Positions 1 to 64,000 of a stretch of DNA of 64,000 bases are shown piece by piece. The notes under the pieces are model-generated. The model ran no database searches, was not told where the DNA came from, and saw only the letters and a list, made by a program, of their open reading frames with translations. Source of the stretch: Candidatus Gastranaerophilales bacterium. GTDB lineage: Bacteria; Cyanobacteriota; Vampirovibrionia; Gastranaerophilales; Gastranaerophilaceae. The first letter of the stretch is position 1. Each line of letters begins with the position of its first letter. Position numbers and translations under genes: made by a program. The stretch lies in NCBI GenBank assembly GCA_947625305.1, contig CANQNW010000007.1, positions 36,380 to 100,379 on the forward strand, in the 5' to 3' direction.

Positions 1-144
1 GCATTCATCCACCCAAAATGGTGCATTTAAAAGATATACTTTTGTTCTTACAAATATACCGAAAAATATAATTAATAAAACGAATAAAATGTATATTATA
101 TTAAATTTTTTATTTAAACTATTACTTAAATTTTCGCTAGACAT
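1..144 (-). CDS. Membrane protein, N-terminal fragment running off the window (GT-C/ArnT-like glycosyltransferase candidate)
   Basis: Reverse-strand ATG at 144 opens a stop-free frame to the window edge (MSSENLSNSLNKKFNIIYILFVLLIIFFGIFVRTKVYLLNAPFWVDEC). It has one clear TM helix followed by a W-x-DE motif like those near the N-terminus of GT-C glycosyltransferases. Only 48 codons are visible, so it is absent from the ORF track. Confidence 0.35.
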   Translation of the reverse strand, partial: MSSENLSNSLNKKFNIIYILFVLLIIFFGIFVRTKVYLLNAPFWVDEC

Positions 145-222
145 AGTTCTATTATACAACAATTTAATTATTGTATAAATTTATTTTTGACTTATATCTT
201 TGTCAGTAAGATAATAAATTTT

Positions 223-1995
223 ATGAATAAAACAGTTTTAGCACAAATAAATACAATAGCCGGAGATATTACTTATAACAGTAAAATAATTATTGAGAGT
301 ATTAAAAAAGCAAAAGAACAAAATGCCGATTTAATAATATTCCCCGAACTTGCATTAATGGGATACCCGTTTGGCGATATATTTATAAGACATAAATCTA
401 TAATTAAAAGGCAGTTAAAAGCACTTGAAGAAATAACTTCTAAAACTGATGGTATTACAGCATTGGTTGGATTTGTCGAACCTACATATGATTCGGAGAA
501 AAAACCTTTTTATAATTCGGTTGCAGTTATGCAAAACGGTAAAATTATTAATATTGCAAGAAAAAGACTGCTCCCCAATTATTCAGAGTTTAACGATTAC
601 AGGTATTTTGAACCCTCAAAAGAAACACCGAAAATTTTTGAACTTAACGGGGAAAGATACGGAATACTTGTATGCGAGGACAGTTTTAATGATAAATCAT
701 TTTTTAAAGATAAATGTATTTATAAGACCGACCCTGTTGCGGAATTAATGGAACAAAAGCCTGATATATTAATAAATTGTTCATGTTCGCCCTCAAGATG
801 CGGTAAAGAGTATATTAAAAACGGATTATTTTCCTCCATTGCAAAAAAATACAAAGTAAATTACATATATGTAAATCAGGCAGGTTATGCGGATAATCTT
901 TGCTTTGACGGCACATCAAGAATATATAATACAAAGGGTGAATTAACATTAAGAGCCAAATCTTTTGAAGAAGATTTTGTAATAACCGATAACCTGCATG
1001 GAGAAATAAACTCACTGCCTGTAGGGGCGGATAAAAAATTTGAATTGGTTGATTTTAAATCGGATTATGAAAATGATTTAGATAGGACTTATAAAAGTAT
1101 AATTTTCGGAATTAGAGAATACTTTAAAAAGAACGGATTTAAGAAAGCCGTATTAGGGTTATCGGGCGGGCTGGATTCTTCTATATGCGCCGTACTACTT
1201 TCTGATGCACTCGGGAAGGAAAATGTCTGGGGTATATCTATGCCAAGCAGAATAACCTCTAATGAAAGCAAAAATGATGCAAAACTTTTAGCGGAAAACT
1301 TAGGCATTAACTTTTTTGAAATTCCTCTGGCTGATGCCATTGACCCTTTAAAAGCCATGTTAAATTTTGCTTTTACTAATATAGAAACCGAAAAGTTTGA
1401 AAAATCAACAACAATAGAAAATTTGCAGGCACGGTTAAGAGCAACTCTTTTATGGAGCATATCAAACGAGCATAAACAAATGCTCCCGATTGCTACAAGT
1501 GATAAATCAGAAGCTTATATAGGCTATGCCACGGTTAACGGGGATATGTCAGGAGGATTTGCCCCAATAGCCGATGTAACAAAAACAAAACTGTTTGCAC
1601 TCGGGCATTTTTTTAACAAAAACAGAATGCAAAAAAACGCAATTCCTCAGGCAATTTTAGAAAAGCCCCCCGGAGCGGAATTAAAAATTAATCCTAAAAC
1701 AGGCAAAACTGTTTGCGCCGAAGAAGAAAACATGCCTTATGAATTTTTGGATGAAATCATCTGGAATGTTGAAACTAAAGGCTTTGGTTTTGAGGAATTA
1801 ATGAAACATAAATTTTATTATGAAAAAAATAATACTCTTTCAACAGAACAAAAAACAGAGTGGATTAATAAATTTTATTGGAAATCAAAATGCGCAGTAT
1901 ACAAATGGCATATTATTCCGCCATCTGTTGTTGTTGATGTTAAATCAATTAATTCAGTAGAATACCGCCAGCCTATTATATCTAAGGTTAATTAA
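223..1995 (+). CDS. nadE: Glutamine-dependent NAD+ synthetase
   Basis: The internal ATG at 223 (MNKTVLAQINT) is a likelier start than 187. An N-terminal CN-hydrolase glutaminase domain (FPELALMGYP, RKRLLPNY, GILVCED) is fused to an NAD synthetase PP-loop domain (GLSGGLDSS). Confidence 0.93.
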   Translation: MNKTVLAQINTIAGDITYNSKIIIESIKKAKEQNADLIIFPELALMGYPFGDIFIRHKSIIKRQLKALEEITSKTDGITALVGFVEPTYDSEKKPFYNSVAVMQNGKIINIARKRLLPNYSEFNDYRYFEPSKETPKIFELNGERYGILVCEDSFNDKSFFKDKCIYKTDPVAELMEQKPDILINCSCSPSRCGKEYIKNGLFSSIAKKYKVNYIYVNQAGYADNLCFDGTSRIYNTKGELTLRAKSFEEDFVITDNLHGEINSLPVGADKKFELVDFKSDYENDLDRTYKSIIFGIREYFKKNGFKKAVLGLSGGLDSSICAVLLSDALGKENVWGISMPSRITSNESKNDAKLLAENLGINFFEIPLADAIDPLKAMLNFAFTNIETEKFEKSTTIENLQARLRATLLWSISNEHKQMLPIATSDKSEAYIGYATVNGDMSGGFAPIADVTKTKLFALGHFFNKNRMQKNAIPQAILEKPPGAELKINPKTGKTVCAEEENMPYEFLDEIIWNVETKGFGFEELMKHKFYYEKNNTLSTEQKTEWINKFYWKSKCAVYKWHIIPPSVVVDVKSINSVEYRQPIISKVN

Positions 1996-3544
1996 TTTTT
2001 GTTTCTGTTTTTTCCTGTTCAATTTTTTCAAGTTTTAATGCAGCTTGTTTTCTGTTGCTTTGATAGCCGTACAAAAAGTAAATTACAATTCCAAGTACAA
2101 GCCACAAGGGGAATAACATGGCAGAAGTTTTAACTTCTCTTAAAGCAACAAACATAAGTCCCGAGCAGAATAATACACCGATTAACGGAAACCATGGACA
2201 GCATGGAACAGTAAATGAACGAGGTCTATCGGGTTCTGTTTTTCTTAATATTAAAATACCGATACAAACAATTACAAATGAAGAGAATGTACCAAAAATA
2301 GCGAGTTCTGCAGCAACTTGCATATTTATAAATAATGAACCTATTAAAATTAATATAGTTGATAATATTGTAATAACCCATGGTGTTTGGAATTTAGGAT
2401 GAACTTTTTTCATAACGGGAGGTAAAAACCCGTCACGGGCCATAGCATATAAAATTCTTGTAGTTCCGAATTGAAGAACTAAAAGAACTGATGTTAAACC
2501 TGCTAATGCGCCGATTGCAATAGCGCCTGCAAACCAATCCTGACCTACAAAACTCATAGCTGCAGCTATAGGAGCTTTTAAATCAATCTGCCCCATAGGC
2601 ATCATGCCAGTTAATACGATAGTAACCAGCCCGTATATAATAGAGCAGATAACAAGAGAACCGATTAAGCCGATAGGCAGATTTTTCTGCGGATCTTTAG
2701 TTTCTTCAGCGGCGGTGGATATTGCGTCAAATCCGATATATGCGTAAAATATAGCGAATGCACCCATTAAAATACCTTTAATGCCTGAAGGTGCAAAAGG
2801 TGTCCAGTTTTCAGGTCTTACATAGAATGCGCCGACACCGATAAATAGAGCAATAACGGCCACTTTAACAAATACCATTATTTTAGCAAAGTTAGCTGAT
2901 TCTTGAATACCTTTAAATAAAATCCCTGCAATAACAAGTATTATAAACATGGCAGGAAGATTAACACAAATCGGAATACCTAAGAAATGAGGTATTACGG
3001 CATCAGGGTTGGCGCTAACTGCGCTTTGATAATCATTGATAAGCCAAACAGGCGGATGTTTAATGCACTCGGGCAGGAAAGGAAATCCTTCAAAAAGCTT
3101 TATAAGATAACCCGTCCAGCTGGAGGCAACAGCTATAGTACCTATTGCATATTCAAGCATTAATACCCAGCCCATCATCCAAGCGGGAAATTCACCCATT
3201 GTCGCAAACGTATAAATATACGCACTTCCTGATACAGGTATCATAGAGGCAAATTCCGCATAGCATAAAGCGGGGAATATACAAGCGATAGTAACAAGCA
3301 CTATGGAAATAACCAATGCAGGGCCTGCTCCTACACGTTCTGCCGTACCTATAACAGCCGAGCCTATCATAACAAATATACCCGCACCGATAATTGCACT
3401 GATACCCAGTATTATTAAATCAAAAGCATTTAGACTCTTTTTTAATCCGCATTTAGCCGATTCCTCCAAGAATTCATCGGGATTTTTCCTTCTGAGCAAA
3501 TTGCATACAAAGTTTTCCAGTAAATTTTTTGCGGGTTTCTGCAT
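1988..3544 (-). CDS. APC-family amino acid permease
   Basis: 518 aa with at least 12 hydrophobic helices. N-terminal GAGIFV and later AEE(T/V)K-type motifs are typical of cationic amino acid/APC transporters. The stop region overlaps the nadE end by 8 nt (convergent). Confidence 0.85.
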   Translation of the reverse strand: MQKPAKNLLENFVCNLLRRKNPDEFLEESAKCGLKKSLNAFDLIILGISAIIGAGIFVMIGSAVIGTAERVGAGPALVISIVLVTIACIFPALCYAEFASMIPVSGSAYIYTFATMGEFPAWMMGWVLMLEYAIGTIAVASSWTGYLIKLFEGFPFLPECIKHPPVWLINDYQSAVSANPDAVIPHFLGIPICVNLPAMFIILVIAGILFKGIQESANFAKIMVFVKVAVIALFIGVGAFYVRPENWTPFAPSGIKGILMGAFAIFYAYIGFDAISTAAEETKDPQKNLPIGLIGSLVICSIIYGLVTIVLTGMMPMGQIDLKAPIAAAMSFVGQDWFAGAIAIGALAGLTSVLLVLQFGTTRILYAMARDGFLPPVMKKVHPKFQTPWVITILSTILILIGSLFINMQVAAELAIFGTFSSFVIVCIGILILRKTEPDRPRSFTVPCCPWFPLIGVLFCSGLMFVALREVKTSAMLFPLWLVLGIVIYFLYGYQSNRKQAALKLEKIEQEKTETKIN

Positions 3545-3564
3545 TTATTTGTTTCCTTTTTATA

Positions 3565-4455
3565 CTATACATTGCAAGGTTGTTTTTTCAACAAAGGGAA
3601 ACCGAGTTCCTGTCTTTGTTCAACATATAATTTTGCAACCATTGCAGCCATTTTTCTAACTCTATTTATATAATTAATTCTTTCATCACGGCTTATAACA
3701 CCTCTTGCATCCAGAAGATTGAATGTATGAGAGCATTTTAATACATAATCATACGCAGGAAGCACTATTTTAGCCTCGATGCAAGTTTCAACTTCAGCCT
3801 GAAACAAATCAAACATTTTAAATAATCTTTCAGGGTTTGAGTATTCAAAATTATACTTTGACTGTTCAATTTCATTTTGAAGATAAATCTCGCCGTATTT
3901 TAACTCTTTATTCCACATAACGTCATAAACGGAATCAACATTTTGAAGATACATAGCGATACGTTCAAGCCCGTATGTAATTTCAAGTGCGACAGGTCTT
4001 ATTTCAAGCCCGCCGACCTGCTGAAAATATGTAAACTGAGTTATTTCCATGCCGTCAAGCCAAACTTCCCAGCCGACACCTGCAGCGCCTAATGTGGGCG
4101 ATTCCCAGTTATCTTCAACAAATCTTACATCATGCTTTGATAAATCTATTCCCATAGCCTCTAAACTCTTTAAGTAAAGCTCTTGAGAGTTTTCGGGCGA
4201 GGGTTTTAATATAACCTGATATTGGAAATAATGCCCAAGCCTATTGGGGTTTTCGCCGTATCTTGCATCGGTGGGTCTGCGGCATGGTTCAACCATTGCG
4301 GTATTCCAAGGTTCAGGCCCAAGTGAACGCAAAAATGTTGCAGGGTTCATTGTGCTTGCACCCTTTTCTATATCATACGGCTGTTGTATTATACAACCAT
4401 AATCACTCCAAAACTTTGATAAATTCAATATTAATTCTTGAAACGTTAAACCCAC
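3565..4455 (-). CDS. glyQ: Glycine--tRNA ligase alpha subunit
   Basis: 296 aa with strongly conserved GlyQ strings ([46 protein letters not shown]). GTG start with an AGAGGA RBS. No glyS is adjacent. Confidence 0.95.
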
Positions 4456-4642
4456 AATTAATAGTCCTCTTTTTTATCAGCTTTTATATTGTATTTCAAA
4501 CATGATTTTTTTGGAAATAAAATTTATTGTATTTTATACACTTCTTAAAATTTATTATTCATTAATATTATTATTTTTAGACTGTTATTTTTCTAATTTT
4601 TAAAAAAATCCCCGTTTTATAGGATTTTTTAATTTAAAATTT

Positions 4643-4680
4643 AAAAAAACAGAAATTTATTTTAAAAATTTCTGTTTTTT
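4643..4680. terminator. Bidirectional intrinsic terminator downstream of the WG-repeat gene
   Basis: A7 - CAGAAATTT (4650-4658) - 7-nt loop - AAATTTCTG (4666-4674) - T6. A perfect 9-bp stem is flanked by A and T runs. Confidence 0.7.
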
Positions 4681-4685
4681 CAACG

Positions 4686-6077
4686 TTAAGTTTTATTAAC
4701 TTCTGTATTTTGAGAACAGTATATATCCTCAGTTCCATCTTCTTTAATAAATTTAAAACAATTATCATCAACTTTTTTATATTGTTTCTTTAAATATTTA
4801 TGACATTTTTCAAGATTTCCATTATTCTTTACAAAATCATCAAAAGAACTTACATAATATAAATTTTCATCAGTTAAAAGCAGAACATGACCTTTAAATA
4901 AATAGATTTGTTTAAATATAGGTTCTGCAATATATTTGTTCTTGTATATAATCCCATAATTTTTAACTTTCACTTTTATAAGTTCGTTATCAGTTATTTT
5001 TATAATATTACTTACCGACATAGCATTCATAATAATATTGCCTTGGAAATCAATTACACCAAGACCTCCGCCATTTTTTCCAAATTCTTTATATATTGCA
5101 TATTTATCACTTAAGGGTATAATCATTTGAAAACTTTTTTTACTAACCTTGTTACCTTTTTTATCGATAATATTTATCTCTCTTTGTTCTCTTCCGACTG
5201 CATAATAATCATCAGACAATTTAGTAACATCAGGCCCTATTTCTCCTGAAGTAATTATTCCCCCATTTTCATCTAAAATACTGCAATTTGTATAATTTTC
5301 ACAAGCTACAAAATAATGAGAATCATCATGAGCTGTTTTATATAATATTTTATAATATTTTTCAGGAATTATAATTTTATTTTTATTATTGATTATTCCT
5401 TGTTTTAAATCTTCACTCTCTATTATAAATAAATTATTATACAGTCCGGCAAGTTTTCTTTTCTTTAACGGAAGTATTTTTTCGCCTTTGTTATTAAATA
5501 TTCCGTATGAATCGTTCTTTTTTACTATATAATAATATCCGCCTGAGTATTCCTTATTTTCTTGAAATTTAATATCATCATAAATCGGTTTTAATACTTC
5601 TTTACCGTTATAAAAAACCATTCCGTATTTATCGTTCTTTTTTGTTAATATTCCGCCCCAAGATTCATAACCGCAGTTAAGTTCATCATATTTTTTCGTC
5701 TTATAAACTACATCCCCGTTATAATAAATAATTTCTTTATACTTACCTGTAACTGCATTAAAAAACAAACTGTACGGGAAACGGCAAGCTTTTATTTCTT
5801 TATATTTTTGAGGAATAATAAGTTTGCCTTTTACATTATCATAAACACCGATTAAACCTTTCTCGTTTTGAGGATAATCATAAGGATTATCACCTAATGC
5901 TCCAAAATACGGTGTGACATTATTTATATCCTTTAATTCCGGATATTTTTGTTTCATTTCCGCAGTATAAAACCTTGTATATTTATCATCTTCATATTTT
6001 GGTTTAATAAAGTATTTAAAAACAATAAACCCGATAATTAAAGATAATGATAAAAATAAAATGACGAATTTTTTCAA
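4686..6077 (-). CDS. Membrane-anchored WG-repeat (KWG-like beta-propeller repeat) protein
   Basis: N-terminal TM anchor (FVILFLSLSLIIGFIVF) followed by repeated units such as GLIGVYDNVKGKLIIPQKY, KYGMVFYNGKEVLKPIYD, SYGIFNNKGEKILP, QGIINNKNKIIIPEKY and LGVIDFQGNIIM. Confidence 0.6.
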   Translation of the reverse strand: MKKFVILFLSLSLIIGFIVFKYFIKPKYEDDKYTRFYTAEMKQKYPELKDINNVTPYFGALGDNPYDYPQNEKGLIGVYDNVKGKLIIPQKYKEIKACRFPYSLFFNAVTGKYKEIIYYNGDVVYKTKKYDELNCGYESWGGILTKKNDKYGMVFYNGKEVLKPIYDDIKFQENKEYSGGYYYIVKKNDSYGIFNNKGEKILPLKKRKLAGLYNNLFIIESEDLKQGIINNKNKIIIPEKYYKILYKTAHDDSHYFVACENYTNCSILDENGGIITSGEIGPDVTKLSDDYYAVGREQREINIIDKKGNKVSKKSFQMIIPLSDKYAIYKEFGKNGGGLGVIDFQGNIIMNAMSVSNIIKITDNELIKVKVKNYGIIYKNKYIAEPIFKQIYLFKGHVLLLTDENLYYVSSFDDFVKNNGNLEKCHKYLKKQYKKVDDNCFKFIKEDGTEDIYCSQNTEVNKT

Positions 6078-6135
6078 TAAACTACTCCCAAGTTCAAAAT
6101 AACCATATAATAATACAATAATTTGATGAAATGAG

Positions 6136-6168
6136 CAAAAAAGAACCGTTTCATTTGAAACGGTTCTT
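6136..6168 (-). terminator. Intrinsic terminator of gap
   Basis: On the minus strand, AGAACCGTTTC - loop - GAAACGGTTCT is followed by a T run, immediately downstream of the gap stop. Confidence 0.75.
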
Positions 6169-6189
6169 TAATCTGATTTATTCTGAAAA

Positions 6190-7227
<1,038 letters not shown>

Positions 7228-7323
7228 TTATTGTTCACGTGTATTTATAAATTAAACATAAAGTTTAATCAAGTAAATTTTTTTGTTATAATTCATCATG
7301 AAATCAGACAAAAACAGGTTATC

Positions 7324-7959
7324 ATGACAACTAAATTTTCAACAAAAACACCTAAAAGCTTTAATATATGGCGAAGAATGTTTCAATACATTGCCTGCAA
7401 TACGGTTATTATCAATATGATAAGGTCAAAATATAAAGTATTGAAAGCGGAAGGTATTGAAAATATTGACAAATCAAAAAAATATATTATTGCAAGCAAC
7501 CACGTAACAGGCTTTGACCCGTTCTTTATAGCAAATCAATATAAACTTACAATAGCATATATGGCTAAAAAACAATTATTTGAAACCTTTTGGTCGATGG
7601 TTTTAATGGATTGGTGCGGAGCTTTTGCCGTGGATAGAGATAAAGTCGACGTATCCACAATAAAAACAGCTCTATCCATAAAAAAAACAAATTGGCATTT
7701 GGGGTTATTTCCGCAAGGTACAAGAAGTAATACAGGAAAACTTGAAAATATAACTAAAGGATTTGCCTCCATAGCAAAAAAAATGGATATTGATATTCTG
7801 CCGATAGCAATTATAGTTAGAAATTCCGAAAACGGTAAACAAACAATGCAGTTAAAAGCAGGAAAACCTATTTCATGCAAAAAAAGTGTTGAAGAAATTG
7901 TTGACGAATGGGCAAATTCCGTATGTTCACTGGGCGGATTTGAATATGTTCAATCATAA
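7324..7959 (+). CDS. plsC: 1-acyl-sn-glycerol-3-phosphate acyltransferase family protein
   Basis: NHVTGFDP (HX4D block) and FPQGTRS block III. The start at the internal ATG 7324 (MTTKFST) is preferred over 7231. Confidence 0.8.
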   Translation: MTTKFSTKTPKSFNIWRRMFQYIACNTVIINMIRSKYKVLKAEGIENIDKSKKYIIASNHVTGFDPFFIANQYKLTIAYMAKKQLFETFWSMVLMDWCGAFAVDRDKVDVSTIKTALSIKKTNWHLGLFPQGTRSNTGKLENITKGFASIAKKMDIDILPIAIIVRNSENGKQTMQLKAGKPISCKKSVEEIVDEWANSVCSLGGFEYVQS

Positions 7960-7978
7960 ATAAAGAAAGAGTTTACGA

Positions 7979-8689
7979 ATGGGACAAAAAGAAGAAAAAA
8001 AGAAAAACTATACCAAAAGAGAAGTTTCTGATTTTACCGAAGGCAAGTACAAATTTCAGCTTTTTGGCAGGTGGCTTGTACCTAATACTCTTCTGCCTCT
8101 ATTCTATAAAATAGAATATATAGGTAGAGAAAATATTCCCTCTGACAGAAATTTTATTATTGCCCCTAATCACATTTCATATCTTGACCCGTTTGTAGTA
8201 GGGGAGGCGGTTAAAAAACCCATTGCTTTTATGGGCAAAAAAGAACTTTTTGAAAATAAAATTCTTGCTTTTTTATTGGATGGACTTGCCTGCTTTGCCG
8301 TAAACAGAGAAAAACTTGAAGTATCAACAATTAAAACCGCTTTAAACGTTTTTAAAACTAACCGCTGGATGCTCGGAATTTTCCCGCAGGGCGGTATCAG
8401 AAGAAACAGAAAAATTGAAAAAATTAATAAAGGTTTTGCGGTTATTGCAAAACAAATGAAAACCGATATCTTGCCTATCGGAATTACGGGCAGTGAAGAA
8501 TATAATTGGATTCCCTTTAAAGGCAAATTAAAAGTAGCTATAGGAAAGCCTATTTCCTTTAATCAGGAATATGATGAAATTATTGACGAATGGGGCAGAA
8601 AGGTTGCAGAGTTAATTAATTATGAATATATTAAGGATACTCAAGATTCATCGTCAAAAGAAACAAAAACTCCCGTTAATATATCATAG
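7979..8689 (+). CDS. plsC: 1-acyl-sn-glycerol-3-phosphate acyltransferase family protein (tandem paralog)
   Basis: NHISYLDP and FPQGGIRR blocks. It is collinear with the upstream paralog (shared strings such as AFAVDRDKVDVSTIKTAL / CFAVNREKLEVSTIKTAL). Confidence 0.8.
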   Translation: MGQKEEKKKNYTKREVSDFTEGKYKFQLFGRWLVPNTLLPLFYKIEYIGRENIPSDRNFIIAPNHISYLDPFVVGEAVKKPIAFMGKKELFENKILAFLLDGLACFAVNREKLEVSTIKTALNVFKTNRWMLGIFPQGGIRRNRKIEKINKGFAVIAKQMKTDILPIGITGSEEYNWIPFKGKLKVAIGKPISFNQEYDEIIDEWGRKVAELINYEYIKDTQDSSSKETKTPVNIS

Positions 8690-11600
8690 ATAATTTATTT
8701 ATAAACTCCTCTTTATTATAACTTGTTAGTTTATAATATAAGTTATATTTACATTCTCTTAATTTTTCATTTAACTCATATTCCGTAATATCTGATAAAA
8801 TAACCAGTTTAACATTGTAATAATTCTCATCACTTTTAAGATATCTTATAAGCCTTATTACTTCTTCCGAAACATCGGTTACACAGCAAATTATTATGTC
8901 GGTGTCATTTTTTTGAATGTAATCATATGTCGAATTAATATTATTAAATTCAATTATGTAATCAAAAGTATCCGTTAAATCATTTTTTATAAACGTTAAA
9001 TTATTATTTGCATCACTTAATATTAGTGCCTTTTTATCTTTTAAGTTTAGTTTTTTATCTTCAATCGAGATATTTTTTATTTCAAATAAAGAATTATAAT
9101 CAGCTAAGACGGTATTTCTTATTAATTCAAAAGGATTAATTATTAAACAAATTTCTCCCGAGGACAAGGTTGTAAACCCGCTGATATTTTTAATTTTTAA
9201 TATGGGCGGTACTAATTTTTTATTAAAAATTTCCTGATCCCCTATTAATTTATCAACAATATATGCAGCTTGTCTTTCTTGATTTTCAATTATAATAACG
9301 GTAAATAAATTATTTTCGGTATAAATATAATTTTCTTCGCCTAATATTTCGGAAAGGTAATAAATCGGAATACTATGCTCTTCAAATAATATAGAATTTA
9401 TACCGTTCTTTTTAAAAATATCATTTTTTGTTATTTGTTTTATATATTTTATTGCTCCTACGGGGATTGCATATTTTTGATTATTAACAAGTAAAATAAA
9501 GGTTTTAATTGTAGACATAGAAATAGGAAGTTTTATTGTAACCCTGCAGCCTTTATTTAATTCGGAATCAATAGATAATTCTCCGTTTAAATTAGCTATC
9601 TTTGTTTTAACAACATCAAGCCCGATACCTCTGCCTGATATTTCGCTTATTGAATCACGAGTAGAAAAACCGGGTAAGAATAATATTTTCATTAATTGTT
9701 CCTGAGGGATATTATCGGCTTCTTCTTGTGTTAGTATTCCTTTCTTTATTGCGGTTGATTTAATTTTTTCATAATTAATTCCGTAACCGTCATCTTCTAT
9801 TGTGATTATTACATTGTTTTCAGCTTGTTTTGCAGTTAGTTTTACAAGTCCTTCTTCTTTTTTATTATTTTTTATTCTTAATTCGGGTTCTTCAATTCCA
9901 TGTGAAACCGCATTCCTTAGAATATGAATTAACGGCATTTTTATTTCTTCAATTATTTTTTTATCTACCGTTGTATCACTTCCGTTTATTATAAAATTAA
10001 TTTTTTTATTATTTTCTTTTGCAATATCTCTCATCATTCTCGGAAATGAATGAAATATTGAGGCTAAAGGTAAAACTCTGATTGTCTTTGCAATTGTATC
10101 TATTTCCATAACGGTTTGATGGAGCTTATTATCATCTTCGGAAATAATATTATACAAATTATTAAAATCTATATTTATTCCCGTTATCATTTCTGATGTG
10201 TCCATAAAAAAGTTTTGGGTCTTTTTGTAAAAGACTTGTGTACTTTCATCAGAATCAGAAAGGAAAAATCCCCTTTTTTCAAGGTATTTTATGTAATTTA
10301 TTATTTTTTTACTTACATTACCCAGTTTGGATAATTTATTATATATCTGTGAAAGTCTTAATAGATGTTCCTGAGTTTTTATTCCGTTAATTAATAATTC
10401 ACCCGTTTGTCCTATTAAATTATCAACCTTGTCTGAATCCACTCTTAAGACCTTTATTTCCTCCATATCAAAAGATTTAATATTCTTTTTTAAATTATCA
10501 TATTCCCCTAAAGAAATTAAAGAATTATGCTCAATACTTTCAGCGGGGGTTCTTAATTCCGGCACCGTAGTATTAAACATATCTTCAACAAGGTTTAATC
10601 TCTCGGATAATGAATTAAGCTTAACCTCATTAAATTCTTTATGATTTGATATACATCTTCTTATATATATAATGCATTGAAGCATTACAAGATAACAATC
10701 ATTATCAACCTGAAAATTATTGTTGTTTATCATATTTAAAATATTTATTATTTTAGAAAATAAAGGCTCAAGCTTATTTTCGTTAACAAAAGAATGAATT
10801 TTTTCAAGATTATTTATAATTTCTTTTGAAATATCTTTTTCATTTTTTATTCTGTGAAGATTTGAAAAAATATACTCAAATTCTTTTTTTAGTCCTGTTT
10901 CTTGAACATTATCTATGTTTTTGTTTTTTTCTTCTTTTTTTTCAGTTGTTTTTAAATTATTTTGTTTATTGAGATTTGTAGTAATATTTAAATTTTTAAA
11001 CAAATTATAAATAAGATTTCTTAAATGCAGTATTTTTGATTTTAATTCTTCAAACTTGAAATTATCATTTAATTTTGCATATTCAATAATCGATTTTAAT
11101 TCATTTTTTATTTCGTCATAATTTGTATTATTAAATATTTCCTCTAACTTAGAAATATTATCATTAATAACGGGAACAACTTCTTCTAATGTATAATCAT
11201 TCTCGGTTTCGAGAACAAACATAAGTTCCAAAATAATAGCATTAATATCTTCCGTCTTAGGAATTAAAAGATTATCTTTAATATTATTTTCCTGCTTTTC
11301 GGGTATTATTCTGTTAAAAGTAATAAAATTATCAAGTTTGTTGATAAAAACGGTAATATCTTTATCGGCAATTTCAGATTTATTTACAACGGATTTATGA
11401 ATTAAATCAAGAAGAAAATCACAAACGTGATAGATTTCTTCAAACATATCACTGTTAATTTTAACGTCGTCTTGACCCCAAAAAGAAAGAATATCTTCTA
11501 ATTTATGAGCAATATTTTGAATATTGTTAAATCCAATCATTCTGGATGCACCTTTAAGTGAATGTGCAAGCTGAAATAACTTTTTTAAAGGGGTTTTATC

Positions 11601-11714
11601 TAAAGGATTTTTTTCAAGCAGTAAAAAATAATCGTTAAGCTGTTGAATGATTTCTTCGCTTTCCGAATTGTAAATTCTTAAGATTTCATCAAGTTCCTCA
11701 GGATTATATTGCAT
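8676..11714 (-). CDS. cheA: Chemotaxis histidine kinase CheA with extended P1-P3 spacer and C-terminal receiver-like domain
   Basis: Hpt (LAHSLKGASRMIGF, His51), P3 (LRVDSDKVDNLIGQTGELLI, about residue 421), N box (HILRNAVSHGIE), G1 (DDGYGIN), G2 (GRGIGLDVV), a CheW-like P5 and a roughly 119-aa REC-like tail. Confidence 0.85.
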   Translation of the reverse strand: MQYNPEELDEILRIYNSESEEIIQQLNDYFLLLEKNPLDKTPLKKLFQLAHSLKGASRMIGFNNIQNIAHKLEDILSFWGQDDVKINSDMFEEIYHVCDFLLDLIHKSVVNKSEIADKDITVFINKLDNFITFNRIIPEKQENNIKDNLLIPKTEDINAIILELMFVLETENDYTLEEVVPVINDNISKLEEIFNNTNYDEIKNELKSIIEYAKLNDNFKFEELKSKILHLRNLIYNLFKNLNITTNLNKQNNLKTTEKKEEKNKNIDNVQETGLKKEFEYIFSNLHRIKNEKDISKEIINNLEKIHSFVNENKLEPLFSKIINILNMINNNNFQVDNDCYLVMLQCIIYIRRCISNHKEFNEVKLNSLSERLNLVEDMFNTTVPELRTPAESIEHNSLISLGEYDNLKKNIKSFDMEEIKVLRVDSDKVDNLIGQTGELLINGIKTQEHLLRLSQIYNKLSKLGNVSKKIINYIKYLEKRGFFLSDSDESTQVFYKKTQNFFMDTSEMITGINIDFNNLYNIISEDDNKLHQTVMEIDTIAKTIRVLPLASIFHSFPRMMRDIAKENNKKINFIINGSDTTVDKKIIEEIKMPLIHILRNAVSHGIEEPELRIKNNKKEEGLVKLTAKQAENNVIITIEDDGYGINYEKIKSTAIKKGILTQEEADNIPQEQLMKILFLPGFSTRDSISEISGRGIGLDVVKTKIANLNGELSIDSELNKGCRVTIKLPISMSTIKTFILLVNNQKYAIPVGAIKYIKQITKNDIFKKNGINSILFEEHSIPIYYLSEILGEENYIYTENNLFTVIIIENQERQAAYIVDKLIGDQEIFNKKLVPPILKIKNISGFTTLSSGEICLIINPFELIRNTVLADYNSLFEIKNISIEDKKLNLKDKKALILSDANNNLTFIKNDLTDTFDYIIEFNNINSTYDYIQKNDTDIIICCVTDVSEEVIRLIRYLKSDENYYNVKLVILSDITEYELNEKLRECKYNLYYKLTSYNKEEFINKLSMIY

Positions 11715-11725
11715 TTTTTACCTTG

Positions 11726-12763
11726 TTAATTAGAAATATTATCTTTAATATTTGTGGATATTTCAGAGAATGCTCTTATATTTTCAATATTTTCTTCAAG
11801 TGTATTAAGAGTTTCCGAAATACCTTTCTGCATATTTTCTATAACTTCAAGCACGTCATTTGTTATAACCTGTTGATCTATCGACGAGGTAAGAATATCG
11901 TTTAATTCTGTTCCTAATTCATTTATTTTGGAGGTTATACCGGAAATATTATCACTGATAGCAGAGGCAAATTTAACACCCGTTTCAATTTCTTTAGCAC
12001 CGTCTTCAGTAGCCATAACGGTTGAAGATGTTGTTTGTTCAATTTCACTGACTAAAGAAGTAATTTTATTTGTAGCTTGTTTGGATTCATCTGCCAATTT
12101 TCTTATTTCGCCTGCAACAACGGCAAAACCTTTACCGTATTCACCTGCTCTTGCCGCTTCAACCGCAGCATTTAACGCAAGCATATTTGTCTGCTCCGAT
12201 ATATTTTCAACTATACTTACGGTTGAACCTATTTGTTTTATATAATCCGTTAATTCTATAATTAATTCGGCTATTACTTGTACTTTGTGTTTTAATGTTT
12301 GCATTGATGTAATATTTTCCGTAATTAATTTTATTTCATTTTCTGATTCTTCACGGGTTATTTGTACTTTTGATGATAAATTTTGTGTTTTTTCTTTTGT
12401 TTTTATTGCACTATTTTTGAATTGCTTTGTTGTTTGAACTACATCATTTAACATTTGTGTATATTTATGGGTAAGTTGTCGTTCTTTTTCGCTCAGCTGT
12501 AATACCTTTACGGATATTTTTTGAAATTCCTTTAATTCATTATCTATTAATTTATCGATTGATTTTAAAAGTTCATTCTTTGAAATTTGATATTGTGCGA
12601 AATATGCAAATAAAGCTGCAATTGTGGAAAGAACCATTACCGTTTTATTTTCAACAAATATTACAATTGCAACTATTATTATAGTTGCCAAACCTAAAAT
12701 AATTGTATCTTTAATATTTTTCTTTGCTAATCTGTTAATAAGACCTACATTATTGCCTGCCAT
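11726..12763 (-). CDS. Methyl-accepting chemotaxis protein (short, no periplasmic sensor domain)
   Basis: Conserved signalling hairpin [38 protein letters not shown]. Two closely spaced N-terminal TM helices with almost no intervening loop. Confidence 0.85.
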
Positions 12764-12856
12764 ATTTTACTCCTTTATATAAAATTATTATAGTTTATAT
12801 TTTGGATTTTATAATCATTAATTTATAGTATAATCATTATAAAGGTTAATGTAAAA

Positions 12857-13888
12857 ATGAACAATAATTACGAAATATCAGTATCTCAACCTGTAAATAA
12901 TATGCAGGATTATTACATAATTTTTGAAATAAAAAATAAGCAATATGCGATTAATATAAATAATGTAATTGAAGTAATAAAATTACCGCAAATTCATATA
13001 CCCGAAACAACACCGTTAGGAGTTGCGGGATATATAAATTATAATAACTGTTCAATAAACGTAATTGATTTATATCCCCTTTTAGGATTTGAAACACCTG
13101 CTTTTTCGGTAAACAACCAACTGATAATAACTTGTTTTGAAGATTTATGTTTTGCTGTTCATACGGAAAAAATTATTACAATTAAACTTCTTGAAAATAA
13201 TAAAATTGAAACTTTTCCTTATGAGACGGATGTTTCAATAATTAAAGAGATTTTTCATGACACAAATGAAGATATTCACATTATAAACATTGAAAGTATA
13301 AAAAAAATAATTGAAATTAATAAAACGAAAGAAAATCGTATAAATTATTCGGAGTTATTGCCAAAAGATGATAAATCGCTTGAAATATTAAAAGTAAGGT
13401 CGGATTTAAATAAAAAGAACGCAGTTTTATTTTCTTTTCCCGTAGATTATAACTCGGTAAATCAATATATACTGTTTAATTTAGGAAAACATAATTATTA
13501 TCTTGATTTAAAGTACATTAAAGAATTTGTATCCTTAAAAAGATTAAATATAACAAAACTGCCATACACAAAGGATTTTATAAAAGGATTAATTAATATT
13601 AAAGGAGATTTTCTTGTTGTTATTGATTTAAAAAACTTTTTAAACGATGAAAAAACGGAAATAAAAGAAGGAAGTAAAATAATAATAACTCAAGGTAAAA
13701 ATTTTAATATTGCATTATTGGTGGATGAAATTAAATATATAAAAAATTTAAAAAATATTCCGAAATTAAATTTTAATTATAATAATGAATATATATCTTA
13801 CGAATTTATGGAAGAAAATGAGTTATACAGCATAATAAATTATGAAAAAATCATAAATGACGAAAGAATTTATATAAATCAAAGTTAA
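12857..13888 (+). CDS. cheW: Double CheW-domain coupling protein
   Basis: Two CheW-like modules (YIIFEIKNKQYAININNVIEV... and YILFNLGKHNYYLDLKYIKEF...GLINIKGDFLVVIDL). Divergent from mcp-cheA. Confidence 0.7.
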   Translation: MNNNYEISVSQPVNNMQDYYIIFEIKNKQYAININNVIEVIKLPQIHIPETTPLGVAGYINYNNCSINVIDLYPLLGFETPAFSVNNQLIITCFEDLCFAVHTEKIITIKLLENNKIETFPYETDVSIIKEIFHDTNEDIHIINIESIKKIIEINKTKENRINYSELLPKDDKSLEILKVRSDLNKKNAVLFSFPVDYNSVNQYILFNLGKHNYYLDLKYIKEFVSLKRLNITKLPYTKDFIKGLINIKGDFLVVIDLKNFLNDEKTEIKEGSKIIITQGKNFNIALLVDEIKYIKNLKNIPKLNFNYNNEYISYEFMEENELYSIINYEKIINDERIYINQS

Positions 13889-14292
13889 TTTTTAGAAGCG
13901 GCTTTAAGTCTTGCCATGGCTCTTGCAATAGCGGCATTAGCTATTTTAACATCTCTTGGAGTTTGAGCGGAGGATAAACTTGCCTCAGCCCGTTCCTTAG
14001 CAAGTTTTGCTCTTTGCGCATCAATGTCGGAACTCATTTCTGCAGCTTCCGTTAAAATAATAGCTTCATTTTGCTTAAACTGAAAAGCACCGCCTATAAT
14101 AGAAAATATAATTTTATCACCATTCATCAGGATTTCAGCCGTGTCAATATCAAGAGCAGCCATAAAAGGTATATGATCGGGCAATATACCGAAACTTCCG
14201 TTAACTCCTTGTGCGGTTATGGAATCGACATCATTTTCAAAAACAATTTTTTCGGGAGTAATTATTTTTAAATGTATTTTTTTATCGCTCAT
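13885..14292 (-). CDS. atpC: F1 ATP synthase epsilon subunit
   Basis: 135 aa with the typical N-terminal beta sandwich (LKIITPEKIVFE, GSFGILPDHIPFM) and a C-terminal helical hairpin. Immediately downstream of atpD. Confidence 0.9.
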   Translation of the reverse strand: MSDKKIHLKIITPEKIVFENDVDSITAQGVNGSFGILPDHIPFMAALDIDTAEILMNGDKIIFSIIGGAFQFKQNEAIILTEAAEMSSDIDAQRAKLAKERAEASLSSAQTPRDVKIANAAIARAMARLKAASKN

Positions 14293-14303
14293 AATATTAC
14301 CCG

Positions 14304-15710
<1,407 letters not shown>

Positions 15711-15758
15711 TCACCTTTTTCCATAATCTGATAAATTTATTATACAATTAATTTGAAT

Positions 15759-15790
15759 AAAAAAAAACTCTCAAATTTGAGAGTTTTTTA
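15759..15790. terminator. Bidirectional intrinsic terminator downstream of the 295-aa hypothetical gene
   Basis: The palindrome AAAAAACTCTCAAA / TTTGAGAGTTTTTT is flanked by A and T runs. Confidence 0.7.
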
Positions 15791-15810
15791 TTTTCGTTCT
15801 TTCCCGTAAT

Positions 15811-16698
15811 TTATTTATTCATATCAACACAATAATCGATTAATTTGCCTTCTGTATTAAATTGATAATCTTTACTAAATCTATGTTCATACCTTGGATT
15901 TTGAACTATATTTTCCATAACAAATGACAAAGTATTACTGTTTGGGTCAAATCCATATCTTTTATCAATATTAACAAAACATCCGGGCCATCTATATGTA
16001 AAACTCTTATATTCAAAATTAATTCCTTCGGTAATATATTTAACATTATCGGGTTTATTTACATCCCAGCTGAAACTTCTGTCTGCGGATTTCTTTATTT
16101 TACTCTTTTTTACATTTTCACTAAGAGTATATAAAACTAAATCTTTTTTTGTTTTTCCGAGCGGGATACCATATTTATAAACTTTTTCAGCTTCATATCC
16201 ATCTTTAAAACTGCCTTTAAATCCTTTATATACTTTAAATCCGTTTTCACTATCCAAAATTATGTTTTTTTCACCGTTTACCGCTGTAACTTCTATAACG
16301 GATTCGGCATAGCCTTTTGAATTATTTTTAAATATTACATCTATTTGATTATTATTTTTATCAGTCCAAGAATATATTTGATGACTACCATCTTGTGTCA
16401 GTTCTATTTCTTCGGATTGATTTTTTATAACAGATTGACAATATTCATAAAATTCTTGTGTCTGCTTTAAAACATCATATCCTTCTTTTTTTAGTTTTAC
16501 GGCATCATTTTTAGCTGTTTTTGTACAGTACTTTTTTAACTCTTCCGCGCGATTTAAAACTTCTTTATCAAATTTCGGTTCTTCTAAATAAGATTTTTCC
16601 GTTTGGAATAAACCGTTAAAAGAAACATTCTTATTAGAACGCATTTTTAAAGATTGTATTGTTTGTTGATTAACACTGTTAATTGCAAAAATTTTCAT
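15811..16698 (-). CDS. Hypothetical protein carrying the MKI...SFNG N-terminal leader
   Basis: 295 aa with a GAGG RBS 6 nt upstream of the ATG and lineage-typical K/N/E/Y-rich composition. No signal peptide or TM. The N-terminus is MKIFAINSVNQQTIQSLKMRSNKNVSFNGLFQ. Confidence 0.55.
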   Translation of the reverse strand: MKIFAINSVNQQTIQSLKMRSNKNVSFNGLFQTEKSYLEEPKFDKEVLNRAEELKKYCTKTAKNDAVKLKKEGYDVLKQTQEFYEYCQSVIKNQSEEIELTQDGSHQIYSWTDKNNNQIDVIFKNNSKGYAESVIEVTAVNGEKNIILDSENGFKVYKGFKGSFKDGYEAEKVYKYGIPLGKTKKDLVLYTLSENVKKSKIKKSADRSFSWDVNKPDNVKYITEGINFEYKSFTYRWPGCFVNIDKRYGFDPNSNTLSFVMENIVQNPRYEHRFSKDYQFNTEGKLIDYCVDMNK

Positions 16699-16771
16699 AT
16701 TTACCTCTCATCTTTTTAACTAAGGATATTATAGAGAAAACCAAACATAAAAAAATTTGCTAAGAAATTAT

Positions 16772-18385
16772 TTATTTAAAATTATTTTTATCTGATAATC
16801 TTGAAAATTTTATATTATTTAATTCTTCCTCGGTGAATTTACCGCCTGAGTTATAAAATTCTTTCATTGCCTGCTCTTCATCAACATAATAATAATTTGT
16901 TTCTTTATTAAATTCTTCTTTATAAACTGACGGGTAATATACTTCTTTATAAAATAGTTGAAACGGAATCTCCGGTGATAATACAAATGTATTTTCATAT
17001 TTATATTTTGGAAGTAATATATTTTTTTTATTGTTTAAAATATTATATCTTAATATTTTTTCTACCGAATAACTATATTTTTTAAATTCTATATTCAAAA
17101 GAGTAAAATTTTTCGTACTTATGTATTTATGTATGGTTTTATAACTTGCAAAGGATGCAATGAAAATACATATTACAGAACTTATTATATATAAATTTTT
17201 CTTACTTATTTTATTTTTATAAGTATTCATTATATTTACATATAAATAGTCAATAAATATATAGAACGGAATAAGTAAAATTATATAATTATAAAATTTA
17301 ATATCTAAATGTTCGAGCCAATATTGTCCTTGTATATAATATGTTTTTTCGCAAAATATTAGCATATAAATTACAAGTTCATTTATTATTAATAAATATA
17401 AAGGAAACAGGACTTTCTTTATCTCTTTATTTTTTATTGCAAATATAAAGCAGAATACAATTAAAATAATTGTTATTATCCAAAATAAACTTATATCCGA
17501 AAAATAAATTTGAAAATATTTGCTTGAAAATTCAATAAAATTAGTACAGAAAGTACCGATAAGATTGTCATTTACCCTGCCGTCATATACACTTACATAT
17601 CTGGTTGCATGTGAATATTTGTAAAATGTAATACAAGCCGTTAACAAAATAATATAAAAAATGATATTTAAATTAAATAAATATGAATTATTAAGATTTT
17701 CTTTAACATGTTTATTAAAAAAAGATAATAATTTAAAAAATACATTATTAAGTATGATAAATATTAATAAAAGTAAAACGGAATATATTCCTATCTCTAA
17801 ATTTGTGACGGCTAAGAAAGTTAAGATAATTATTAAAGGAATATTGAAAAAGTTTATTTTTTTTCCTTCTTGAAAGAAATTTTTATATAAATAAAAGCAG
17901 AGAAGGGAATACAACATTGCAGTTACGGCATATCTGTAATAATTATGAGCAGAGTGAATCATTTCAAAATTGAATTTAAAACTATAAAAATAAAAATACA
18001 GGAAGGATACATAATAAAATAATGAAAATAAAATTTTTGATTTATTATAAAAAACAGAAAATCCGGAAACAGTTAAAAGTAAAATAACCGTAAAAATTCC
18101 TTTAATTGTACAGCTTGGAATTCCGATAAAATCTGAGGGATGAATACCTAAAAATATAGGGAGCCTAAAAGTCAGTAATTGATTTAAAAATGTACATAAA
18201 TACCCCCCCCCATGGGTTTGAAATCCAAATGATAAACAGTCAATAAGCCTTGAATTTTTTGTATATACTCCGCAAAAGTCATCACCAAGGATTATATTAT
18301 ATCTTCCCAAATAAGCATTTGTTAATACAATTAATAAAGATATTATAAAAATGATTATATAAAATAATAAATTATTTTTTTTCAT
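16772..18385 (-). CDS. Polytopic membrane protein (surface glycan/lipid modification candidate)
   Basis: At least 12 predicted TM helices plus a soluble C-terminal tail of about 100 aa. The start is either the ATG at 18385 (MKKNNLLF) or the TTG at 18415. It contains the G9 tract. Confidence 0.6.
   Translation of the reverse strand: MKKNNLLFYIIIFIISLLIVLTNAYLGRYNIILGDDFCGVYTKNSRLIDCLSFGFQTHGGGYLCTFLNQLLTFRLPIFLGIHPSDFIGIPSCTIKGIFTVILLLTVSGFSVFYNKSKILFSLFYYVSFLYFYFYSFKFNFEMIHSAHNYYRYAVTAMLYSLLCFYLYKNFFQEGKKINFFNIPLIIILTFLAVTNLEIGIYSVLLLLIFIILNNVFFKLLSFFNKHVKENLNNSYLFNLNIIFYIILLTACITFYKYSHATRYVSVYDGRVNDNLIGTFCTNFIEFSSKYFQIYFSDISLFWIITIILIVFCFIFAIKNKEIKKVLFPLYLLIINELVIYMLIFCEKTYYIQGQYWLEHLDIKFYNYIILLIPFYIFIDYLYVNIMNTYKNKISKKNLYIISSVICIFIASFASYKTIHKYISTKNFTLLNIEFKKYSYSVEKILRYNILNNKKNILLPKYKYENTFVLSPEIPFQLFYKEVYYPSVYKEEFNKETNYYYVDEEQAMKEFYNSGGKFTEEELNNIKFSRLSDKNNFK
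18203..18211 (-). repeat. Homopolymeric G9 (C9 on + strand) tract inside a CDS
   Basis: The + strand reads TA-CCCCCCCCC-ATGGG. The coding strand reads CAT GGG GGG GGG TAT (H-G-G-G-Y). Confidence 0.9.
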
Positions 18386-18541
18386 AATAATTAATATTAT
18401 ATCAATTGTAACCAATTAGCAAATAATTAAATATTTAATTTGTTTTTTGTAGTATTATAAAAACAATATTAAAAATTTTAACATACAAAGGGAGTATGAT
18501 TACGGGATAAATTAATATGGCTTTTATTCTGAGGAGATATA

Positions 18542-19972
18542 ATGCTTTTTAATTCAATAGAATATATTTTTGTATTTTTACCGTTAGTTTTTATATTGTA
18601 TTTTTTATTAAATAAATTTAAACTTTATAAGACTTCAACAATATTTCTTTTAATTGCATCTCTTATATTTTACAGGTTCTATAAAATTGAATATGTATAT
18701 ATATTAACTGTTTCTGTTATTGTAAATTACTTATTAAGTCTTTGTTTTGATTTAAATTTAAATCAAAAGAAAAGAAAAATATTATTAGCCTGTTCAATAA
18801 TATTAAATGTAATAATACTTTTAGGCTTTAAATATTTTGTTATGGTGGCAAATATATATACGCAAATTAATAAAATCCCGTTTAATCCTATGGAATATAT
18901 AATACCTTTAGGAATAAGTTTTTTTACCATACAGGAAATCTCTTATCTAATTGATTGCTATAAAGGTGAAATCAAAGAAAAAAATTTCTTTGATTATGCT
19001 CTTTTTGTTTCCTTTTTTCCGCAATTGGTTGCAGGCCCTATAGTGCGTTATAATGAAATGATTCCGCAATTTAAAGATATAAGTAAGAAAAGTGTAAATC
19101 AACAAAATATATTTACGGGAATTTTTCTAATAACTGTCGGATTATTAAAAAAAGTTATCTTGGCAGATAATTTTTCTGATTTTATAGAAATAGTAATGAA
19201 ATTTGATATTTATAAAGACTTTTATTGTTCTTGGTTTTTGGGGCTTTCTAAAGTACTTCAGGGATATTTTGATTTTTCGGGATATTGTGATATGGCTTTA
19301 GGCTCTGCATATATATTTAACATAAGTCTGCCCTGGAATTTTAATTCTCCTTATAAAGCGCAAAGTATTATAGAGCATTGGTCAAGATGGAATATGACAA
19401 TGATGAGATTTCTAAAAGATTATATTTATGCTCCTATTGTTAATAATTCAAATAATTTATTAAAAATATGCATGGGGTTTATTATTGTATTTTTTATTTA
19501 CGGAATATGGCAAGGCTCAAGTGCTGTAAATGTTGTTTACGGATTATTAATCGGTGTATTTGTTTGTATTAACTTTTTATGGAATCGCTTAAATATTAAA
19601 ATACCTAAAATACCCTCTATCTTTATTACATTTTTAACTTTAATTATTTTAACTCCTTTTCTTGGAGTAAAAAGCCTTAATGAATCCTTTTTAATATTAA
19701 AAACAATGTTTGGTTCCACCGATAACTTTTATCATTTGGTAATTAACGGAATATATTTAAAATTTGTTCCTTGTGAATTTGATTTAAAAATAAATATATT
19801 GATTTTAATTTTAAGTTTTTACTTAATATTTATAAGTAAAAATTCAACTCAATTGGCAAAAATATATGCCGAAAAAAATAATATTTTTTATACAATACTT
19901 CTTGCAGTAATATTATTTATAAGTACACTATATATAACAAAAAGCACTCCTTTTATTTACTTTGCATTTTAG
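18542..19972 (+). CDS. MBOAT-family membrane O-acyltransferase (AlgI/DltB/PatA-like)
   Basis: 476 aa and polytopic. The conserved MBOAT region is EHWSRWNMTMMRFLKDYIYAPI. Confidence 0.85.
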   Translation: MLFNSIEYIFVFLPLVFILYFLLNKFKLYKTSTIFLLIASLIFYRFYKIEYVYILTVSVIVNYLLSLCFDLNLNQKKRKILLACSIILNVIILLGFKYFVMVANIYTQINKIPFNPMEYIIPLGISFFTIQEISYLIDCYKGEIKEKNFFDYALFVSFFPQLVAGPIVRYNEMIPQFKDISKKSVNQQNIFTGIFLITVGLLKKVILADNFSDFIEIVMKFDIYKDFYCSWFLGLSKVLQGYFDFSGYCDMALGSAYIFNISLPWNFNSPYKAQSIIEHWSRWNMTMMRFLKDYIYAPIVNNSNNLLKICMGFIIVFFIYGIWQGSSAVNVVYGLLIGVFVCINFLWNRLNIKIPKIPSIFITFLTLIILTPFLGVKSLNESFLILKTMFGSTDNFYHLVINGIYLKFVPCEFDLKINILILILSFYLIFISKNSTQLAKIYAEKNNIFYTILLAVILFISTLYITKSTPFIYFAF

Positions 19973-19980
19973 GAATAAAT

Positions 19981-21147
19981 ATGAATAAAGTCGTAAGAAA
20001 TAATTTAATATTTATATTTACTTTTATACTTCTTTGTACCGGTGTATTTTTCTTAAACAGATACAAAGATCCGTATAATATAAAAAATGCAATACAAAAT
20101 AACTGTTTGGATTTTCATTCCTTAAGTCCGGATTTATATTATACAACAATTAATTTATCAAAAAATAAAAAATATGACTATATAATAATTGGTTCTTCAG
20201 CTGCTCACTTATTTAAATTTGTGGATTTCCTGGCGAAAGAAAATAAAAATATTGCAATTTTAAGTTTACCTATGGTTTCTTCAATAGAACAATATGAAGT
20301 ATTAAAGTATTTTCTTGATTTACATCCCGAAGTAAAAAAGGTTCTGGTTTCTTTGGAATATGAAGTTTATATTCAATGTTTTACGGAGCCCAGAATTAAA
20401 AATAAATCTAAAAATATACTCTCAGATATTATAAGATTATATTTTTCTATTGATGCTACAAAAAAATCTTTAAATATAATATTTGATGAATTGGGCAAAT
20501 ATTTCTCCGCTTTTAATCAAGCACAAGCACTTGATAAATGGCATAATTCAGAACCGCTTTATACATATAATGAAAAACGATTTTATAATTACAGTTTAGA
20601 TGTTTGTGATTATACGGGATTGGCAAATTTTAAAAAAATATACAATTTACTGACTTTGAGGAATATTAAAGCGGTTTATTTTATTCCGCCCTGCCATGCG
20701 GATTATTTATCAATCGCATACCTTAATAATAAATATCCGGCAATTGAAAACTTTAAAAGAGAAGTAGCTAAAATTACACCATTTTATGATATGGGTTATT
20801 TAAATTATTATACTCTTAAACCTTTAAAATATTTTTTTATTGATGCTTTTCATGTAAATTGCCATATTTTGGGAAAAAGAATCTTTAATATATTATTAAA
20901 AAATGAATTAGATAAAAATTTAACTGTATATATTACAAAAGATAATGCAGATACTATTTTAGATAAACAAAGAAATGATTTAATAAATTATGTTAATGAA
21001 AATAAAACCAGGTTGGTTGAGTTTGAAAAAAAATATAAATATATTAAGGATATTTCTCCGTATATAATACCTGTTTATCCCGAGGATATAAAAAATACAA
21101 TTTTGGAAAAATATTATTTAGAAAATAATCCGGATTTTTCATTTTAG
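19981..21147 (+). CDS. Single-pass membrane protein, probable MBOAT partner (DltD/AlgJ-like candidate)
   Basis: N-terminal TM (LIFIFTFILLCTGVFFL) followed by IIIGSSAAHLF, reminiscent of the GSS block of DltD-type SGNH-like proteins. It starts 9 nt after the MBOAT stop. Confidence 0.4.
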   Translation: MNKVVRNNLIFIFTFILLCTGVFFLNRYKDPYNIKNAIQNNCLDFHSLSPDLYYTTINLSKNKKYDYIIIGSSAAHLFKFVDFLAKENKNIAILSLPMVSSIEQYEVLKYFLDLHPEVKKVLVSLEYEVYIQCFTEPRIKNKSKNILSDIIRLYFSIDATKKSLNIIFDELGKYFSAFNQAQALDKWHNSEPLYTYNEKRFYNYSLDVCDYTGLANFKKIYNLLTLRNIKAVYFIPPCHADYLSIAYLNNKYPAIENFKREVAKITPFYDMGYLNYYTLKPLKYFFIDAFHVNCHILGKRIFNILLKNELDKNLTVYITKDNADTILDKQRNDLINYVNENKTRLVEFEKKYKYIKDISPYIIPVYPEDIKNTILEKYYLENNPDFSF

Positions 21148-21948
21148 ACTTTCATTCATACTGCCTGTTCTATATCCTTTTAGGTCTAAAGAGATGTATA
21201 TAAAACCGAATTTCTTAAAATCATTAATAATTTTTTGTCTTATTTCTTTTTGCATTATTTTATTAAATTCATTTTCATCAATTTCTATTCTTGCCAATAG
21301 ATTATGAATACGGACTCTGACTTGATGAAATCCTAAATCTTTAAGAAGTTGTTCTGCTTTATCAACCATTTGTAATTTTTCTTCAGTAATGGTTTCATTG
21401 TATGCAAATCTGGAGGAAAGGCATGCTGATGATTGTTTTTCTGCCGTACTTAGATTGTAATCTTTAGAAAGATTTCTTATTTCTTCTTTTGTTAATTTAA
21501 CTTCTTTTAAGGGACTTTTTATTCCGAGTTCTTTTAAAGCCTGCATTCCGGGTCTATAATCACTATCGTCATCAATATTTGAACCTTCAATAATATTTTC
21601 AATGTTATTTAGTTTTGCTGTTTCTTTTATTGTTTTAAATAATTCTTTTTTACACAAATAACAGCGGTTTGGCGGATTATTTTTAAATCCTTCAATATCC
21701 AGTTCATTAAATTCAATAATTATATGTTTAATTTTTTCTTTTCTGCAAAATTCAATAGCTTCATTTAATTCCTTTTGCGGAAAAGAATGAAAATTTGCGC
21801 TAATTGCTATAATATTGCTGCCAAGTACTTCTTTTGCTATTTTTAATAAGAAGGTTGAATCAACACCTGCCGAAAAAGCAATTGCCGCTTTATTTAAATC
21901 CTTCAGATAATTTTTTAATTTTTCTAATTTAGTATACATACATTGCAT
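21139..21948 (-). CDS. larE: PP-loop ATP pyrophosphatase, LarE-like sulfur transferase family
   Basis: PP-loop AFSAGVDSTFLL and conserved Cys region NRCYLCKKELF, in a roughly 270-aa protein. The start is ambiguous (ATG 21948 or 21939). Confidence 0.7.
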   Translation of the reverse strand: MQCMYTKLEKLKNYLKDLNKAAIAFSAGVDSTFLLKIAKEVLGSNIIAISANFHSFPQKELNEAIEFCRKEKIKHIIIEFNELDIEGFKNNPPNRCYLCKKELFKTIKETAKLNNIENIIEGSNIDDDSDYRPGMQALKELGIKSPLKEVKLTKEEIRNLSKDYNLSTAEKQSSACLSSRFAYNETITEEKLQMVDKAEQLLKDLGFHQVRVRIHNLLARIEIDENEFNKIMQKEIRQKIINDFKKFGFIYISLDLKGYRTGSMNESLK

Positions 21949-22050
21949 ATTATCATAAAAAATACTCGGACAATATTATCTTTTTGGTTATGGAATATTA
22001 AGAAAAATTAGTGTATTATAAACTTATCAGGGAATTTTTGAGGGTTTTTT

Positions 22051-24660
22051 ATGAAAAAAATATTTTTATCCGTAATATTTATATTTATAGGTTTAGTTTC
22101 ATTTGCATCGGATTTTTCAACATTCAATCTTGATAACGGTCAAAAGGTTATTATAAAAGAGGTTCATGATAACCCGATTGTTATAATAGATACTTGGATA
22201 AAGACAGGGTCTATAAATGAAACTGATGAAAATAACGGAGTAGCGCATTTTTTGGAGCATTTATTCTTTAAAGGTACACCAAAACATCCGAGTAAAGAGT
22301 TTGACAGGATTTTAGAATCAAAAGGTGCCGTTACAAATGCGGCAACAAGTAAAGATTATACTCATTATTATATTTTAATACCTTCTCAATATTTTGATTT
22401 AGCATTGGATTTGCATTCCGATATGCTTTTAAATCCTTTAGTTCCGAGGAAAGAACTTGAAAAGGAACGTAAGGTGGTTATAGAAGAAATCGCTAAAAAT
22501 AATGATAATCCGAGGACTGTGTTATACAAAAATATGATAAAAGGATTTTATAAAACCCATCCTTATAAAAGAGATGTAATAGGTACAAAAGAAGTCATAG
22601 AAACAATTTCAAGAGAACAAATTCTCGATTTTTATAATAGGTGGTATACACCTGAGAATATGACAACTGTAATAGCAGGGGATGTGGATACTCAAAAGGC
22701 TTTAGATTCTGTTAAAGAAAAATTTAATAAGCCTTCTGCTCCCTCTCAAAATAAACAACCCGTTTATAAAACGGATAAAAAACCCGTATCTCAGATTGAA
22801 AATCAAATTCGTTTAAATGTAGAAACGGGATATCTATTAATCGGATTTAAAGGGGCTGATAAGATTGATTCCAAAGATTCTTATGCTTTAGATGTGCTTG
22901 CTACAATAATGGGAGAAGGTAAATCTTCAAGATTATATAAAGAACTTAAAGAACAAAAACAGCTGGTTTATAATATTTCAGCCTCAAATGCATCAATGAA
23001 AGATGACTCTATATTTTATATTTCGGCGGATTTTTCTTTGACGGAGGTACAAAGAATTAAAGAAGCGGTTTTTGAGGAAATTCAAAAATTAAAGAAAGAT
23101 GAAATTTCCGAGGATGAAATTAAAAAGGCTAAAAATATTATAGAAAGAGATACATACTATTCAAGAGAATCAGTATCAAATATTGCGGGTGAAATAGGTT
23201 ACACCGTAACGATTACGGATAATACCTCCTATTATAAGAATTATATTGAAAATATAAATAAAGTTACTAAAGAAGATTTAAAAAGAGTTGCAAAAACATA
23301 TTTAAATCCTGAAAACGCAGTTATTTCGGTTGTTTTACCCAATAAAGTATTGGAAACCAAAACAACTGAAACACCTAAAAGAGATTACAATGCAAAAATA
23401 ATAAGCTCAAACACTGATACAACTAAATATCAGTTGGAAAACGGGGCAGTTCTTGTTATAACAAAAAATACCGCAAATGATATTATAGCAATGGCAATGA
23501 CTTCAAGGGGCGGAAATAACCTTGAAAAGATACCTGGGACAGCCTCTGTAACGGCAGATACAATATTAAAAGGAACTAATAAATATAGAGGTCAGGAGCT
23601 TGCTCAAACAATAGAAGAAAATGGTATCAGGTTAATACCTTCAGCTAACGGTGATTCTTTTAGTCTTGTAACCAAATTTACTAAAAACGAGAAAGATTTG
23701 GCACTTGATGTTTTTAGCGAAGCTGCAAAAAATGCAACTCTTGACGGTTTTGATGTTGCCAAAGTTAAAGAAGATAAATTAAATGCAATTAAAAAACTTA
23801 AAAATACACCCGATTCATTGGTTTTTGATGAATTTAAAACAGCAATATGGCAAGGTACTCCTTACGGCAATACGGGTAAATTATTGGAAAAAACACTGCC
23901 TTCAATAAAAGAGCAGGATGTTAGAGATTTCTATAAAAATCTTTTTCCTGCCCAAAATGTTGTTATAACAATAAACGGAAATGTTAATCCCCAAGAATAC
24001 ATAAATTATTTTTCCGAGTTATTGAAAAATGATAATTCCCAAAAAATTAATCTGACACAGTTTGCATATAAATATAAACCTCTTATGCAAAATAAAACAA
24101 TAAAAGTCAAAAAAGAGACAGAGGCGCTCTGGCTTGTATTCGGCTGGCTAACTGATGGCGTAACCAATGAAAAAGATTGGGCATCTCTGCAGGTAATCGA
24201 TGCAATCTTAGGGTCAGGTATGAGTTCAAGACTATTCACTCAGCTAAGAGATGAACAAGGTCTTGCATACCAAGTCGGTTCAAGTTTTTCGGCAAATACA
24301 AATAGAGGGATATTTGCTGCATACATAGCAACAAACCCCGAATCGGGAATTATTGCAAAAACAGGCTTGTTAAAAGAAATTGATAAATTAAAGCATGAAT
24401 TTGTTACAAATAAAGAACTGTCTGAGGCAAAAGATAAAATTCTGGGTAATTTTGTACTTTCTATGGAAACAAATATGGATAAAGCATCGGTTATAAATTC
24501 TCTTGAAATAACGGGAAGGGACTATACTTTTATACAAAGATACCCGCAATTGATTAATTCTGTTAGTGTTCAAGATATTATAAAGACCGCAAATAAGTAT
24601 TTTTCAAAGCCGTATGTATTTACCGTACTCGGCAGCGGAAAAACTATTGAAAAATTATAA
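22051..24660 (+). CDS. Secreted M16 (pitrilysin-family) zinc peptidase, two fused M16 units
   Basis: Signal peptide, inverted zincin HFLEHLFFKGT (HxxEH), and 869 aa equal to two M16 active/inactive domain pairs. Confidence 0.85.
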   Translation: MKKIFLSVIFIFIGLVSFASDFSTFNLDNGQKVIIKEVHDNPIVIIDTWIKTGSINETDENNGVAHFLEHLFFKGTPKHPSKEFDRILESKGAVTNAATSKDYTHYYILIPSQYFDLALDLHSDMLLNPLVPRKELEKERKVVIEEIAKNNDNPRTVLYKNMIKGFYKTHPYKRDVIGTKEVIETISREQILDFYNRWYTPENMTTVIAGDVDTQKALDSVKEKFNKPSAPSQNKQPVYKTDKKPVSQIENQIRLNVETGYLLIGFKGADKIDSKDSYALDVLATIMGEGKSSRLYKELKEQKQLVYNISASNASMKDDSIFYISADFSLTEVQRIKEAVFEEIQKLKKDEISEDEIKKAKNIIERDTYYSRESVSNIAGEIGYTVTITDNTSYYKNYIENINKVTKEDLKRVAKTYLNPENAVISVVLPNKVLETKTTETPKRDYNAKIISSNTDTTKYQLENGAVLVITKNTANDIIAMAMTSRGGNNLEKIPGTASVTADTILKGTNKYRGQELAQTIEENGIRLIPSANGDSFSLVTKFTKNEKDLALDVFSEAAKNATLDGFDVAKVKEDKLNAIKKLKNTPDSLVFDEFKTAIWQGTPYGNTGKLLEKTLPSIKEQDVRDFYKNLFPAQNVVITINGNVNPQEYINYFSELLKNDNSQKINLTQFAYKYKPLMQNKTIKVKKETEALWLVFGWLTDGVTNEKDWASLQVIDAILGSGMSSRLFTQLRDEQGLAYQVGSSFSANTNRGIFAAYIATNPESGIIAKTGLLKEIDKLKHEFVTNKELSEAKDKILGNFVLSMETNMDKASVINSLEITGRDYTFIQRYPQLINSVSVQDIIKTANKYFSKPYVFTVLGSGKTIEKL

Positions 24661-24696
24661 AAAATATTTTAAATTGGAATTAAGAAAAAGGTTTAT

Positions 24697-25278
24697 ATGA
24701 GAGAGCAAATTGTAAAAGACAAAGAATTTAATATAATATCACGAAGTATTGATAATGCTTCAAAATGCAAGGTAGAAGAAGTAACAGAAGAATATTTCAG
24801 TGTTAAATTACAATCTAAAGGAACATATGAAGTTGATGAAACGGCAGAATTATTTGCAATGACTCCTAAAGGACAATTATATTTTGAAACAATAGTAAAA
24901 GAAGTAAAAGATGATATTGTTTCATTGTGGTTTCCGTTGACATATAAGTATCTTCAAAGAAGAGAATACTCCAGAGTTCAAATCGGTAAAGAAGTAAAAT
25001 TAACTTGTGATAATAAAAGTTATAATGCACACGTAATTGATTTAAGTGCAGGCGGATTAAAGTTAATTACAAATGAACAGTTAGAACTTTTAAAAGATTA
25101 TAATCTTGTAATAGAGATAGAAAATAAACAAATAAAATGTAAATTTGAACCTATTAGAATAGAAACGGAGGGAAATCGTTTTATTTCTTCGGGGAAATTT
25201 AAGGACTTAGATAATTATGACAGAATTGCAATGGTTCAATTTTGTTTTATGAAACAAATTGAAAGCAGTACAAAATAA
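24697..25278 (+). CDS. PilZ-domain c-di-GMP binding protein
   Basis: The RxxxR motif (QRREYSRV) and D-x-S-x-x-G motif (DLSAGGLK) have canonical spacing. An N-terminal YcgR-like domain is present. Confidence 0.75.
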   Translation: MREQIVKDKEFNIISRSIDNASKCKVEEVTEEYFSVKLQSKGTYEVDETAELFAMTPKGQLYFETIVKEVKDDIVSLWFPLTYKYLQRREYSRVQIGKEVKLTCDNKSYNAHVIDLSAGGLKLITNEQLELLKDYNLVIEIENKQIKCKFEPIRIETEGNRFISSGKFKDLDNYDRIAMVQFCFMKQIESSTK

Positions 25279-25339
25279 CTTGTAAAAGCTTTAAAAATAT
25301 TGTTAAATAATATTAAGTATATAAATATTGGAAGAAAAA

Positions 25340-27004
25340 ATGAATAAGATTGTTTCAACTAAAAATAATACATTTAAAAATGTATCAGGTTATGGAAAAT
25401 ACAATACTATAATGACCACATTGGTTGGTGTAATAACAGTAATGGTTTTTATAGTAAGTATGTTAATGTATAGTTCCTCAATGGGCTATTTGAACAATTT
25501 AGAAAAAGACCTATCGGCGGATTTAATATCTAAATTGCCTGTGTTTGATAATATAGAGAGATATACTTATTCTCACGATGAAAGTTTAATGAATGATTTA
25601 AACAGCATACTGGGAAGAAATTATGTCGGATATGTTGTAGTATACGATGTCTTAATGAATCCCGTTCATTCAAGCTTAAGGAAATCGCAGTATAAATTAG
25701 AAGCCCCTATGGGGAAAAACGGAAAATACAGATTAATACTAAATAATCAAAAAATAACAGGCTTAGATGAATTAAAAACAATTGAATTTAAAGTAAATAA
25801 TTATACGGTATATCTTGGTATACAAAAAATAAATGCAAAAAAATATCAAGAGGCATTTAATTCACAGGTATTTCCGATTTTAAGTTTAATATTACTTGCT
25901 ACATTAATCATATCAATTATATTGGCAAGAAGTATATCAAATCCCTTATCTACAATGGAAAAAACAATTTCAAAAATAGGAGAAGGTGATTTATCGGGCA
26001 GGCTTGATTATACAAAATATAATGAAATCAATCACCTTGTAGAAGCTTATAATATGATGGTAAATACTCTGCAAAGAATGTACGCAACTTTAGAGGTGCA
26101 GGTTCAAGAGCGAACAAAGGAATTAAAAAATGCCTATGCTGAACTTCAAAATACCCAGGCGATGATGGTTCATTCGGAGAAAATGAAGTCTTTAGGTGAA
26201 CTTGTTGCGGGTATAATGCATGAAATTAATAATCCTATTAACTTTATATATGGCAATATGACACATTTAAGCAATTATTCAAATGATTTAATTAATATTA
26301 TTGAAGAATATACTAAATATGGAAATTCTTTAAAGCCTGAAGAAAAAGAAGATATAGATAAATTAAAAGAAGATATTGATTACGAATTTTTAAAGACCGA
26401 TATGCCTGATTTAATAAAAAGCTGTAAAGAAGGGGCAGACAGGGCTAAAAATATAATTCAGGATTTAAAGAGTTTCTCAAGAATGGAGGAGGCTGCAATA
26501 ACAGATGTTGATTTAGTCCATGAAATAGATACAACATTAAATATACTTCATAATAAATTAAAAAATAAAGCTGAAATACATAAGGAATATGAAGAACCTA
26601 TACCAAAAATAGAAGCATTCGGCGGACAGTTAAATCAGGTGTTTATGAATATACTTGATAATGCGGGAAGTGCAATAGAAAAAACAGGTGATATCTGGAT
26701 AAGATTGAAACCCGATAATAAATTAAATAATATTATAATTGAGATAGAAGATAACGGAATCGGTATGGATAAAGAAACGGCAATGAAAGTTTTTGACCCG
26801 TTCTTTACAACAAAACCCGTAGGACAGGGAACCGGTTTAGGGATGTCTATTACTCATAAAATAATAAAAAATCATCAAGGTACGATAAAACTTGAATCTG
26901 AAAAAGGAAAAGGTTCTAAGTTTATAATTACTCTCCCCATAAAAATTGACAGAGAAAGTATGAACGCAGTAAAGGAGGAGGCAGGAGAGACCGTAAATGG
27001 ATAA
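25340..27004 (+). CDS. Sensor histidine kinase (extracytoplasmic domain-HAMP-HisKA-HATPase)
   Basis: Two TM helices flank a roughly 130-aa loop. HAMP is present, with H box MHEINNPINFI, G1 EDNGIGM and G2 GTGLGMSI. The ATG at 25340, with a GGAAG RBS, is preferred over the TTG at 25328. Confidence 0.85.
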   Translation: MNKIVSTKNNTFKNVSGYGKYNTIMTTLVGVITVMVFIVSMLMYSSSMGYLNNLEKDLSADLISKLPVFDNIERYTYSHDESLMNDLNSILGRNYVGYVVVYDVLMNPVHSSLRKSQYKLEAPMGKNGKYRLILNNQKITGLDELKTIEFKVNNYTVYLGIQKINAKKYQEAFNSQVFPILSLILLATLIISIILARSISNPLSTMEKTISKIGEGDLSGRLDYTKYNEINHLVEAYNMMVNTLQRMYATLEVQVQERTKELKNAYAELQNTQAMMVHSEKMKSLGELVAGIMHEINNPINFIYGNMTHLSNYSNDLINIIEEYTKYGNSLKPEEKEDIDKLKEDIDYEFLKTDMPDLIKSCKEGADRAKNIIQDLKSFSRMEEAAITDVDLVHEIDTTLNILHNKLKNKAEIHKEYEEPIPKIEAFGGQLNQVFMNILDNAGSAIEKTGDIWIRLKPDNKLNNIIIEIEDNGIGMDKETAMKVFDPFFTTKPVGQGTGLGMSITHKIIKNHQGTIKLESEKGKGSKFIITLPIKIDRESMNAVKEEAGETVNG

Positions 27005-28010
27005 TAAATATAAAATATTAATAGTAGATGATGAACCTGATAACCTTGCACTCTTATATAGAACTTTAAGAGGAAAATATGAGATAGCAAAATCAACATC
27101 CCCTTTAGCTGCGTTAGACATACTAAAACAAGATCATTTTAACTGCATACTTTCAGACCATAAAATGCCTGAAATGGACGGTGTTGAATTTTTAAAAAGA
27201 AGTTATGAAATTTCACCCGATACAATGAGATTATTGGTAACGGCATATACAGATGCAGGTATTTTGATAGATGCAATTAACTATGCAAAAATATACAGAT
27301 ACATAAAAAAACCTTATAATCCCGATGAGTTGTTATTAATAGTTGAAAATGCACTTGAATACTGGCAGTTGAAATATGATAATACAACACTGATAAATGA
27401 TTTAAAAGAATTATTTTCAGGTACAATAACCGCAATAGTAGAAGCATTGGATTCAAAAGACTCATATACATTGGGCAGGAGCAGAAGGGTTACTTTTTAT
27501 GCCGTTAAAATGGCAAAAGCATTACATTTAAATCAAACTACTACAGGTAAAATAGAACTTGCAGGACTTTTGCATGACATAGGAATGATAGGTGTTTCTG
27601 ATGATATATTAGCAAAAGTGGAAAAACTTACTCCGGAAGAATATGATGAAATTAAAAAGCACGTTCATCACAGTGTAAAAATTTTGGATGATATTAAACA
27701 ATTAAGTGATGTTGTTGAAATTATAAAATATCACCACGAGTTTTATGACGGGACAGGCTATCCTTACGGCAAAAAAGCTGAAGAAATTCCGATTGGTTCA
27801 AGAATAATTGCCGTAGCAGATGCGTTTGATTCAATGGTTACACCAAAAATATACAGAAAACAGGTTGTTCCTTCTGAAGCATTGGCAAGAATTAAAGAAC
27901 TTTCAGGAAAACAGTTTGACCCTATCGTTGTTGAGTGTTTTGAGCAGATACTGCCTTCATGCATAAGAGAATTAAAGGAACTTGAAAGACAGACTTGGAA
28001 TAAAGCATAA
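26997..28010 (+). CDS. Response regulator with HD-GYP c-di-GMP phosphodiesterase domain (RpfG-like)
   Basis: REC (ILIVDDEP, SDHKMPEMDG, KKP) plus HD-GYP (LLHDIGM, HHEFYDGTGYPYG). The start overlaps the kinase stop by 8 nt. Confidence 0.9.
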   Translation: MDNKYKILIVDDEPDNLALLYRTLRGKYEIAKSTSPLAALDILKQDHFNCILSDHKMPEMDGVEFLKRSYEISPDTMRLLVTAYTDAGILIDAINYAKIYRYIKKPYNPDELLLIVENALEYWQLKYDNTTLINDLKELFSGTITAIVEALDSKDSYTLGRSRRVTFYAVKMAKALHLNQTTTGKIELAGLLHDIGMIGVSDDILAKVEKLTPEEYDEIKKHVHHSVKILDDIKQLSDVVEIIKYHHEFYDGTGYPYGKKAEEIPIGSRIIAVADAFDSMVTPKIYRKQVVPSEALARIKELSGKQFDPIVVECFEQILPSCIRELKELERQTWNKA

Positions 28011-28062
28011 AATTTTTGTGATAATATTATAATGTTAATTATAGTATTGAGGAAAATTTTAT

Positions 28063-29796
28063 ATGAGAATGACAAATCTTTTTTTGCAGACGTTAAGGGA
28101 ATTTCCTTCTGATGCAGAAGTTATGAGCCATAAATTACTTGTAAGAGCAGGATATATAAGAAAACTTGCAAACGGAGTTTATAATTATCTTCCCTTAATG
28201 TGGCGGGTGCTTAAAAAGATAGAAAACATTGTTCGTGAAGAAATGGATAATGCCGGCGCTCAGGAAATGTTAATGCCGTTTGTTCAGCCTGCTGAGTTAT
28301 GGCAGGAATCAGGCAGATGGGATGTATACGGAAAAGAATTAATGCGCTTAAAAGACAGGCATGACAGGGAAATGTGCTTAGGACCTACGCATGAAGAAGT
28401 TATAACCTCCGTTGCGCGAGAAGGAATACATTCATATAAACAGTTACCTGTCAATTTATATCAAATACAATCCAAATTCAGAGATGAAATAAGACCGAGA
28501 TTCGGCTTATTGAGAGGCAGAGAATTTATTATGAAAGATGCCTACAGCTTTGACGCCGATGAAAAAGGGCTTGATAAATCCTATGAAATAATGGCAGAGG
28601 CTTATAAAAAAATATTTGAAAGGTGCGGTTTGGAAACAAAAATGGTTCAATCCGACTCCGGTGCAATAGGCGGAAGTGTATCGCATGAATTTATGGTTTT
28701 GGTAAATGAAAAATCAGAAAATAATGCGGGTGAAAATGATGTATTTTACTGTACAAAGTGCGGATACAGCGCAAACTCAAATCATGCGGTTTCAATTTTA
28801 AAAGATGCCGTTACAGATGGCGGTTTTAGTAAAGCAGAAATTATTGATACTCCAAATACTCATTCAATAGAGGAATTATCAGCATTTTTAAAAGTTCCTT
28901 CATCTGTAATATGCAAATGTTTAATATATGTTGTAGACGGAAAATATATAGCTGCATTAATCAGAGGCGATAAAACAGTTGAAGAAACAAAATTAATGAA
29001 TGCTTTCCAAGGCAATGATGTCAGAATAGCATCCTCTGGCGAAATTGAAGAAATAATGGCAAATTCAGGGTTCAATGCCGTAGCAGGTTTTATCGGGCCT
29101 GAAGGATTAAAAAATGTTGAATTTATTGCCGATGAAACTGTAAAAGAATTAAAGAATTTTGTAGTCGGAATAAATCAAAATGATAAACATCTTATCGGCG
29201 CAAATTGGGGCAATGAAGTTCAACTCCCTCAAAAGATTGCGGATATAAGACTTGTTGAAGAAAATGATAAATGCACGGAATGCGGAAGTGATTTAAAAGT
29301 AACAAAAGGTATTGAAGTAGGGAATATATTTAAACTCGGAACAAAGTATTCAAAAGCTATGAATGCCGTATTTACCGATAAAGACGGAGAAGAAAAGCCT
29401 TTTATAATGGGTTGTTACGGAATAGGTATTTCAAGAACCGCAGCAGCTGCAGTAGAAAGACATCATGATGAATACGGAATTATCTGGCCGTTATCAATTG
29501 CACCTTATACGGTAACAGTTGTTCCCGTCAGCGACCAGGATGAAACTCAAATGAAAGTAGCTGAAGAAATTTATAAAAAACTCTCGGATAACAAAATTGA
29601 AGTTTTAATAGATGACAGACCCGAAAGAGCAGGAGTTAAACTTAAAGATGCCGATTTAATAGGTATTCCGTATAGAATTACAGTCGGCAGAACGATAAAA
29701 GATAATCTTGTAGAATTTAAAAACAGAGCAACGGGTGAAGTTATAAATATAACTCCCGATGAGGCGGTTAATAAAATTCTTGAATTATTTAATTAA
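28063..29796 (+). CDS. proS: Proline--tRNA ligase (bacterial type with INS editing domain)
   Basis: 577 aa with class II motifs (FRDEIRPRFGLLRGREF, GCYGIGISR) and an insertion domain between motifs 2 and 3. Confidence 0.95.
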   Translation: MRMTNLFLQTLREFPSDAEVMSHKLLVRAGYIRKLANGVYNYLPLMWRVLKKIENIVREEMDNAGAQEMLMPFVQPAELWQESGRWDVYGKELMRLKDRHDREMCLGPTHEEVITSVAREGIHSYKQLPVNLYQIQSKFRDEIRPRFGLLRGREFIMKDAYSFDADEKGLDKSYEIMAEAYKKIFERCGLETKMVQSDSGAIGGSVSHEFMVLVNEKSENNAGENDVFYCTKCGYSANSNHAVSILKDAVTDGGFSKAEIIDTPNTHSIEELSAFLKVPSSVICKCLIYVVDGKYIAALIRGDKTVEETKLMNAFQGNDVRIASSGEIEEIMANSGFNAVAGFIGPEGLKNVEFIADETVKELKNFVVGINQNDKHLIGANWGNEVQLPQKIADIRLVEENDKCTECGSDLKVTKGIEVGNIFKLGTKYSKAMNAVFTDKDGEEKPFIMGCYGIGISRTAAAAVERHHDEYGIIWPLSIAPYTVTVVPVSDQDETQMKVAEEIYKKLSDNKIEVLIDDRPERAGVKLKDADLIGIPYRITVGRTIKDNLVEFKNRATGEVINITPDEAVNKILELFN

Positions 29797-29873
29797 TAAA
29801 TCTTAATAAATTTACTTTTTCTATCAATAAAAAAAATTTATATTTTTTGCATGGATAAGCGAAAGGTAATATT

Positions 29874-30887
29874 GTGCTTTCTATAAAAACATATTCGGTT
29901 ATAAATAAAAGTATTCCGTTTTCATCAAAAAAAGCGGTTCCTTTTAAAGGTGAAGATGTAAGTGAATTATTACAGCAAGGCGATAAAGCACTTAACGAAA
30001 ACCGGCCGGATGAAGCTTTAAATTTATATATGCAGGCAAAACAAAAAAATCCTGATGATATAACAATATATAGAAAACTCGGTAAAGCCTTTTTAAATAT
30101 GAACAGTTATAAATCCGCCCAAGATAACTATAAAAAATATCTTGATAAAACTCCTGAAGATACTGATGCGTGGATAGATTACGGAGATGCATTAAGAAAA
30201 GACGGATTATATAAAAATTCAATAACCGCATACGAAAAAGCACTGGAGCTTGATAAGGGCAACGATTTAGCCAAAAGAAATATAATGGAGGCAAAAAACA
30301 GCCTGCTTGCAGTGTATTCACCCGAAAAAGCAAGACGGGAAAAAGATATGTATGCTTCAGAAAATTTAAAAAAAGCACTTCAAATAACCGTAGATTATCT
30401 TGGCAGTGAATATATGTCAAAAATAGCGGATGTAAACTTTTGTTTTGGTAAAACTGCCTCAATGGGCGGAACGGGTAATATAGCACAATATGAAAATTAT
30501 AAAAAAGGCATAACGGTATCTGATACTCATATTTATGCCGCTCCCGAGGTTATTGCTGCATACTTGGTGCATGAAAGTGTCCATGCTTCAGATAAAGATG
30601 CATATACATCAGTCAGAGAAGAACAAGATGCTTATAAAGCCGCCGCTAAATTTTGGATAAAAAATTCAAACGGAATTAAAGATCCCGAGATGGATTATGC
30701 CGCTTCATTATATAAAAAATCGCCCTCTGCATTAAGCGCAAGGGTAGAAGAAATATACAGGCTCAGAGATCCTCAAATTTCGGCAACTTCGCCAAATCAT
30801 CCGCCGAAAAAAAGTAAATCAACAGGCATGCTTTCAAAAAGAAAAGCGGCAAGCCAATCCATAAGACAGTATGATGTTATTGCATAA
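29874..30887 (+). CDS. TPR-repeat protein with C-terminal HExxH (putative zinc metallopeptidase-like) domain
   Basis: GTG start with a GAAAGG RBS. About three TPR units span residues 35-140. HExxH occurs in AAYLVHESVHASD, with downstream EEQDAY. The N-terminus is MLSIKTYSVINKSIPFSSKKAVPFKGEDV. Confidence 0.55.
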   Translation: MLSIKTYSVINKSIPFSSKKAVPFKGEDVSELLQQGDKALNENRPDEALNLYMQAKQKNPDDITIYRKLGKAFLNMNSYKSAQDNYKKYLDKTPEDTDAWIDYGDALRKDGLYKNSITAYEKALELDKGNDLAKRNIMEAKNSLLAVYSPEKARREKDMYASENLKKALQITVDYLGSEYMSKIADVNFCFGKTASMGGTGNIAQYENYKKGITVSDTHIYAAPEVIAAYLVHESVHASDKDAYTSVREEQDAYKAAAKFWIKNSNGIKDPEMDYAASLYKKSPSALSARVEEIYRLRDPQISATSPNHPPKKSKSTGMLSKRKAASQSIRQYDVIA

Positions 30888-32007
30888 ACGGATTTGTTTC
30901 GGGTGTTTGATTATTATTTAAAATAACCTGACCTTTAGTTGCTTCGGCTATATTTTCTGTTGCATATGCAACATATTTTCTGTATTTCTTTTTATTAACT
31001 CTTCTTGTCTTAATGAGCATATTACAGTAATCAAAAAAAGTTTGCAGATATTGAATTCTTTCGGGTTTTCTGCTTAACCAGTAGTTTGGGTTATAATTGC
31101 TTTTTTCGACATTGCAGGCTTCATGCATGGGAAGATAATTTCCGATATCATTTCTTTTGTTATTTTCACTGTAAGGGATGAAATGATCTGTATTTGAATA
31201 TGATAAAAGTCTTGTTGCAATTGTATAAGAATCCCAATCCTCGCCTTTTTTATTTTTACCCGAATACTTAACGAACCATGCAACTGCCATATCTGTAGAT
31301 GTTGGGAACTTTTTAGCTATTTTTTGCAACTTATCATACTTATGAGGATTTTTAATTTCAATCTGGCTGATTTCATCAAGCATTATTTTTCTTCTGAAAG
31401 GTGCCATTGTTTTCTTATTTTTAATAATTGATTTTAAAGAATCTATTTTGGATAATAAAACTTTCTTTTCATTTTCAGGCAATGTATAGGCTAAAGCTTT
31501 CATTTTGTTAATAAGTTTTAACTGAATTTCTTGTAAAACAGGAAGTTTTTCATCTCTTAACATAACAACCAGAGTTCTTATATCTTTAGCGCCTTCTATA
31601 TCCCCCAGTGATTCTGACAGATTGCATAATTCATGGTAAACCTGTTCTTCCACGGGCCGCATGTATTTTGTGTAATTACCGAGAAATTCTAAATATTCAT
31701 CGGAGGGAATTTTAGCAAGTTCTTTGCAGAATTTTTCATATTTTTTGGGAGAAATTAATAGTTTTCCGCAGGCAGGGCATGGAATATCAGAGATTTTTGA
31801 TAATATAAAATTGCCCGATCTTTCGGCAAGTTTTGGTATTGTAGTTTCAAAAGTTCTTTTTTGTCTTGATGTAAAGTTAACAGGATAATAAAAGACATTG
31901 CTAAGTTCTGCAGATTTAAAATTCCGCATTTGGCTAGCACTATTAGATTTTACACTTTTTCCTATTGTCCAATTATTATATTGGAAGGAAACAGGTTGTA
32001 TTTTCAT
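30877..32007 (-). CDS. Hypothetical protein with C-terminal HNH-like nuclease motif
   Basis: TDHFIPYS...NDIGNYLPMHEACNVEKS matches the D-H / N / H-x2-C-N-x2-K beta-beta-alpha-Me pattern. A CPACG zinc-knuckle-like motif lies near residue 77. The N-terminus is MKIQPVSFQYNN...MRNFKSAEL. Confidence 0.5.
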   Translation of the reverse strand: MKIQPVSFQYNNWTIGKSVKSNSASQMRNFKSAELSNVFYYPVNFTSRQKRTFETTIPKLAERSGNFILSKISDIPCPACGKLLISPKKYEKFCKELAKIPSDEYLEFLGNYTKYMRPVEEQVYHELCNLSESLGDIEGAKDIRTLVVMLRDEKLPVLQEIQLKLINKMKALAYTLPENEKKVLLSKIDSLKSIIKNKKTMAPFRRKIMLDEISQIEIKNPHKYDKLQKIAKKFPTSTDMAVAWFVKYSGKNKKGEDWDSYTIATRLLSYSNTDHFIPYSENNKRNDIGNYLPMHEACNVEKSNYNPNYWLSRKPERIQYLQTFFDYCNMLIKTRRVNKKKYRKYVAYATENIAEATKGQVILNNNQTPETNPFMQ

Positions 32008-32300
32008 ATTATTCTCATAATGTCTGATATAAATACAAAACTAAAAAAATTAAAATTTGTCGTTAAAGTTAAAAATTGTAAATTTGAATTTTTGAGTATA
32101 AAAATTTTACAATTTTAATAAAAAACCCTCTTTTTTTTAAAAAAAAGGGTTGTTTTAATAAAAATTGCATTGAAAATTTACAAAAATGTCAATTTTTTTA
32201 ATGCGCAAGTTCTTAAATTAAAAAATTAAAAAGCAAAAAAATTTGTTTTTAGTTATTAAATTGATATGATTGCAAATGGTGTAAAGGGCAATTATATAAA

Positions 32301-33962
32301 TTGAAAATAACCGGAATACAAAATAATAATACTTTAAATTTAAGAACACAAAAGAAAAATATAAATAAGGGGAATAATACTCAAAGCTTTAAAAGCGGAT
32401 TAGGCGAAGGAGTATTTAATCTTATTGATAAAGCATTTAGTGTTCTGGATAAGAATGCAATGATACAGGTATCATTTGTAGATACGGTTTCAACAAATAT
32501 CCCGAGAACCTTGGTAGATTTAAAAACAGGGCTTGCGGCTGCATTTGAAACATGCAGGAGAGAATTTTCAGGCTTATTTGTAAACTGCCTTATGCCGGGA
32601 CTTGTTGTAAAAGCCATTGCGGAAATACTCCCGAAAGGCGAAATTTTAAAAGATACAAAAGTTGTTTCATCTTGGGCAAACGGCAGTATTATTGATAAAC
32701 TTCAAAATGTATACACGGAAGCAAAAGCATCCGGCATGGAGGATGTAACAAAAGAATATGTAACAAGAGCTTTATCATCACTTGAAGGACTTGAGGGTAA
32801 AACTTGGGTTAAATATGCTGATAAAGCGCAGGCTCCTGAATTTAAGGAGGCTGTTGAAAACATTACAAAAGCAATTACATCAAAAGGCAAAGAAAAAAAA
32901 GTTTTACTTGAAAATGCCCGAAAAAAGCTGGTCGGACTTACTAAAGCTGAAAACATATTAAAATTTAACAATTCGGCTCAATCCAATTTAACCGAAACTC
33001 TTAGAGATATTACTGATTTAGGCTCTAAATTTAACATTGTCAGCGAAAAAGGTATTTCTATAGATAAATATTCTTCTGCCTTAAAGAACTTTGTTAACAA
33101 AAAGAGTTTAATCGGTTTAGCCCTTGTTATAGGAATAGCAGTAAGTGTTCAAACAATAAACAGGGCAATAACAAGAAAACAGTTTAAAGCGGCAGGCGCT
33201 CCTATTTATAAAGATTTTGGGAAAAAAGATACAACCCAAAAAATGGATGATAAAGAAAAGAAAAAGTTTAAAATAAAAAAACTGGTTTCAGCAGGCGGAA
33301 TGTATGGTTTAGCGGCATTATCAATGATGAAAAAGCCTACACTCGGCATGTTCCAGTTTTCAAATATATTCCCGACAATGGATCAATGCAGATGGATAGC
33401 CGCATCAACATTTGCAAGCCGAATGCTCGGGGCGGAAGATGAAAATGAATTAAGAGAAACAACCGTAAGAGATTTAGCATCATTCTCGGGCTTATATTTC
33501 TTGGGTGATTATGTGAAAAAAGGAGCAGCCTCTTTAATAGAAACATTCTCTAAAACTAAAAAAGGTGCAGATTTATTAGGCGGGGAAGTAGTTCTGTTAA
33601 ACAGAAGAAAAGAAATTGCAAAACCCATATTGGAAACAGGTGTTTCAGTCTCCAAAAAAATTACCTCGAATTTATCATACAGATTAAAACAAATAGGCAA
33701 TTGGATTAAAAATACAGACCTTAAAACTGCGGGAGAAGTTTCAAGTATAAAAGTAAGAAATTTAAGAAATATATGCAGAATAGCTGATATCGCATTTTCA
33801 ATTATTATGCTCGGAGTATTGCTTCCAAAATACAATCGTTCCGTTACCGAGAAAAAAGTAGCGGAGGCAAAAAAACGTGAAGAAATGCAAAGACAAATAA
33901 ATGCAAATTATTCCAATGCTTTCAAGAAAAATGCGCCTGCTGTTTTTAAAGAATTAATGTAA
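32301..33962 (+). CDS. Hypothetical membrane protein with MKI...SFKSG leader
   Basis: The TTG start is supported by N-terminal similarity to neighbours (MKITGIQNNNTLNLRTQKKNINKGNNTQSFKSG). At least 3 hydrophobic helices are present (LIGLALVIGIAVSV, GGMYGLAALSMM, IADIAFSIIMLGVLL). Confidence 0.5.
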   Translation: MKITGIQNNNTLNLRTQKKNINKGNNTQSFKSGLGEGVFNLIDKAFSVLDKNAMIQVSFVDTVSTNIPRTLVDLKTGLAAAFETCRREFSGLFVNCLMPGLVVKAIAEILPKGEILKDTKVVSSWANGSIIDKLQNVYTEAKASGMEDVTKEYVTRALSSLEGLEGKTWVKYADKAQAPEFKEAVENITKAITSKGKEKKVLLENARKKLVGLTKAENILKFNNSAQSNLTETLRDITDLGSKFNIVSEKGISIDKYSSALKNFVNKKSLIGLALVIGIAVSVQTINRAITRKQFKAAGAPIYKDFGKKDTTQKMDDKEKKKFKIKKLVSAGGMYGLAALSMMKKPTLGMFQFSNIFPTMDQCRWIAASTFASRMLGAEDENELRETTVRDLASFSGLYFLGDYVKKGAASLIETFSKTKKGADLLGGEVVLLNRRKEIAKPILETGVSVSKKITSNLSYRLKQIGNWIKNTDLKTAGEVSSIKVRNLRNICRIADIAFSIIMLGVLLPKYNRSVTEKKVAEAKKREEMQRQINANYSNAFKKNAPAVFKELM

Positions 33963-34069
33963 AATAGCAAAAAAAAATTTGTTTGAGTTTTAATTTATTG
34001 CAGGGTTGTTAAAACCCAAAAAATGTTATATAATATTCAAGCTTAAAATGAGAGTAAAGGAGAGAATAA

Positions 34070-34426
34070 GTGGTTGACAACAGGTCTGCCGGAGTTCTCG
34101 GAATTAGCGGGGGTATAAATTTCAAAAGCGGTGATATATCAGGTACCGCAGCCAAAACCTCCGACGACAGAGCAAGCCAAGGAACCGAATATTTCATGAT
34201 GGAAGGCGAAGAACAGGCCTCCAATCAGCAATATGAAGATAGAAGCATGCAATTAAGGGCTTCATTAAATTCTCTTGCACTTTTAAATGTTGTTTCGGTT
34301 TTAAGAAATAAACGCAAGCATTCTTTACTTGAAGAGGAAGACTTAAACGATAAAGTTAAGCCTGAAGATAATACAAAAGTCGAAAAAATTGAAGATAATA
34401 ATAAACAGGAAACCGATAATAATTAA
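34070..34426 (+). CDS. Small acidic hypothetical protein
   Basis: GTG start 8 nt after a strong AAGGAG RBS. 118 aa with an E/D-rich tail. The N-terminal GISGGINFKSGDISG carries the same NFKSG motif. Confidence 0.45.
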   Translation: MVDNRSAGVLGISGGINFKSGDISGTAAKTSDDRASQGTEYFMMEGEEQASNQQYEDRSMQLRASLNSLALLNVVSVLRNKRKHSLLEEEDLNDKVKPEDNTKVEKIEDNNKQETDNN

Positions 34427-34490
34427 TCGGTTTTTTTGTAATAATTTTTAATAATCTGGTAAAATAAAGCGAAACAAGTATTATATTAAT

Positions 34491-35633
34491 ATGAATAGAA
34501 TTTTCGGATTAATCATAGCATTTATTTTATCGGTTTCGTGTGTATTTGCAATGGACTATGAAGATATACATCACGGGTTTTGGGCATATCAGGATATTGA
34601 AAATCTGACTGATAATGATTTAATTGTAGGTTATCCGAATCATAAATTTGAGCCTGAAAAATATGCAACAAGAGCTGAGTATGCGGTTTCAGTTATAAAA
34701 GTTTTAAACCAGCAAAATATTCCTATAGAAAAAATGTATTCTTTTGAAGATATAGATTCTTCTCATTGGGCTTGGAATTATATTTTAAGAGCAATAAATT
34801 TAGATATTATAAAACCCTCTGATGACGGGTACTTTTATCCTGATGAATTTTTAACAAGAAGTGAAATAATAACATTTCTTGTAAATATTCTTAAGTCGGA
34901 AGATATTACAAAACAAGATGCAATAAAAGCATTACAAAATGCTTATGATGATTTTGATGATATCCCTGATTGGTTTAAAATAACGGCAGGCAAGGCGGAA
35001 GTATTAAATGTAATAGCAAAAGAACCTCCCCGTGAACGGTATCTTGACTGTGATAAATATGTTACAAGAGCTCAGCTTGCAGTTTTTATGGCTAATTTAA
35101 AGCGAGCAACGGAGGGATATCAAGCTGAAAAAATAAAAGAAGAAAAATCTCCTAAAATATCCGAAGGAATTACAATAGAAAACGTTTTAAAAGACGGAGA
35201 TGTTGTTACACTGCCGACTTTAACAGTATTACCCGTTATGGTAATCGGTCAAATTAGTTCTGATAATTCTGTGCCCGGTGAAATGTTTCAGGCTAAATTC
35301 GCTAATAATATTGTTGATGACGAACATCATTTATTATTGTCTAAAGATATTGTTTTAATAGGTAAAGTTCTTGATACAACGGAGGGTAAATATTTTCTGC
35401 GAAACGGTGAATTAATATTTGAACTTTCTGCCGTTAATAATAAAAACTTTTTAACACGAATATTTGGTGTTGCAGAATGTGAAACGGAACTGATAGAAAC
35501 AAACAGGATAAAAAAAATAATAAAAACCGTAATTAAGGGACGAGATTTTAAAGTTAAAGACGGGCAGATTCTTTATGTAAAACTTTATAAACCAATAAAG
35601 GTTAATATAGTTACGGGCGAAGTTGTAAATTAA
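34491..35633 (+). CDS. SLH-domain protein (3 S-layer homology repeats plus C-terminal beta-rich domain)
   Basis: Signal peptide followed by three SLH units (FWAYQDIENL...ATRAEYAVSVIKVL; HWAWNYILRA...LTRSEIITFLVNIL; DWFKITAGKA...VTRAQLAVFMANL). Confidence 0.8.
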   Translation: MNRIFGLIIAFILSVSCVFAMDYEDIHHGFWAYQDIENLTDNDLIVGYPNHKFEPEKYATRAEYAVSVIKVLNQQNIPIEKMYSFEDIDSSHWAWNYILRAINLDIIKPSDDGYFYPDEFLTRSEIITFLVNILKSEDITKQDAIKALQNAYDDFDDIPDWFKITAGKAEVLNVIAKEPPRERYLDCDKYVTRAQLAVFMANLKRATEGYQAEKIKEEKSPKISEGITIENVLKDGDVVTLPTLTVLPVMVIGQISSDNSVPGEMFQAKFANNIVDDEHHLLLSKDIVLIGKVLDTTEGKYFLRNGELIFELSAVNNKNFLTRIFGVAECETELIETNRIKKIIKTVIKGRDFKVKDGQILYVKLYKPIKVNIVTGEVVN

Positions 35634-35950
35634 ACTTTCTTATAAACACCCATATCTTCAAGTGCTTTTAAAAAGCTTTGAGCGGTAGCTTTTTGCACAT
35701 CGGGCGGTACAACTCTTAAAAGTTCAACCGTTCTTGAAATAACAGGGTCTTTATCATACCAGCGATTGCAGACTTTTGGTCTTACCATTTCATAGAATTT
35801 GTCTATTGCCTCTTTAGAAACTTTTTTTTCAATTTCCGCTAAAAATATTTCTGCTTGAGATTTTAGTTCATTTTGATAATTTTGAAGTAAGTTTATTACT
35901 TCAAGCAAAACAGGGTCATGATCATACCATCTTTTATAATTGTGACTCAC
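35630..35950 (-). CDS. Small protein with internal tandem RWYDxDP repeat
   Basis: 106 aa. Residues 7-25 (RWYDHDPVLLEVINLLQNY) and 63-81 (RWYDKDPVISRTVELLRVV) are clear repeats. The start overlaps the murA end by 17 nt on the same strand. Confidence 0.6.
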   Translation of the reverse strand: MSHNYKRWYDHDPVLLEVINLLQNYQNELKSQAEIFLAEIEKKVSKEAIDKFYEMVRPKVCNRWYDKDPVISRTVELLRVVPPDVQKATAQSFLKALEDMGVYKKV

Positions 35951-37259
35951 TTAAACTTCCTTTATTTTGATTAACAATCGGGCTTTCTTCTTCATTATAC
36001 CTTATAATGTCTGCTCCAATCAATTTAAACTTATTTTCTAAAAGTTCGTATCCTCTATCTATATGATAAATATTATCAATAGTGCTTACTCCTTCTGCCA
36101 TAAGAGCTGCAATAACCAGCGAGGCTCCGGCTCTTAAATCAGAGGCTCTAAGGTTAGCACTTGTAAGGCTTTTAACTCCTTTAATTAAAGCATGATTTCT
36201 TTCCTGATGAATATCAGCCCCCATTTTTCTTAATTCGGGAACTTGCATAAATCTGTTTTCATAAAGGCTTTCGGTTACAATACTTACCCCGTCTGCGACT
36301 GTAGCTAATGCCATTGCCATGGATTGTAAATCTGTAGGAAATCCGGGGTATGGCTGAGTTATAACGTTTATTGCTTCAAGTCTTTTTTTACAGCTTACTT
36401 CAATAGATGTCGGGTCTATAAGTTTAATATCAGCCCCCATTTTTGTTAATTTTGAAGTATAGAAAGTTAAGTGATTTGGGAAAATATTTCTTATTATCCC
36501 TTTACCTTTTGTTGCAATAAATGCAGCCATATAAGTTCCCGCCTCAATTCTATCGGGAATGGTTGTATATTCAATCGGGTGAAGATTTTCCTGTTTGACA
36601 CCATTTATAACTATTTCGGAAGTACCTGCACCTATAACATCAGCACCCATTGCATTTAAGAAATTAGCCAAATCCACAATTTCAGGTTCTTGTGCGGCAT
36701 TTTGAATTCTTGTTGAACCTTCTGCCAGAACTGATGCCAGCATAATATTTTCTGTTGCACCTACTGAGGGAATATCTAAATAAATGTCATTTCCGATTAA
36801 TTTTTTAGCTTTGGCATGTACATAACCGTTTTCAATTTTAATATTTGTACCTAAAGCTTCAAGCCCTCTGATATGAAAATCAACTTTTCTTTCGCCTATT
36901 GCGCAGCCTCCGGGGAGCGCAACTACGGCTTCTCTGCATCTTCCGACTAATGCACCAAGTACTATAAAAGATGCTCTCATTCTGCTTACAAGTTCATAAC
37001 TTGCAGTTACACTTGTTAAGTTTGTTGCATCTATTGTCAAGGATTTTTCCTGCTTATTATAAGATGTTTTTGCTCCTAATTGTTCAATTACATTAAGCAT
37101 TATAACAACATCGGTTAATTCGGGAACATTATAAATTTTACTCTCGCCTTTAGCTAAAAGTGCTGCCGCCATTAACTTTAATACGGCATTTTTTGCCCCG
37201 CTTATTAATACTTCGCCTTTTAATTGCCTTCCGCCGGATATTTTGATTTTCTCGGTCAA
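35934..37259 (-). CDS. murA: UDP-N-acetylglucosamine 1-carboxyvinyltransferase
   Basis: 441 aa with active-site region LPGGCAIGERKVDFH. TTG start 4 nt after a GGAGG RBS. Confidence 0.95.
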   Translation of the reverse strand: MTEKIKISGGRQLKGEVLISGAKNAVLKLMAAALLAKGESKIYNVPELTDVVIMLNVIEQLGAKTSYNKQEKSLTIDATNLTSVTASYELVSRMRASFIVLGALVGRCREAVVALPGGCAIGERKVDFHIRGLEALGTNIKIENGYVHAKAKKLIGNDIYLDIPSVGATENIMLASVLAEGSTRIQNAAQEPEIVDLANFLNAMGADVIGAGTSEIVINGVKQENLHPIEYTTIPDRIEAGTYMAAFIATKGKGIIRNIFPNHLTFYTSKLTKMGADIKLIDPTSIEVSCKKRLEAINVITQPYPGFPTDLQSMAMALATVADGVSIVTESLYENRFMQVPELRKMGADIHQERNHALIKGVKSLTSANLRASDLRAGASLVIAALMAEGVSTIDNIYHIDRGYELLENKFKLIGADIIRYNEEESPIVNQNKGSLSESQL

Positions 37260-37428
37260 TGTTCCTCCGATATATCCCTATAATTTTTTTTCAGATTTAA
37301 ATCTTTACTATATTATAATAATATAATTTATATGGTATTTGGTAAATAGTTTAATTATTGTAAACACAAATATTATATCATTCAAATGTACTATATTCTA
37401 AGAAGTGATTTACGGATAAAATAGAGAT

Positions 37429-37830
37429 ATGAAAACAAATGAAGAAATATTATCTATAGCAAAAGAAGCGGCAAAAAACTCGTATTCTCCGTATTCAAGA
37501 TTTCCTGTCGGAGCATGTGCTTTGTATGAAAACGGAAATACTTATATCGGCTGTAATGTTGAAAATTCAAGTTACGGACTTACTTTATGCGCCGAAAGAA
37601 ATGCAATTTCTAGTGCAATAGCCTCGGGTGAAACTTCAAATCTGCTTAAGGTTGCTATATATTCACCCAATTCAAAGAAATGTTTTCCCTGCGGAGCATG
37701 CCGTCAATGGATGAGAGAGTTTGAAAAAGGACAAAAAATTAAAATTGTTTTGGAGGATGAAAATTCAAATGCATGTCTTTATGATATAGATGAACTGCTT
37801 CCTTATTCTTTTGATTTAAATGTGATATAA
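37429..37830 (+). CDS. cdd: Cytidine deaminase
   Basis: Zinc motifs CAERNAI and PCGACRQW in a 133-aa protein. Confidence 0.9.
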   Translation: MKTNEEILSIAKEAAKNSYSPYSRFPVGACALYENGNTYIGCNVENSSYGLTLCAERNAISSAIASGETSNLLKVAIYSPNSKKCFPCGACRQWMREFEKGQKIKIVLEDENSNACLYDIDELLPYSFDLNVI

Positions 37831-37857
37831 TAGGGAAAAGAGAGAAGAGGATATTTA

Positions 37858-38643
37858 ATGGCAGATTATACCATTAATTATGAAGAAATAGCCCAGTGGC
37901 TTAAATTATATAAATCTGCGGAGGACGAAAAGCAAAAAAAGCATTTGCAAAATATTATTGCACTTGCTGCTATGCCGTTAGTTAAAAAAATAGCAAGAGG
38001 ACTGGCAAGAAGAAATACCGACCCCGTTGAGGATATTATACAAGTCGGAAGTGTAGGGCTTGTAAAGGCTATTCAGTTGTATAACCCTAAAGTAAGCGAA
38101 AATTTTAAAACATATGCAACATATTTAATAACGGGAGAAATCAGGCATTATCTCCGTGATAAAGTATCTATGATTAAGGCTCCGAGAGAAATTTATGAAC
38201 TTGCTTACCGTGTTAATAAACTTATGCAAAAACTGAAGGATGATGAAGGCAGAGAACCTTCTGAAGCTGTCTTAGCTGAAGAACTCGGTACTTCCGTAGG
38301 TAAAATTAAAGAAGTTATTGATGTTGAAAGAAGAAAACAGACAATATCTCTTGATCAATATGTTAATACCGGCAATGATGAGTCTTTATCTTTATTTGAC
38401 AAAATTGCTGATGATAATCATTATAATTTGGAAACCTTTCAGGAAGATAAGATACTGATTAACACTGCTATAAATAAACTGGATAAAAAACTGCAAGAAG
38501 TTGTCATATTAAATTATTTTGAAGATATGAGCCAGACACAAATCGCCTCAAAACTCGGTATTTCTCAAATGCAGGTTTCAAGAAGATTAAAAAAAGCTTT
38601 AAATGCGCTTTTAGAAATACTTTCGGAAAAAGAAAAAGTATAA
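37858..38643 (+). CDS. Group-3 sigma-70 family factor (SigF/SigB/FliA-type)
   Basis: Region 2 (DIIQVGSVGLVKAIQLYNP, TYATYLITGEIRHYLRD) and region 4.2 HTH (SQTQIASKLGISQMQVSRRLKKAL). No region 1. Confidence 0.85.
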   Translation: MADYTINYEEIAQWLKLYKSAEDEKQKKHLQNIIALAAMPLVKKIARGLARRNTDPVEDIIQVGSVGLVKAIQLYNPKVSENFKTYATYLITGEIRHYLRDKVSMIKAPREIYELAYRVNKLMQKLKDDEGREPSEAVLAEELGTSVGKIKEVIDVERRKQTISLDQYVNTGNDESLSLFDKIADDNHYNLETFQEDKILINTAINKLDKKLQEVVILNYFEDMSQTQIASKLGISQMQVSRRLKKALNALLEILSEKEKV

Positions 38644-38655
38644 GGATTATCTGTT

Positions 38656-39723
38656 ATGGAATTAGGTGAATTAGTTATATATTTATTTGTAATGATTACG
38701 GGAGCTTGCATAGGAAGTTTCCTTAATGTAGTTGCACTAAGGGCTATATCAAAGGAGTCAATTATCCTTCCGCCATCAAAGTGTCCTAATTGTTCCGCAA
38801 GAATAAAATGGTATGATAATATTCCTGTTTTATCGTATTTATTTATTTTTAGAGGAAAATGCAGAAACTGCAGATGTCATGTAAGTCTTCAATATCCTAT
38901 AGTAGAGGCTGTTACGGCTTTATTATTTTTAGGTGTATTTTTAATGTTCGGTGCATCGCTTAAAACTTTAGTATTATTGATTTTACTATCACTTGCTATT
39001 GTTCTTATTATAACGGACTTAAAAAAAGAATACCTGTATGATGCGCATTTATGGTCATTTATTGTTGTTTCAATTTTGTATTCCATATTTTTTAAATTTG
39101 GAGTAAATGATATATTTTCCGTTTGTACGGGTGCTTTAGCGGGTGCTTTATTGATGGAGGCTATAGCAAGAGGCGCATATTATCTTGTTAAAAAAGAAAC
39201 AGGTGAAAATAAAGAAGATGAAACAGATTTAAGTAATATTGAAATAGATGAAGAAAATCTTGATATTAATGCTTATGTTAAAAAATATAAAAGAGTGTTT
39301 GGCGAGGGCGATTCATACTTGGCAGCGGGAGTTGGTGCATTACTTGGCTGGAAATATTTAATATTGGCAGTAATGGGAGCCGTTATAGTTCAGGCATTAT
39401 GTGTATTACCCCAATTTTTTAAAAGTTTATACGATAAAAAAGAATTTAGACTTTTATCTTCTATTTCGGCATTTATTGGAATTGCATTAATTTACTGGCT
39501 GTGTTCAAACATTTTTAATATGAATATATTTGTTGTGTTTGCGCTTGTTATACTTTTAATATTCTTTGCAATAGATTCAATTATAAGATTAAAAAAATCC
39601 GTAAATGAAACAGGATTTAAAGCAATACCGTTCGGGCCCGCACTTCTTATTGCTTCATTTATTATTTTATTTTACGGAAATTACATAACTCAGTTTTTGA
39701 AAAGGTACATATTCTTTATATAA
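38656..39723 (+). CDS. pilD: Prepilin peptidase / N-methyltransferase (A24 family)
   Basis: CPNC...CRNC zinc motif, WYDNIPVLSY, a second catalytic Asp region GEGDSYLAAG, and polytopic topology. It carries an acidic insert (ETGENKEDETDLSNIEIDEENLD). Confidence 0.85.
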   Translation: MELGELVIYLFVMITGACIGSFLNVVALRAISKESIILPPSKCPNCSARIKWYDNIPVLSYLFIFRGKCRNCRCHVSLQYPIVEAVTALLFLGVFLMFGASLKTLVLLILLSLAIVLIITDLKKEYLYDAHLWSFIVVSILYSIFFKFGVNDIFSVCTGALAGALLMEAIARGAYYLVKKETGENKEDETDLSNIEIDEENLDINAYVKKYKRVFGEGDSYLAAGVGALLGWKYLILAVMGAVIVQALCVLPQFFKSLYDKKEFRLLSSISAFIGIALIYWLCSNIFNMNIFVVFALVILLIFFAIDSIIRLKKSVNETGFKAIPFGPALLIASFIILFYGNYITQFLKRYIFFI

Positions 39724-39725
39724 AT

Positions 39726-39757
39726 AAAAAAGAGAACCTGTTTGGTTCTCTTTTTTA
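39726..39757. terminator. Bidirectional intrinsic terminator between pilD and recA
   Basis: A run - AGAGAACC (39731-39738) - 5-nt loop - GGTTCTCT (39744-39751) - T run. Confidence 0.8.
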
Positions 39758-39770
39758 TTTAATAAAATTT

Positions 39771-40799
39771 TTATTCTTTAGCTTGAAGAGCCTCTCTGAC
39801 TTTTTGGTCTATTTCAGCCTCAAGCTGAGGATTTTCGGCAAAAATTTCTTTTACTTTATCTCTGCCCTGACCCAGTTTTTCATCGTTATAGCTGAACCAA
39901 GCACCTGATTTTTTAATTATATCAAGGTTAACAGCCATATCTAAGATACAGCCCGATTTACTTATACCTTTGCCGTATATAATATCAAATTCGGCTGTTC
40001 TAAAAGGAGGTGCTACTTTATTTTTAACAACTTTAACTCTCACTCTGTTACCGATTTCTCTGTCATCTTTTTTAAGAGTTTCAATTTTTCTGATATCAAG
40101 TCTTATGCTTGCGTAATATTTAAGAGCATTACCGCCTGTTGTTGTTTCGGGGTTTCCGTACATAACACCGATTTTTTGTCTTAACTGGTTAATGAAAATA
40201 ACGGTTGTATTTGTTTTGCTTACAATACCCGTTAATTTTCTTAATGCTTTAGACATTAATCTTGCTTGAAGCCCCATTTGTTTATCTTCCATAGCGCCTT
40301 CAATTTCGTCTTTAGGTACTAATGCAGCAACTGAGTCAACAACAACAATATCAACAGCGGCAGAGCGGACAAGTTCTTCAGTTATTTCTAATGCCTGCTC
40401 ACCTGTATCAGGTTGTGATATTAATAATTCATCAACATTTACACCTAAATTTCTTGCATATTCAGGGTCAAGAGCATGTTCTGCATCAACAAATGCTGCA
40501 ATCCCGCCTTTTTTCTGACATTCGGCAACTATATGCTGAGCAAGTGTTGTTTTTCCGCTTGCTTCAGGGCCGTAAACTTCTATAATCCTTCCTCTCGGTA
40601 CTCCGCCTATCCCTAATGCCACATCTAATGATAGCGCCCCTGTTGAAATTGTTTCTACATTAACTGCGGGTTTATCGCCAAGACGCATTATAGAGCCTTT
40701 TCCAAAATCTTTTTCTATTTTATCTATAGCGACTTTTAGTGCTTTTTGTCTTTCTTCCGAAATATTAACAGTTTCTTGTTCTTTTTCTTTTGTTACCAT
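39771..40799 (-). CDS. recA: Recombinase A
   Basis: Walker [12 protein letters not shown], plus [10 protein letters not shown] and [29 protein letters not shown]. Confidence 0.97.
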
Positions 40800-40945
40800 T
40801 TTTTATCCCTTTTTATCTACAAAAATATTATACCATCTCGTATTAAATAAAAGTATAATTTTACTTTTTGAAACATTGTGTATTATTTTATGTCAGGGGT
40901 TTATTTTTTTGGTAAAATTATTACGGTATTTAAAAGGGGATATTT

Positions 40946-42247
40946 ATGAAGAATAAAATAATAATGTTTTGGGCAATCGTAATTCTTACTATTATATCTG
41001 TTGTTATAATAAAGGTTAAACCGATACCGCTGGGACTTGATTTAGTGGGCGGTTCAAGAATTGTACTTGAGGCTCAAACGACCGAAACAATATCTAAAAT
41101 TACTCAGGATATGATGGACGGCTTAAAAACCGCTCTTGAAAGCAGAGTTAATGCTCTTGGAGTATCAGAAACAATGGTTCAGCAAATGGGTGAAAAAAGA
41201 TTGTTAATTGAAATTCCGAATGTTTCTGACCCTAAACTTGCAAGAGAATTCTTAGGCGAAACAGCTGAACTTGAATTTAAAAAGCCTATTCTCGATGATG
41301 AAGGAAATGTTCGAGGATGGGAACCTTCAGGACTGTCGGGCGATGACTTAAATAAAGCGGAGGTAAGCACCGATGCTGCGGGAAGATGGCTTATTGCCCT
41401 TGAATTTAACGGAAAAGGCGGCGCTAAATTCGCTAAATTAACCAGAGAATTTAAAGGTTTCCCTATCGCCATCTATTTTAACGGCGACAGTATCTCTGAA
41501 CCCGTCGTTCAACAGGAAATTACAGGCGGGCATGCTCAAATAACAGGTGAATTTACCCACGATGAGGCTAAAAAAGTTGTTGATTTATTAAATGCAGGTG
41601 CACTACCTGTTCCAGCTAAAATTATAGAAGAAAATACGGTCGGACCTACTTTAGGGGCTGACAGCCTTCATAAAAGTAAGATTGCAGGTCTAATTGGTAT
41701 CGCAGCCGTTATGCTGTTTATGCTTTTCTGGTACAGAGTACCGGGGTTAATTGCTAATATTGCTTTAATTATATATTCGTTAATCGTATTTGCTATATTT
41801 AAAATGGTTCCCGTTACATTAACTCTTGCGGGGATTGCAGGGTTTATATTAAGTATAGGTATGGCGGTTGATGCTAATATTCTTATTTTTGAAAGAACAA
41901 AGGAAGAATTAAAATCGGGCAGAACTTTATTTACCGCTATTAACTCAGGGTTTGACAGAGCCTTTACAAGTATTTTCGACTCAAATATGTCAACAATTAT
42001 AATATGCGCAATACTTTATTTCTTAGGCTCCAGTATCGTTAAAGGTTTTGCTTTAACTCTTGCCATAGGTGTTATGGTTAGTATGTTTTCGGCAATTACC
42101 GTTACAAAAAATCTTATGCATTTAATCTTTGGAACGGGACAATTAAAGTACCCCGCAATGTTTGGATTAAAAGCATCAGATATTAACAGTGCTTATGAAG
42201 CAGCTGAAACACAAAGAGAAAAAGCTAAATTCGGAGTTTTAGATTAA
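40946..42247 (+). CDS. secD: Protein translocase subunit SecD
   Basis: LGLDLVGGSRIVLEA, a periplasmic domain, then 5 C-terminal TM helices with the IGMAVDANILIFER motif. Confidence 0.9.
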   Translation: MKNKIIMFWAIVILTIISVVIIKVKPIPLGLDLVGGSRIVLEAQTTETISKITQDMMDGLKTALESRVNALGVSETMVQQMGEKRLLIEIPNVSDPKLAREFLGETAELEFKKPILDDEGNVRGWEPSGLSGDDLNKAEVSTDAAGRWLIALEFNGKGGAKFAKLTREFKGFPIAIYFNGDSISEPVVQQEITGGHAQITGEFTHDEAKKVVDLLNAGALPVPAKIIEENTVGPTLGADSLHKSKIAGLIGIAAVMLFMLFWYRVPGLIANIALIIYSLIVFAIFKMVPVTLTLAGIAGFILSIGMAVDANILIFERTKEELKSGRTLFTAINSGFDRAFTSIFDSNMSTIIICAILYFLGSSIVKGFALTLAIGVMVSMFSAITVTKNLMHLIFGTGQLKYPAMFGLKASDINSAYEAAETQREKAKFGVLD

Positions 42248-42264
42248 TTTAAGGAGATTATAAA

Positions 42265-43245
42265 ATGTCATACAGTGTTTTTGACACAAAAAGATTTATA
42301 GATGTTATTAAATTCAGATGGCTGTGGCTTGGAATTTCATTTGTATTCCTTCTGCCGGGTATAATTGCAATGATTTGGTCCTGCATAACATATTCTACAC
42401 ATACACCGCTTGTAGTGGGGATTGATTTTACAGGCGGAAGTATTATGCAATATTCCGTTAATAAGGATGTTTCAACAGCCGAAGTCGGTAAAATAAGAAT
42501 GGATTTAACAAATAACGGTATTGAAAACCCTGTTATACAAATTTTAAAACCTTCTTCAACTGATTCAGAATCTTCCATTAAAAATATAATCTCCGTTAAA
42601 ACAAAGTTTGAAGAAGAAAAACAAAATGAAATACTGGATAAGGTAACGGAAACTTTAAGAGCCGATTATCCTGAGGCTGAACTTGTTCAGGTTAATTCAG
42701 TCGGACCTTTGCTTGGGAAACAGTTATTTGTTAATTCTATGATAGCCGTTGCTCTTGCCCTGCTTGCAATCGTCATTTATTTGACTTTAAGATTTCATTT
42801 TGAATTTGCAGTTGTTGCATGTTTAGCATTAGCACACGATATTTTATTTGTAATTGGGGTTTTCTCAATATTAGGAATATATTGCGGAGTTACAATAGAT
42901 AGTTTATTTATAACAGCTATACTTACGGTATTAGGTTACAGTGTAAATAACACTATTGTTGTATTTGACCGTGTAAGAGAAAACTTAAAATTTTATTCTA
43001 AAAAAGCTACATATGATGAAATAGTAAATGCCTCGGTTAATCAAACACTTGCAAGAAGTATTAATACTTCTTTAACAACTTTATTAACATTGGGTGCATT
43101 ATATTTCTTAGGCGGTGTTACTACTAAAGATTTCGTTCTTGTTATGATATTAGGTGTTATAGCAGGTACTTATTCAAGTATATTCTTTGCAAATACCTTA
43201 ATAGCACTTTGGAACGAAATACAAACTAAAAAACGGACGGCATAA
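42265..43245 (+). CDS. secF: Protein translocase subunit SecF
   Basis: GIDFTGGS, YSVNNTIVVFDRVREN and 6 TM helices. Immediately downstream of secD. Confidence 0.9.
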   Translation: MSYSVFDTKRFIDVIKFRWLWLGISFVFLLPGIIAMIWSCITYSTHTPLVVGIDFTGGSIMQYSVNKDVSTAEVGKIRMDLTNNGIENPVIQILKPSSTDSESSIKNIISVKTKFEEEKQNEILDKVTETLRADYPEAELVQVNSVGPLLGKQLFVNSMIAVALALLAIVIYLTLRFHFEFAVVACLALAHDILFVIGVFSILGIYCGVTIDSLFITAILTVLGYSVNNTIVVFDRVRENLKFYSKKATYDEIVNASVNQTLARSINTSLTTLLTLGALYFLGGVTTKDFVLVMILGVIAGTYSSIFFANTLIALWNEIQTKKRTA

Positions 43246-43246
43246 T

Positions 43247-43666
43247 ATGCCTGAATTTGGTTCTTTAGCGGAATTTATACAAAATACCCGTGAAAAAATC
43301 GGATTATCTGTACAAGGTTTAGCGAAAAAAACAGCTCTTACCTTAGAAGAAATTGAAGATATAGAATCAGGCAAGGAATTATTTTTACCTGCGACTATCC
43401 GTCAGAAACTCGCTAAGGGATTAAAGCTTAATCCTGCTGACATTAAACAGTATGAAAGAATTATGCTTGTTTCTTATGACAAGGTAGACGATAAATATAT
43501 AAAAAGCATCAAGCAGGCTATTTTAGACGGGGAAACCGACAATTTAAGATGTCCGATTTGTTCAAGCAAATTAAATACAAGAATTGTAAGGCTTTTAGAC
43601 TTAGAGAATAATATTGCATTGCACCCTAAGGCGCAATGCAGTAAATGCTCGTTTCAAATTAAATAG
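43247..43666 (+). CDS. XRE-type HTH protein with C-terminal zinc ribbon
   Basis: HTH (REKIGLSVQGLAKKTALTLEEIEDIESGK) plus CPICS...CSKCS. The ATG lies 1 nt after the secF stop. Confidence 0.6.
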   Translation: MPEFGSLAEFIQNTREKIGLSVQGLAKKTALTLEEIEDIESGKELFLPATIRQKLAKGLKLNPADIKQYERIMLVSYDKVDDKYIKSIKQAILDGETDNLRCPICSSKLNTRIVRLLDLENNIALHPKAQCSKCSFQIK

Positions 43667-44279
43667 CGCTTGTTCTTACTGTTTCTTTTTGAACTTCTGC
43701 TACTCTTTTTGAATACAGTACAATTGAAATATTTATTAAAAGGTAATCTGTATTTCCCGTAAATGCAGTGACATTTAAATCAGAAATAGAAATTAAATAT
43801 TGAAAATTATTGTTTAAATCATTTAAAAATGTCATTAATTGCGAATATGTTCCGACAAAGAAGAATTTTAATTCGCAAACATTATAGTTGTTAGAAAAAT
43901 TAGCGTAAACAGGATTAGTTTGAGGCTTTGTATCATATTCAATAGATCTAATGGCGAGTCCGTTAGCTTGTGCTTTTTTAATTATCTCATCAAACATTGT
44001 TCCATATACACTAAGATTATCATTTTCTCCGTTTATATTAGATTCATAAATTTGTTTAATAGATTGAAGTTTAAGTTTTTGCTGTTCGCTTTCAGCTTTT
44101 TCTTTTTCATATCTTTCTTCAAGAGATTGGTTTTCTTTTAAAATGTTGTTTTTCTCTTGAGTTTTACTCTTGTAATCTTCCCATACGGGACTTACTATTT
44201 TGCAAAATATAGCAAAAAATAAAATTACTGAGCTTACTATTATTAATAACGGTATAAATTTTTGATATTTTTTATTCAT
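43659..44279 (-). CDS. Type IV pilus assembly protein PilO-like
   Basis: N-terminal TM, a coiled coil and a ferredoxin-like C-terminal region. It lies directly downstream of the PilM/N fusion. Assignment is by architecture and context only. Confidence 0.45.
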   Translation of the reverse strand: MNKKYQKFIPLLIIVSSVILFFAIFCKIVSPVWEDYKSKTQEKNNILKENQSLEERYEKEKAESEQQKLKLQSIKQIYESNINGENDNLSVYGTMFDEIIKKAQANGLAIRSIEYDTKPQTNPVYANFSNNYNVCELKFFFVGTYSQLMTFLNDLNNNFQYLISISDLNVTAFTGNTDYLLINISIVLYSKRVAEVQKETVRTSAI

Positions 44280-44298
44280 ATTTACCTCTGTATTTTTA

Positions 44299-45960
44299 CT
44301 ATATTACCGGCGGTGGCGGTAATTGATTATTAGAATTATTTATTGGATTATTGTTTTGTGCCGAACCATTACCCTGATTATTGTTTGTATTATTTTGGTT
44401 ATATTGTTGTGTAGTTAAATCTTCACTCAAATCAATATCATGACTTGATGTTTTTATTTCAAAAGTATAACCGTTCGGTATTTTCCCCGGAATCGCATCA
44501 TATTTTGTATTGACGGAAAGTTTTGAGAGAGTTAAGTCGCTGTTTTTTTCTTTTAATCCTTTTATAAAAGTATCAACGGATTCGCTTGATTTGGCTTCTC
44601 CTATTATTCCTATTCCGCCTTCAGGGGTTGTGATAAATTTTTTAATATATACATTGTCGGGTATATCCGTCGATAGAGCGTTAAATATTGTTATAATAGC
44701 CGTATTATTATCGATTAGCTGTTTTAATGTAGGGAATATGTCTTTATTTTCTGTTGATTCTTTTACTTTTGTTTTAAATGCATTAACTTTTAATTTAGCC
44801 TGAGTAGATTGATTATCTAACGACTCAATGCTGTTGTTTAATATCATATTAATTATGGCGGATAAAATTAATGCTGCAAGTATAGAAAACAGAACAATAA
44901 TAATTGCAAATCTTGACAGATTAACTTCGTAAAGTCCTATTTCTACGGTATTTTTAGAAATTCTTTCCGGTGGTAAAAAGTTTATATTTAAAGGATAATC
45001 ATCAAAATCAGCTGCAGCTGCACCAACTGCTTCAAGTGTAATATATGAAATCATATTTGCATCAATATCGGAATCTACTCCTGAAACTTCAACAAATTGT
45101 TCATTTGCATTTATACTTTTGTTAATAAAGTCAGTTTCCCCGCTAAATGCTAAATTCGCAGCTAAGGTTTCCGCATTAACTTCATCTGTTTCGCTTATTA
45201 CTAAAAGTGCTTGCGGTTTATTTTTTTCAATTGCATTCTGTCCTATTTTCGAAATAGTTGCATATACTTCTTCCGTTGAGAAGGATTTTACGGCTAACGG
45301 TTCTTCCATATAGTCCGTTAATACATTACCTACCATATAAAATGAACAGCAGCTGTTAGGAGTAACTAACAAAATTGTTGATTTTTCTTCTTTTTGAACA
45401 AAACGGTTAAATCTGTCAAAATACTGAATGGTTCTTAATAATGAAGAATAGGAAGTATCAATTCTTACAACGTCGCAATTCAGATTGTCAAATATTTCAA
45501 GTAATTTTGATATTACTTTTGCTTGTATTGCACTATATGCTATATTTTTTTGTTTTCTTCCCTGATTATCAAGACTTGTATATGAAATTATAGGTTCATT
45601 TCTTTTAAAAATATATAAATCTTCAATTTCCGATTGCAGATTGTCTATAATATAAGTAGTATCCGATTCGCTTTCCATTGCGGTGATACCAAAATGTACA
45701 TTCGGAAGATTTAGAGTAACTGCACATTCTGCAGGATTAAGCCCTGCTTCATCAAATAAACCTTCTAAAACTTCGGTAAATTCTTCATAATCTATAATTT
45801 CTCTAATTGCATTATTATACTTTATATTTCCTGATGCATATTTACTTATAGTTTTTGTGCTTTTATCAACACACACAAGTTCTATAAAGTTATTAGAGGA
45901 TAATGAAATCCCCACGTGTGTTCTTTTTTTAAATCCCAACTTTTCTAACAAATCACTCAT
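44299..45960 (-). CDS. Type IV pilus assembly PilM-PilN fusion protein
   Basis: An actin-like N-terminal region of about 330 aa (GISLSSNNFIELVCVD) is followed by one TM (FAIIIVLFSILAALILSAII) and a PilN-like periplasmic region. The tail is Q/N-rich and ends in PPPPVI. Confidence 0.55.
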   Translation of the reverse strand: MSDLLEKLGFKKRTHVGISLSSNNFIELVCVDKSTKTISKYASGNIKYNNAIREIIDYEEFTEVLEGLFDEAGLNPAECAVTLNLPNVHFGITAMESESDTTYIIDNLQSEIEDLYIFKRNEPIISYTSLDNQGRKQKNIAYSAIQAKVISKLLEIFDNLNCDVVRIDTSYSSLLRTIQYFDRFNRFVQKEEKSTILLVTPNSCCSFYMVGNVLTDYMEEPLAVKSFSTEEVYATISKIGQNAIEKNKPQALLVISETDEVNAETLAANLAFSGETDFINKSINANEQFVEVSGVDSDIDANMISYITLEAVGAAAADFDDYPLNINFLPPERISKNTVEIGLYEVNLSRFAIIIVLFSILAALILSAIINMILNNSIESLDNQSTQAKLKVNAFKTKVKESTENKDIFPTLKQLIDNNTAIITIFNALSTDIPDNVYIKKFITTPEGGIGIIGEAKSSESVDTFIKGLKEKNSDLTLSKLSVNTKYDAIPGKIPNGYTFEIKTSSHDIDLSEDLTTQQYNQNNTNNNQGNGSAQNNNPINNSNNQLPPPPVI

Positions 45961-46102
45961 AATTAACCTATTTTCACCTTGTAATATAACTATAATATTT
46001 TAATATTGTTTTTTTGGCAACAAATTTATTATTTATTTTTATATAATTAACTACTTCATTTAATGTATAATAAAATCAGTTTATGCAGGAAATGGCGGAT
46101 AT

Positions 46103-46855
46103 ATGGAAAATTATGTATTTGGAAGAAATAATGTTATTGAACTTTTAAAAGAAGGTTCAAGAAATGTTACTAAAATTATCTTAATGAAAGGGCAGCATTC
46201 AAATCCTAAAATTAATCAAATAATAGAACTTGCAAAATCCCGTTCAATTGTATTTCAATTTCAGCCGAAGGAAAAATTTAATCAATTTGCGCTTGAGGCT
46301 CATCAAGGTGTTGTTGCTTATGTTTCTCCCGTTAATTATGTAGATTTGGAAGAATTCTTAGAAAAACCTAAAGACGGGTTTAAGAAAGTTGTTATTTTAG
46401 ATGGAATTGAAGACCCGCATAATTTTGGATCTATAATCAGAACGGCTGTTTGTGCGGGTTTTGACGGGATTATTTTCCCCGCAAGAAGAAATGCCGTTAT
46501 TAATTCTACGGTTGAAAAATCATCGGCAGGAGCTGTTAATCATATAGATTTAATTATGGTTAATAGTCTTTCTTCCGCAATAAATAGACTAAAGGATAGC
46601 GACTTTTGGATAATTGCAACCGATATTCATGCTAAAGATAATTACTATGATATTAATTATTGTGATATGAATTTTGCAATAATTATGGGCTCCGAAAATA
46701 CAGGTGTTTCATCTGCAATATTAAAAAATTCGGATTTTAAAGTTAAAATTCCGATGTTAAAAGATTTTAATTCTTTAAATGTTGCAAATGCCGCAGCTAT
46801 TGTTATTTATGAATCCGTTAAACAAACAATACAAAACTCGGGGATTAGTGTATAA
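46103..46855 (+). CDS. rlmB: SpoU/TrmH-family 23S rRNA 2'-O-methyltransferase (RlmB-like)
   Basis: N-terminal substrate-binding domain (GRNNVIELLKEG) plus SpoU motifs (LDGIEDPHNFGSIIRTA, MGSENTGVS, SLNVANAAAIVIYE). Confidence 0.85.
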   Translation: MENYVFGRNNVIELLKEGSRNVTKIILMKGQHSNPKINQIIELAKSRSIVFQFQPKEKFNQFALEAHQGVVAYVSPVNYVDLEEFLEKPKDGFKKVVILDGIEDPHNFGSIIRTAVCAGFDGIIFPARRNAVINSTVEKSSAGAVNHIDLIMVNSLSSAINRLKDSDFWIIATDIHAKDNYYDINYCDMNFAIIMGSENTGVSSAILKNSDFKVKIPMLKDFNSLNVANAAAIVIYESVKQTIQNSGISV

Positions 46856-46875
46856 TATTTTTTATTGGAGGCTGA

Positions 46876-47856
46876 ATGTCTGATAATCGGGATAAATTTT
46901 CTTTAAATGAAGAAGATATACAGGATAATGATTTTGATTTAAATCTTGATGATGAAGATATATTAACGGCTGTTGAAGAACCAAAACTGCCCGAAACTCA
47001 AAATAGTGCAATCGCTGATGATTCCGTTAAAATTTATCTTCAGCAGATAGGGAAAATTAAACTTTTAAACCCCGAGCAGGAACTTGAAATAGCTAAGGAA
47101 ATTAAAGAAAAAAATTCCGAGAATGCTAAGAAAATTCTTGTAAATGCTAACTTAAGGCTTGTTGTAAGTATTGCTAAAAAATATATAGGCAGAGGTTTAT
47201 CTTTCCTTGATTTAATTCAGGAGGGTAATATGGGTTTGATGCGGGCTGCAGAAAAATTTGATTATTCTAAAGGATATAAATTCTCAACATATGCTACTTG
47301 GTGGATTCAGCAGGCTATAACAAGAGCAATTGCTGATAAATCGCGGCTAATCAGGCTTCCCGTTCATATGATTGAAACATTAAGTAAAATTAAGAAAATA
47401 TCCATGGATTTAACAATTGAAAACGGTACAGCCCCTACTAAAGAAGAAATTGCATACAAAATCGGCATGCCTGTTTCTAAACTTACTGCTTTAATTGAAT
47501 CGGCTCAAGGTACTATAAGTATGGAATCACCTGCTAATCAAAAGGATGAAAATACTAAGTTATCCGATTTCATTGTTGATGAATCTACCTTATCTCCTGA
47601 TTCTAAAGTAACACAGGATAATTTATTCTGCGACATAAAGAAAATGCTTAATCATTTAAGCGAAAAAGAACGAAATGTACTTATTATGCGCTATGGTCTT
47701 GATGATAACGGAGAAAAGAAAACCCTTGAGGAAATCGGCAGTTATTACGGGGTTTCCCGTGAAAGAATCAGGCAGATTGAGAATAGAGCCATGAGCAAGC
47801 TTAAAAAATTGTGCCGTAATAACAATATAAATAAAAATTTAAAAAATTATATTTAA
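46876..47856 (+). CDS. rpoD: Primary-type (group 1/2) sigma-70 factor
   Basis: Region 1.2 ([14 protein letters not shown]), region 2 ([43 protein letters not shown]), region 3, and region 4.2 ([23 protein letters not shown]). Short acidic N-terminus. Confidence 0.9.
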
Positions 47857-47902
47857 TTTTAAATATGTGCTATAATTTTTCCGTAGATATGGAGATTACA
47901 GT

Positions 47903-48295
47903 TTGAAAGAAGTTTCTTCCGATAAATTTGCCAGTGTTATAGCACGCATTCTTGATGACAAACAGGGTAAAGATATTAAAATACTTAATATATCCAATAT
48001 TTCGGTATTGGCTGATTACTTTGTTATCTGTTCATCGGATTCTCCCACTCATGTTAAAGCTTTAACAGGCAGTGTTCGTGAAAAAGTTAAAGAATTTTTT
48101 GAAAGAATTCCTATCGGTGAAGAAAATGATGCTAAAAATCGTTGGAATTTACTTGATTACGGTGATGTCATTGTTCATATCCTTCATAGAGAAGAAAGAG
48201 AAACTTATGCGCTTGAAAGATTTTGGAATCATGCTTTCTGTATGGAAGAAACAGAGTGGAAACAAAAATCTCAAGAATATTCTGATTATAAATAA
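47903..48295 (+). CDS. rsfS: Ribosomal silencing factor RsfS
   Basis: VLADYFVICSSDSPTHVKAL and WNLLDYGDVIVHILHREERETYALERFW. TTG start. Confidence 0.85.
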   Translation: MKEVSSDKFASVIARILDDKQGKDIKILNISNISVLADYFVICSSDSPTHVKALTGSVREKVKEFFERIPIGEENDAKNRWNLLDYGDVIVHILHREERETYALERFWNHAFCMEETEWKQKSQEYSDYK

Positions 48296-48306
48296 AGGAG
48301 TTATAT

Positions 48307-48717
48307 ATGAAGAAATTTAATTTAATTTTAACTTTATTACTTTTATTAAGTTCAATAAATCTTTGTTTTGCCGTAGATTTAGAAAAAATTACCAATTTAA
48401 CACCGGAGCAGAAAACAAAATTGGCAGAAATAAAGACTAATTATACAAAAGAGTATAATGAAAATGAAACTAAAATTATGGACTATACAAATAAATTAAA
48501 TCAAATTAAAGCAGATAAAGAAAAAACACCCGAACAAATTTCTCTTTTATCAAGTGCTTATGAAAGAAATTTAACTGCAATTAAATCAAGACAACAACAA
48601 TTGAAAAATGATACTGATGCTCTTTATAAATCAGTTCTAACGGAGGAACAATATAAACAGCTGCAAATTCAAGAGCTTCAAGTTGAAAATGCGTTTACTG
48701 AATTTTTAAAGAAATAG
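48307..48717 (+). CDS. Periplasmic LTXXQ-motif protein (Spy/CpxP-like)
   Basis: Signal peptide, helical and coiled. Two LTXXQ motifs (LTPEQ, LTEEQ). Confidence 0.6.
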   Translation: MKKFNLILTLLLLLSSINLCFAVDLEKITNLTPEQKTKLAEIKTNYTKEYNENETKIMDYTNKLNQIKADKEKTPEQISLLSSAYERNLTAIKSRQQQLKNDTDALYKSVLTEEQYKQLQIQELQVENAFTEFLKK

Positions 48718-48728
48718 GCGGTGGATAA

Positions 48729-49229
48729 ATGATAAAAAAATTAGTTGCTGTTTTATCTTTTATTATAATGTTTTTGGTTTGTACGACAATTAATGCTCAG
48801 GCTTTTACTACCGATAAGTATGATATACAGGAAACTGTCAATAAACTTAATGAATTGGTAAATTTTGACTGTATATCACTTATTAACAGAAATGAACTTA
48901 TAGGCTATAGGCTTAGTAATTTTGAAATGTATACGGGTGAGTATAAGAGAAATATTATTGCTGCTCGTGATAATATAATTCAAGGTTTAAATAAGGTTGA
49001 TTTAATCGAAAATTCAACTGATTTTTCCGATTCCGAAAAAGAAATGCAATTAAGGCAGATTTATAATAATACGGATTATGCAATATCTGATGTAAATTCT
49101 AAAACAATAAGTTATCTTATGTCGTTATCAAAGTGTATGCCTACTCTTACTTATCAAAGATTTTTGCATAAATTTCAGGATTATTACAATGATTTAAATA
49201 TTACCGATAGTAAATTATTACAAAAATAA
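48729..49229 (+). CDS. Secreted hypothetical protein
   Basis: Signal peptide with probable cleavage after INAQA. 166 aa with no recognisable motif. Tightly packed in the operon. Confidence 0.5.
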   Translation: MIKKLVAVLSFIIMFLVCTTINAQAFTTDKYDIQETVNKLNELVNFDCISLINRNELIGYRLSNFEMYTGEYKRNIIAARDNIIQGLNKVDLIENSTDFSDSEKEMQLRQIYNNTDYAISDVNSKTISYLMSLSKCMPTLTYQRFLHKFQDYYNDLNITDSKLLQK

Positions 49230-49292
49230 AAATGAACTTTTATATTGATTCCTCGTTTTATAGAATGTCCCAAGAATATGAAAGAGGATTAA

Positions 49293-49649
49293 ATGGACGA
49301 CAGAAAAAAATGTAATAAATACGAGGCTTTGTTTATTTTTAACGGTGAAGATGCGCTTAATGACCACATAAAAGAGTGTCCTGACTGTAAGAAGGAGCAT
49401 GATAAATACATGAAAATATCGGCTCTTTTAAAAGAAGCAGCACCGTTATATTTAAAAAAACAAAAAGAAAAAAAAGTATCCTCACTAAAAAAAATAGCCT
49501 GCTGTATGCTTTTAATTTTTGGTTTTTCGGGTGCTTTCTTTGGTTATAATATGTACAATAATAATTTGTATCAAAATGCTTGGAATGATGAATCATATAT
49601 AAGTTCAATAGGACTTCCTACTGATGATTACGGATTTCTGGACTTTTAA
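49293..49649 (+). CDS. Anti-sigma factor (zf-HC2 type, single TM)
   Basis: C-x17-H-x3-C-x2-C (CNKYEALFIFNGEDALNDHIKECPDC), a TM helix (IACCMLLIFGFSGAFFGY) and a roughly 40-aa external tail. AGAGGA RBS. Confidence 0.6.
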   Translation: MDDRKKCNKYEALFIFNGEDALNDHIKECPDCKKEHDKYMKISALLKEAAPLYLKKQKEKKVSSLKKIACCMLLIFGFSGAFFGYNMYNNNLYQNAWNDESYISSIGLPTDDYGFLDF

Positions 49650-49665
49650 GCGAGGGAAAAATTTT

Positions 49666-50157
49666 TTGAAATCTTTAATAAATCAATATAAAAATAATAT
49701 AAGAAAAATTATATCCAATATGACAGGTTCTTATAATGAAGATATTGAACAGGAAGTTTATATTAAAACCTGGAAAAATATGAATAAATATAAAGAACAA
49801 GGCAGATTTAAAAGCTGGATTAATACCATAACAGCTAATTTATGCCGTGATTATATGAAATCTTCATATTTTAGGAATAATCAAAATTTTGTGACTGATG
49901 AAGAAACTTTAATAAAATTGCAGGATGAAAATACAAATATAGAAAATGAAATTATAAAAAAACAAAGACAAAAAACGGTTGTAGAGGCTGTAGAAAAATT
50001 AAAACCCAAATTTCGTGAAGTAATTGTAATGTATGAAATGATGAATATGAATTATGAGCAAATCGCAGAAAAATTAAATTGTCCAGTTGGGACTGTACGT
50101 TCAAGATTATTTAATGCAAGAAAAGAACTTAGTATAACTTTAAAAGATTTAATTTGA
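49666..50157 (+). CDS. ECF (group 4) sigma factor
   Basis: Region 2 (DIEQEVYIKTWKNMNKY, FKSWINTITANLCRDY) and region 4 (MNYEQIAEKLNCPVGTVRSRLFNARKEL). The TTG at 49666, after a GAGGGA RBS, is preferred over 49624, which would overlap the anti-sigma gene. Confidence 0.8.
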   Translation: MKSLINQYKNNIRKIISNMTGSYNEDIEQEVYIKTWKNMNKYKEQGRFKSWINTITANLCRDYMKSSYFRNNQNFVTDEETLIKLQDENTNIENEIIKKQRQKTVVEAVEKLKPKFREVIVMYEMMNMNYEQIAEKLNCPVGTVRSRLFNARKELSITLKDLI

Positions 50158-50168
50158 AAGGAGATAGT

Positions 50169-50861
50169 ATGAAAAAATTATTTATTTCTTTAATGTTAGT
50201 TTCTGCAGTAATGGGTATAAAGGCCGTAATGGCAGATGAAGGTAAAGCACCTGTTGCAAGTGATAAAGCAATTCATAAACCCATGGCACATCATTATATA
50301 GGTGAAGTCCCGCCTGCTGCAAGGTATTTTGGCCCCGGCCCTCAAGTTGATAAAAAACATCCGATTAAGATGAATACCCCAAGATACTTTGATAAAGCTG
50401 CGATGGAGGCTAAAAAAGCCGAAATTGATAAAAGGCTTAAACTGACTGATGAACAAAAAAAACAAATTGAAGAAAATAAAATTAAAGACCGTGAACAGCT
50501 TAAACCTCTTATGGAACAAATAAAAGTTAAAAAACAAGAAATAAGAGATGTTATTGAATCAACAAAACTTTCTGATGAAGAAAAATCTAAAAAAACTGCT
50601 GAACTCTTAAAAGAACTTGATGCTTTAAAAACTCAGGCTAATACTTTAAGAAAAGAAAATATGAAAAATTTTGAATCAATCTTAACGGAAAAGCAGAAGA
50701 AAGAGTTTGAAAAAATCAAGAAAGAACAAAAAAAAGACATAGAAAAAAGAAAGAAAGATTTTGAAAAACGTCATAAAAATATTGACAAAACAAGAAAAGA
50801 TATTAAAAGACCGCCTGTAGGTTTACCTGTTGAACCAAAACCTCAACCTGTTGAAAAATAA
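50169..50861 (+). CDS. Periplasmic LTXXQ-motif protein (Spy/CpxP-like), K/E-rich with Pro-rich tail
   Basis: The ATG at 50169 follows an AAGGAG RBS. Signal peptide present, with LTDEQ and LTEKQ motifs. Confidence 0.6.
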   Translation: MKKLFISLMLVSAVMGIKAVMADEGKAPVASDKAIHKPMAHHYIGEVPPAARYFGPGPQVDKKHPIKMNTPRYFDKAAMEAKKAEIDKRLKLTDEQKKQIEENKIKDREQLKPLMEQIKVKKQEIRDVIESTKLSDEEKSKKTAELLKELDALKTQANTLRKENMKNFESILTEKQKKEFEKIKKEQKKDIEKRKKDFEKRHKNIDKTRKDIKRPPVGLPVEPKPQPVEK

Positions 50862-50873
50862 CGCACAAATAAT

Positions 50874-50902
50874 AAAAGAGGAGTTTTAAAACTCCTCTTT
50901 TT
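50874..50902. terminator. Bidirectional intrinsic terminator shared by the ECF operon and the TamB-like gene
   Basis: AAAGAGGAGTT - loop - AACTCCTCTTT with flanking A/T runs. It overlaps the stop codon of the minus-strand gene. Confidence 0.75.
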
Positions 50903-53900
50903 ATTTTACCCATTTAAAACTTTGTACATATTTAGATGAATTAATATCGCCGTTAATAATAGCCTGAAAAGTGCGGGATTCATAATCTCCGTTTGTAAAG
51001 GGCGGTATTTTTTCAACATCTTCTATAAAATCTTTTCTTCCGAAATCAAGCATTGAAATTCCCGGAATTAATTTAAAGAAGGTATTTAATGAGGTATTCC
51101 CTATTGCTCCGAATATTGTTGATATTTTCTTTGATAATTTCCCTAAAATTTCCATATCTGCCTGCGAGTTGCTTAAATCATATTTCCCGTGGATATACAA
51201 ACTAAGGTTTTCTCCCGTTGAATATATTTCTATATCATCTGCTATTCCGCTGTCAATTTTACAGCTTCCGTTTATGTTTGAGAAATATCCTGTTTTAACA
51301 AGGTTTAATATTTCAAGAATACTGTTTAATGTTAATCCCGTAATTCCGCTTTTTATTATGTTGCTTGCTCTTAAAAGATATTCAAGCGACCCGAGTTTAG
51401 GCATTCTGCCATCCAGTATTTCAAAATATATAAATCCTGATAGGTTTTTAACTATTTCTTCATTTGTACTTCCTTTTGAACTTAATATAATTTTTCCGTT
51501 TGCATTGCCGTATATTTGATTTTTGCCGTCAAATAATGTTTCCGCTATATAGTTTGAATCTACATTATTAAGTTCAAAACTTCCGTTAAAGCTTGTATCA
51601 TTAAGGTTATATAAAAATCCTCCCGTGATATTACCGGAGCCTGTTTCAAATTCCATATCTTTTGCAAGGAATATCCCTTTATCATTTATTGAGAAATTAC
51701 TTTTAAGATTTTCTGCTTCAAGTGATTTAATAAGAACTTTTTTGACTGCTAAATGTCCTTTATCCAGTGATAATCCCGATAAATCAATATTTTTAATATT
51801 ATTATTGGTATTCATTGCTTTATGTGTTTTTGCTAAACTGTCAAAAAACTTGTTATTATCAAATTCATCGGCATATATATTTAATGAATTTATTTTTGGT
51901 TTTTTAGTTAAATGATTATCAATTATTGAGTTAATATGTATTTTTGAATCGGCTAAAAATCCGAATATATTTAAATCAATTGTTTCATTTTTTGCACTTA
52001 ATTTTATATTTTTTATAAGAGTATCAAATAACGGTATATCAAGATTTTGGCAATCCAGATTTCCCGTTAACTTACCTAATCGGTATTTTAAATCACAGTT
52101 AATTGTTCCGTGAGTTAATATGTGTTCTTTTAAGAATAAATTCAATATCCTTGCGGAAATATTTTTATAAGTTTTTATATATATTTCTTCGGGGGTAATA
52201 ATTTTATCCTGATTTATTTTTAAAATTGCATTTCCTGATGCAAAAATTATCGGATTTGTTTTATTGTTTTGAGAGGTTATATATTTAATATAATTAAATT
52301 TGCTGATATTAATAATATCTTTATTTATATTTATATTACCTTCAAATTCTCTTTTATCGGTTGTCTCTCCAAGACTTGTACCGTCAATCGAAATATCCGA
52401 GTCAACATTTAAAGTTAGTTTCGGTATAATGTTAAGGTTATTTTGATTACCTTTAATTTTTGCGGATAAGTTAATATCTCCCGTTGCACCTATTTTTTCG
52501 GAGATTGCTTGAGGCATATATTCTGTTATAAAGTTATTTGTTATCTTAGAAGTAAAATATCCTTCAATATAGGGATTTGTAAATACATCGGATATTGTTA
52601 AATTACCGTAAAAGGGAGAATCACCTATTTGTGCGGTAAGATTTTCCAAATATAATTTTTTATTGTTGAAGTTAACTATAAAATCATCAAAATATACAAG
52701 GGCATTTGTTTGTATGTGTTTAAGCTTCAAATTATTAAATTTAATTCTGCCATCCATTATATTTTTCTTCACAATTAAGTTTATGTCGCAGAACCCTGTA
52801 TATTCTTTAAATTGATTTAAAATATTTTTGATTCTATCGGGCAGAACGGTTAATTTAGAAGTATCATTTAAATTTGCAATATTAAATTTGTCTGATTTAA
52901 TATTCAAGTTATAGATAGGATGCAGGGTATCAATTTTTTGGATATTTCCTGAAATATTAATTTTTGCATTATATAAATCAGCGATAATATTTTCTAATTT
53001 TAAAGAAGATTTATCGAGAATTACCTTACCCGATTGTGCTTTTAGCTTGCTTGGCGAGTCATCTTTTATAAAATTCATTTCCGCATATGCTTTATCCGTA
53101 ATAAAATCAATGGATTTAGCTTTATATTTAAAATACAAATCATGCTTAGAGGCAATATTATATAGTGGTGAGATATCTGGGTAATTTTTAGGATAAAGGT
53201 ATGATTCCGTTAAAAATTTGACGGTATCTTTTAAATTAACACTTTTACTTGTAACTGTTATATCGACATCGGGGATTTTTGTTTGAAGGTCAGTTAATAT
53301 TTTTCCTGATATTTTAATGGGCGAACTGCCTGAAATCCCCGTAAGGTCATTAAGTTTAACTTCTTCCTCCGTAAAATCAACTATACCTTTAACGGCTTTT
53401 ATCGGAGTATAAAATCCTTCAATAAAGCATTCATCGTTAAACAGGTAAATTGAACCTTTTACTTTCATATTTTCAAAAGCTTCCTCTGGAGGTAACGGAG
53501 GCTGGCCGAAAGGTACGGGTACAATATCTGATTTGATGTTTATATTAAGTTTTGAATTTCCGTTTGCCTTTGTTATAACAGCAATTCCTGCTTTTACGTC
53601 TTTTAAAAGACTGCTTTTATTTATAATTTCCATTACATCAGCTACATTTGCCTGAGGGGAAAGTATATTAAAATCTAACTTATCGTTAATTTTCACGAAT
53701 CCTTCCGCTGAAAGCGGATTGTTTTTAACGTATGCTTTTTCTGATTTAAAAGAAACAACATCTTTATTAAAATCCAGTCTGCCTTTGACATTTTTAGCCT
53801 GACCGTATAGTCCGTTATATGTAACTTCACCTTTATCAAAACTGCTGTATCCGTTTATATCTATAAGTTCTAATGAACCTTTTATATCCATATCAATAAT

Positions 53901-55406
53901 GCCCTTACCTGAAGTTATTGTCATATCAGGAATAGGGCCTAACTGGAAATTAAAGACTTTGCTGATAGGTACAATTATTTTCTGTGCCAGCGGAAAATCT
54001 ATGTTATTTGTTGTTTTTACGATTACATGGTTTATTCCGTCCCTGTACATGTGAACGGAGCCTGTTACATCTGCTCTTTGTTTGTTGAATAAATCAACAA
54101 TAATATTCATATTTAAAATACGGTTGTCAAAGGTAATATCTATAGTTCCTTTATGCAGTTTGTGTATTGATTTATCAAGGATATGAACATTTCTTCCCTT
54201 TACGTAGCCCGTTATATCAGGCTGAGGAATTTTTCCTTTTACATGGACTTTTGCTTCTAAATCGCCAAAAACTCCGTATGATTTAACTTTTTCTATAGTC
54301 ATATATTTGGGGACTAAATTAGGAGGCAGGATTGATGCTATATTTTCTGCTCTTGAATTTTGTATTTCCGCATTAATATCAAGTTCAGGGGTATCTTTAA
54401 GATTAATATTCCCATCAGCTTTTATATTTACATTATCTGCCGTATAATTTAAAGATTTTATATTAATTTCTTTATCTTTTAATTCCGTTTCAATATTTAA
54501 CTTGTTTGTATTTTTGGCAGTAACATTATTTTTCCAATCGCTGCGGGAATATAAAACATCTTTAAATGAAGTATTTAAAACAATTTGATTATTATTATTT
54601 TCATTAATATCAGATGATATTTGAAGATATTCAATAAAACCATCGAGCGCCTTTAAGTTTTTATCCGAATACATTTGTATAAATGGCTCTAAATCCTTTA
54701 AATTAATGTTATATGCAAATAAATGACCTGAAATTAAATCTTTATCAAAAGTTTTTGTAATCGGGTAATGCGAACTGAAATCAATATCAAGTTCGCCAAG
54801 GGTTTCATTATTTGTATTAATTTTTCCGTCTAATTTTACACTTATTTTATTTTTTTGGGAATTAATTTTAATATTTATATCTTTGCCCGAAAGTTCAATA
54901 TTTTTTAATAAGTTTTCATCCTTTAAATTAACGCAGTAATTATAAACATTTATTTTTGCTTCCTTTAAGGAGGTTTTAAAACCCTGTTTTCCTTTGGAAT
55001 TCAATAACTTTTGAAAATTGAAGTTTCCGTCTTTATCTTTTATAAGATTAATATTTAAGTCTATAGAGTTAATTTCTTGTAAATTTAATTTTTTAAGAAA
55101 AAGCGGTAATATATTTATTTTTAAATTAAGATTTTTGCTGTTAATTAAATCTTCGCCGTTGATTTTATTTTTCATATCAAGATTTAAAATATTAACTGTA
55201 ACAGCAGGGATTATATGGGTTTTAAATGTTAATGTATCATAATTTAAACAAATATTGGTTTTTTGCGAAATAAAATTTTTAATATAATTTTTGCCCGCTA
55301 AATTGTTAAGTACGGCAGGAACCGCATAAAGATATACTCCTTCAAGCAGAGCAATAATTATGAGATATTTTGAAAATATTTTTATAAAATTTTTATTTAT
55401 ATGCAT
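50901..55406 (-). CDS. AsmA/TamB-like giant envelope protein
   Basis: 1501 aa with an N-terminal TM anchor (YLIIIALLEGVYLYAV), then a long beta-rich repetitive body with alternating hydrophobic patterns typical of AsmA-like lipid-transfer proteins. The C-terminal region is DUF490-like. The call rests on architecture. Confidence 0.65.
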   Translation of the reverse strand: MHINKNFIKIFSKYLIIIALLEGVYLYAVPAVLNNLAGKNYIKNFISQKTNICLNYDTLTFKTHIIPAVTVNILNLDMKNKINGEDLINSKNLNLKINILPLFLKKLNLQEINSIDLNINLIKDKDGNFNFQKLLNSKGKQGFKTSLKEAKINVYNYCVNLKDENLLKNIELSGKDINIKINSQKNKISVKLDGKINTNNETLGELDIDFSSHYPITKTFDKDLISGHLFAYNINLKDLEPFIQMYSDKNLKALDGFIEYLQISSDINENNNNQIVLNTSFKDVLYSRSDWKNNVTAKNTNKLNIETELKDKEINIKSLNYTADNVNIKADGNINLKDTPELDINAEIQNSRAENIASILPPNLVPKYMTIEKVKSYGVFGDLEAKVHVKGKIPQPDITGYVKGRNVHILDKSIHKLHKGTIDITFDNRILNMNIIVDLFNKQRADVTGSVHMYRDGINHVIVKTTNNIDFPLAQKIIVPISKVFNFQLGPIPDMTITSGKGIIDMDIKGSLELIDINGYSSFDKGEVTYNGLYGQAKNVKGRLDFNKDVVSFKSEKAYVKNNPLSAEGFVKINDKLDFNILSPQANVADVMEIINKSSLLKDVKAGIAVITKANGNSKLNINIKSDIVPVPFGQPPLPPEEAFENMKVKGSIYLFNDECFIEGFYTPIKAVKGIVDFTEEEVKLNDLTGISGSSPIKISGKILTDLQTKIPDVDITVTSKSVNLKDTVKFLTESYLYPKNYPDISPLYNIASKHDLYFKYKAKSIDFITDKAYAEMNFIKDDSPSKLKAQSGKVILDKSSLKLENIIADLYNAKINISGNIQKIDTLHPIYNLNIKSDKFNIANLNDTSKLTVLPDRIKNILNQFKEYTGFCDINLIVKKNIMDGRIKFNNLKLKHIQTNALVYFDDFIVNFNNKKLYLENLTAQIGDSPFYGNLTISDVFTNPYIEGYFTSKITNNFITEYMPQAISEKIGATGDINLSAKIKGNQNNLNIIPKLTLNVDSDISIDGTSLGETTDKREFEGNININKDIINISKFNYIKYITSQNNKTNPIIFASGNAILKINQDKIITPEEIYIKTYKNISARILNLFLKEHILTHGTINCDLKYRLGKLTGNLDCQNLDIPLFDTLIKNIKLSAKNETIDLNIFGFLADSKIHINSIIDNHLTKKPKINSLNIYADEFDNNKFFDSLAKTHKAMNTNNNIKNIDLSGLSLDKGHLAVKKVLIKSLEAENLKSNFSINDKGIFLAKDMEFETGSGNITGGFLYNLNDTSFNGSFELNNVDSNYIAETLFDGKNQIYGNANGKIILSSKGSTNEEIVKNLSGFIYFEILDGRMPKLGSLEYLLRASNIIKSGITGLTLNSILEILNLVKTGYFSNINGSCKIDSGIADDIEIYSTGENLSLYIHGKYDLSNSQADMEILGKLSKKISTIFGAIGNTSLNTFFKLIPGISMLDFGRKDFIEDVEKIPPFTNGDYESRTFQAIINGDINSSKYVQSFKWVK

Positions 55407-55535
55407 GGTTAATTTATTTAAATTCGGTTAAATTAATTATATTATCTATAAAATAAAAGTTCAAACTGTTAATCAAATTTGCAATATCTTATAATTGATG
55501 TAAAATTTATAGGTAACACTATAATTGGCAATAAT

Positions 55536-57653
55536 ATGATTAAAATAAATTTTATAAATAAATTTTCAAAAATAAAAATTCATAAAAAGTCTGTTAATCT
55601 TTTATCGGTTGCGCTTTTTGCAATACTTTTTACAAGTATTCTTGTATCAAAATACTTTTTCTTTCAAACCATTGTGGGCGATGATAATACCAGTAAAGTA
55701 ATGGTAACTGCACCTAAAAACATAGAAGTAATAGACAGTATAAAAACAGAAAACAGAAAAAGAGAAGTGGCAAGAAAAGTTAATGCTATCTACTCAACGG
55801 CTGACGACTTATATATAAAAAACAATTTAAACGATATTATTAATAAAATAAAAGAGATAAGAACAAATACCTCTGACTACAAAGATAAACAAAAGATATT
55901 GGATGTAATGATAGATGTACAAGATACATCATTAAAGAATTTTGTAGTTTCATATTTTTTAAATGCAAATGATGAATTAATAAATAAAGTATTTGTATCC
56001 TCGGAAAAAACATTAACATCCGTATTAAATGAAGGGATAACGGAAAAAGACTTTGAAGAAAATGCGCTTTCAAAGATAATAAGGAGAAATGTTGATCCGA
56101 ATACTCCGAATAATCAAATAAAAGTAATAACTGTATTATTGGAGCAGGTAATTGTTCCAAATATGATAGTGGATGAAAAAGCCACGGAGCTTGCCAGAAA
56201 AAATGCAATGGATATGGTTGCTCCGATAAAAGTTAAATTTAACAAAGGCGATACAATAATTAATGTGGGTGAACCCGTTACTCAGGTTAAAAAAGAAGCA
56301 TTAAGCAAGGCGGGCTATAATATTTTAAGAATAAATTACTTTGGAATAGCCGGTATATTATGTCTTGTTTGTATAGGAATATTTTCGGTATATTTTTGCT
56401 TAAAGTCATTTGAACCTAAATTTATTGATTTAAAACATTTATCGTTAGTCGCATTTGTATCTTTGTTTATGGCGGTCTTAGCCGTTCTTCTGCCTTCCAC
56501 CTGGTCTGTATTTATACTGCCGTTCCCGTTTTATACAATGATTTTATCGGTATTTTTAAACCCGAGAACAGCTTTCTTTATAACGGTAACTCTGTTAACG
56601 GTAATAACATTGTCGCTTCAATTTTCAGCGCTTGCAATGTCGGCATTTTTATTGTCTGTTATTATTTCAACAACGGGCATGACGACGATAAAATATTCAA
56701 GAAGATTTGATTTAATACGGGTAGGCTGTTACACGTCATTAGCAATGGCTGTAATAATACTATGTGTATATTATGACTTAGGGTTTGAAAAACTTCGTCA
56801 GGATATCTCGGCAGGTCTTGTGAACGGTATATTATCAGGAATACTTGCTATTGGGGTAATCCCGTTATTGGAAAATACATTTAAAGTAATAACAATGTTT
56901 GGTTTAGCGGAATACGGAGATTATAATCAACCGTTATTAAAGAAATTGCACGAGGCAGCCCCCGGGACTTTCGAACACAGTTTAAGAGTCTCAAATCTGG
57001 CGGAATCCGCAGCGGAAGCAATAGGTGCTAATCCTATTTTAGCCAGAGTAGGCGCTTTATACCATGATGTAGGTAAAATAGTAAGACCGTTATTTTTCGT
57101 AGAAAATCAGACCTACGGCGGTATAGAAAATCCGCATGATAAGCTTACACCTCGTTCAAGTAAAATGGTTATAACCTCGCATACAAAAGACGGTGTTGCA
57201 CTTGCAAAAGAATATCATATTCCTGAAGTTCTGCAGGATTTTATAACACAGCACCACGGAGATTCACTTGCAAGTTACTTTTATAATCAGGCAGTAGCGC
57301 AGGAAGGTGCGGAAAATGTAAAAGAAGAACAATTCAGATATACAGGGCCAAAGCCCAATTCAAAAGAAACAGCAATATTAATGATAGCGGATGCGGTTGA
57401 ATCAGCCTCAAGGACTTTAAAAGACCACTCTCAGGAAGAACTTGACACACTCATAAATAAAATTATTAAAGACAGACTTGATGATAATCAATTATCAGAA
57501 AGTCCTTTAACTTTAAAAGATATAAAAGTTATTGCTTTAACTCTTTCAAGGGTATTAAGATCGGTATTCCATAAGAGAATTAAATATCAGGAAGCAATTG
57601 AAGATTTAAAAGAAAAAACCGAAATGAAACAGGATTCAAATGGTCAAAATTAA
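55536..57653 (+). CDS. pgpH: 7TM-receptor HD-domain phosphohydrolase (PgpH/YqfF family)
   Basis: Extracellular N-domain, 7 TM helices, and HD domain (HSLRVSNLAE...GALYHDVGK, HHG). The ATG at 55536 is preferred over the TTG at 55479. The conserved yqfF-ybeY-dgkA order supports the call. Confidence 0.85.
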   Translation: MIKINFINKFSKIKIHKKSVNLLSVALFAILFTSILVSKYFFFQTIVGDDNTSKVMVTAPKNIEVIDSIKTENRKREVARKVNAIYSTADDLYIKNNLNDIINKIKEIRTNTSDYKDKQKILDVMIDVQDTSLKNFVVSYFLNANDELINKVFVSSEKTLTSVLNEGITEKDFEENALSKIIRRNVDPNTPNNQIKVITVLLEQVIVPNMIVDEKATELARKNAMDMVAPIKVKFNKGDTIINVGEPVTQVKKEALSKAGYNILRINYFGIAGILCLVCIGIFSVYFCLKSFEPKFIDLKHLSLVAFVSLFMAVLAVLLPSTWSVFILPFPFYTMILSVFLNPRTAFFITVTLLTVITLSLQFSALAMSAFLLSVIISTTGMTTIKYSRRFDLIRVGCYTSLAMAVIILCVYYDLGFEKLRQDISAGLVNGILSGILAIGVIPLLENTFKVITMFGLAEYGDYNQPLLKKLHEAAPGTFEHSLRVSNLAESAAEAIGANPILARVGALYHDVGKIVRPLFFVENQTYGGIENPHDKLTPRSSKMVITSHTKDGVALAKEYHIPEVLQDFITQHHGDSLASYFYNQAVAQEGAENVKEEQFRYTGPKPNSKETAILMIADAVESASRTLKDHSQEELDTLINKIIKDRLDDNQLSESPLTLKDIKVIALTLSRVLRSVFHKRIKYQEAIEDLKEKTEMKQDSNGQN

Positions 57654-58137
57654 TATCTTTGTTGAAAATACTTACGAAGAATTTAATATTGATGAGGTTA
57701 AAGTTTTTAATAACTCTGTTAAAATTACTGATTATTTAATCACTTGTAAAGAAGTTTATGAAAAATCCTGCTTAAAAAAATATAAATATACGGCAATATG
57801 TTTTGATATTGTTCTGGCAAATAACGGTAAAATCCGCAGAATAAATAAGGAATACAGACAAAAAGATACCCCGACTGATGTAATAACATTTGCAATGTTT
57901 GCGGATTCATCAGAAGACGAAAGGTTTATATTGGAGGGAGAAATAAATCTGGGTGAAATAATAATTTCTCTGGACAAAATTGAAGAACAGGCAAAAGAAA
58001 ATAATGTAAAATTTGAAGATGAATTGTATTACATAATTTCCCATGGAGTATTACATCTTATGGGTTTTGACCATTTGACCGAGCAAGATTATAATTTTAT
58101 GGTAGATTATCAAAATAAGGCGAAGGCAATATTATGA
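57640..58137 (+). CDS. ybeY: rRNA maturation endoribonuclease YbeY
   Basis: Zinc motif HGVLHLMGFDH and TDVITF. Confidence 0.9.
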   Translation: MVKINIFVENTYEEFNIDEVKVFNNSVKITDYLITCKEVYEKSCLKKYKYTAICFDIVLANNGKIRRINKEYRQKDTPTDVITFAMFADSSEDERFILEGEINLGEIIISLDKIEEQAKENNVKFEDELYYIISHGVLHLMGFDHLTEQDYNFMVDYQNKAKAIL

Positions 58138-58511
58138 CCAGATTTAAATCTTCAAGTGTAAAAGAAAGCATATCTCATGCGTTAAGGGGATTAAAATTAG
58201 CTTTAAGTTCGCAGAGAAATTTTGTAATTGAATTTTTATTTGGGATTTTAGTTTTATTTTGTGCAATTTTTCTAAGATTTGATATTACAGACATTTGTAT
58301 TGTAATAGTCATGATTGCAATAGTTTTAATATGCGAACTTATTAATTCCGTAATTGAATTTACACTGGATGCCGTTTATAAAAACAATTATTCAAAATTA
58401 GTCGAAATGGCAAAAGATATATCTGCGGGAATGGTATTGTTATCTGCAATAATTAGTGTGGTGGTCGGAATTTTAATTTTCACAAAAAATATAATCAGTT
58501 ATTTTGATTAA
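58134..58511 (+). CDS. dgkA: Diacylglycerol/undecaprenol kinase (DgkA family)
   Basis: 125 aa with 3 TM helices and conserved E..NSAIE-like ELINSVIEFTLD and AKDISAG strings. Confidence 0.85.
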   Translation: MTRFKSSSVKESISHALRGLKLALSSQRNFVIEFLFGILVLFCAIFLRFDITDICIVIVMIAIVLICELINSVIEFTLDAVYKNNYSKLVEMAKDISAGMVLLSAIISVVVGILIFTKNIISYFD

Positions 58512-58520
58512 ATTTTAAGC

Positions 58521-58545
58521 AAAAAAAAGGGACATATAATGCCCC
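58521..58545 (-). terminator. Orphan minus-strand intrinsic terminator
   Basis: The minus strand reads GGGGCAT-TAT-ATGTCCC (7-bp stem with one G-U) followed by T8. On the + strand the stem has an A-C mismatch and no T run. Confidence 0.5.
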
Positions 58546-58920
58546 AAACAATTCGGAATGTAAAAGAAAATTTTTGTTATACATATAATTAATATGTATG
58601 TTAGATTGTAAGTTGTTTTAATAGCAGTTTAAGTATTTTTCCCAATTAATCTTGTAGTCGTGTTAGTTCTCTCTTAATATCTTTTGTTTATTTGTGTTTG
58701 ATTAACTCTTACATGTATATAAAGTATTTTGTATATAAAAAATTGCTAAACTTTAAATAAAAAATATATATTAATGTAATATTTCTTAACAAAGTACAAA
58801 TTAGCTTTAAGGGTGAAAGAGTAATAGGACAAATAATTAAACAGGCGGATAATATACGAATACATATTTAAACAATTATTATAAAGCTATACATATTCCA
58901 CTCTCACTCGTAAACTGTTT

Positions 58921-58948
58921 GACCGAATGAATTTTCGGTCTTTTTTTT
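58921..58948 (+). terminator. Orphan plus-strand intrinsic terminator
   Basis: GACCGAA (58921-58927) - 6-nt loop - TTCGGTC (58934-58940) - T8 (58941-58948). It lies 410 nt after the dgkA stop with no intervening ORF. Confidence 0.65.
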
Positions 58949-59061
58949 GAATTTTCGGAAGGGTGGAGTGAGTGAAACGAACGAACCCGAAAGTGCAATA
59001 GACAGGCGGAGCGACAAAATTACGCAGTAATTTTAAAGCGAAGCGGATAGTCTATGCACAC

Positions 59062-59123
59062 CCGAAAATTCAATTAAGGCGAACGACAGGGCAGAGAGGA
59101 AGGAAAAACCAAATGGCGAAATT
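59062..59123. repeat. 62-nt direct repeat, copy 1
   Basis: CCGAAAATTCAATTAAGGCGAACGACAGGGCAGAGAGGAAGGAAAAACCAAATGGCGAAATT; 61/62 identical to copy 2. Confidence 0.95.
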
Positions 59124-59153
59124 GTGTGTAGAAAGTGAAACGAACGAACCCTT

Positions 59154-59215
59154 CCGAAAATTCAATTAAGGCGAACGACAGGGCAGAGAGGAAGGAAAAA
59201 CTAAATGGCGAAATT
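59154..59215. repeat. 62-nt direct repeat, copy 2
   Basis: Same sequence as 59062-59123 except for C to T at 59202. The period is 92 nt. Confidence 0.95.
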
Positions 59216-59383
59216 CCGTACGGAATTTTGTTTCTTGAAATTCCTTTCGCTCGAACTTGTCACTCCTTCGGCTTTGCCTGTCGTCGTTTCCGCCTTCAGC
59301 TACGCATACAGGCTCAATCATCCTCGCTTCGCTGCGGTGTTTCGCTTTGTAGCTAACCGAACTTTGTCCGTACGGAATTTCGC
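59208..59383. repeat. 176-bp segment bounded by perfect 17-bp inverted repeats (MITE-like or long-range RNA stem)
   Basis: GCGAAATTCCGTACGGA (59208-59224) is the exact reverse complement of TCCGTACGGAATTTCGC (59367-59383). Confidence 0.6.
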
Positions 59384-59411
59384 AAAAAAAAGACGAATGT
59401 GTGATTCGTCT
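59384..59411 (-). terminator. Intrinsic terminator of the 175-aa hypothetical gene
   Basis: The minus strand reads AGACGAAT-CACAC-ATTCGTCT followed by T8. Confidence 0.75.
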
Positions 59412-59435
59412 CGGAAAAAAACAAGTAACAATGTA

Positions 59436-59963
59436 CTAGGCAAATATGTTTATTGAACCCGTCATAGGTTCTTCTTTTTCTTGAGAGTCTTTGTTTTCCA
59501 TATGCATATAAAATGAAAACGGATTAGACCCTTTTTTATCTTTATCAAGATTATATGTTTCAGTAACCTGTGATGCCTGAGTTACAACCTCACGGTCAAC
59601 AATTTGGTTAATTTCGTCCACACCTACCGCCAATTTACCCATATTTTCTTTGGAGGTAAATAAGCTTTGAGCCGCTTGAGAATTTAAATATTGAACATTT
59701 GCACTAAAGGCTTGAGAAAAATTAATATCAAAATCAACAGCCGCCTTAGATGCTTTTAATGCTAATTCTCCGCTTGTTCTTTGAGCATATAAGTCAGTGC
59801 CGAGTGATACTCTGTTAAATTTTGATAAATCTAACTTAGATACATCAACGGTTTTTTCATTATTCGGATTTAATATTTTTTCCGTAACTTTAGCTAAAGC
59901 CTGTACATCTATTACAGGTTTTTGATAATTAGCTGAATTTACGAACCCAACGTTTAATCCCAT
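59436..59963 (-). CDS. Hypothetical protein
   Basis: 175 aa with an AAAGGCGG RBS region and composition typical of local proteins. No TM or signal peptide and no recognisable motif. Confidence 0.5.
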   Translation of the reverse strand: MGLNVGFVNSANYQKPVIDVQALAKVTEKILNPNNEKTVDVSKLDLSKFNRVSLGTDLYAQRTSGELALKASKAAVDFDINFSQAFSANVQYLNSQAAQSLFTSKENMGKLAVGVDEINQIVDREVVTQASQVTETYNLDKDKKGSNPFSFYMHMENKDSQEKEEPMTGSINIFA

Positions 59964-60157
59964 TTTCCGCCTTTTCTCAATTTCTTATAGTTTACTAATC
60001 GGCAGAATTATTAAAAAACTTTAGTAAAAAAGCTTGTTTTTTTAATATATGTTAACAATTTTTGCAATATTTTATTTAAAATCCTAAAAAACACTTGAAG
60101 AAAAAATATGTTTTAAATATGATTAAATAAAGATATTATTAGTAAAGGAATGTAATT

Positions 60158-60511
60158 ATGAACCCTATAGTTGAAAATTTAGGCAAAGAATATTTAAATA
60201 AAGAACTTCCGGAACTTACTCCGGGTGATACCGTAAAGGTTTTTGTAAGAATTGTTGAAGGAAACAAGGAAAGAACACAGGCTTTTGAAGGCACAATTCT
60301 TAAGAAAAGAGGAAGCGGAGTAGGTAAAACAATCACAGTAAGAAAGATTTTCCAAGGTGTAGGTGTAGAAAGGGTATTCCCTGTTTACTCACCTCGTGTT
60401 GAAAAAATCACAGTCGTAAGACGCGGTGATGTTAAACGTGCTAAGTTATATTACTTAAGAGAACGTTCAGGTAAAGCTACTCGTATCAGAGAAAAAATTG
60501 ATAAAAAATAG
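60158..60511 (+). CDS. rplS: 50S ribosomal protein L19
   Basis: [35 protein letters not shown] and [15 protein letters not shown]. Confidence 0.97.
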
Positions 60512-60529
60512 TTTTATGAATTATATTTA

Positions 60530-60563
60530 AAAAAAGCCATACCCCCTTGAGTATGGCTTTTTA
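60530..60563 (+). terminator. Intrinsic terminator after rplS
   Basis: AGCCATAC (60535-60542) - loop - GTATGGCT (60551-60558) - TTTT. Confidence 0.7.
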
Positions 60564-60581
60564 TATATAAAAGAGGTTGAG

Positions 60582-61421
60582 ATGGATTATATTCAATGGT
60601 ACCCGGGGCATATTGCCAAAGCGGAAAAAAAATTAAAAGAGCAGGTAAGTATTGTCGATGTTGTCATTGAGGTTATTGATGCAAGAATACCCGTCAGCAG
60701 TTCATATCCTGACATTGAAAAACTTTTAAAAGATAAACCCCGATTAATCCTTATGAATAAATCCGACTTAGCGGATATAGAACAGACTAAAATCTGGCAG
60801 AAAGCAATAAAAGAACAATCAAAATGTGCGGTAATCGCAACAAGTTCATCAGATAATAGGGACTTATCTAAAATTTTAAATAAAATAACGGAACTTGGAC
60901 AGCCTAAGATTATAGCACTTGTAAAAAAAGGACTGCTCCCAAGAGCGGTAAGAGTAATGGTAGTCGGCATGCCGAATGTCGGAAAATCCAGTATTATAAA
61001 TAAACTGATAAAAAAGACAAAAGCTAAAACCGGCGCAAAAGCAGGTGTAACAAGAGAACAACAGTGGGTAAGAATTAATCCTAAAGTGGATTTATTGGAT
61101 ACTCCGGGGATTATCCCTTTAAAGCTTGAAAATCAGGAAAATGCCTGCAAGCTTGCATTTGTTGATTCAATTGGCGAAAATGCGTATGATGTTGAATTTA
61201 TTGCTCAAAAGTTTATTGAGATAATGAATGAAAATTATCCGAATTTATTAAAAGAATATTATAAAATCGGGGATGAGGATGTAAATCTTGAAAATATAGC
61301 ATTAAAGCGGAATTGGATAGTATCAGGGGCGAAAGCGGATACAAAACGGTGTGCGCAAAATATATTAAATGATTTTCGTTCGGGCAGACTGGGTAAATTA
61401 ACCTTGGATAAACATGAATAA
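60582..61421 (+). CDS. rbgA: Ribosome biogenesis GTPase A (YlqF/RbgA)
   Basis: Circularly permuted GTPase: IQWYPGHIAKA, DARIP, NKSDL and GMPNVGKSS, in that order. Confidence 0.9.
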   Translation: MDYIQWYPGHIAKAEKKLKEQVSIVDVVIEVIDARIPVSSSYPDIEKLLKDKPRLILMNKSDLADIEQTKIWQKAIKEQSKCAVIATSSSDNRDLSKILNKITELGQPKIIALVKKGLLPRAVRVMVVGMPNVGKSSIINKLIKKTKAKTGAKAGVTREQQWVRINPKVDLLDTPGIIPLKLENQENACKLAFVDSIGENAYDVEFIAQKFIEIMNENYPNLLKEYYKIGDEDVNLENIALKRNWIVSGAKADTKRCAQNILNDFRSGRLGKLTLDKHE

Positions 61422-62070
61422 GTTATTTGATTTTGATAAAAAAAAGTTAAAAGATTTTGATTATATAATCGGAACCGATGAGGCGGGCAGAGGCCCCGGG
61501 GCGGGCGGTGTTTTTGCGGCTGCAGTTTGTTTTAATTCTTTTGATAAGTCACTAATAAAATCACTTAATAAAATAAATGATTCAAAACAATTAAGCGAGA
61601 AAACAAGAGAAGAACTTTTTGAAATTATAACCGCAAACAGCATATATTCAATACATCAGGGCAGTGTTGAAGAAATAGAAAAGTATAATATTTTAGCTGT
61701 ATCATTAATGCAGATGAATAAAGCCTGTAATGATGTCATATCAAGGCTTAAAAGTGAAAATGTTATAACTTTGGTTGACGGTAATAAATTAATAAGAAAT
61801 TATAGTTTTCCGCAGAAAACAATAGTAAAAGGCGACAGTAAATCGGCATCTGTAGCAGGAGCAAGCATTTTGGCGAAAGTAACCCGTGACAGGTATATGA
61901 ATGAACTTGATAAAGAATTTCCGCAATACGGCTGGGCGCAAAATAAAGGCTATATGACAAAGGCTCATCTGGATGCGGTTGATAAATACGGACTTTGTAA
62001 ATACCACCGCAAAAAATTTTTTGAAAAACACTTTGAAACAGCTCAGCAATTATCACTTCTTAAATTTTAA
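61414..62070 (+). CDS. rnhB: Ribonuclease HII
   Basis: GTDEAGRGPGAGGVFAAAV, DSKQLSEKTRE, and SASVAGASILAKV. Confidence 0.92.
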   Translation: MNKLFDFDKKKLKDFDYIIGTDEAGRGPGAGGVFAAAVCFNSFDKSLIKSLNKINDSKQLSEKTREELFEIITANSIYSIHQGSVEEIEKYNILAVSLMQMNKACNDVISRLKSENVITLVDGNKLIRNYSFPQKTIVKGDSKSASVAGASILAKVTRDRYMNELDKEFPQYGWAQNKGYMTKAHLDAVDKYGLCKYHRKKFFEKHFETAQQLSLLKF

Positions 62071-62113
62071 GGTTAATTGTCTTCGTTTTTTCTGTTATTG
62101 TTGTTAACCCAAC

Positions 62114-62332
62114 CTAAAAATTTTTTTCAAATTCAGTTAAAAATTCAGCAGGGGTTTGATTAAATCCTTTTGCAATTTTTTCTAAAACATTTAATTTTAT
62201 ATTTTGTTTTAAAGTCTCAATCCTTGATAATATTGCAGGGTCAATATCGTTTGCAATGGCAAACTCATTAAGAGAGATATTTATTTTCTCTCGTTTTTTC
62301 CTTATATAATTTCCAAGATTTTTATATTGCAT
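62114..62332 (-). CDS. XRE-family HTH transcriptional regulator
   Basis: MQYKNLGNYIRKKREKINISLNEFAIANDIDPAILSRIE is a canonical Cro/C1 HTH. The start at 62332 is preferred over 62368, which would add a hydrophobic 12-aa extension and cover the operator. Confidence 0.7.
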   Translation of the reverse strand: MQYKNLGNYIRKKREKINISLNEFAIANDIDPAILSRIETLKQNIKLNVLEKIAKGFNQTPAEFLTEFEKNF

Positions 62333-62333
62333 T

Positions 62334-62381
62334 TTAACAATTATCAAATATAATGGATTAAAAATCATTGATAATTATCAA
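62334..62381 (-). promoter_or_regulatory. Pair of palindromic operator-like sites upstream of the XRE gene
   Basis: A perfect 14-bp palindrome TTGATAATTATCAA lies at 62368-62381. A degenerate copy TTGATAATTGTTAA (minus strand) lies at 62334-62347, 1 nt before the ATG. The centres are 34 bp apart. Confidence 0.5.
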
Positions 62382-62435
62382 TAGTAAAATGTATGAAAAA
62401 GAAATAGAAATAAATTAAAAATAGAAGACCAAATT

Positions 62436-62660
62436 ATGAGTATTGCTCAGGAAATAAATGAAATTGAAGGATGTTGTAATATAATTTCATGTGCAACAAC
62501 TAATGAATATGACCCTCCAAGAAATCAATATATTGATAACTCGGTTACGATATTGAAGGAATATGTTTTAAAAATTAAAGAAAAAATTGAAAAACACATT
62601 GAATATTGTGAAAAATTAGGAATATTTAATGATGCATATAACGATAAATTAAATATATAA
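62436..62660 (+). CDS. Small hypothetical protein (Cys-rich N-terminus)
   Basis: 74 aa, divergent from the XRE gene. The sequence is MSIAQEINEIEGCCNIISCATT... and no RBS is obvious. Confidence 0.3.
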   Translation: MSIAQEINEIEGCCNIISCATTNEYDPPRNQYIDNSVTILKEYVLKIKEKIEKHIEYCEKLGIFNDAYNDKLNI

Positions 62661-62672
62661 GCAAACAGCAGA

Positions 62673-63182
62673 TTAGTCTGTCTTTAATCCTTTCAGGTAC
62701 TCTTTTAAATTTTTAATTTCTTTTAAAGTCCTGTTTAAAAGCTGAGATTGGTAGTAATCAAGTTCAATAAATTCATCATTTAGTTTATTTTCGATTTCAA
62801 ACTGGTAAATATCCATTTTTTTAGTGAAATCAGTTATAAACTTTTTTCTGTCCTCAGGTTTTAAAAGCCCCATTGTGCCAAATCTTGCTTGAAGCTGAGT
62901 ATAAAATAACGAGGGATTATCACTTCCCGATTCAAAAAATAATTCTTTGAAATAGTCATAACCATGCTTTGTTATTGAATAGTAGGAGGATTTTTTCCCG
63001 CCTGATGATGTTATTTCGTTAAGTTCTACCGCTTTTTCTTTTAATAATCTTTTAAGAGCAGGGTATATTGTTCCGATACTCGGTTTTGTAAATGTGCCGA
63101 ATATCTCAATAATATCTTTTCTGATGGAATATATTGTTTTTTCTCTTTTATGAATAATATATAAAATTAAAATTTCTATCAT
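62673..63182 (-). CDS. PadR-family transcriptional regulator
   Basis: Winged-helix region IYSIRKDIIEIFGTFTKPSIGTIYPALKRLLKEKAV with a C-terminal dimerisation extension. Confidence 0.8.
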   Translation of the reverse strand: MIEILILYIIHKREKTIYSIRKDIIEIFGTFTKPSIGTIYPALKRLLKEKAVELNEITSSGGKKSSYYSITKHGYDYFKELFFESGSDNPSLFYTQLQARFGTMGLLKPEDRKKFITDFTKKMDIYQFEIENKLNDEFIELDYYQSQLLNRTLKEIKNLKEYLKGLKTD

Positions 63183-63285
63183 AGTTAACTTATAGCATAA
63201 TTCTTATTTTAGGGCTAAATGTTAAGAAAAAAATACTTGTTATCGGTATATATTTGTGACAAAATTTAACTGTAGGCAATTTATC

Positions 63286-63909
63286 ATGACAGATTACAAT
63301 TTAGTATATACACTTGACGGTAAAGTATACATTAATTTGACAAACAGTTGTACTAATGACTGCATATTTTGTATTCGTTCAATTAAAGATGATGTTGTAG
63401 GGGCTAATTTATTTTTAAATACCGAAAATGTTAATGCCGATGATGTGATTAAACAGCTTGAAGCTTTGCAAGACAAGCTATCCGATGAAATTATATTCTG
63501 CGGATACGGTGAACCTATGTTAAAACTTGATGTTTTAAAACAAGTTGCAAAATACATAAAAGAAAAATACCCCGATAAAAAATTACGGGTAAACACAAAC
63601 GGGCATGCTAATTATGTTTATAAAAGAAATGTAGTTCCCGCGTTAAAAGGTTTGATTGATGAGTTTTCCGTCAGCTTAAACGGAGAAGATGATAAAGAAT
63701 ATAATGAACTTTCTAAGCCTAATTTTGAAAATGCTTACGAGGAAGTAAAAAAATTTATAAAAGCCTGTGCCGATGCTGATATTAATGTCACTGCAACGGT
63801 TGTGGAGGGCTATAAAGGCAGACATCTGAACTTAAAAAAATGCGAAGAAATTGCAAAAAGCCTCGGTGCAAAGTTCAGGGTCAGAGAATGGATTGAAAAC
63901 GGTTACTAA
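63286..63909 (+). CDS. Radical SAM protein (small, TatD-associated-type)
   Basis: CxxxCxxC cluster motif NLTNSCTNDCIFCIRS near the N-terminus, in a roughly 207-aa protein. The ATG at 63286 is preferred over the GTG at 63256. Confidence 0.75.
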   Translation: MTDYNLVYTLDGKVYINLTNSCTNDCIFCIRSIKDDVVGANLFLNTENVNADDVIKQLEALQDKLSDEIIFCGYGEPMLKLDVLKQVAKYIKEKYPDKKLRVNTNGHANYVYKRNVVPALKGLIDEFSVSLNGEDDKEYNELSKPNFENAYEEVKKFIKACADADINVTATVVEGYKGRHLNLKKCEEIAKSLGAKFRVREWIENGY

Positions 63910-63929
63910 TAAAGGAAAGGACAAAATAT

Positions 63930-64000
63930 ATGAACACATTAGACAAAATTATGAAACCAAAGTCTATTGCAGTTATCGGAGCTTCAACAAAGCCGAAAAC
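63930..64000 (+). CDS. CoA-binding domain protein, N-terminal fragment (ADP-forming acetyl-CoA synthetase family candidate)
   Basis: ATG at 63930 after an AAAGGAAAGG RBS. MNTLDKIMKPKSIAVIGASTKPK matches the KSIAVIGAS Rossmann start of CoA-binding/ACS-ADP proteins. Truncated by the window end. Confidence 0.5.
   Translation, partial: MNTLDKIMKPKSIAVIGASTKPK

Follow-up and report, generated by a model that had tools for sequence, protein, structure and literature searches.

The order Gastranaerophilales comprises uncultured relatives of cyanobacteria that are widespread in the gut, and to our knowledge most of their lineage-specific proteins carry no annotation. In one such bacterium, a window of 64,000 nucleotides (the whole stretch of DNA that was analysed) raises the question of why proteins that are otherwise unrelated should begin in the same manner, and of what this common beginning might be for. 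The original prediction held that five proteins, four of them adjacent, share a polar N-terminal segment ending in the tetrapeptide [SNP]F[KN][GS]. Judged from the sequences of the window and of related loci, the shared N-terminal tag is real. It is a genuine, lineage-wide, intrinsically disordered and translated element, short, floppy and composed of two parts, and it fits no described sorting signal; no paper describing it was found in the literature. Table 1 lists the features concerned.

Table 1. Tagged proteins and associated DNA element, with positions counted from the first letter of the window
Feature	Position	Strand	Details
295-aa orphan protein, outside the cluster	15811..16698	-	Leader residues 1-30, nt 16609-16698
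337-aa TPR-HExxH protein	29874..30887	+	GTG start; leader residues 1-27, nt 29874-29954
376-aa HNH-like protein	30877..32007	-	Leader residues 1-47, nt 31867-32007
Semi-palindromic A/T element GCAAAAAAATTTGTTT	32233..32248	+	Upstream of the 553-aa gene; conserved position in orthologous loci
553-aa membrane protein	32301..33962	+	TTG start; leader residues 1-33, nt 32301-32399
118-aa protein	34070..34426	+	GTG start, strong Shine-Dalgarno; residues 1-45 at nt 34070-34204

The five open reading frames and their N-termini are present exactly as first quoted, and each of the five starts is the first start codon downstream of an in-frame stop. A Shine-Dalgarno-like purine run is clear upstream of four of the five tagged genes and weak only for the HNH-like gene, whose 3' end overlaps that of the convergent TPR gene by 11 nt. 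The unusual TTG start proposed for the 553-aa gene is supported, because in orthologues the aligned codon is GTG, TTG or ATG, with conservation running from codon 2 onward.

Comparison of orthologues family by family delineates the anatomy of the tag. A start motif, M-[KR]-[IV]-x-x-[IVA], is retained; it is followed by a basic, acid-poor linker, rich in Asn, Lys and Gln and free in length and sequence, and the closing element, located at the border of the folded body, is the Phe motif [SNP]-F-x-[GS]. Conserved ends with a free linker are seen in the 553-aa, HNH-like, TPR and 295-aa families and in one family of small proteins, which is present in eight related loci and absent from the window. 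On this comparison, purifying selection acts on both tag ends in every family and leaves the linker to drift, and the earlier claim of a conserved, non-hydrophobic tag common to otherwise unrelated proteins is supported. MKI starts within the window are restricted to tagged proteins. The minimal tag comprises about 12-15 residues, namely M-[KR]-[IV]-x-x-[IVA/T], a few polar residues and [PSN]-x-F-[KNG]-[GS]; many families have expanded the stretch between these ends into a linker of free length, basic and acid-poor, composed of Asn, Lys, Gln, Ser and Thr. The Phe accordingly occupies different positions, such as residue 8 in small-family proteins of the related loci L001 and L009 and residues 12-15 in tagged proteins of the distant loci L153 and L156.

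AlphaFold (AF2) models of the 553-aa and HNH-like proteins place both leaders below a pLDDT of 50 (residues 1-35 and 1-46, respectively), with the bodies modelled well (mean pLDDT of 83.9 for the 376-aa protein). In both proteins confidence rises where the Phe motif sits, and the first modelled secondary structure follows at a distance of 2-4 residues (553-aa protein) or 9 residues (HNH-like protein). The leader is thus predicted by these models to be disordered and to lie directly N-terminal to the folded body.

The 553-aa membrane protein family provides the most extensive view of the tag, with 119 of 120 sequences anchorable on the Phe. The leader of the window protein runs from MKITGI through an Asn/Lys-rich linker to S-F30-K-S-G. 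Across the family F30 never varies and at least 90% of sequences retain G32, the Phe position ranging over residues 23-49; the start follows the consensus M-K-I-S-x-V-D-R-Y (position 3 is Ile/Val in 97% and position 6 is Val/Ile/Ala in 73%), and the Phe motif reads F-K-G-[GAS]. The linker contains 3.6-4% Asp plus Glu, as against 12.3% in window proteins, and homologues as distant as 35% identity retain the leader. Hydropathy locates hydrophobic segments near residues 89-111, 263-291 and 488-512; the protein has no Pfam, NCBIfam or PDB match, and fold and PDB profile searches with its body gave nothing significant. The family occurs in tandem pairs in some lineages and is a neighbour of a TPR protein. 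A claim that it is unusually conserved was dropped, because ProS, MurA and RecA show 86-95% identity where this family shows 67%.

In the HNH-like family, 104 of 120 sequences can be anchored on the Phe, and the leader proceeds from MKIQPV to Y40-Y-P-V-N-F45-T-S. M1 is found throughout, and at least 90% of sequences retain I3, Y40, F45 and R51; the segment NFKS at residues 29-32, which had been taken for the motif, is not conserved, the conserved motif being PVNFTS at residues 42-47. Behind the leader lie a CPACG zinc-ribbon-like motif and a C-terminal HNH-like nuclease motif. HNH endonucleases are characterized by a beta-beta-alpha-metal motif with His, Asn and a final His or Asn; in this family D274, H275, N290, H295, C298 and N299 are invariant. 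The protein scores 21.1 bits against Pfam HNH (cut-off 21.4) and matches four PHROG HNH families (best E = 1.8e-5). Its body gave no significant fold match in the PDB (the best being a Cas9 HNH domain, E = 0.24), and PDB profile searches likewise yielded nothing significant. PADLOC returned no matches.

The leader of the 337-aa protein (MLSI at its start, V-P-F24-K-G at its end) precedes TPR repeats at about residues 30-135, recognised by Pfam TPR families, and a C-terminal HExxH...EEQD domain. Its pattern, M-[LI]-[STK]-[IVL]...F-x-G-x-D, is kept in 14 of 14 orthologous loci. The HExxH...EEQD block is conserved across Melainabacteria including Vampirovibrionales, and the fuller form HExxH-x2-D-x-D...EEQD-x-Y recurs in most representatives whose displayed N-terminal stretch extends to the block. 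Zincin metallopeptidases combine HExxH with a third ligand, and the domain matches no peptidase family in Pfam or NCBIfam. Similarity to class II type III chaperones (LcrH/SycD) is limited to generic TPR similarity (TIGR02552, 19.4 bits against a cut-off of 104.8). Sec signals on homologues of the C-terminal domain outside the order would have argued for export, a swap of one signal for another; none of these homologues carried one, and a hydrophobic N-terminal signal sequence was visible in none of the 74 representatives of the domain family. The out-of-order homologues instead possess long disordered N-termini, rich in Pro, Ala and Ser in seemingly G+C-rich sequences.

The two remaining window proteins differ in kind. 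The 118-aa protein, whose gene follows the 553-aa gene wherever identity of the latter is at least 51%, contains G-I-N-F18-K-S-G-D-I-S, so that the predicted motif is present; its residues 1-45 are nearly invariant across orthologues, and its N-terminus is therefore a conserved segment holding the motif rather than a variable leader. The 295-aa protein opens with MKIFAIN and reaches V-S-F27-N-G-L, and its family, found in four clusters only, keeps MK[IV]S[AT]IN...VSFNGLF.

Statistical support for the tag was sought within the window and in independent gene clusters, orthologue conservation being the stronger evidence. The pattern [SNP]F[KN][GS] occurs five times at residues 10-50 of the 56 window proteins where 0.52 occurrences are expected from the motif rate in the rest of the same proteins (P ~2e-4, post hoc). 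The predicted contiguity of four of the five tagged genes also holds, with 2704 of the C(56,5) placements giving such a run (~7e-4). In an independent set of 112 gene clusters, drawn from metagenome loci, three N-terminal matches to the strict expression stand against 1.13 expected (P = 0.10), whereas a pooled leader profile, for which the five families served as training set, shows enrichment at N-termini, both at a threshold of at least 4 bits (4 of 112 clusters against 0 of 260 control segments, P = 0.008) and at one of at least 2 bits (11 of 112 against 8 of 260, P = 0.009). A fixed tetrapeptide is hence too narrow a definition of the tag. By inspection, about 13 of the 112 neighbouring clusters bear the tag, and no additional clear tag was found in some 10 further genes beyond the window edges. 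A leader profile derived from one family recognises the N-terminal segments of the other tagged families, with low cross-family scores (2-9 bits); the best non-self match of the 553-family profile is the 295-aa protein, aligned over residues 6-29.

None of the five leaders shows a Sec, Tat, lipobox or prepilin feature, hydropathy and motif checks agreeing with the prediction on this point. In Sec (type I) signal peptides a short basic stretch leads into a hydrophobic core of about 7-15 residues. Such a core was not found in the five leaders, although other window proteins use ordinary Sec signals: the maximum 12-residue Kyte-Doolittle mean over the first 45 residues is 0.3-1.3 for the leaders and 2.6-3.1 for five true signal peptides of the same window. 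Twin-Arg, lipobox and type IV prepilin patterns are absent from the first 35-50 residues of the five proteins, and Tat and prepilin readings are ruled out on motif grounds.

The genomic setting and the range of tagged proteins extend this picture. The proS-murA block that houses the four adjacent genes had been described as an accessory island; since its synteny is kept in 15 of 17 genome loci, it is rather a conserved syntenic cluster. Tagged cargo here comprises zincin-like TPR, HNH-like and polytopic membrane proteins as well as orphans. In more distant lineages, where leaders are often just 12-15 residues long, the tag is found on a GH77 enzyme and on kinase-like (uridine-kinase-like), HD, metallophosphatase and AvrB/XopAH-like proteins. 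The C-terminal domain of the AvrB/XopAH-like protein scores 54.9 bits against Pfam AvrB_AvrC and E = 2.9e-17 against NCBIfam XopAH/AvrB, and this domain is otherwise annotated only in type III effectors.

On this evidence the tag probably addresses its proteins to one common export or targeting route. In the form preferred here, to which a probability of about 0.4 is assigned, the disordered and selected tag would serve as an export or targeting signal: a common cytoplasmic receptor would recognise the free N-terminus together with the Phe motif and route tagged proteins into one export or targeting pathway. A first guess, holding roughly half of that probability, is that the pathway would be the flagellar-type type III export core (FlhB, FlhA, FliI and partners). 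A full flagellar gene set is reported in about 25% of Gastranaerophilales genomes, the remaining genomes retaining flhB, fliI and flgG (bioRxiv 10.64898/2026.04.24.720558). Salmonella FlgD has two export signals, the N-terminal hydrophobic signal 2-SIAV-5 and 36-FLTLL-40, of which the second is a gate-recognition motif that docks on FlhB-C, with at least 19-24 residues needed between them (PMC8983047). The tag resembles such early flagellar (rod/hook) substrates in the small hydrophobics at positions 3 and 6, seen in the 553 family and, as the nearly invariant I3, in the HNH-like family, and in a disordered polar spacer that leads to a Phe-centred motif, with no chaperone or cleavage implied; its Ser/Thr/Asn/Ile-rich, acid-poor composition is also type III-like.

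The tag differs from FlgD in several respects. Its Phe motif is [SNP]-F-x-[GS] rather than F-x-x-x-hydrophobic, position +4 being Ile, Phe or Val in only about 53% of the 553 family, Asp in the TPR protein and Gln in the HNH-like protein of the window. Its spacing can be as short as 2-8 residues, below the published minimum in the families with the earliest Phe, and its cargo spans dozens of non-flagellar families, polytopic membrane proteins among them. In favour of a flagellar-type route, FliS and FliT are encoded some 9 kb away from the 553-family gene in one lineage. Against it, the tagged genes have no sigma-28 promoter upstream, and no flagellar gene lies in the window or, by inspection of ORFs, beside the cluster in 17 genome loci. 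Six-frame regex searches of the window and of the genome and metagenome loci related to it, but not of the 80 loci from the viral scan, found no rod, hook or FlhB signature. Injectisome effector signals are similar in occupying the first 15-25 residues, in being disordered, Ser/Thr/Asn/Ile-rich and acid-poor and in preceding unrelated enzymatic cargo, to which the AvrB/XopAH-type domain may be added; they differ in that we know of no sequence consensus in real type III signals, whereas the tag has one, and no injectisome gene occurs among the sequences examined. It is rather doubtful that the tag is an unrecognised, sequence-defined N-terminal translocation signal carried by all substrates of a type III export or injection device that gut Melainabacteria would have derived from the flagellum. 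If it were, the tagged HNH-like, zincin-like, kinase-like, HD and AvrB/XopAH-like enzymes would be effectors, and the 553-aa membrane family would play a translocator-like role.

Part of the cargo is normally cytoplasmic (GH77, uridine-kinase-like) or a polytopic membrane protein, which fits a docking role inside the cell as well as it fits injection. A tentative alternative is a docking or membrane-association motif without export, in which the tag, as a basic disordered tail anchored at either end by hydrophobic or aromatic residues, would tether proteins to the anionic inner membrane or to a hub, for instance the 553-aa membrane protein family or the TPR protein. Polytopic membrane cargo would keep the tag cytoplasmic in an N-in topology, the cytoplasmic enzymes include HD proteins as well, and the 553-aa leader has six Lys/Arg and no Asp/Glu, the loop 291-326 and C-terminal tail of that protein being Lys/Arg-rich too. 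Tagged genes are grouped around the 553-family gene both in the window and in distant lineages, and the cluster contains a TPR protein, TPR domains being known to bind short peptides. A conserved free N-terminus (M-K-I), however, is more typical of signals read from the N-terminus than of internal docking motifs, and in this respect the receptor-read export or targeting signal is favoured.

It is unlikely that the tag is a propeptide that a dedicated peptidase, the candidate being the clustered TPR-HExxH protein, removes by cutting at the F-x-G junction or close to it. The position of the Phe motif just before the first modelled structure, the conservation of the HExxH...EEQD block across Melainabacteria and the synteny of its gene with four tagged genes would accord with such processing. 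Nevertheless, a cleavage site alone leaves the conserved extreme N-terminus unexplained, the domain lacks a peptidase family match, the candidate enzyme is itself tagged, and in loci L011 and L013 the TPR gene is missing while tags are still present. A scan of viral contigs with a degenerate leader DNA pattern also offered nothing in its favour, in-frame MKI...F[KN]G occurring in 6 of 80 loci among the matches listed, none of them tag-like and all attributable to chance. Regulated turnover by an AAA+ protease, with the tag as an N-terminal degron, is highly improbable: the exposed disordered N-terminus and the Met-basic-hydrophobic start, which recalls N-terminal ClpX recognition motifs of E. 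coli, would suit it, but a conserved second motif and placement on stable-looking core membrane proteins would be unexpected, and no adaptor or protease is linked to the tag. Barely credible, and already disfavoured, is the reading that a proteome rich in Lys, Asn, Ser and Phe, with A-rich start regions, gave rise to the tag by chance and that no shared function exists. The host genome has a G+C content of about 30%, and the insignificant count of the strict tetrapeptide in the independent set and the low cross-family scores point the same way; against this, an invariant Phe and a conserved start stand beside a freely drifting linker in at least five families, the tag persists at 35% body identity, N-termini are enriched relative to the rest of the same proteins, and the tagged genes are physically clustered, with the window's MKI starts confined to them.

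Several known systems with short N-terminal elements were also compared. The Prp-cleaved extension of Firmicutes, found on ribosomal protein L27 and on the capsid and scaffold proteins of phage 80-alpha, is likewise a short N-terminal extension with an aromatic-centred motif at its end on unrelated proteins, but it has 9 residues, is removed by a Cys protease that cleaves between Phe-Phe and Ala, and is known on very few substrates; no Prp gene was noticed in the window. Cargo-loading tags, such as microcompartment encapsulation peptides, encapsulin targeting peptides and PVC/eCIS cargo leaders, similarly use a short shared tag and a poorly conserved linker to send diverse enzymes to one structure; microcompartment tags, however, are amphipathic helices, encapsulin tags are mostly C-terminal, and genes for a shell, an encapsulin or a contractile system were noticed neither among the annotated window genes nor among the ORFs read in related loci. 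Double-glycine leaders of C39-peptidase ABC exporters (C39/PCAT), which are non-hydrophobic as well, carry a Gly-Gly/Ala/Ser pair, hydrophobics at -4, -7, -12 and -15 and small peptide cargo. This candidate was rejected: the pair is found only in the 553 family, as F-K-G-[GAS], and the HNH-like, TPR and 295-aa families lack it, hydrophobic residues do not occupy -7, -12 and -15, and tagged cargo measures 100-1500 residues overall and 118-553 in the window.

A tag shared by a sizeable share of orphan proteins would give a first handle on them, since it defines a testable protein set and predicts a common receptor. It may also reveal the role of the motility-less flagellar export remnant of the order. 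Were it an export signal with a consensus, type III-like substrates could, as is rarely possible, be listed from sequence alone; were it a docking or processing tag, it would still indicate an undescribed cellular system.

A minor observation concerns the A/T element. Only two close copies of GCAAAAAAATTTGTTT occur in the window, the second at 33969-33984 ahead of the 118-aa gene, and in orthologous loci this copy is found at the same place. A regulon-wide motif is ruled out, as the element precedes the 553-aa and 118-aa genes only; it is a possible shared promoter or operator.

The N-terminal tag, in which a start motif (M-[KR]-[IV]-x-x-[IVA]) is followed by a polar linker and a Phe motif ([SNP]-F-x-[GS]), is real and apparently undescribed, and no paper describing it was found in a literature search. 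The five open reading frames and their N-termini agree exactly with those originally quoted; in each, the start used is the earliest available codon following a stop, and a Shine-Dalgarno-like purine run precedes most of them. The original observation that Sec, Tat, lipobox and prepilin signals are lacking was also borne out, as none of the five carries a hydrophobic core, a twin-Arg, a lipobox or a prepilin motif, and the highest 12-residue hydropathy within the first 45 residues is 0.3-1.3, compared with 2.6-3.1 for five genuine signal peptides encoded in the same window (G+C about 30%). The names attached to homologues of the window's proteins, 'Candidatus Gastranaerophilales' and 'Ca. Avigastranaerophilus', place the DNA in a gut-dwelling, non-photosynthetic melainabacterium. 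Among the 56 window proteins, the tetrapeptide [SNP]F[KN][GS] is found five times between residues 10 and 50, against 0.52 predicted from the rate in the rest of the proteins, a difference whose P value of about 2e-4 is inflated because the pattern was fitted to the same five proteins. Simple counting gives a probability of about 7e-4 for the contiguity of four of the five tagged genes.

Coordinates of the tagged genes and associated features in the window and in the loci (L-numbers) retrieved by searches
Feature	Location	Coordinates	Strand
295-aa orphan, tagged	window	15811-16698	-
337-aa TPR-HExxH protein, tagged	window	29874-30887	+
HExxH...EEQD domain	window	30291-30884	
Overlap of TPR-HExxH and HNH-like genes	window	30877-30887	
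376-aa HNH-like protein, tagged	window	30877-32007	-
GCAAAAAAATTTGTTT, 5' of 553-aa gene	window	32233-32248	
553-aa membrane protein, tagged	window	32301-33962	+
GCAAAAAAATTTGTTT, 5' of 118-aa gene	window	33969-33984	
118-aa protein, tagged	window	34070-34426	+
RWYDxDP protein	window	35630-35950	
FliS-FliT pair	L177 (= L157)	10001-10844 (= 20333-21176)	
272-aa AvrB/XopAH-like protein, tagged	L156; L160	2215-3033; 2006-2824	
Tandem 553-family paralogues, tagged	L152; L156; L153	5904-9220; 9962-13292; 4626-6558	
Small Cys-rich ORF array	L149	5090-8739	
Putative integrated element	L140	11342-14750	

Conservation among orthologues is stronger evidence for the tag than its enrichment in the window. 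Genome-scale statements are drawn from the window, 17 related genome loci, 36 metagenome loci and protein searches, the metagenome loci being the yield of a scan with the 553-family alignment that reached homologues down to 35% identity. In the 553-aa family, which comprises more than 700 homologues, the start reads M-K-I-S-x-V-D-R-Y, F30 is invariant and Gly occupies Phe+2 in 91%, while the linker is free both in sequence and in length, so that the Phe falls anywhere from residue 23 to 49; Asn makes up 22% of the linker and Lys 17%, with Asp+Glu at about 4%, compared with 12.3% Asp+Glu in the window's proteins. HNH-like orthologues share an invariant M1 and retain I3, Y40 and F45 in 90% or more of sequences, but do not conserve the NFKS (residues 29-32) that had been taken as the family's motif; the second motif is in fact Y-Y-P-V-N-F-T-S, at 40-47. 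The TPR family retains M-[LI]-[STK]-[IVL]... together with F-x-G-x-D, and the 295-aa family, represented by only four clusters, retains MK[IV]S[AT]IN...VSFNGLF. The 118-aa protein does contain the motif, as had been proposed, but not a variable leader, since residues 1-45 are almost invariant in every orthologue, which makes the motif part of a conserved stretch and not of a drifting one. The window lacks a further small family, whose gene in related genomes is flanked by those for the 118-aa and SLH proteins; it begins MK[IV]xP[IV]...SVNFGE, with a compressed version, MKIAPVSFG.

The tag extends to more distant lineages, being present on all the full-length 553-family homologues listed from the metagenome loci (for example ...N-P-N-F-K-G, ...Q-F-G-G and ...N-F-T-G). 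At about 35% identity, members of this family occur as a tandem pair of paralogues, both tagged, and shorter relatives of 307-339 residues exist. In an independent set of 112 gene clusters from the metagenome loci, from which homologues of the five original families had been removed, the strict tetrapeptide showed no significant enrichment at N-termini (three matches against 1.13 expected, P = 0.10), whereas a trained leader profile was enriched there when internal segments of these proteins served as the control, both at 4 bits or more (4/112 against 0/260, P = 0.008) and at 2 bits or more (11/112 against 8/260, P = 0.009). On inspection, the tag was recognised at the start of about 13 of the 112. 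Among the loci listed from a scan of viral contigs, only chance matches were seen. In the metagenome loci the tag is borne by, among others, a GH77 4-alpha-glucanotransferase, a metallophosphatase, a uridine-kinase-like protein, a 1553-aa HD protein and a 272-aa protein with a C-domain match to the AvrB/XopAH type III effector family (Pfam PF05394, 54.9 bits; NCBIfam NF041403, E = 2.9e-17; PDB AvrB, E = 0.005), an unexpected domain for a gut-dwelling bacterium of the cyanobacterial phylum. Many leaders in the lineage with this cargo place the Phe as early as residue 12-15, so the minimal tag is about 15 residues long and the Asn/Lys linker is an optional expansion. At locus L149, six or more paralogous small Cys-rich ORFs form an array in which each starts LQLCD-x-WESSKYGAAQC.

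AlphaFold2 models from deep alignments reached a mean pLDDT of 83.9 for the HNH-like and 70.8 for the 553-aa protein, with values below 50 at residues 1-46 and 1-35, respectively; these low-confidence leaders on well-modelled bodies would place the Phe motif at the junction of a disordered tail and a folded body. Searches of solved structures gave no significant match for either body. The 376-aa protein carries an HNH motif as a borderline match, the 553-aa protein contains three to four hydrophobic segments, and the 337-aa protein combines TPR repeats with a C-terminal HExxH...EEQD block.

The tag thus has a free N-terminus bearing small hydrophobic residues, a polar stretch poor in acidic residues and an aromatic motif that is conserved; it is modelled as disordered, sits on unrelated cargo and lacks a hydrophobic core. 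These features are expected of a signal that is read in the cytoplasm. A targeting or export signal is the favoured reading, with a probability of about 0.4, and roughly half of that weight falls on a flagellar-type export core as the most likely reader, which would recognise the tag in the cytoplasm. This preference stems from the signal-like features, the likeness to FlgD-type signals, the export core reported in the order and the FliS/FliT genes nearby. The closest described case is that of early flagellar type III substrates, which pair an N-terminal hydrophobic signal with a Phe-centred gate-recognition motif docking on FlhB (PMC8983047). A full flagellar gene set is reported in about a quarter of Gastranaerophilales genomes, and the remainder are reported to retain flhB, fliI and flgG, for which a secretion role is suspected by the authors (bioRxiv 10.64898/2026.04.24.720558). 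In one abundant lineage, a FliS-FliT chaperone pair, adjoined by neither FliD nor flagellin, lies about 9 kb from the 553-family gene; its exact FliS protein recurs in 7818 blocks of the assembly collection, indicating a very common organism. The spacing of the tag, however, may be only 2-8 residues, unlike the minimum of 19-24 required between the two signals of Salmonella FlgD (PMC8983047), which argues against a strict FlgD-like mechanism, and the F-x-x-x-hydrophobic gate form is met in only part of the 553 family. No sigma-28 promoter was found 5' of the tagged genes and no flagellar gene within the window, and a search of the window together with the related loci retrieved from genomes and metagenomes found no rod, hook or FlhB signatures.

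The cargo includes enzymes that are normally cytoplasmic and also polytopic membrane proteins, which would suit a motif for docking in the cytoplasm or association with the membrane about as well as they suit export, although docking or membrane association is considered a rather unlikely function overall. It is improbable that the tag is a propeptide cleaved by the clustered TPR-HExxH protein, as the HExxH domain of this candidate peptidase matches no peptidase family and the protein itself bears the tag. The unannotated domain (HExxH-x2-D-x-D...[TS]S...EEQD-x-Y) is always fused behind TPR repeats; its family has 74 representatives at 50% identity, Vampirovibrio and Vampirovibrionales proteins among them, and appears to be an undescribed family of zincin-like proteins confined to Melainabacteria. 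Among homologues outside the order, no exchange of the tag for a Sec signal was found, the Vampirovibrionales TPR-HExxH homologues having long, disordered N-termini without a signal peptide.

The region had been described as an accessory island, a label that does not suit it, as the order proS, TPR-HExxH, HNH-like, 553, 118, SLH protein, small RWYD protein, murA is intact in 15 of the 17 genome loci; the two exceptions (L011 and L013) carry other genes in place of the TPR gene, two of them with tag-like N-termini. The tagged proteins change faster than their housekeeping neighbours, with identities to the window of 52-67% for the three large ones and 75% for the 118-aa protein, compared with 86-95% for ProS, MurA and RecA, and are comparable in this respect to the SLH protein (68%) and PilD (58%). 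The small duplicated RWYDxDP protein beside murA is about 95% identical across loci, a conservation that equals that of RecA and exceeds that of MurA. The semi-palindromic element GCAAAAAAATTTGTTT is conserved at both of its positions in orthologous loci and may be a shared promoter or operator of the 553-aa and 118-aa genes. The convergent TPR-HExxH and HNH-like genes overlap by 11 nt at their 3' ends, as they do in orthologous loci. About 8 kb left of the window edge, a serine recombinase gene, several small genes and a DUF5131 gene lie in succession and have the appearance of an integrated element.

Follow-up and report, generated by a model that had tools for sequence, protein, structure and literature searches.

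A GC-rich island beside the rplS operon of a gut Gastranaerophilales bacterium, read as a probable composite of terminator-anchored, REP/BIME-like structured repeats

The GC-rich non-coding island at 58949-59383 of the window (the whole 64-kb stretch of DNA analysed here, from a rabbit-gut Candidatus Gastranaerophilales) is best explained as a composite of a lineage-specific, REP/BIME-like extragenic structured repeat whose evolution proceeds through local duplication, recombination and inversion, a reading to which we assign a probability of roughly 55%. The repeat units are arranged in arrays, each of which begins immediately behind the T-tract of one of three related intrinsic terminators: that of a conserved protein gene (gene X) or one of the two outward-facing terminators of a conserved non-coding element (element A). 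Melainabacteria (Vampirovibrionia) are uncultured gut relatives of the Cyanobacteria, and to our knowledge their non-coding repertoire has not been described so far; a search of the literature for repeats in Gastranaerophilales or at terminators returned nothing specific. We compared the island with about 25 related loci (labelled L001 and so on), all fetched via gene X, so that the sampling is centred on this gene in genomes of about 2 Mb each. L001, L002, L003 and L004, which are independent assemblies, contain parts or variants of the island, and an assembly artefact is therefore ruled out.

Every feature that the first-pass annotation had listed from the letters is real, non-random and at the position given. 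The island was described as GC-rich, and its GC content is 46.4% in 58949-59383, against 23.8% in 58512-58948 and 30.4% in the whole window (0.44-0.465 over 58900-59399; 0.205-0.235 over 58500-58899). We recovered the 62-nt direct repeat at 59062-59123 and 59154-59215 (98% identical, spacing 92 nt) and the 18-mer direct repeat at 58971-58988 and 59134-59151, which stretches to 26 nt at 88%. The inverted repeat reported as 15 nt and extendable to 18 is a perfect 18-nt repeat, I1 (58947-58964 / 59148-59165), and the 17-nt inverted repeat, I2 (59208-59224 / 59367-59383), is likewise perfect. An additional flank inverted repeat, absent from the earlier description, is a perfect match of 12 bp, GTCTTTTTTTTG / CAAAAAAAAGAC (58938-58949 / 59383-59394). 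Each repeat motif is confined to the island within the 64-kb window, where shuffles expect 0.00-0.04 matches. The claimed purine asymmetry of the plus strand is also present (69% purine in the left half, 35% in the right), and both inward-facing terminators are real, with a plus-strand hairpin at 58921-58940 followed by T8 and a minus-strand hairpin at 59412-59390 followed by T8. The two ORFs reported in the island (73 and 83 aa) exist as well; a coding reading of them was rejected, as they cross unit and terminator boundaries and are destroyed by the rearrangements in L003 and L004.

All the repeats listed by that annotation are explained by a modular anatomy of complete, orphan half-, truncated and opposite-strand units. 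The island and its surroundings comprise the following features:

58512..58948, no strand assigned: element A, a conserved AT-rich non-coding element bounded by outward-facing terminators
58545-58521, minus: element A minus-strand terminator, hairpin + T8
58743-58772: conserved promoter-like site of element A, TTGCTA-18-TATATT
58921..58948, plus: intrinsic terminator of element A, GACCGAA-TGAATT-TTCGGTC then T8; the left array starts at the next base
58947..59073, plus: unit L1, a complete three-way-junction unit (inverted repeat I3; match to CM R1, the covariance model of the unit, at 58949-59071, E 4e-13)
58947-58958 with 59062-59073, plus: P1 of L1
58961-58964 with 58985-58988, plus: P2 of L1 (GGGT/ACCC), whose purine-rich loop holds the 18-mer
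58993-59003 with 59050-59059, plus: P3 of L1, with an inner stem 59016-59023 / 59027-59034
59074..59115, plus: orphan 3' half-unit of the L003 type (from alignments and unit dissection)
59116..59165, plus: truncated chimeric unit, a 5' part GCGAAATTGTGTGTAGAAAGTGAAACGAACGAACCC fused to an L1-type 3' P1 arm CCGAAAATTCAA
59166..59207, plus: orphan 3' half-unit, second copy (direct-repeat family D1)
59208..59236, no strand assigned: collision zone of both arrays, where the distal trailer of the minus-strand unit shares bases with the beginning of another plus-strand unit (GCGAAATT...)
59383..59237, minus: unit R1, type 2 (nhmmer type-2 profile E 2.5e-8; weak CM match 59237-59381, E 0.7)
59381-59374 (GAAATTCC) with 59244-59237 (GGAATTTC), minus: P1 of R1
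59384..59412, minus: gene X terminator, hairpin 59412-59390 and T8 ending at 59384, which anchors the right array
59436..59963, minus: gene X, encoding a conserved 175-aa protein, divergent from rplS

The left array, which runs from the plus-strand terminator of element A, occupies 58949-59215 and holds one complete unit, two orphan half-units and one truncated unit. The right array is a single minus-strand unit, 59383-59237, that runs from the gene X terminator and meets the left array head-on. The switch from purine to pyrimidine near 59215 is the meeting point of these oppositely oriented arrays, and the 18-nt perfect palindrome noted earlier at 59211-59228 falls within the collision zone. 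At the left border, the loop and 3' arm of the 58921..58948 terminator, TGAATTTTCGG (58927-58937), are exactly repeated at 58948-58958, and this second copy forms the 5' arm of P1 in unit L1. The orphan half-unit at 59074..59115 carries a P1 3' arm, GGAAAAACC (59102-59110); its partner GGTTTTTCC is missing in the window but occurs in L001, L003 and L004; 59074-59165 together with 59166 onward makes up the direct repeat of 92-nt period. Folded on its own, the complete unit 58947-59073 reaches z -6.3 (MFE -41.9 kcal/mol, z -6.26), while the truncated unit 59116..59165 has no stable fold of its own (MFE -0.9 kcal/mol, z +2.1). R1 has a longer branched interior than L1 (MFE -42 kcal/mol, z -1.9) and a P2 of the form CGGAC-AAA-GUUCG, with one G:U pair and a GUA before it.

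Units are 95-160 nt long, with the purine-rich strand (65-69% purine) as the sense strand, and as a single strand of DNA or RNA they fold into a three-way junction in the order P1, GUA junction, P2, GAAGUA-type junction, P3. P1 closes the junction with 8-12 bp and has an AAATTT-rich core, P2 is a short hairpin (GGGY...RCCC or CGGAC...GUCCG), and P3 is a long variable hairpin. Most units carry GTAG (type 1) or GTAC (type 2) directly 5' of P2. P2 stems measure 3-5 bp and have large loops, and the repeated entity is the whole three-way junction. This one architecture was found in 17/17 dissected units, and in each of them folding is more stable for the sense strand than for the antisense strand. 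Also conserved are the unpaired GUA and GAAGUA on either side of P2 and purine-rich loops such as GUGAAACGAA.

All three stems covary strongly. At least 13 variants of P1 occur overall, all of them Watson-Crick; among 12 non-redundant units we counted 11 distinct P1 sequences, each pairing with its own partner at 8/8 Watson-Crick positions, and cross-pairings average 5.0/8 and reach 8/8 in 6/132 cases. Similarly, P2 exists in seven sequence variants that all pair, and P3 of the L1-type units in L063 shows compensatory changes. In an alignment fitted to the model, which inflates pair counts, paired cells amount to 85.7%, against 68.6% in shuffles. Both sides change in 16/19 pairs of this model-fitted alignment, and its covariation score is 0.419, against 0.149 when shuffled (0/500 reach 0.419) and at most 0.118 when the partners are slid.

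Arrays are anchored at T-tracts. The junction between T8 and a GCGAAATTTCCGTAGGG-type unit start is found at the gene X terminator in at least 12 loci (L003, L004, L006-L010, L012, L014, L041, L048, L063), and also at the plus and minus terminators of element A. Relative to the adjacent terminator, the units are in sense in all of about 20 arrays. The terminators had been regarded as mere insulation of the island; the recurrence of this junction at three terminators and in many genomes makes them anchor points instead.

Gene X is a core syntenic gene without a toxin signature; its product has no Pfam match, and its AlphaFold model is of low confidence (pLDDT 53). The 3'UTR of gene X is more conserved than its coding sequence, the right array always lies behind its terminator, and inspection of the conserved 3'UTR-terminator revealed no promoter. 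Element A resembles two strongly conserved, predicted sRNA genes that lack annotation, and has homologues in L003, L004, L006, L013, L037, L044-52 and L063 that share invariant ends of about 60 nt. Element A was also seen inverted between genomes. A complementarity between the P2 loop of L1 and CUCACUC in element A was set aside, being a 7-nt match that is not kept in other units.

The arrays rearrange rapidly, with 0 to about 5 units per array across relatives. The left unit in L001 and L003 differs in type from that of the window. L004 has the entire island inverted, with its flanks unchanged, and two copies of the right unit. L063 carries 3.5 tandem copies of the window's L1-type unit at the gene X terminator, together with L003- and R1-type units at the element A minus-strand terminator; L041 has 3.2 copies of a 113-nt unit; and all three terminators of L048 carry the same 97-nt unit. 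Empty terminators were found in L011, L013, L037, L044-47, L050, L052, L053, L062 and L064.

Within the DNA sampled, the units are restricted to this neighbourhood. CM R1, searched against 558,615 bases from 51 sources centred on gene X, gave 33 matches. Of these, 32 fall within such arrays, and the 64-kb window has none outside them; the single outlier is a unit-like copy at an unrelated intergenic site (L064 6889-7004, E 7.7e-5). An exact 23-mer of one unit was found among GTDB species representatives at the syntenic locus of two MAGs only. The island had no blastn match in phage and plasmid collections, pattern scans of IMG/VR returned nothing or chance 17-mers without a surrounding unit, and Tandem Repeats Finder reported no array in the window island. 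The repeat unit is seen only in gut Melainabacteria (Gastranaerophilales). It had been suggested that the island might turn out to be a dispersed MITE with target-site duplications or to be absent from close relatives; the units are not dispersed at high copy number in the DNA sampled, and close relatives do have the island.

A typical REP family has short units (20-40 bp) in high copy number throughout the genome. As described by Di Nocera et al. 2013 (PMC3733652), REP/BIME are GTAG-tagged repetitive extragenic palindromes, and one family described there, GTAG-23 of T. roseum, has its copies clustered at a few loci. Our units resemble them in being extragenic, GC-rich relative to their surroundings and hairpin-forming; most also carry a possibly comparable unpaired GTAG-type tag 5' of a stem. 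They likewise lie downstream of genes and between convergent units (in the window, L048 and L063), form mosaic clusters of alternating orientation that are able to fold into larger structures, vary between strains and have covarying stems. Unlike REP/BIME, the units are three-way junctions of 95-160 nt, 3-5 times longer than simple palindromes of 20-40 bp; they are low in copy number and, in a sampling centred on gene X, nearly all placed beside the T-tracts of three terminators; they are always in sense with a purine-rich sense strand; and no RAYT was seen next to the island.

Under the REP/BIME-like reading, arrays would grow and shrink by slippage at the shared GCGAAATTT unit starts or by unequal crossing-over there, unit types would be exchanged by gene conversion between arrays, and arrays would invert between the inverted repeats formed by T8/A8 and the unit starts. 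Because the units have no promoter, they would be transcribed only as read-through trailers, which may act as REPs do, as stable 3' structures or as insulators between convergent transcription units. The complementarity of the stems might be kept by selection for the hairpin or by arm-to-arm templated correction in DNA. Strict sense orientation and purine loading are not explained by a purely DNA-level repeat. Together with the better folding of the sense strand in 17/17 units and the conserved GUA/GAAGUA, they make us lean towards a role at the RNA level.

Such a role is the core of the first rival, which we hold to be possible, if unlikely: the units would be a new functional structured RNA motif, transcribed as sense 3' trailers of the gene X mRNA and of the sRNA-like transcripts of element A, with stems maintained by selection on RNA structure. 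The motif might serve as a protein-binding or sponge array, as a block to an exonuclease or RNase E, or as a 3'-end processing signal. The constant sense orientation, the purine bias and greater stability of the sense strand, the conserved unpaired motifs and purine-rich loops, the covariation of all three helices and the presence of GC-rich units in a genome of 30% GC are all consistent with it. Two single substitutions, in the window P2 and in copy 2 of L004, also produce sense-strand G:U pairs, but wobble pairs give no signal for strand assignment overall (14 G:U vs 18 A:C cells) and P1 is purely Watson-Crick. Moreover, the arrays have no promoter and each has a canonical hairpin-T8 terminator directly upstream; they are missing in many relatives and vary in copy number, orphan and truncated units are tolerated, and no Rfam family matches.

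Tandem, purine-rich structured repeats of variable copy number that adjoin a terminator and a gene of about 170 aa recall type III antitoxin ToxI repeats and CsrB/RsmZ-type multi-hairpin sponge RNAs. In contrast to these, the island has the opposite order, with the gene first, then the terminator and then the repeats. The arrays also have no promoter, contain heterogeneous units and are often absent, and gene X has the profile of a core syntenic gene rather than of a toxin.

We also propose, tentatively and with the odds well against it, that the units belong to an undescribed class of terminator-tied element. This could be a read-through three-way-junction RNA motif that controls 3' ends, stability or insulation, or a hairpin element of about 100 nt, without a protein of its own, that homes to the T-tracts of particular terminators in one orientation. 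Either form is compatible with the constant sense orientation, the purine-rich sense strand, the conservation of the junction motifs and the strong covariation. In the RNA-motif form, the units would trail sibling sRNA-type terminators, that is, the gene X 3'UTR and both ends of element A.

A mobile origin seems improbable to us. Here the units would be small non-autonomous elements inserted in one orientation beside a hairpin and T-tract by an enzyme encoded elsewhere and acting in trans, such as a HUH/Y1 RAYT/IS200-type transposase or a retroelement, much as group IIC introns home to intrinsic terminators. The junction between T8 and unit is precise and orientation-specific at three different terminators, L048 has its 97-nt unit at all of them, unit types are permuted among terminators between species, and the L064 outlier lies at an unrelated site. 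Contigs often end at the island (L002, L005, L010). The GTAG tag 5' of a hairpin is also reminiscent of RAYT substrates (PMC3733652). However, the roughly 560 kb also contain many other hairpin-T-run terminators that lack a unit, no target-site duplication and no transposase-like gene next to the island were seen, and an inherited terminator-plus-unit module, combined with gene conversion and inversion, also accounts for the pattern.

Two known kinds of mobile element were compared with the units. The units share with MITEs (Correia, RUP, Nezha) a non-coding length of about 100-150 bp, terminal inverted repeats (the P1 arms), long hairpins, an intergenic position and variability between strains. 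Unlike MITEs, they have no target-site duplication and are flanked by T8 and by AAGAW or the next unit. Their P1 arms differ between copies yet remain complementary within a copy, whereas repeats recognised by a transposase would keep their sequence, and in the DNA sampled they are not dispersed, bar the one L064 outlier. Group IIC introns reportedly home to sites just after intrinsic terminators, as found by Robart et al. in 2007. Such introns are retroelements with this homing preference (PMC4748821), and our units similarly lie directly after a terminator T-tract, in sense, with the terminator stem-loop as a landmark. Unlike the introns, they have no ribozyme core (they start with GCGAA rather than GUGYG, lack domain V/VI and have no Rfam intron match), no ORF or reverse transcriptase, and a length of about 100 nt vs 0.6-2 kb. 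A group II intron remnant was rejected on the same grounds: no GUGYG start, no domain V and no Rfam match.

It is very unlikely that the island is an inverton, flipped by a site-specific recombinase between GTCTTTTTTTTG and CAAAAAAAAGAC. The perfect 12-bp flank repeat, the opposite orientation of the L004 island between otherwise collinear flanks and the comparable inversion of element A would agree with a switch of this kind. Both orientations were seen only across species-level genomes (MAG L004), though, and no recombinase gene lies nearby. A flip would redirect no promoter because the island sits between the 3' ends of convergent units, and it would leave the sense rule unchanged because the arrays are head to head, with no evident functional difference.

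The original interpretation, in which the island is one novel structured RNA gene (about 435 nt) that has its own promoter and is insulated by terminators, now has very little credibility. Its grounds were a GC-rich island in an AT-rich genome, many internal pairings and no known family. The part that stood is that the island consists of non-coding, compositionally foreign, structure-forming modules; the single RNA gene gave way to two head-to-head arrays. The lack of known RNA hallmarks was confirmed: ARAGORN found no tRNA or tmRNA in the window, and Rfam gave no gathering-score match there and only E>1 noise in a permissive search of 58400-59500; Rfam 15 on the arrays of eight related loci gave nothing. 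Folding of the whole island against shuffles is modest, at z -2.5 on the plus strand and -1.35 on the minus strand. The postulated long fold-back with mutually exclusive pairings was not borne out, as the left half against the reverse complement of the right scores 40, compared with 33 +/- 6 in shuffles; the halves are the same unit family in opposite orientation. A promoter scan found no promoter-like site within 58949-59383. The architecture is unconserved even among strains and sister species, with 0 to about 5 units at homologous positions, and an island that is rearranged, inverted or absent among relatives is a poor fit to a conserved stand-alone RNA gene.

Two further candidates were rejected: an integron attC site or CALIN, as inspection found no RYYYAAC / GTTRRRY boxes at the unit ends, and a CRISPR or type III antitoxin array, as the units are heterogeneous and abut without spacers and no cas gene lies beside the island.

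The arrays have practical consequences for the study of these genomes. They break metagenome assemblies and spawn spurious ORFs, for example the window's 73- and 83-aa ORFs and, in L063, a called 'gene' of 182 aa, and they mark a recombination and inversion hotspot beside the rplS operon. Their unusual rule is that arrays begin exactly after the T-run of specific terminators, always in sense. Should this rule reflect function, it would point to a new means by which transcripts are finished or insulated; should it reflect homing, the units would be a new terminator-targeting element.

The first-pass annotation had described 58949-59383 as a GC-rich, strand-asymmetric and repeat-dense island bracketed by inward-facing terminators, and each of these properties was borne out. 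The G+C content was 46.4%, compared with 23.8% in the adjacent 58512-58948 and 30.4% in the whole window; it held at 0.44-0.465 across 58900-59399 and at 0.205-0.235 immediately to the left. Purines made up 69% of the plus strand in the left half and 35% in the right half, and a terminator scan recovered the two hairpin-T8 structures facing inward. The repeat search returned the following features:

59062 and 59154: 62-nt direct repeat, 98% identity
18-mer direct repeat, extending to 26 nt
perfect inverted repeats of 18 nt and 17 nt
12-bp inverted repeat made by the island flanks, GTCTTTTTTTTG / CAAAAAAAAGAC

Within the 64-kb window, the island's motifs were unique to it (chance expectation 0.00-0.04 matches). 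The island held no tRNA or tmRNA, and Rfam gave no match at the gathering score and only noise at E>1 in a permissive search. Folding of the whole island was modestly better than that of shuffled sequences (z of -2.5 and -1.35).

An exact 23-mer of the 62-nt repeat was present in two records (L003 and L004) among 185,579 GTDB species representatives, both of them rabbit-gut Candidatus Gastranaerophilales MAGs with the match at the syntenic locus. Approximately 60 related loci were gathered by way of gene X, a 175-aa ORF on the minus strand (59436-59963) without a Pfam match. Gene X has more than 160 homologues, of which those with a taxon in the available source name or title pointed to Gastranaerophilales, and it is divergent from rplS-ylqF-rnhB at every locus where the upstream neighbour was covered. 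Its conservation extends across Gastranaerophilales, and other metagenome contigs encode distant relatives (28-36% identity). The AlphaFold model of gene X is of low confidence (pLDDT 53) and mostly helical or disordered. The gene X 3'UTR and terminator (ACATTGTTACTTGTTTTTCCGAGACGAAA..., 59392-59435, minus strand; homologous positions in L006-L014 and L037-L064) scarcely vary even among relatives with a protein identity of only 55-68%. They resemble the stretches upstream of the two terminators of element A (ACATT...TTGTTT), a hint that related 3'-end modules form a family, or of an sRNA derived from the 3'UTR.

Element A (58512-58948) fills the left, AT-rich half of the gap; it is conserved and non-coding, with outward-facing terminators at both ends. 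Its ends (~60 nt) are invariant across Gastranaerophilales, a promoter-like site (TTGCTA-18-TATAWT, 58743-58772) is conserved, and Rfam gave no match; the element resembles one or two lineage-specific sRNA genes. Relative to both gene X and dgkA, its orientation in the window is opposite to that in L037. In the stretch 58134-58520, dgkA carries no terminator of its own, so its transcription would run antisense through element A to the plus-strand terminator at 58921-58948; its stop codon lies 9 nt from the A8 of the element A minus-strand terminator.

Relatives with only 57-68% identity in gene X also have a GC-rich stretch abutting the T-run of the gene X terminator, independently of which gene follows beyond. 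Read in the gene X direction, these stretches are purine-rich and built of three-stem repeat units, which start as T8|GCGAAATTTCCGTAGGG... and end as ...GGAAATTTCAAGAW, with the following unit beginning GCGAAATTT. The same T8|unit junction is found after two more T-runs, the outward-facing ends of element A (L006, L013, L048, L063). The window island is thus two arrays meeting head to head, which explains its switch from purine to pyrimidine, and the anatomy of these arrays accounts for the repeats listed in the first-pass annotation:

58949-59215, plus (sense): left array, after the element A terminator
58947-59073: unit L1, complete (z of -6.3 when folded alone; covariance model E 4e-13)
59074-59115 and 59166-59207: two copies of an orphan 3' half-unit belonging to another type
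59116-59165: truncated chimeric unit without a fold of its own
59208-59236: collision zone, including an 18-nt palindrome
59383-59237, minus (sense): right array, after the gene X terminator
59383-59237, minus: unit R1, type-2 (z of -1.9)

The 5' partner of the orphan halves (GGTTTTTCC...) occurs in L001, L003 and L004.

All 17 dissected units share one minimum-energy architecture. A closing stem of 8-12 bp (P1) leads through a 3-nt junction, usually GUA, to a short hairpin (P2); a junction of the GAAGUA type connects this to P3, a long and variable hairpin, from which a GA-rich junction returns to P1. At least 13 different P1 sequences were recorded, every one a perfect complement of the 3' arm in its unit: GAAATTTCC, GAAATTTTC, GAAATTTAC, GAAATTTGC, GCAAATTTCC, GAATTTTCGG, GGTTTTTCC, GAAATTCC, GAAATTCT, GAAAATTC, GAAATTTC, GGATTTTTTGC and CAAATTTCG. 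Pairing with the own partner was 8/8 in all 12 non-redundant units, compared with a mean of 5.0/8 for cross-pairing, and the seven versions of P2 all pair. We also built a covariance model (likewise named R1) from ten units and aligned its 22 hits. Paired cells amounted to 85.7% (shuffles, 68.6%), both sides changed in 16 of the 19 pairs, and the covariation score was 0.419 versus 0.149 (reached by 0 of 500 shuffles; at most 0.118 with partners slid), figures that lean towards structure since the alignment was fitted to the model. The P1 and P2 tables are independent of that alignment.

Both blastn, with 13 arrays as queries, and nhmmer, with profiles of the unit 5' domain, placed the units almost exclusively in terminator arrays, and phages, plasmids and IMG/VR yielded no units. 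Over 558,615 bases, 32 of the 33 covariance model hits fell within arrays; the sampling was centred on gene X, and copies elsewhere in these genomes are possible. The single other hit (L064 6889-7004) is intergenic, 3 kb from gene X, and adjoins a fragment of another repeat family. This other GC-rich family in L064 (~200 nt, present at least five times in 20 kb of that genome; 12000-13250, 15050-15250, 6840-6880) contains CAGTCTACCCATCCCAGCCTTCCCTAACTAGGGAAGGAG... and ...CCTCCCTGTTTAGGGAGGATTTAGGTGGGTAG. A small hairpin module, AAAACGATAYTTAATCGTTTT then GTYGGCAGAGT, interrupts units in L007 (~1350-1400) and L010 (~3540-3582) and occurs twice beside a tRNA gene with duplicated tRNA fragments in L052 (111-420); it resembles a second, mobile repeat family or a scar left by integration. 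The 182-aa "gene" annotated in a public MAG at L063 4549-5097 lies wholly inside the arrays; as with the window ORFs of 73 and 83 aa, it is almost certainly spurious.

Divergent purine-rich, GC-rich structured stretches also follow the gene X T-run in L028 (4610-4760; a more remote locus, with 33% protein identity) and the T-run of the element A minus-strand terminator in L037 (~11870-12010, minus). Neither matches the unit model, so structured stretches trailing terminators may be broader than the defined unit family.

The arrays vary extensively among relatives. L001, with an L003-type left unit, matches the window at 99.8% identity as far as the T8 at 58948 but at only 92% past the island; over the compared span 57001-59864, the higher value applies left of 58965 and the lower one right of 59078. 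This drop places a recombination breakpoint at the island, and the sequences indicate mosaic ancestry through strain recombination, the crossover having occurred in the arrays or at them. The entire island is inverted between unchanged flanks in L004, with one unit duplicated. L063 carries 3.5 tandem copies of the L1-type unit at the gene X terminator, with compensatory P3 changes, and L003-type and R1-type units at the other element A terminator. The array in L041 runs to 3.2 units of 113 nt, and many genomes have empty terminators. In L048, the same 97-nt unit stands at all three terminators, and the sole difference between two of the copies is a compensatory change in P1, from T:A to A:T. 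This double transversion suggests that one arm may serve as template for correcting the other at the DNA level, through quasi-palindrome template switching. Units may also be seeded from terminator hairpins, since 58927-58937 is exactly repeated at 58948-58958.

That the units act as functional RNA modules is a live alternative: their sense orientation is invariable, the sense strand is purine-rich and, in 17/17 units, the more stable one, and unpaired motifs around P2 are conserved. However, a canonical terminator lies directly upstream of every array, the scan found no promoter, orphan and truncated units are tolerated, and arrays are often absent; no wobble preference is evident (14 G:U versus 18 A:C cells), with P1 purely Watson-Crick. 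A terminator-homing mobile element is likewise a live alternative. The first-pass proposal of a structured RNA holds for a structured, non-coding sequence outside known families, but the island is not a stand-alone RNA gene.

GTAG-tagged REPs are described by their tag, a site between convergent genes, alternating orientation and likely transcription, and one such family clusters at a few loci (PMC3733652). The units described here differ from REP/BIME elements in size and fold, in their low copy number and in their strict anchoring at terminators. Overall, the description that fits the island best is a lineage-specific REP/BIME-type repeat with three stems, anchored at terminators.
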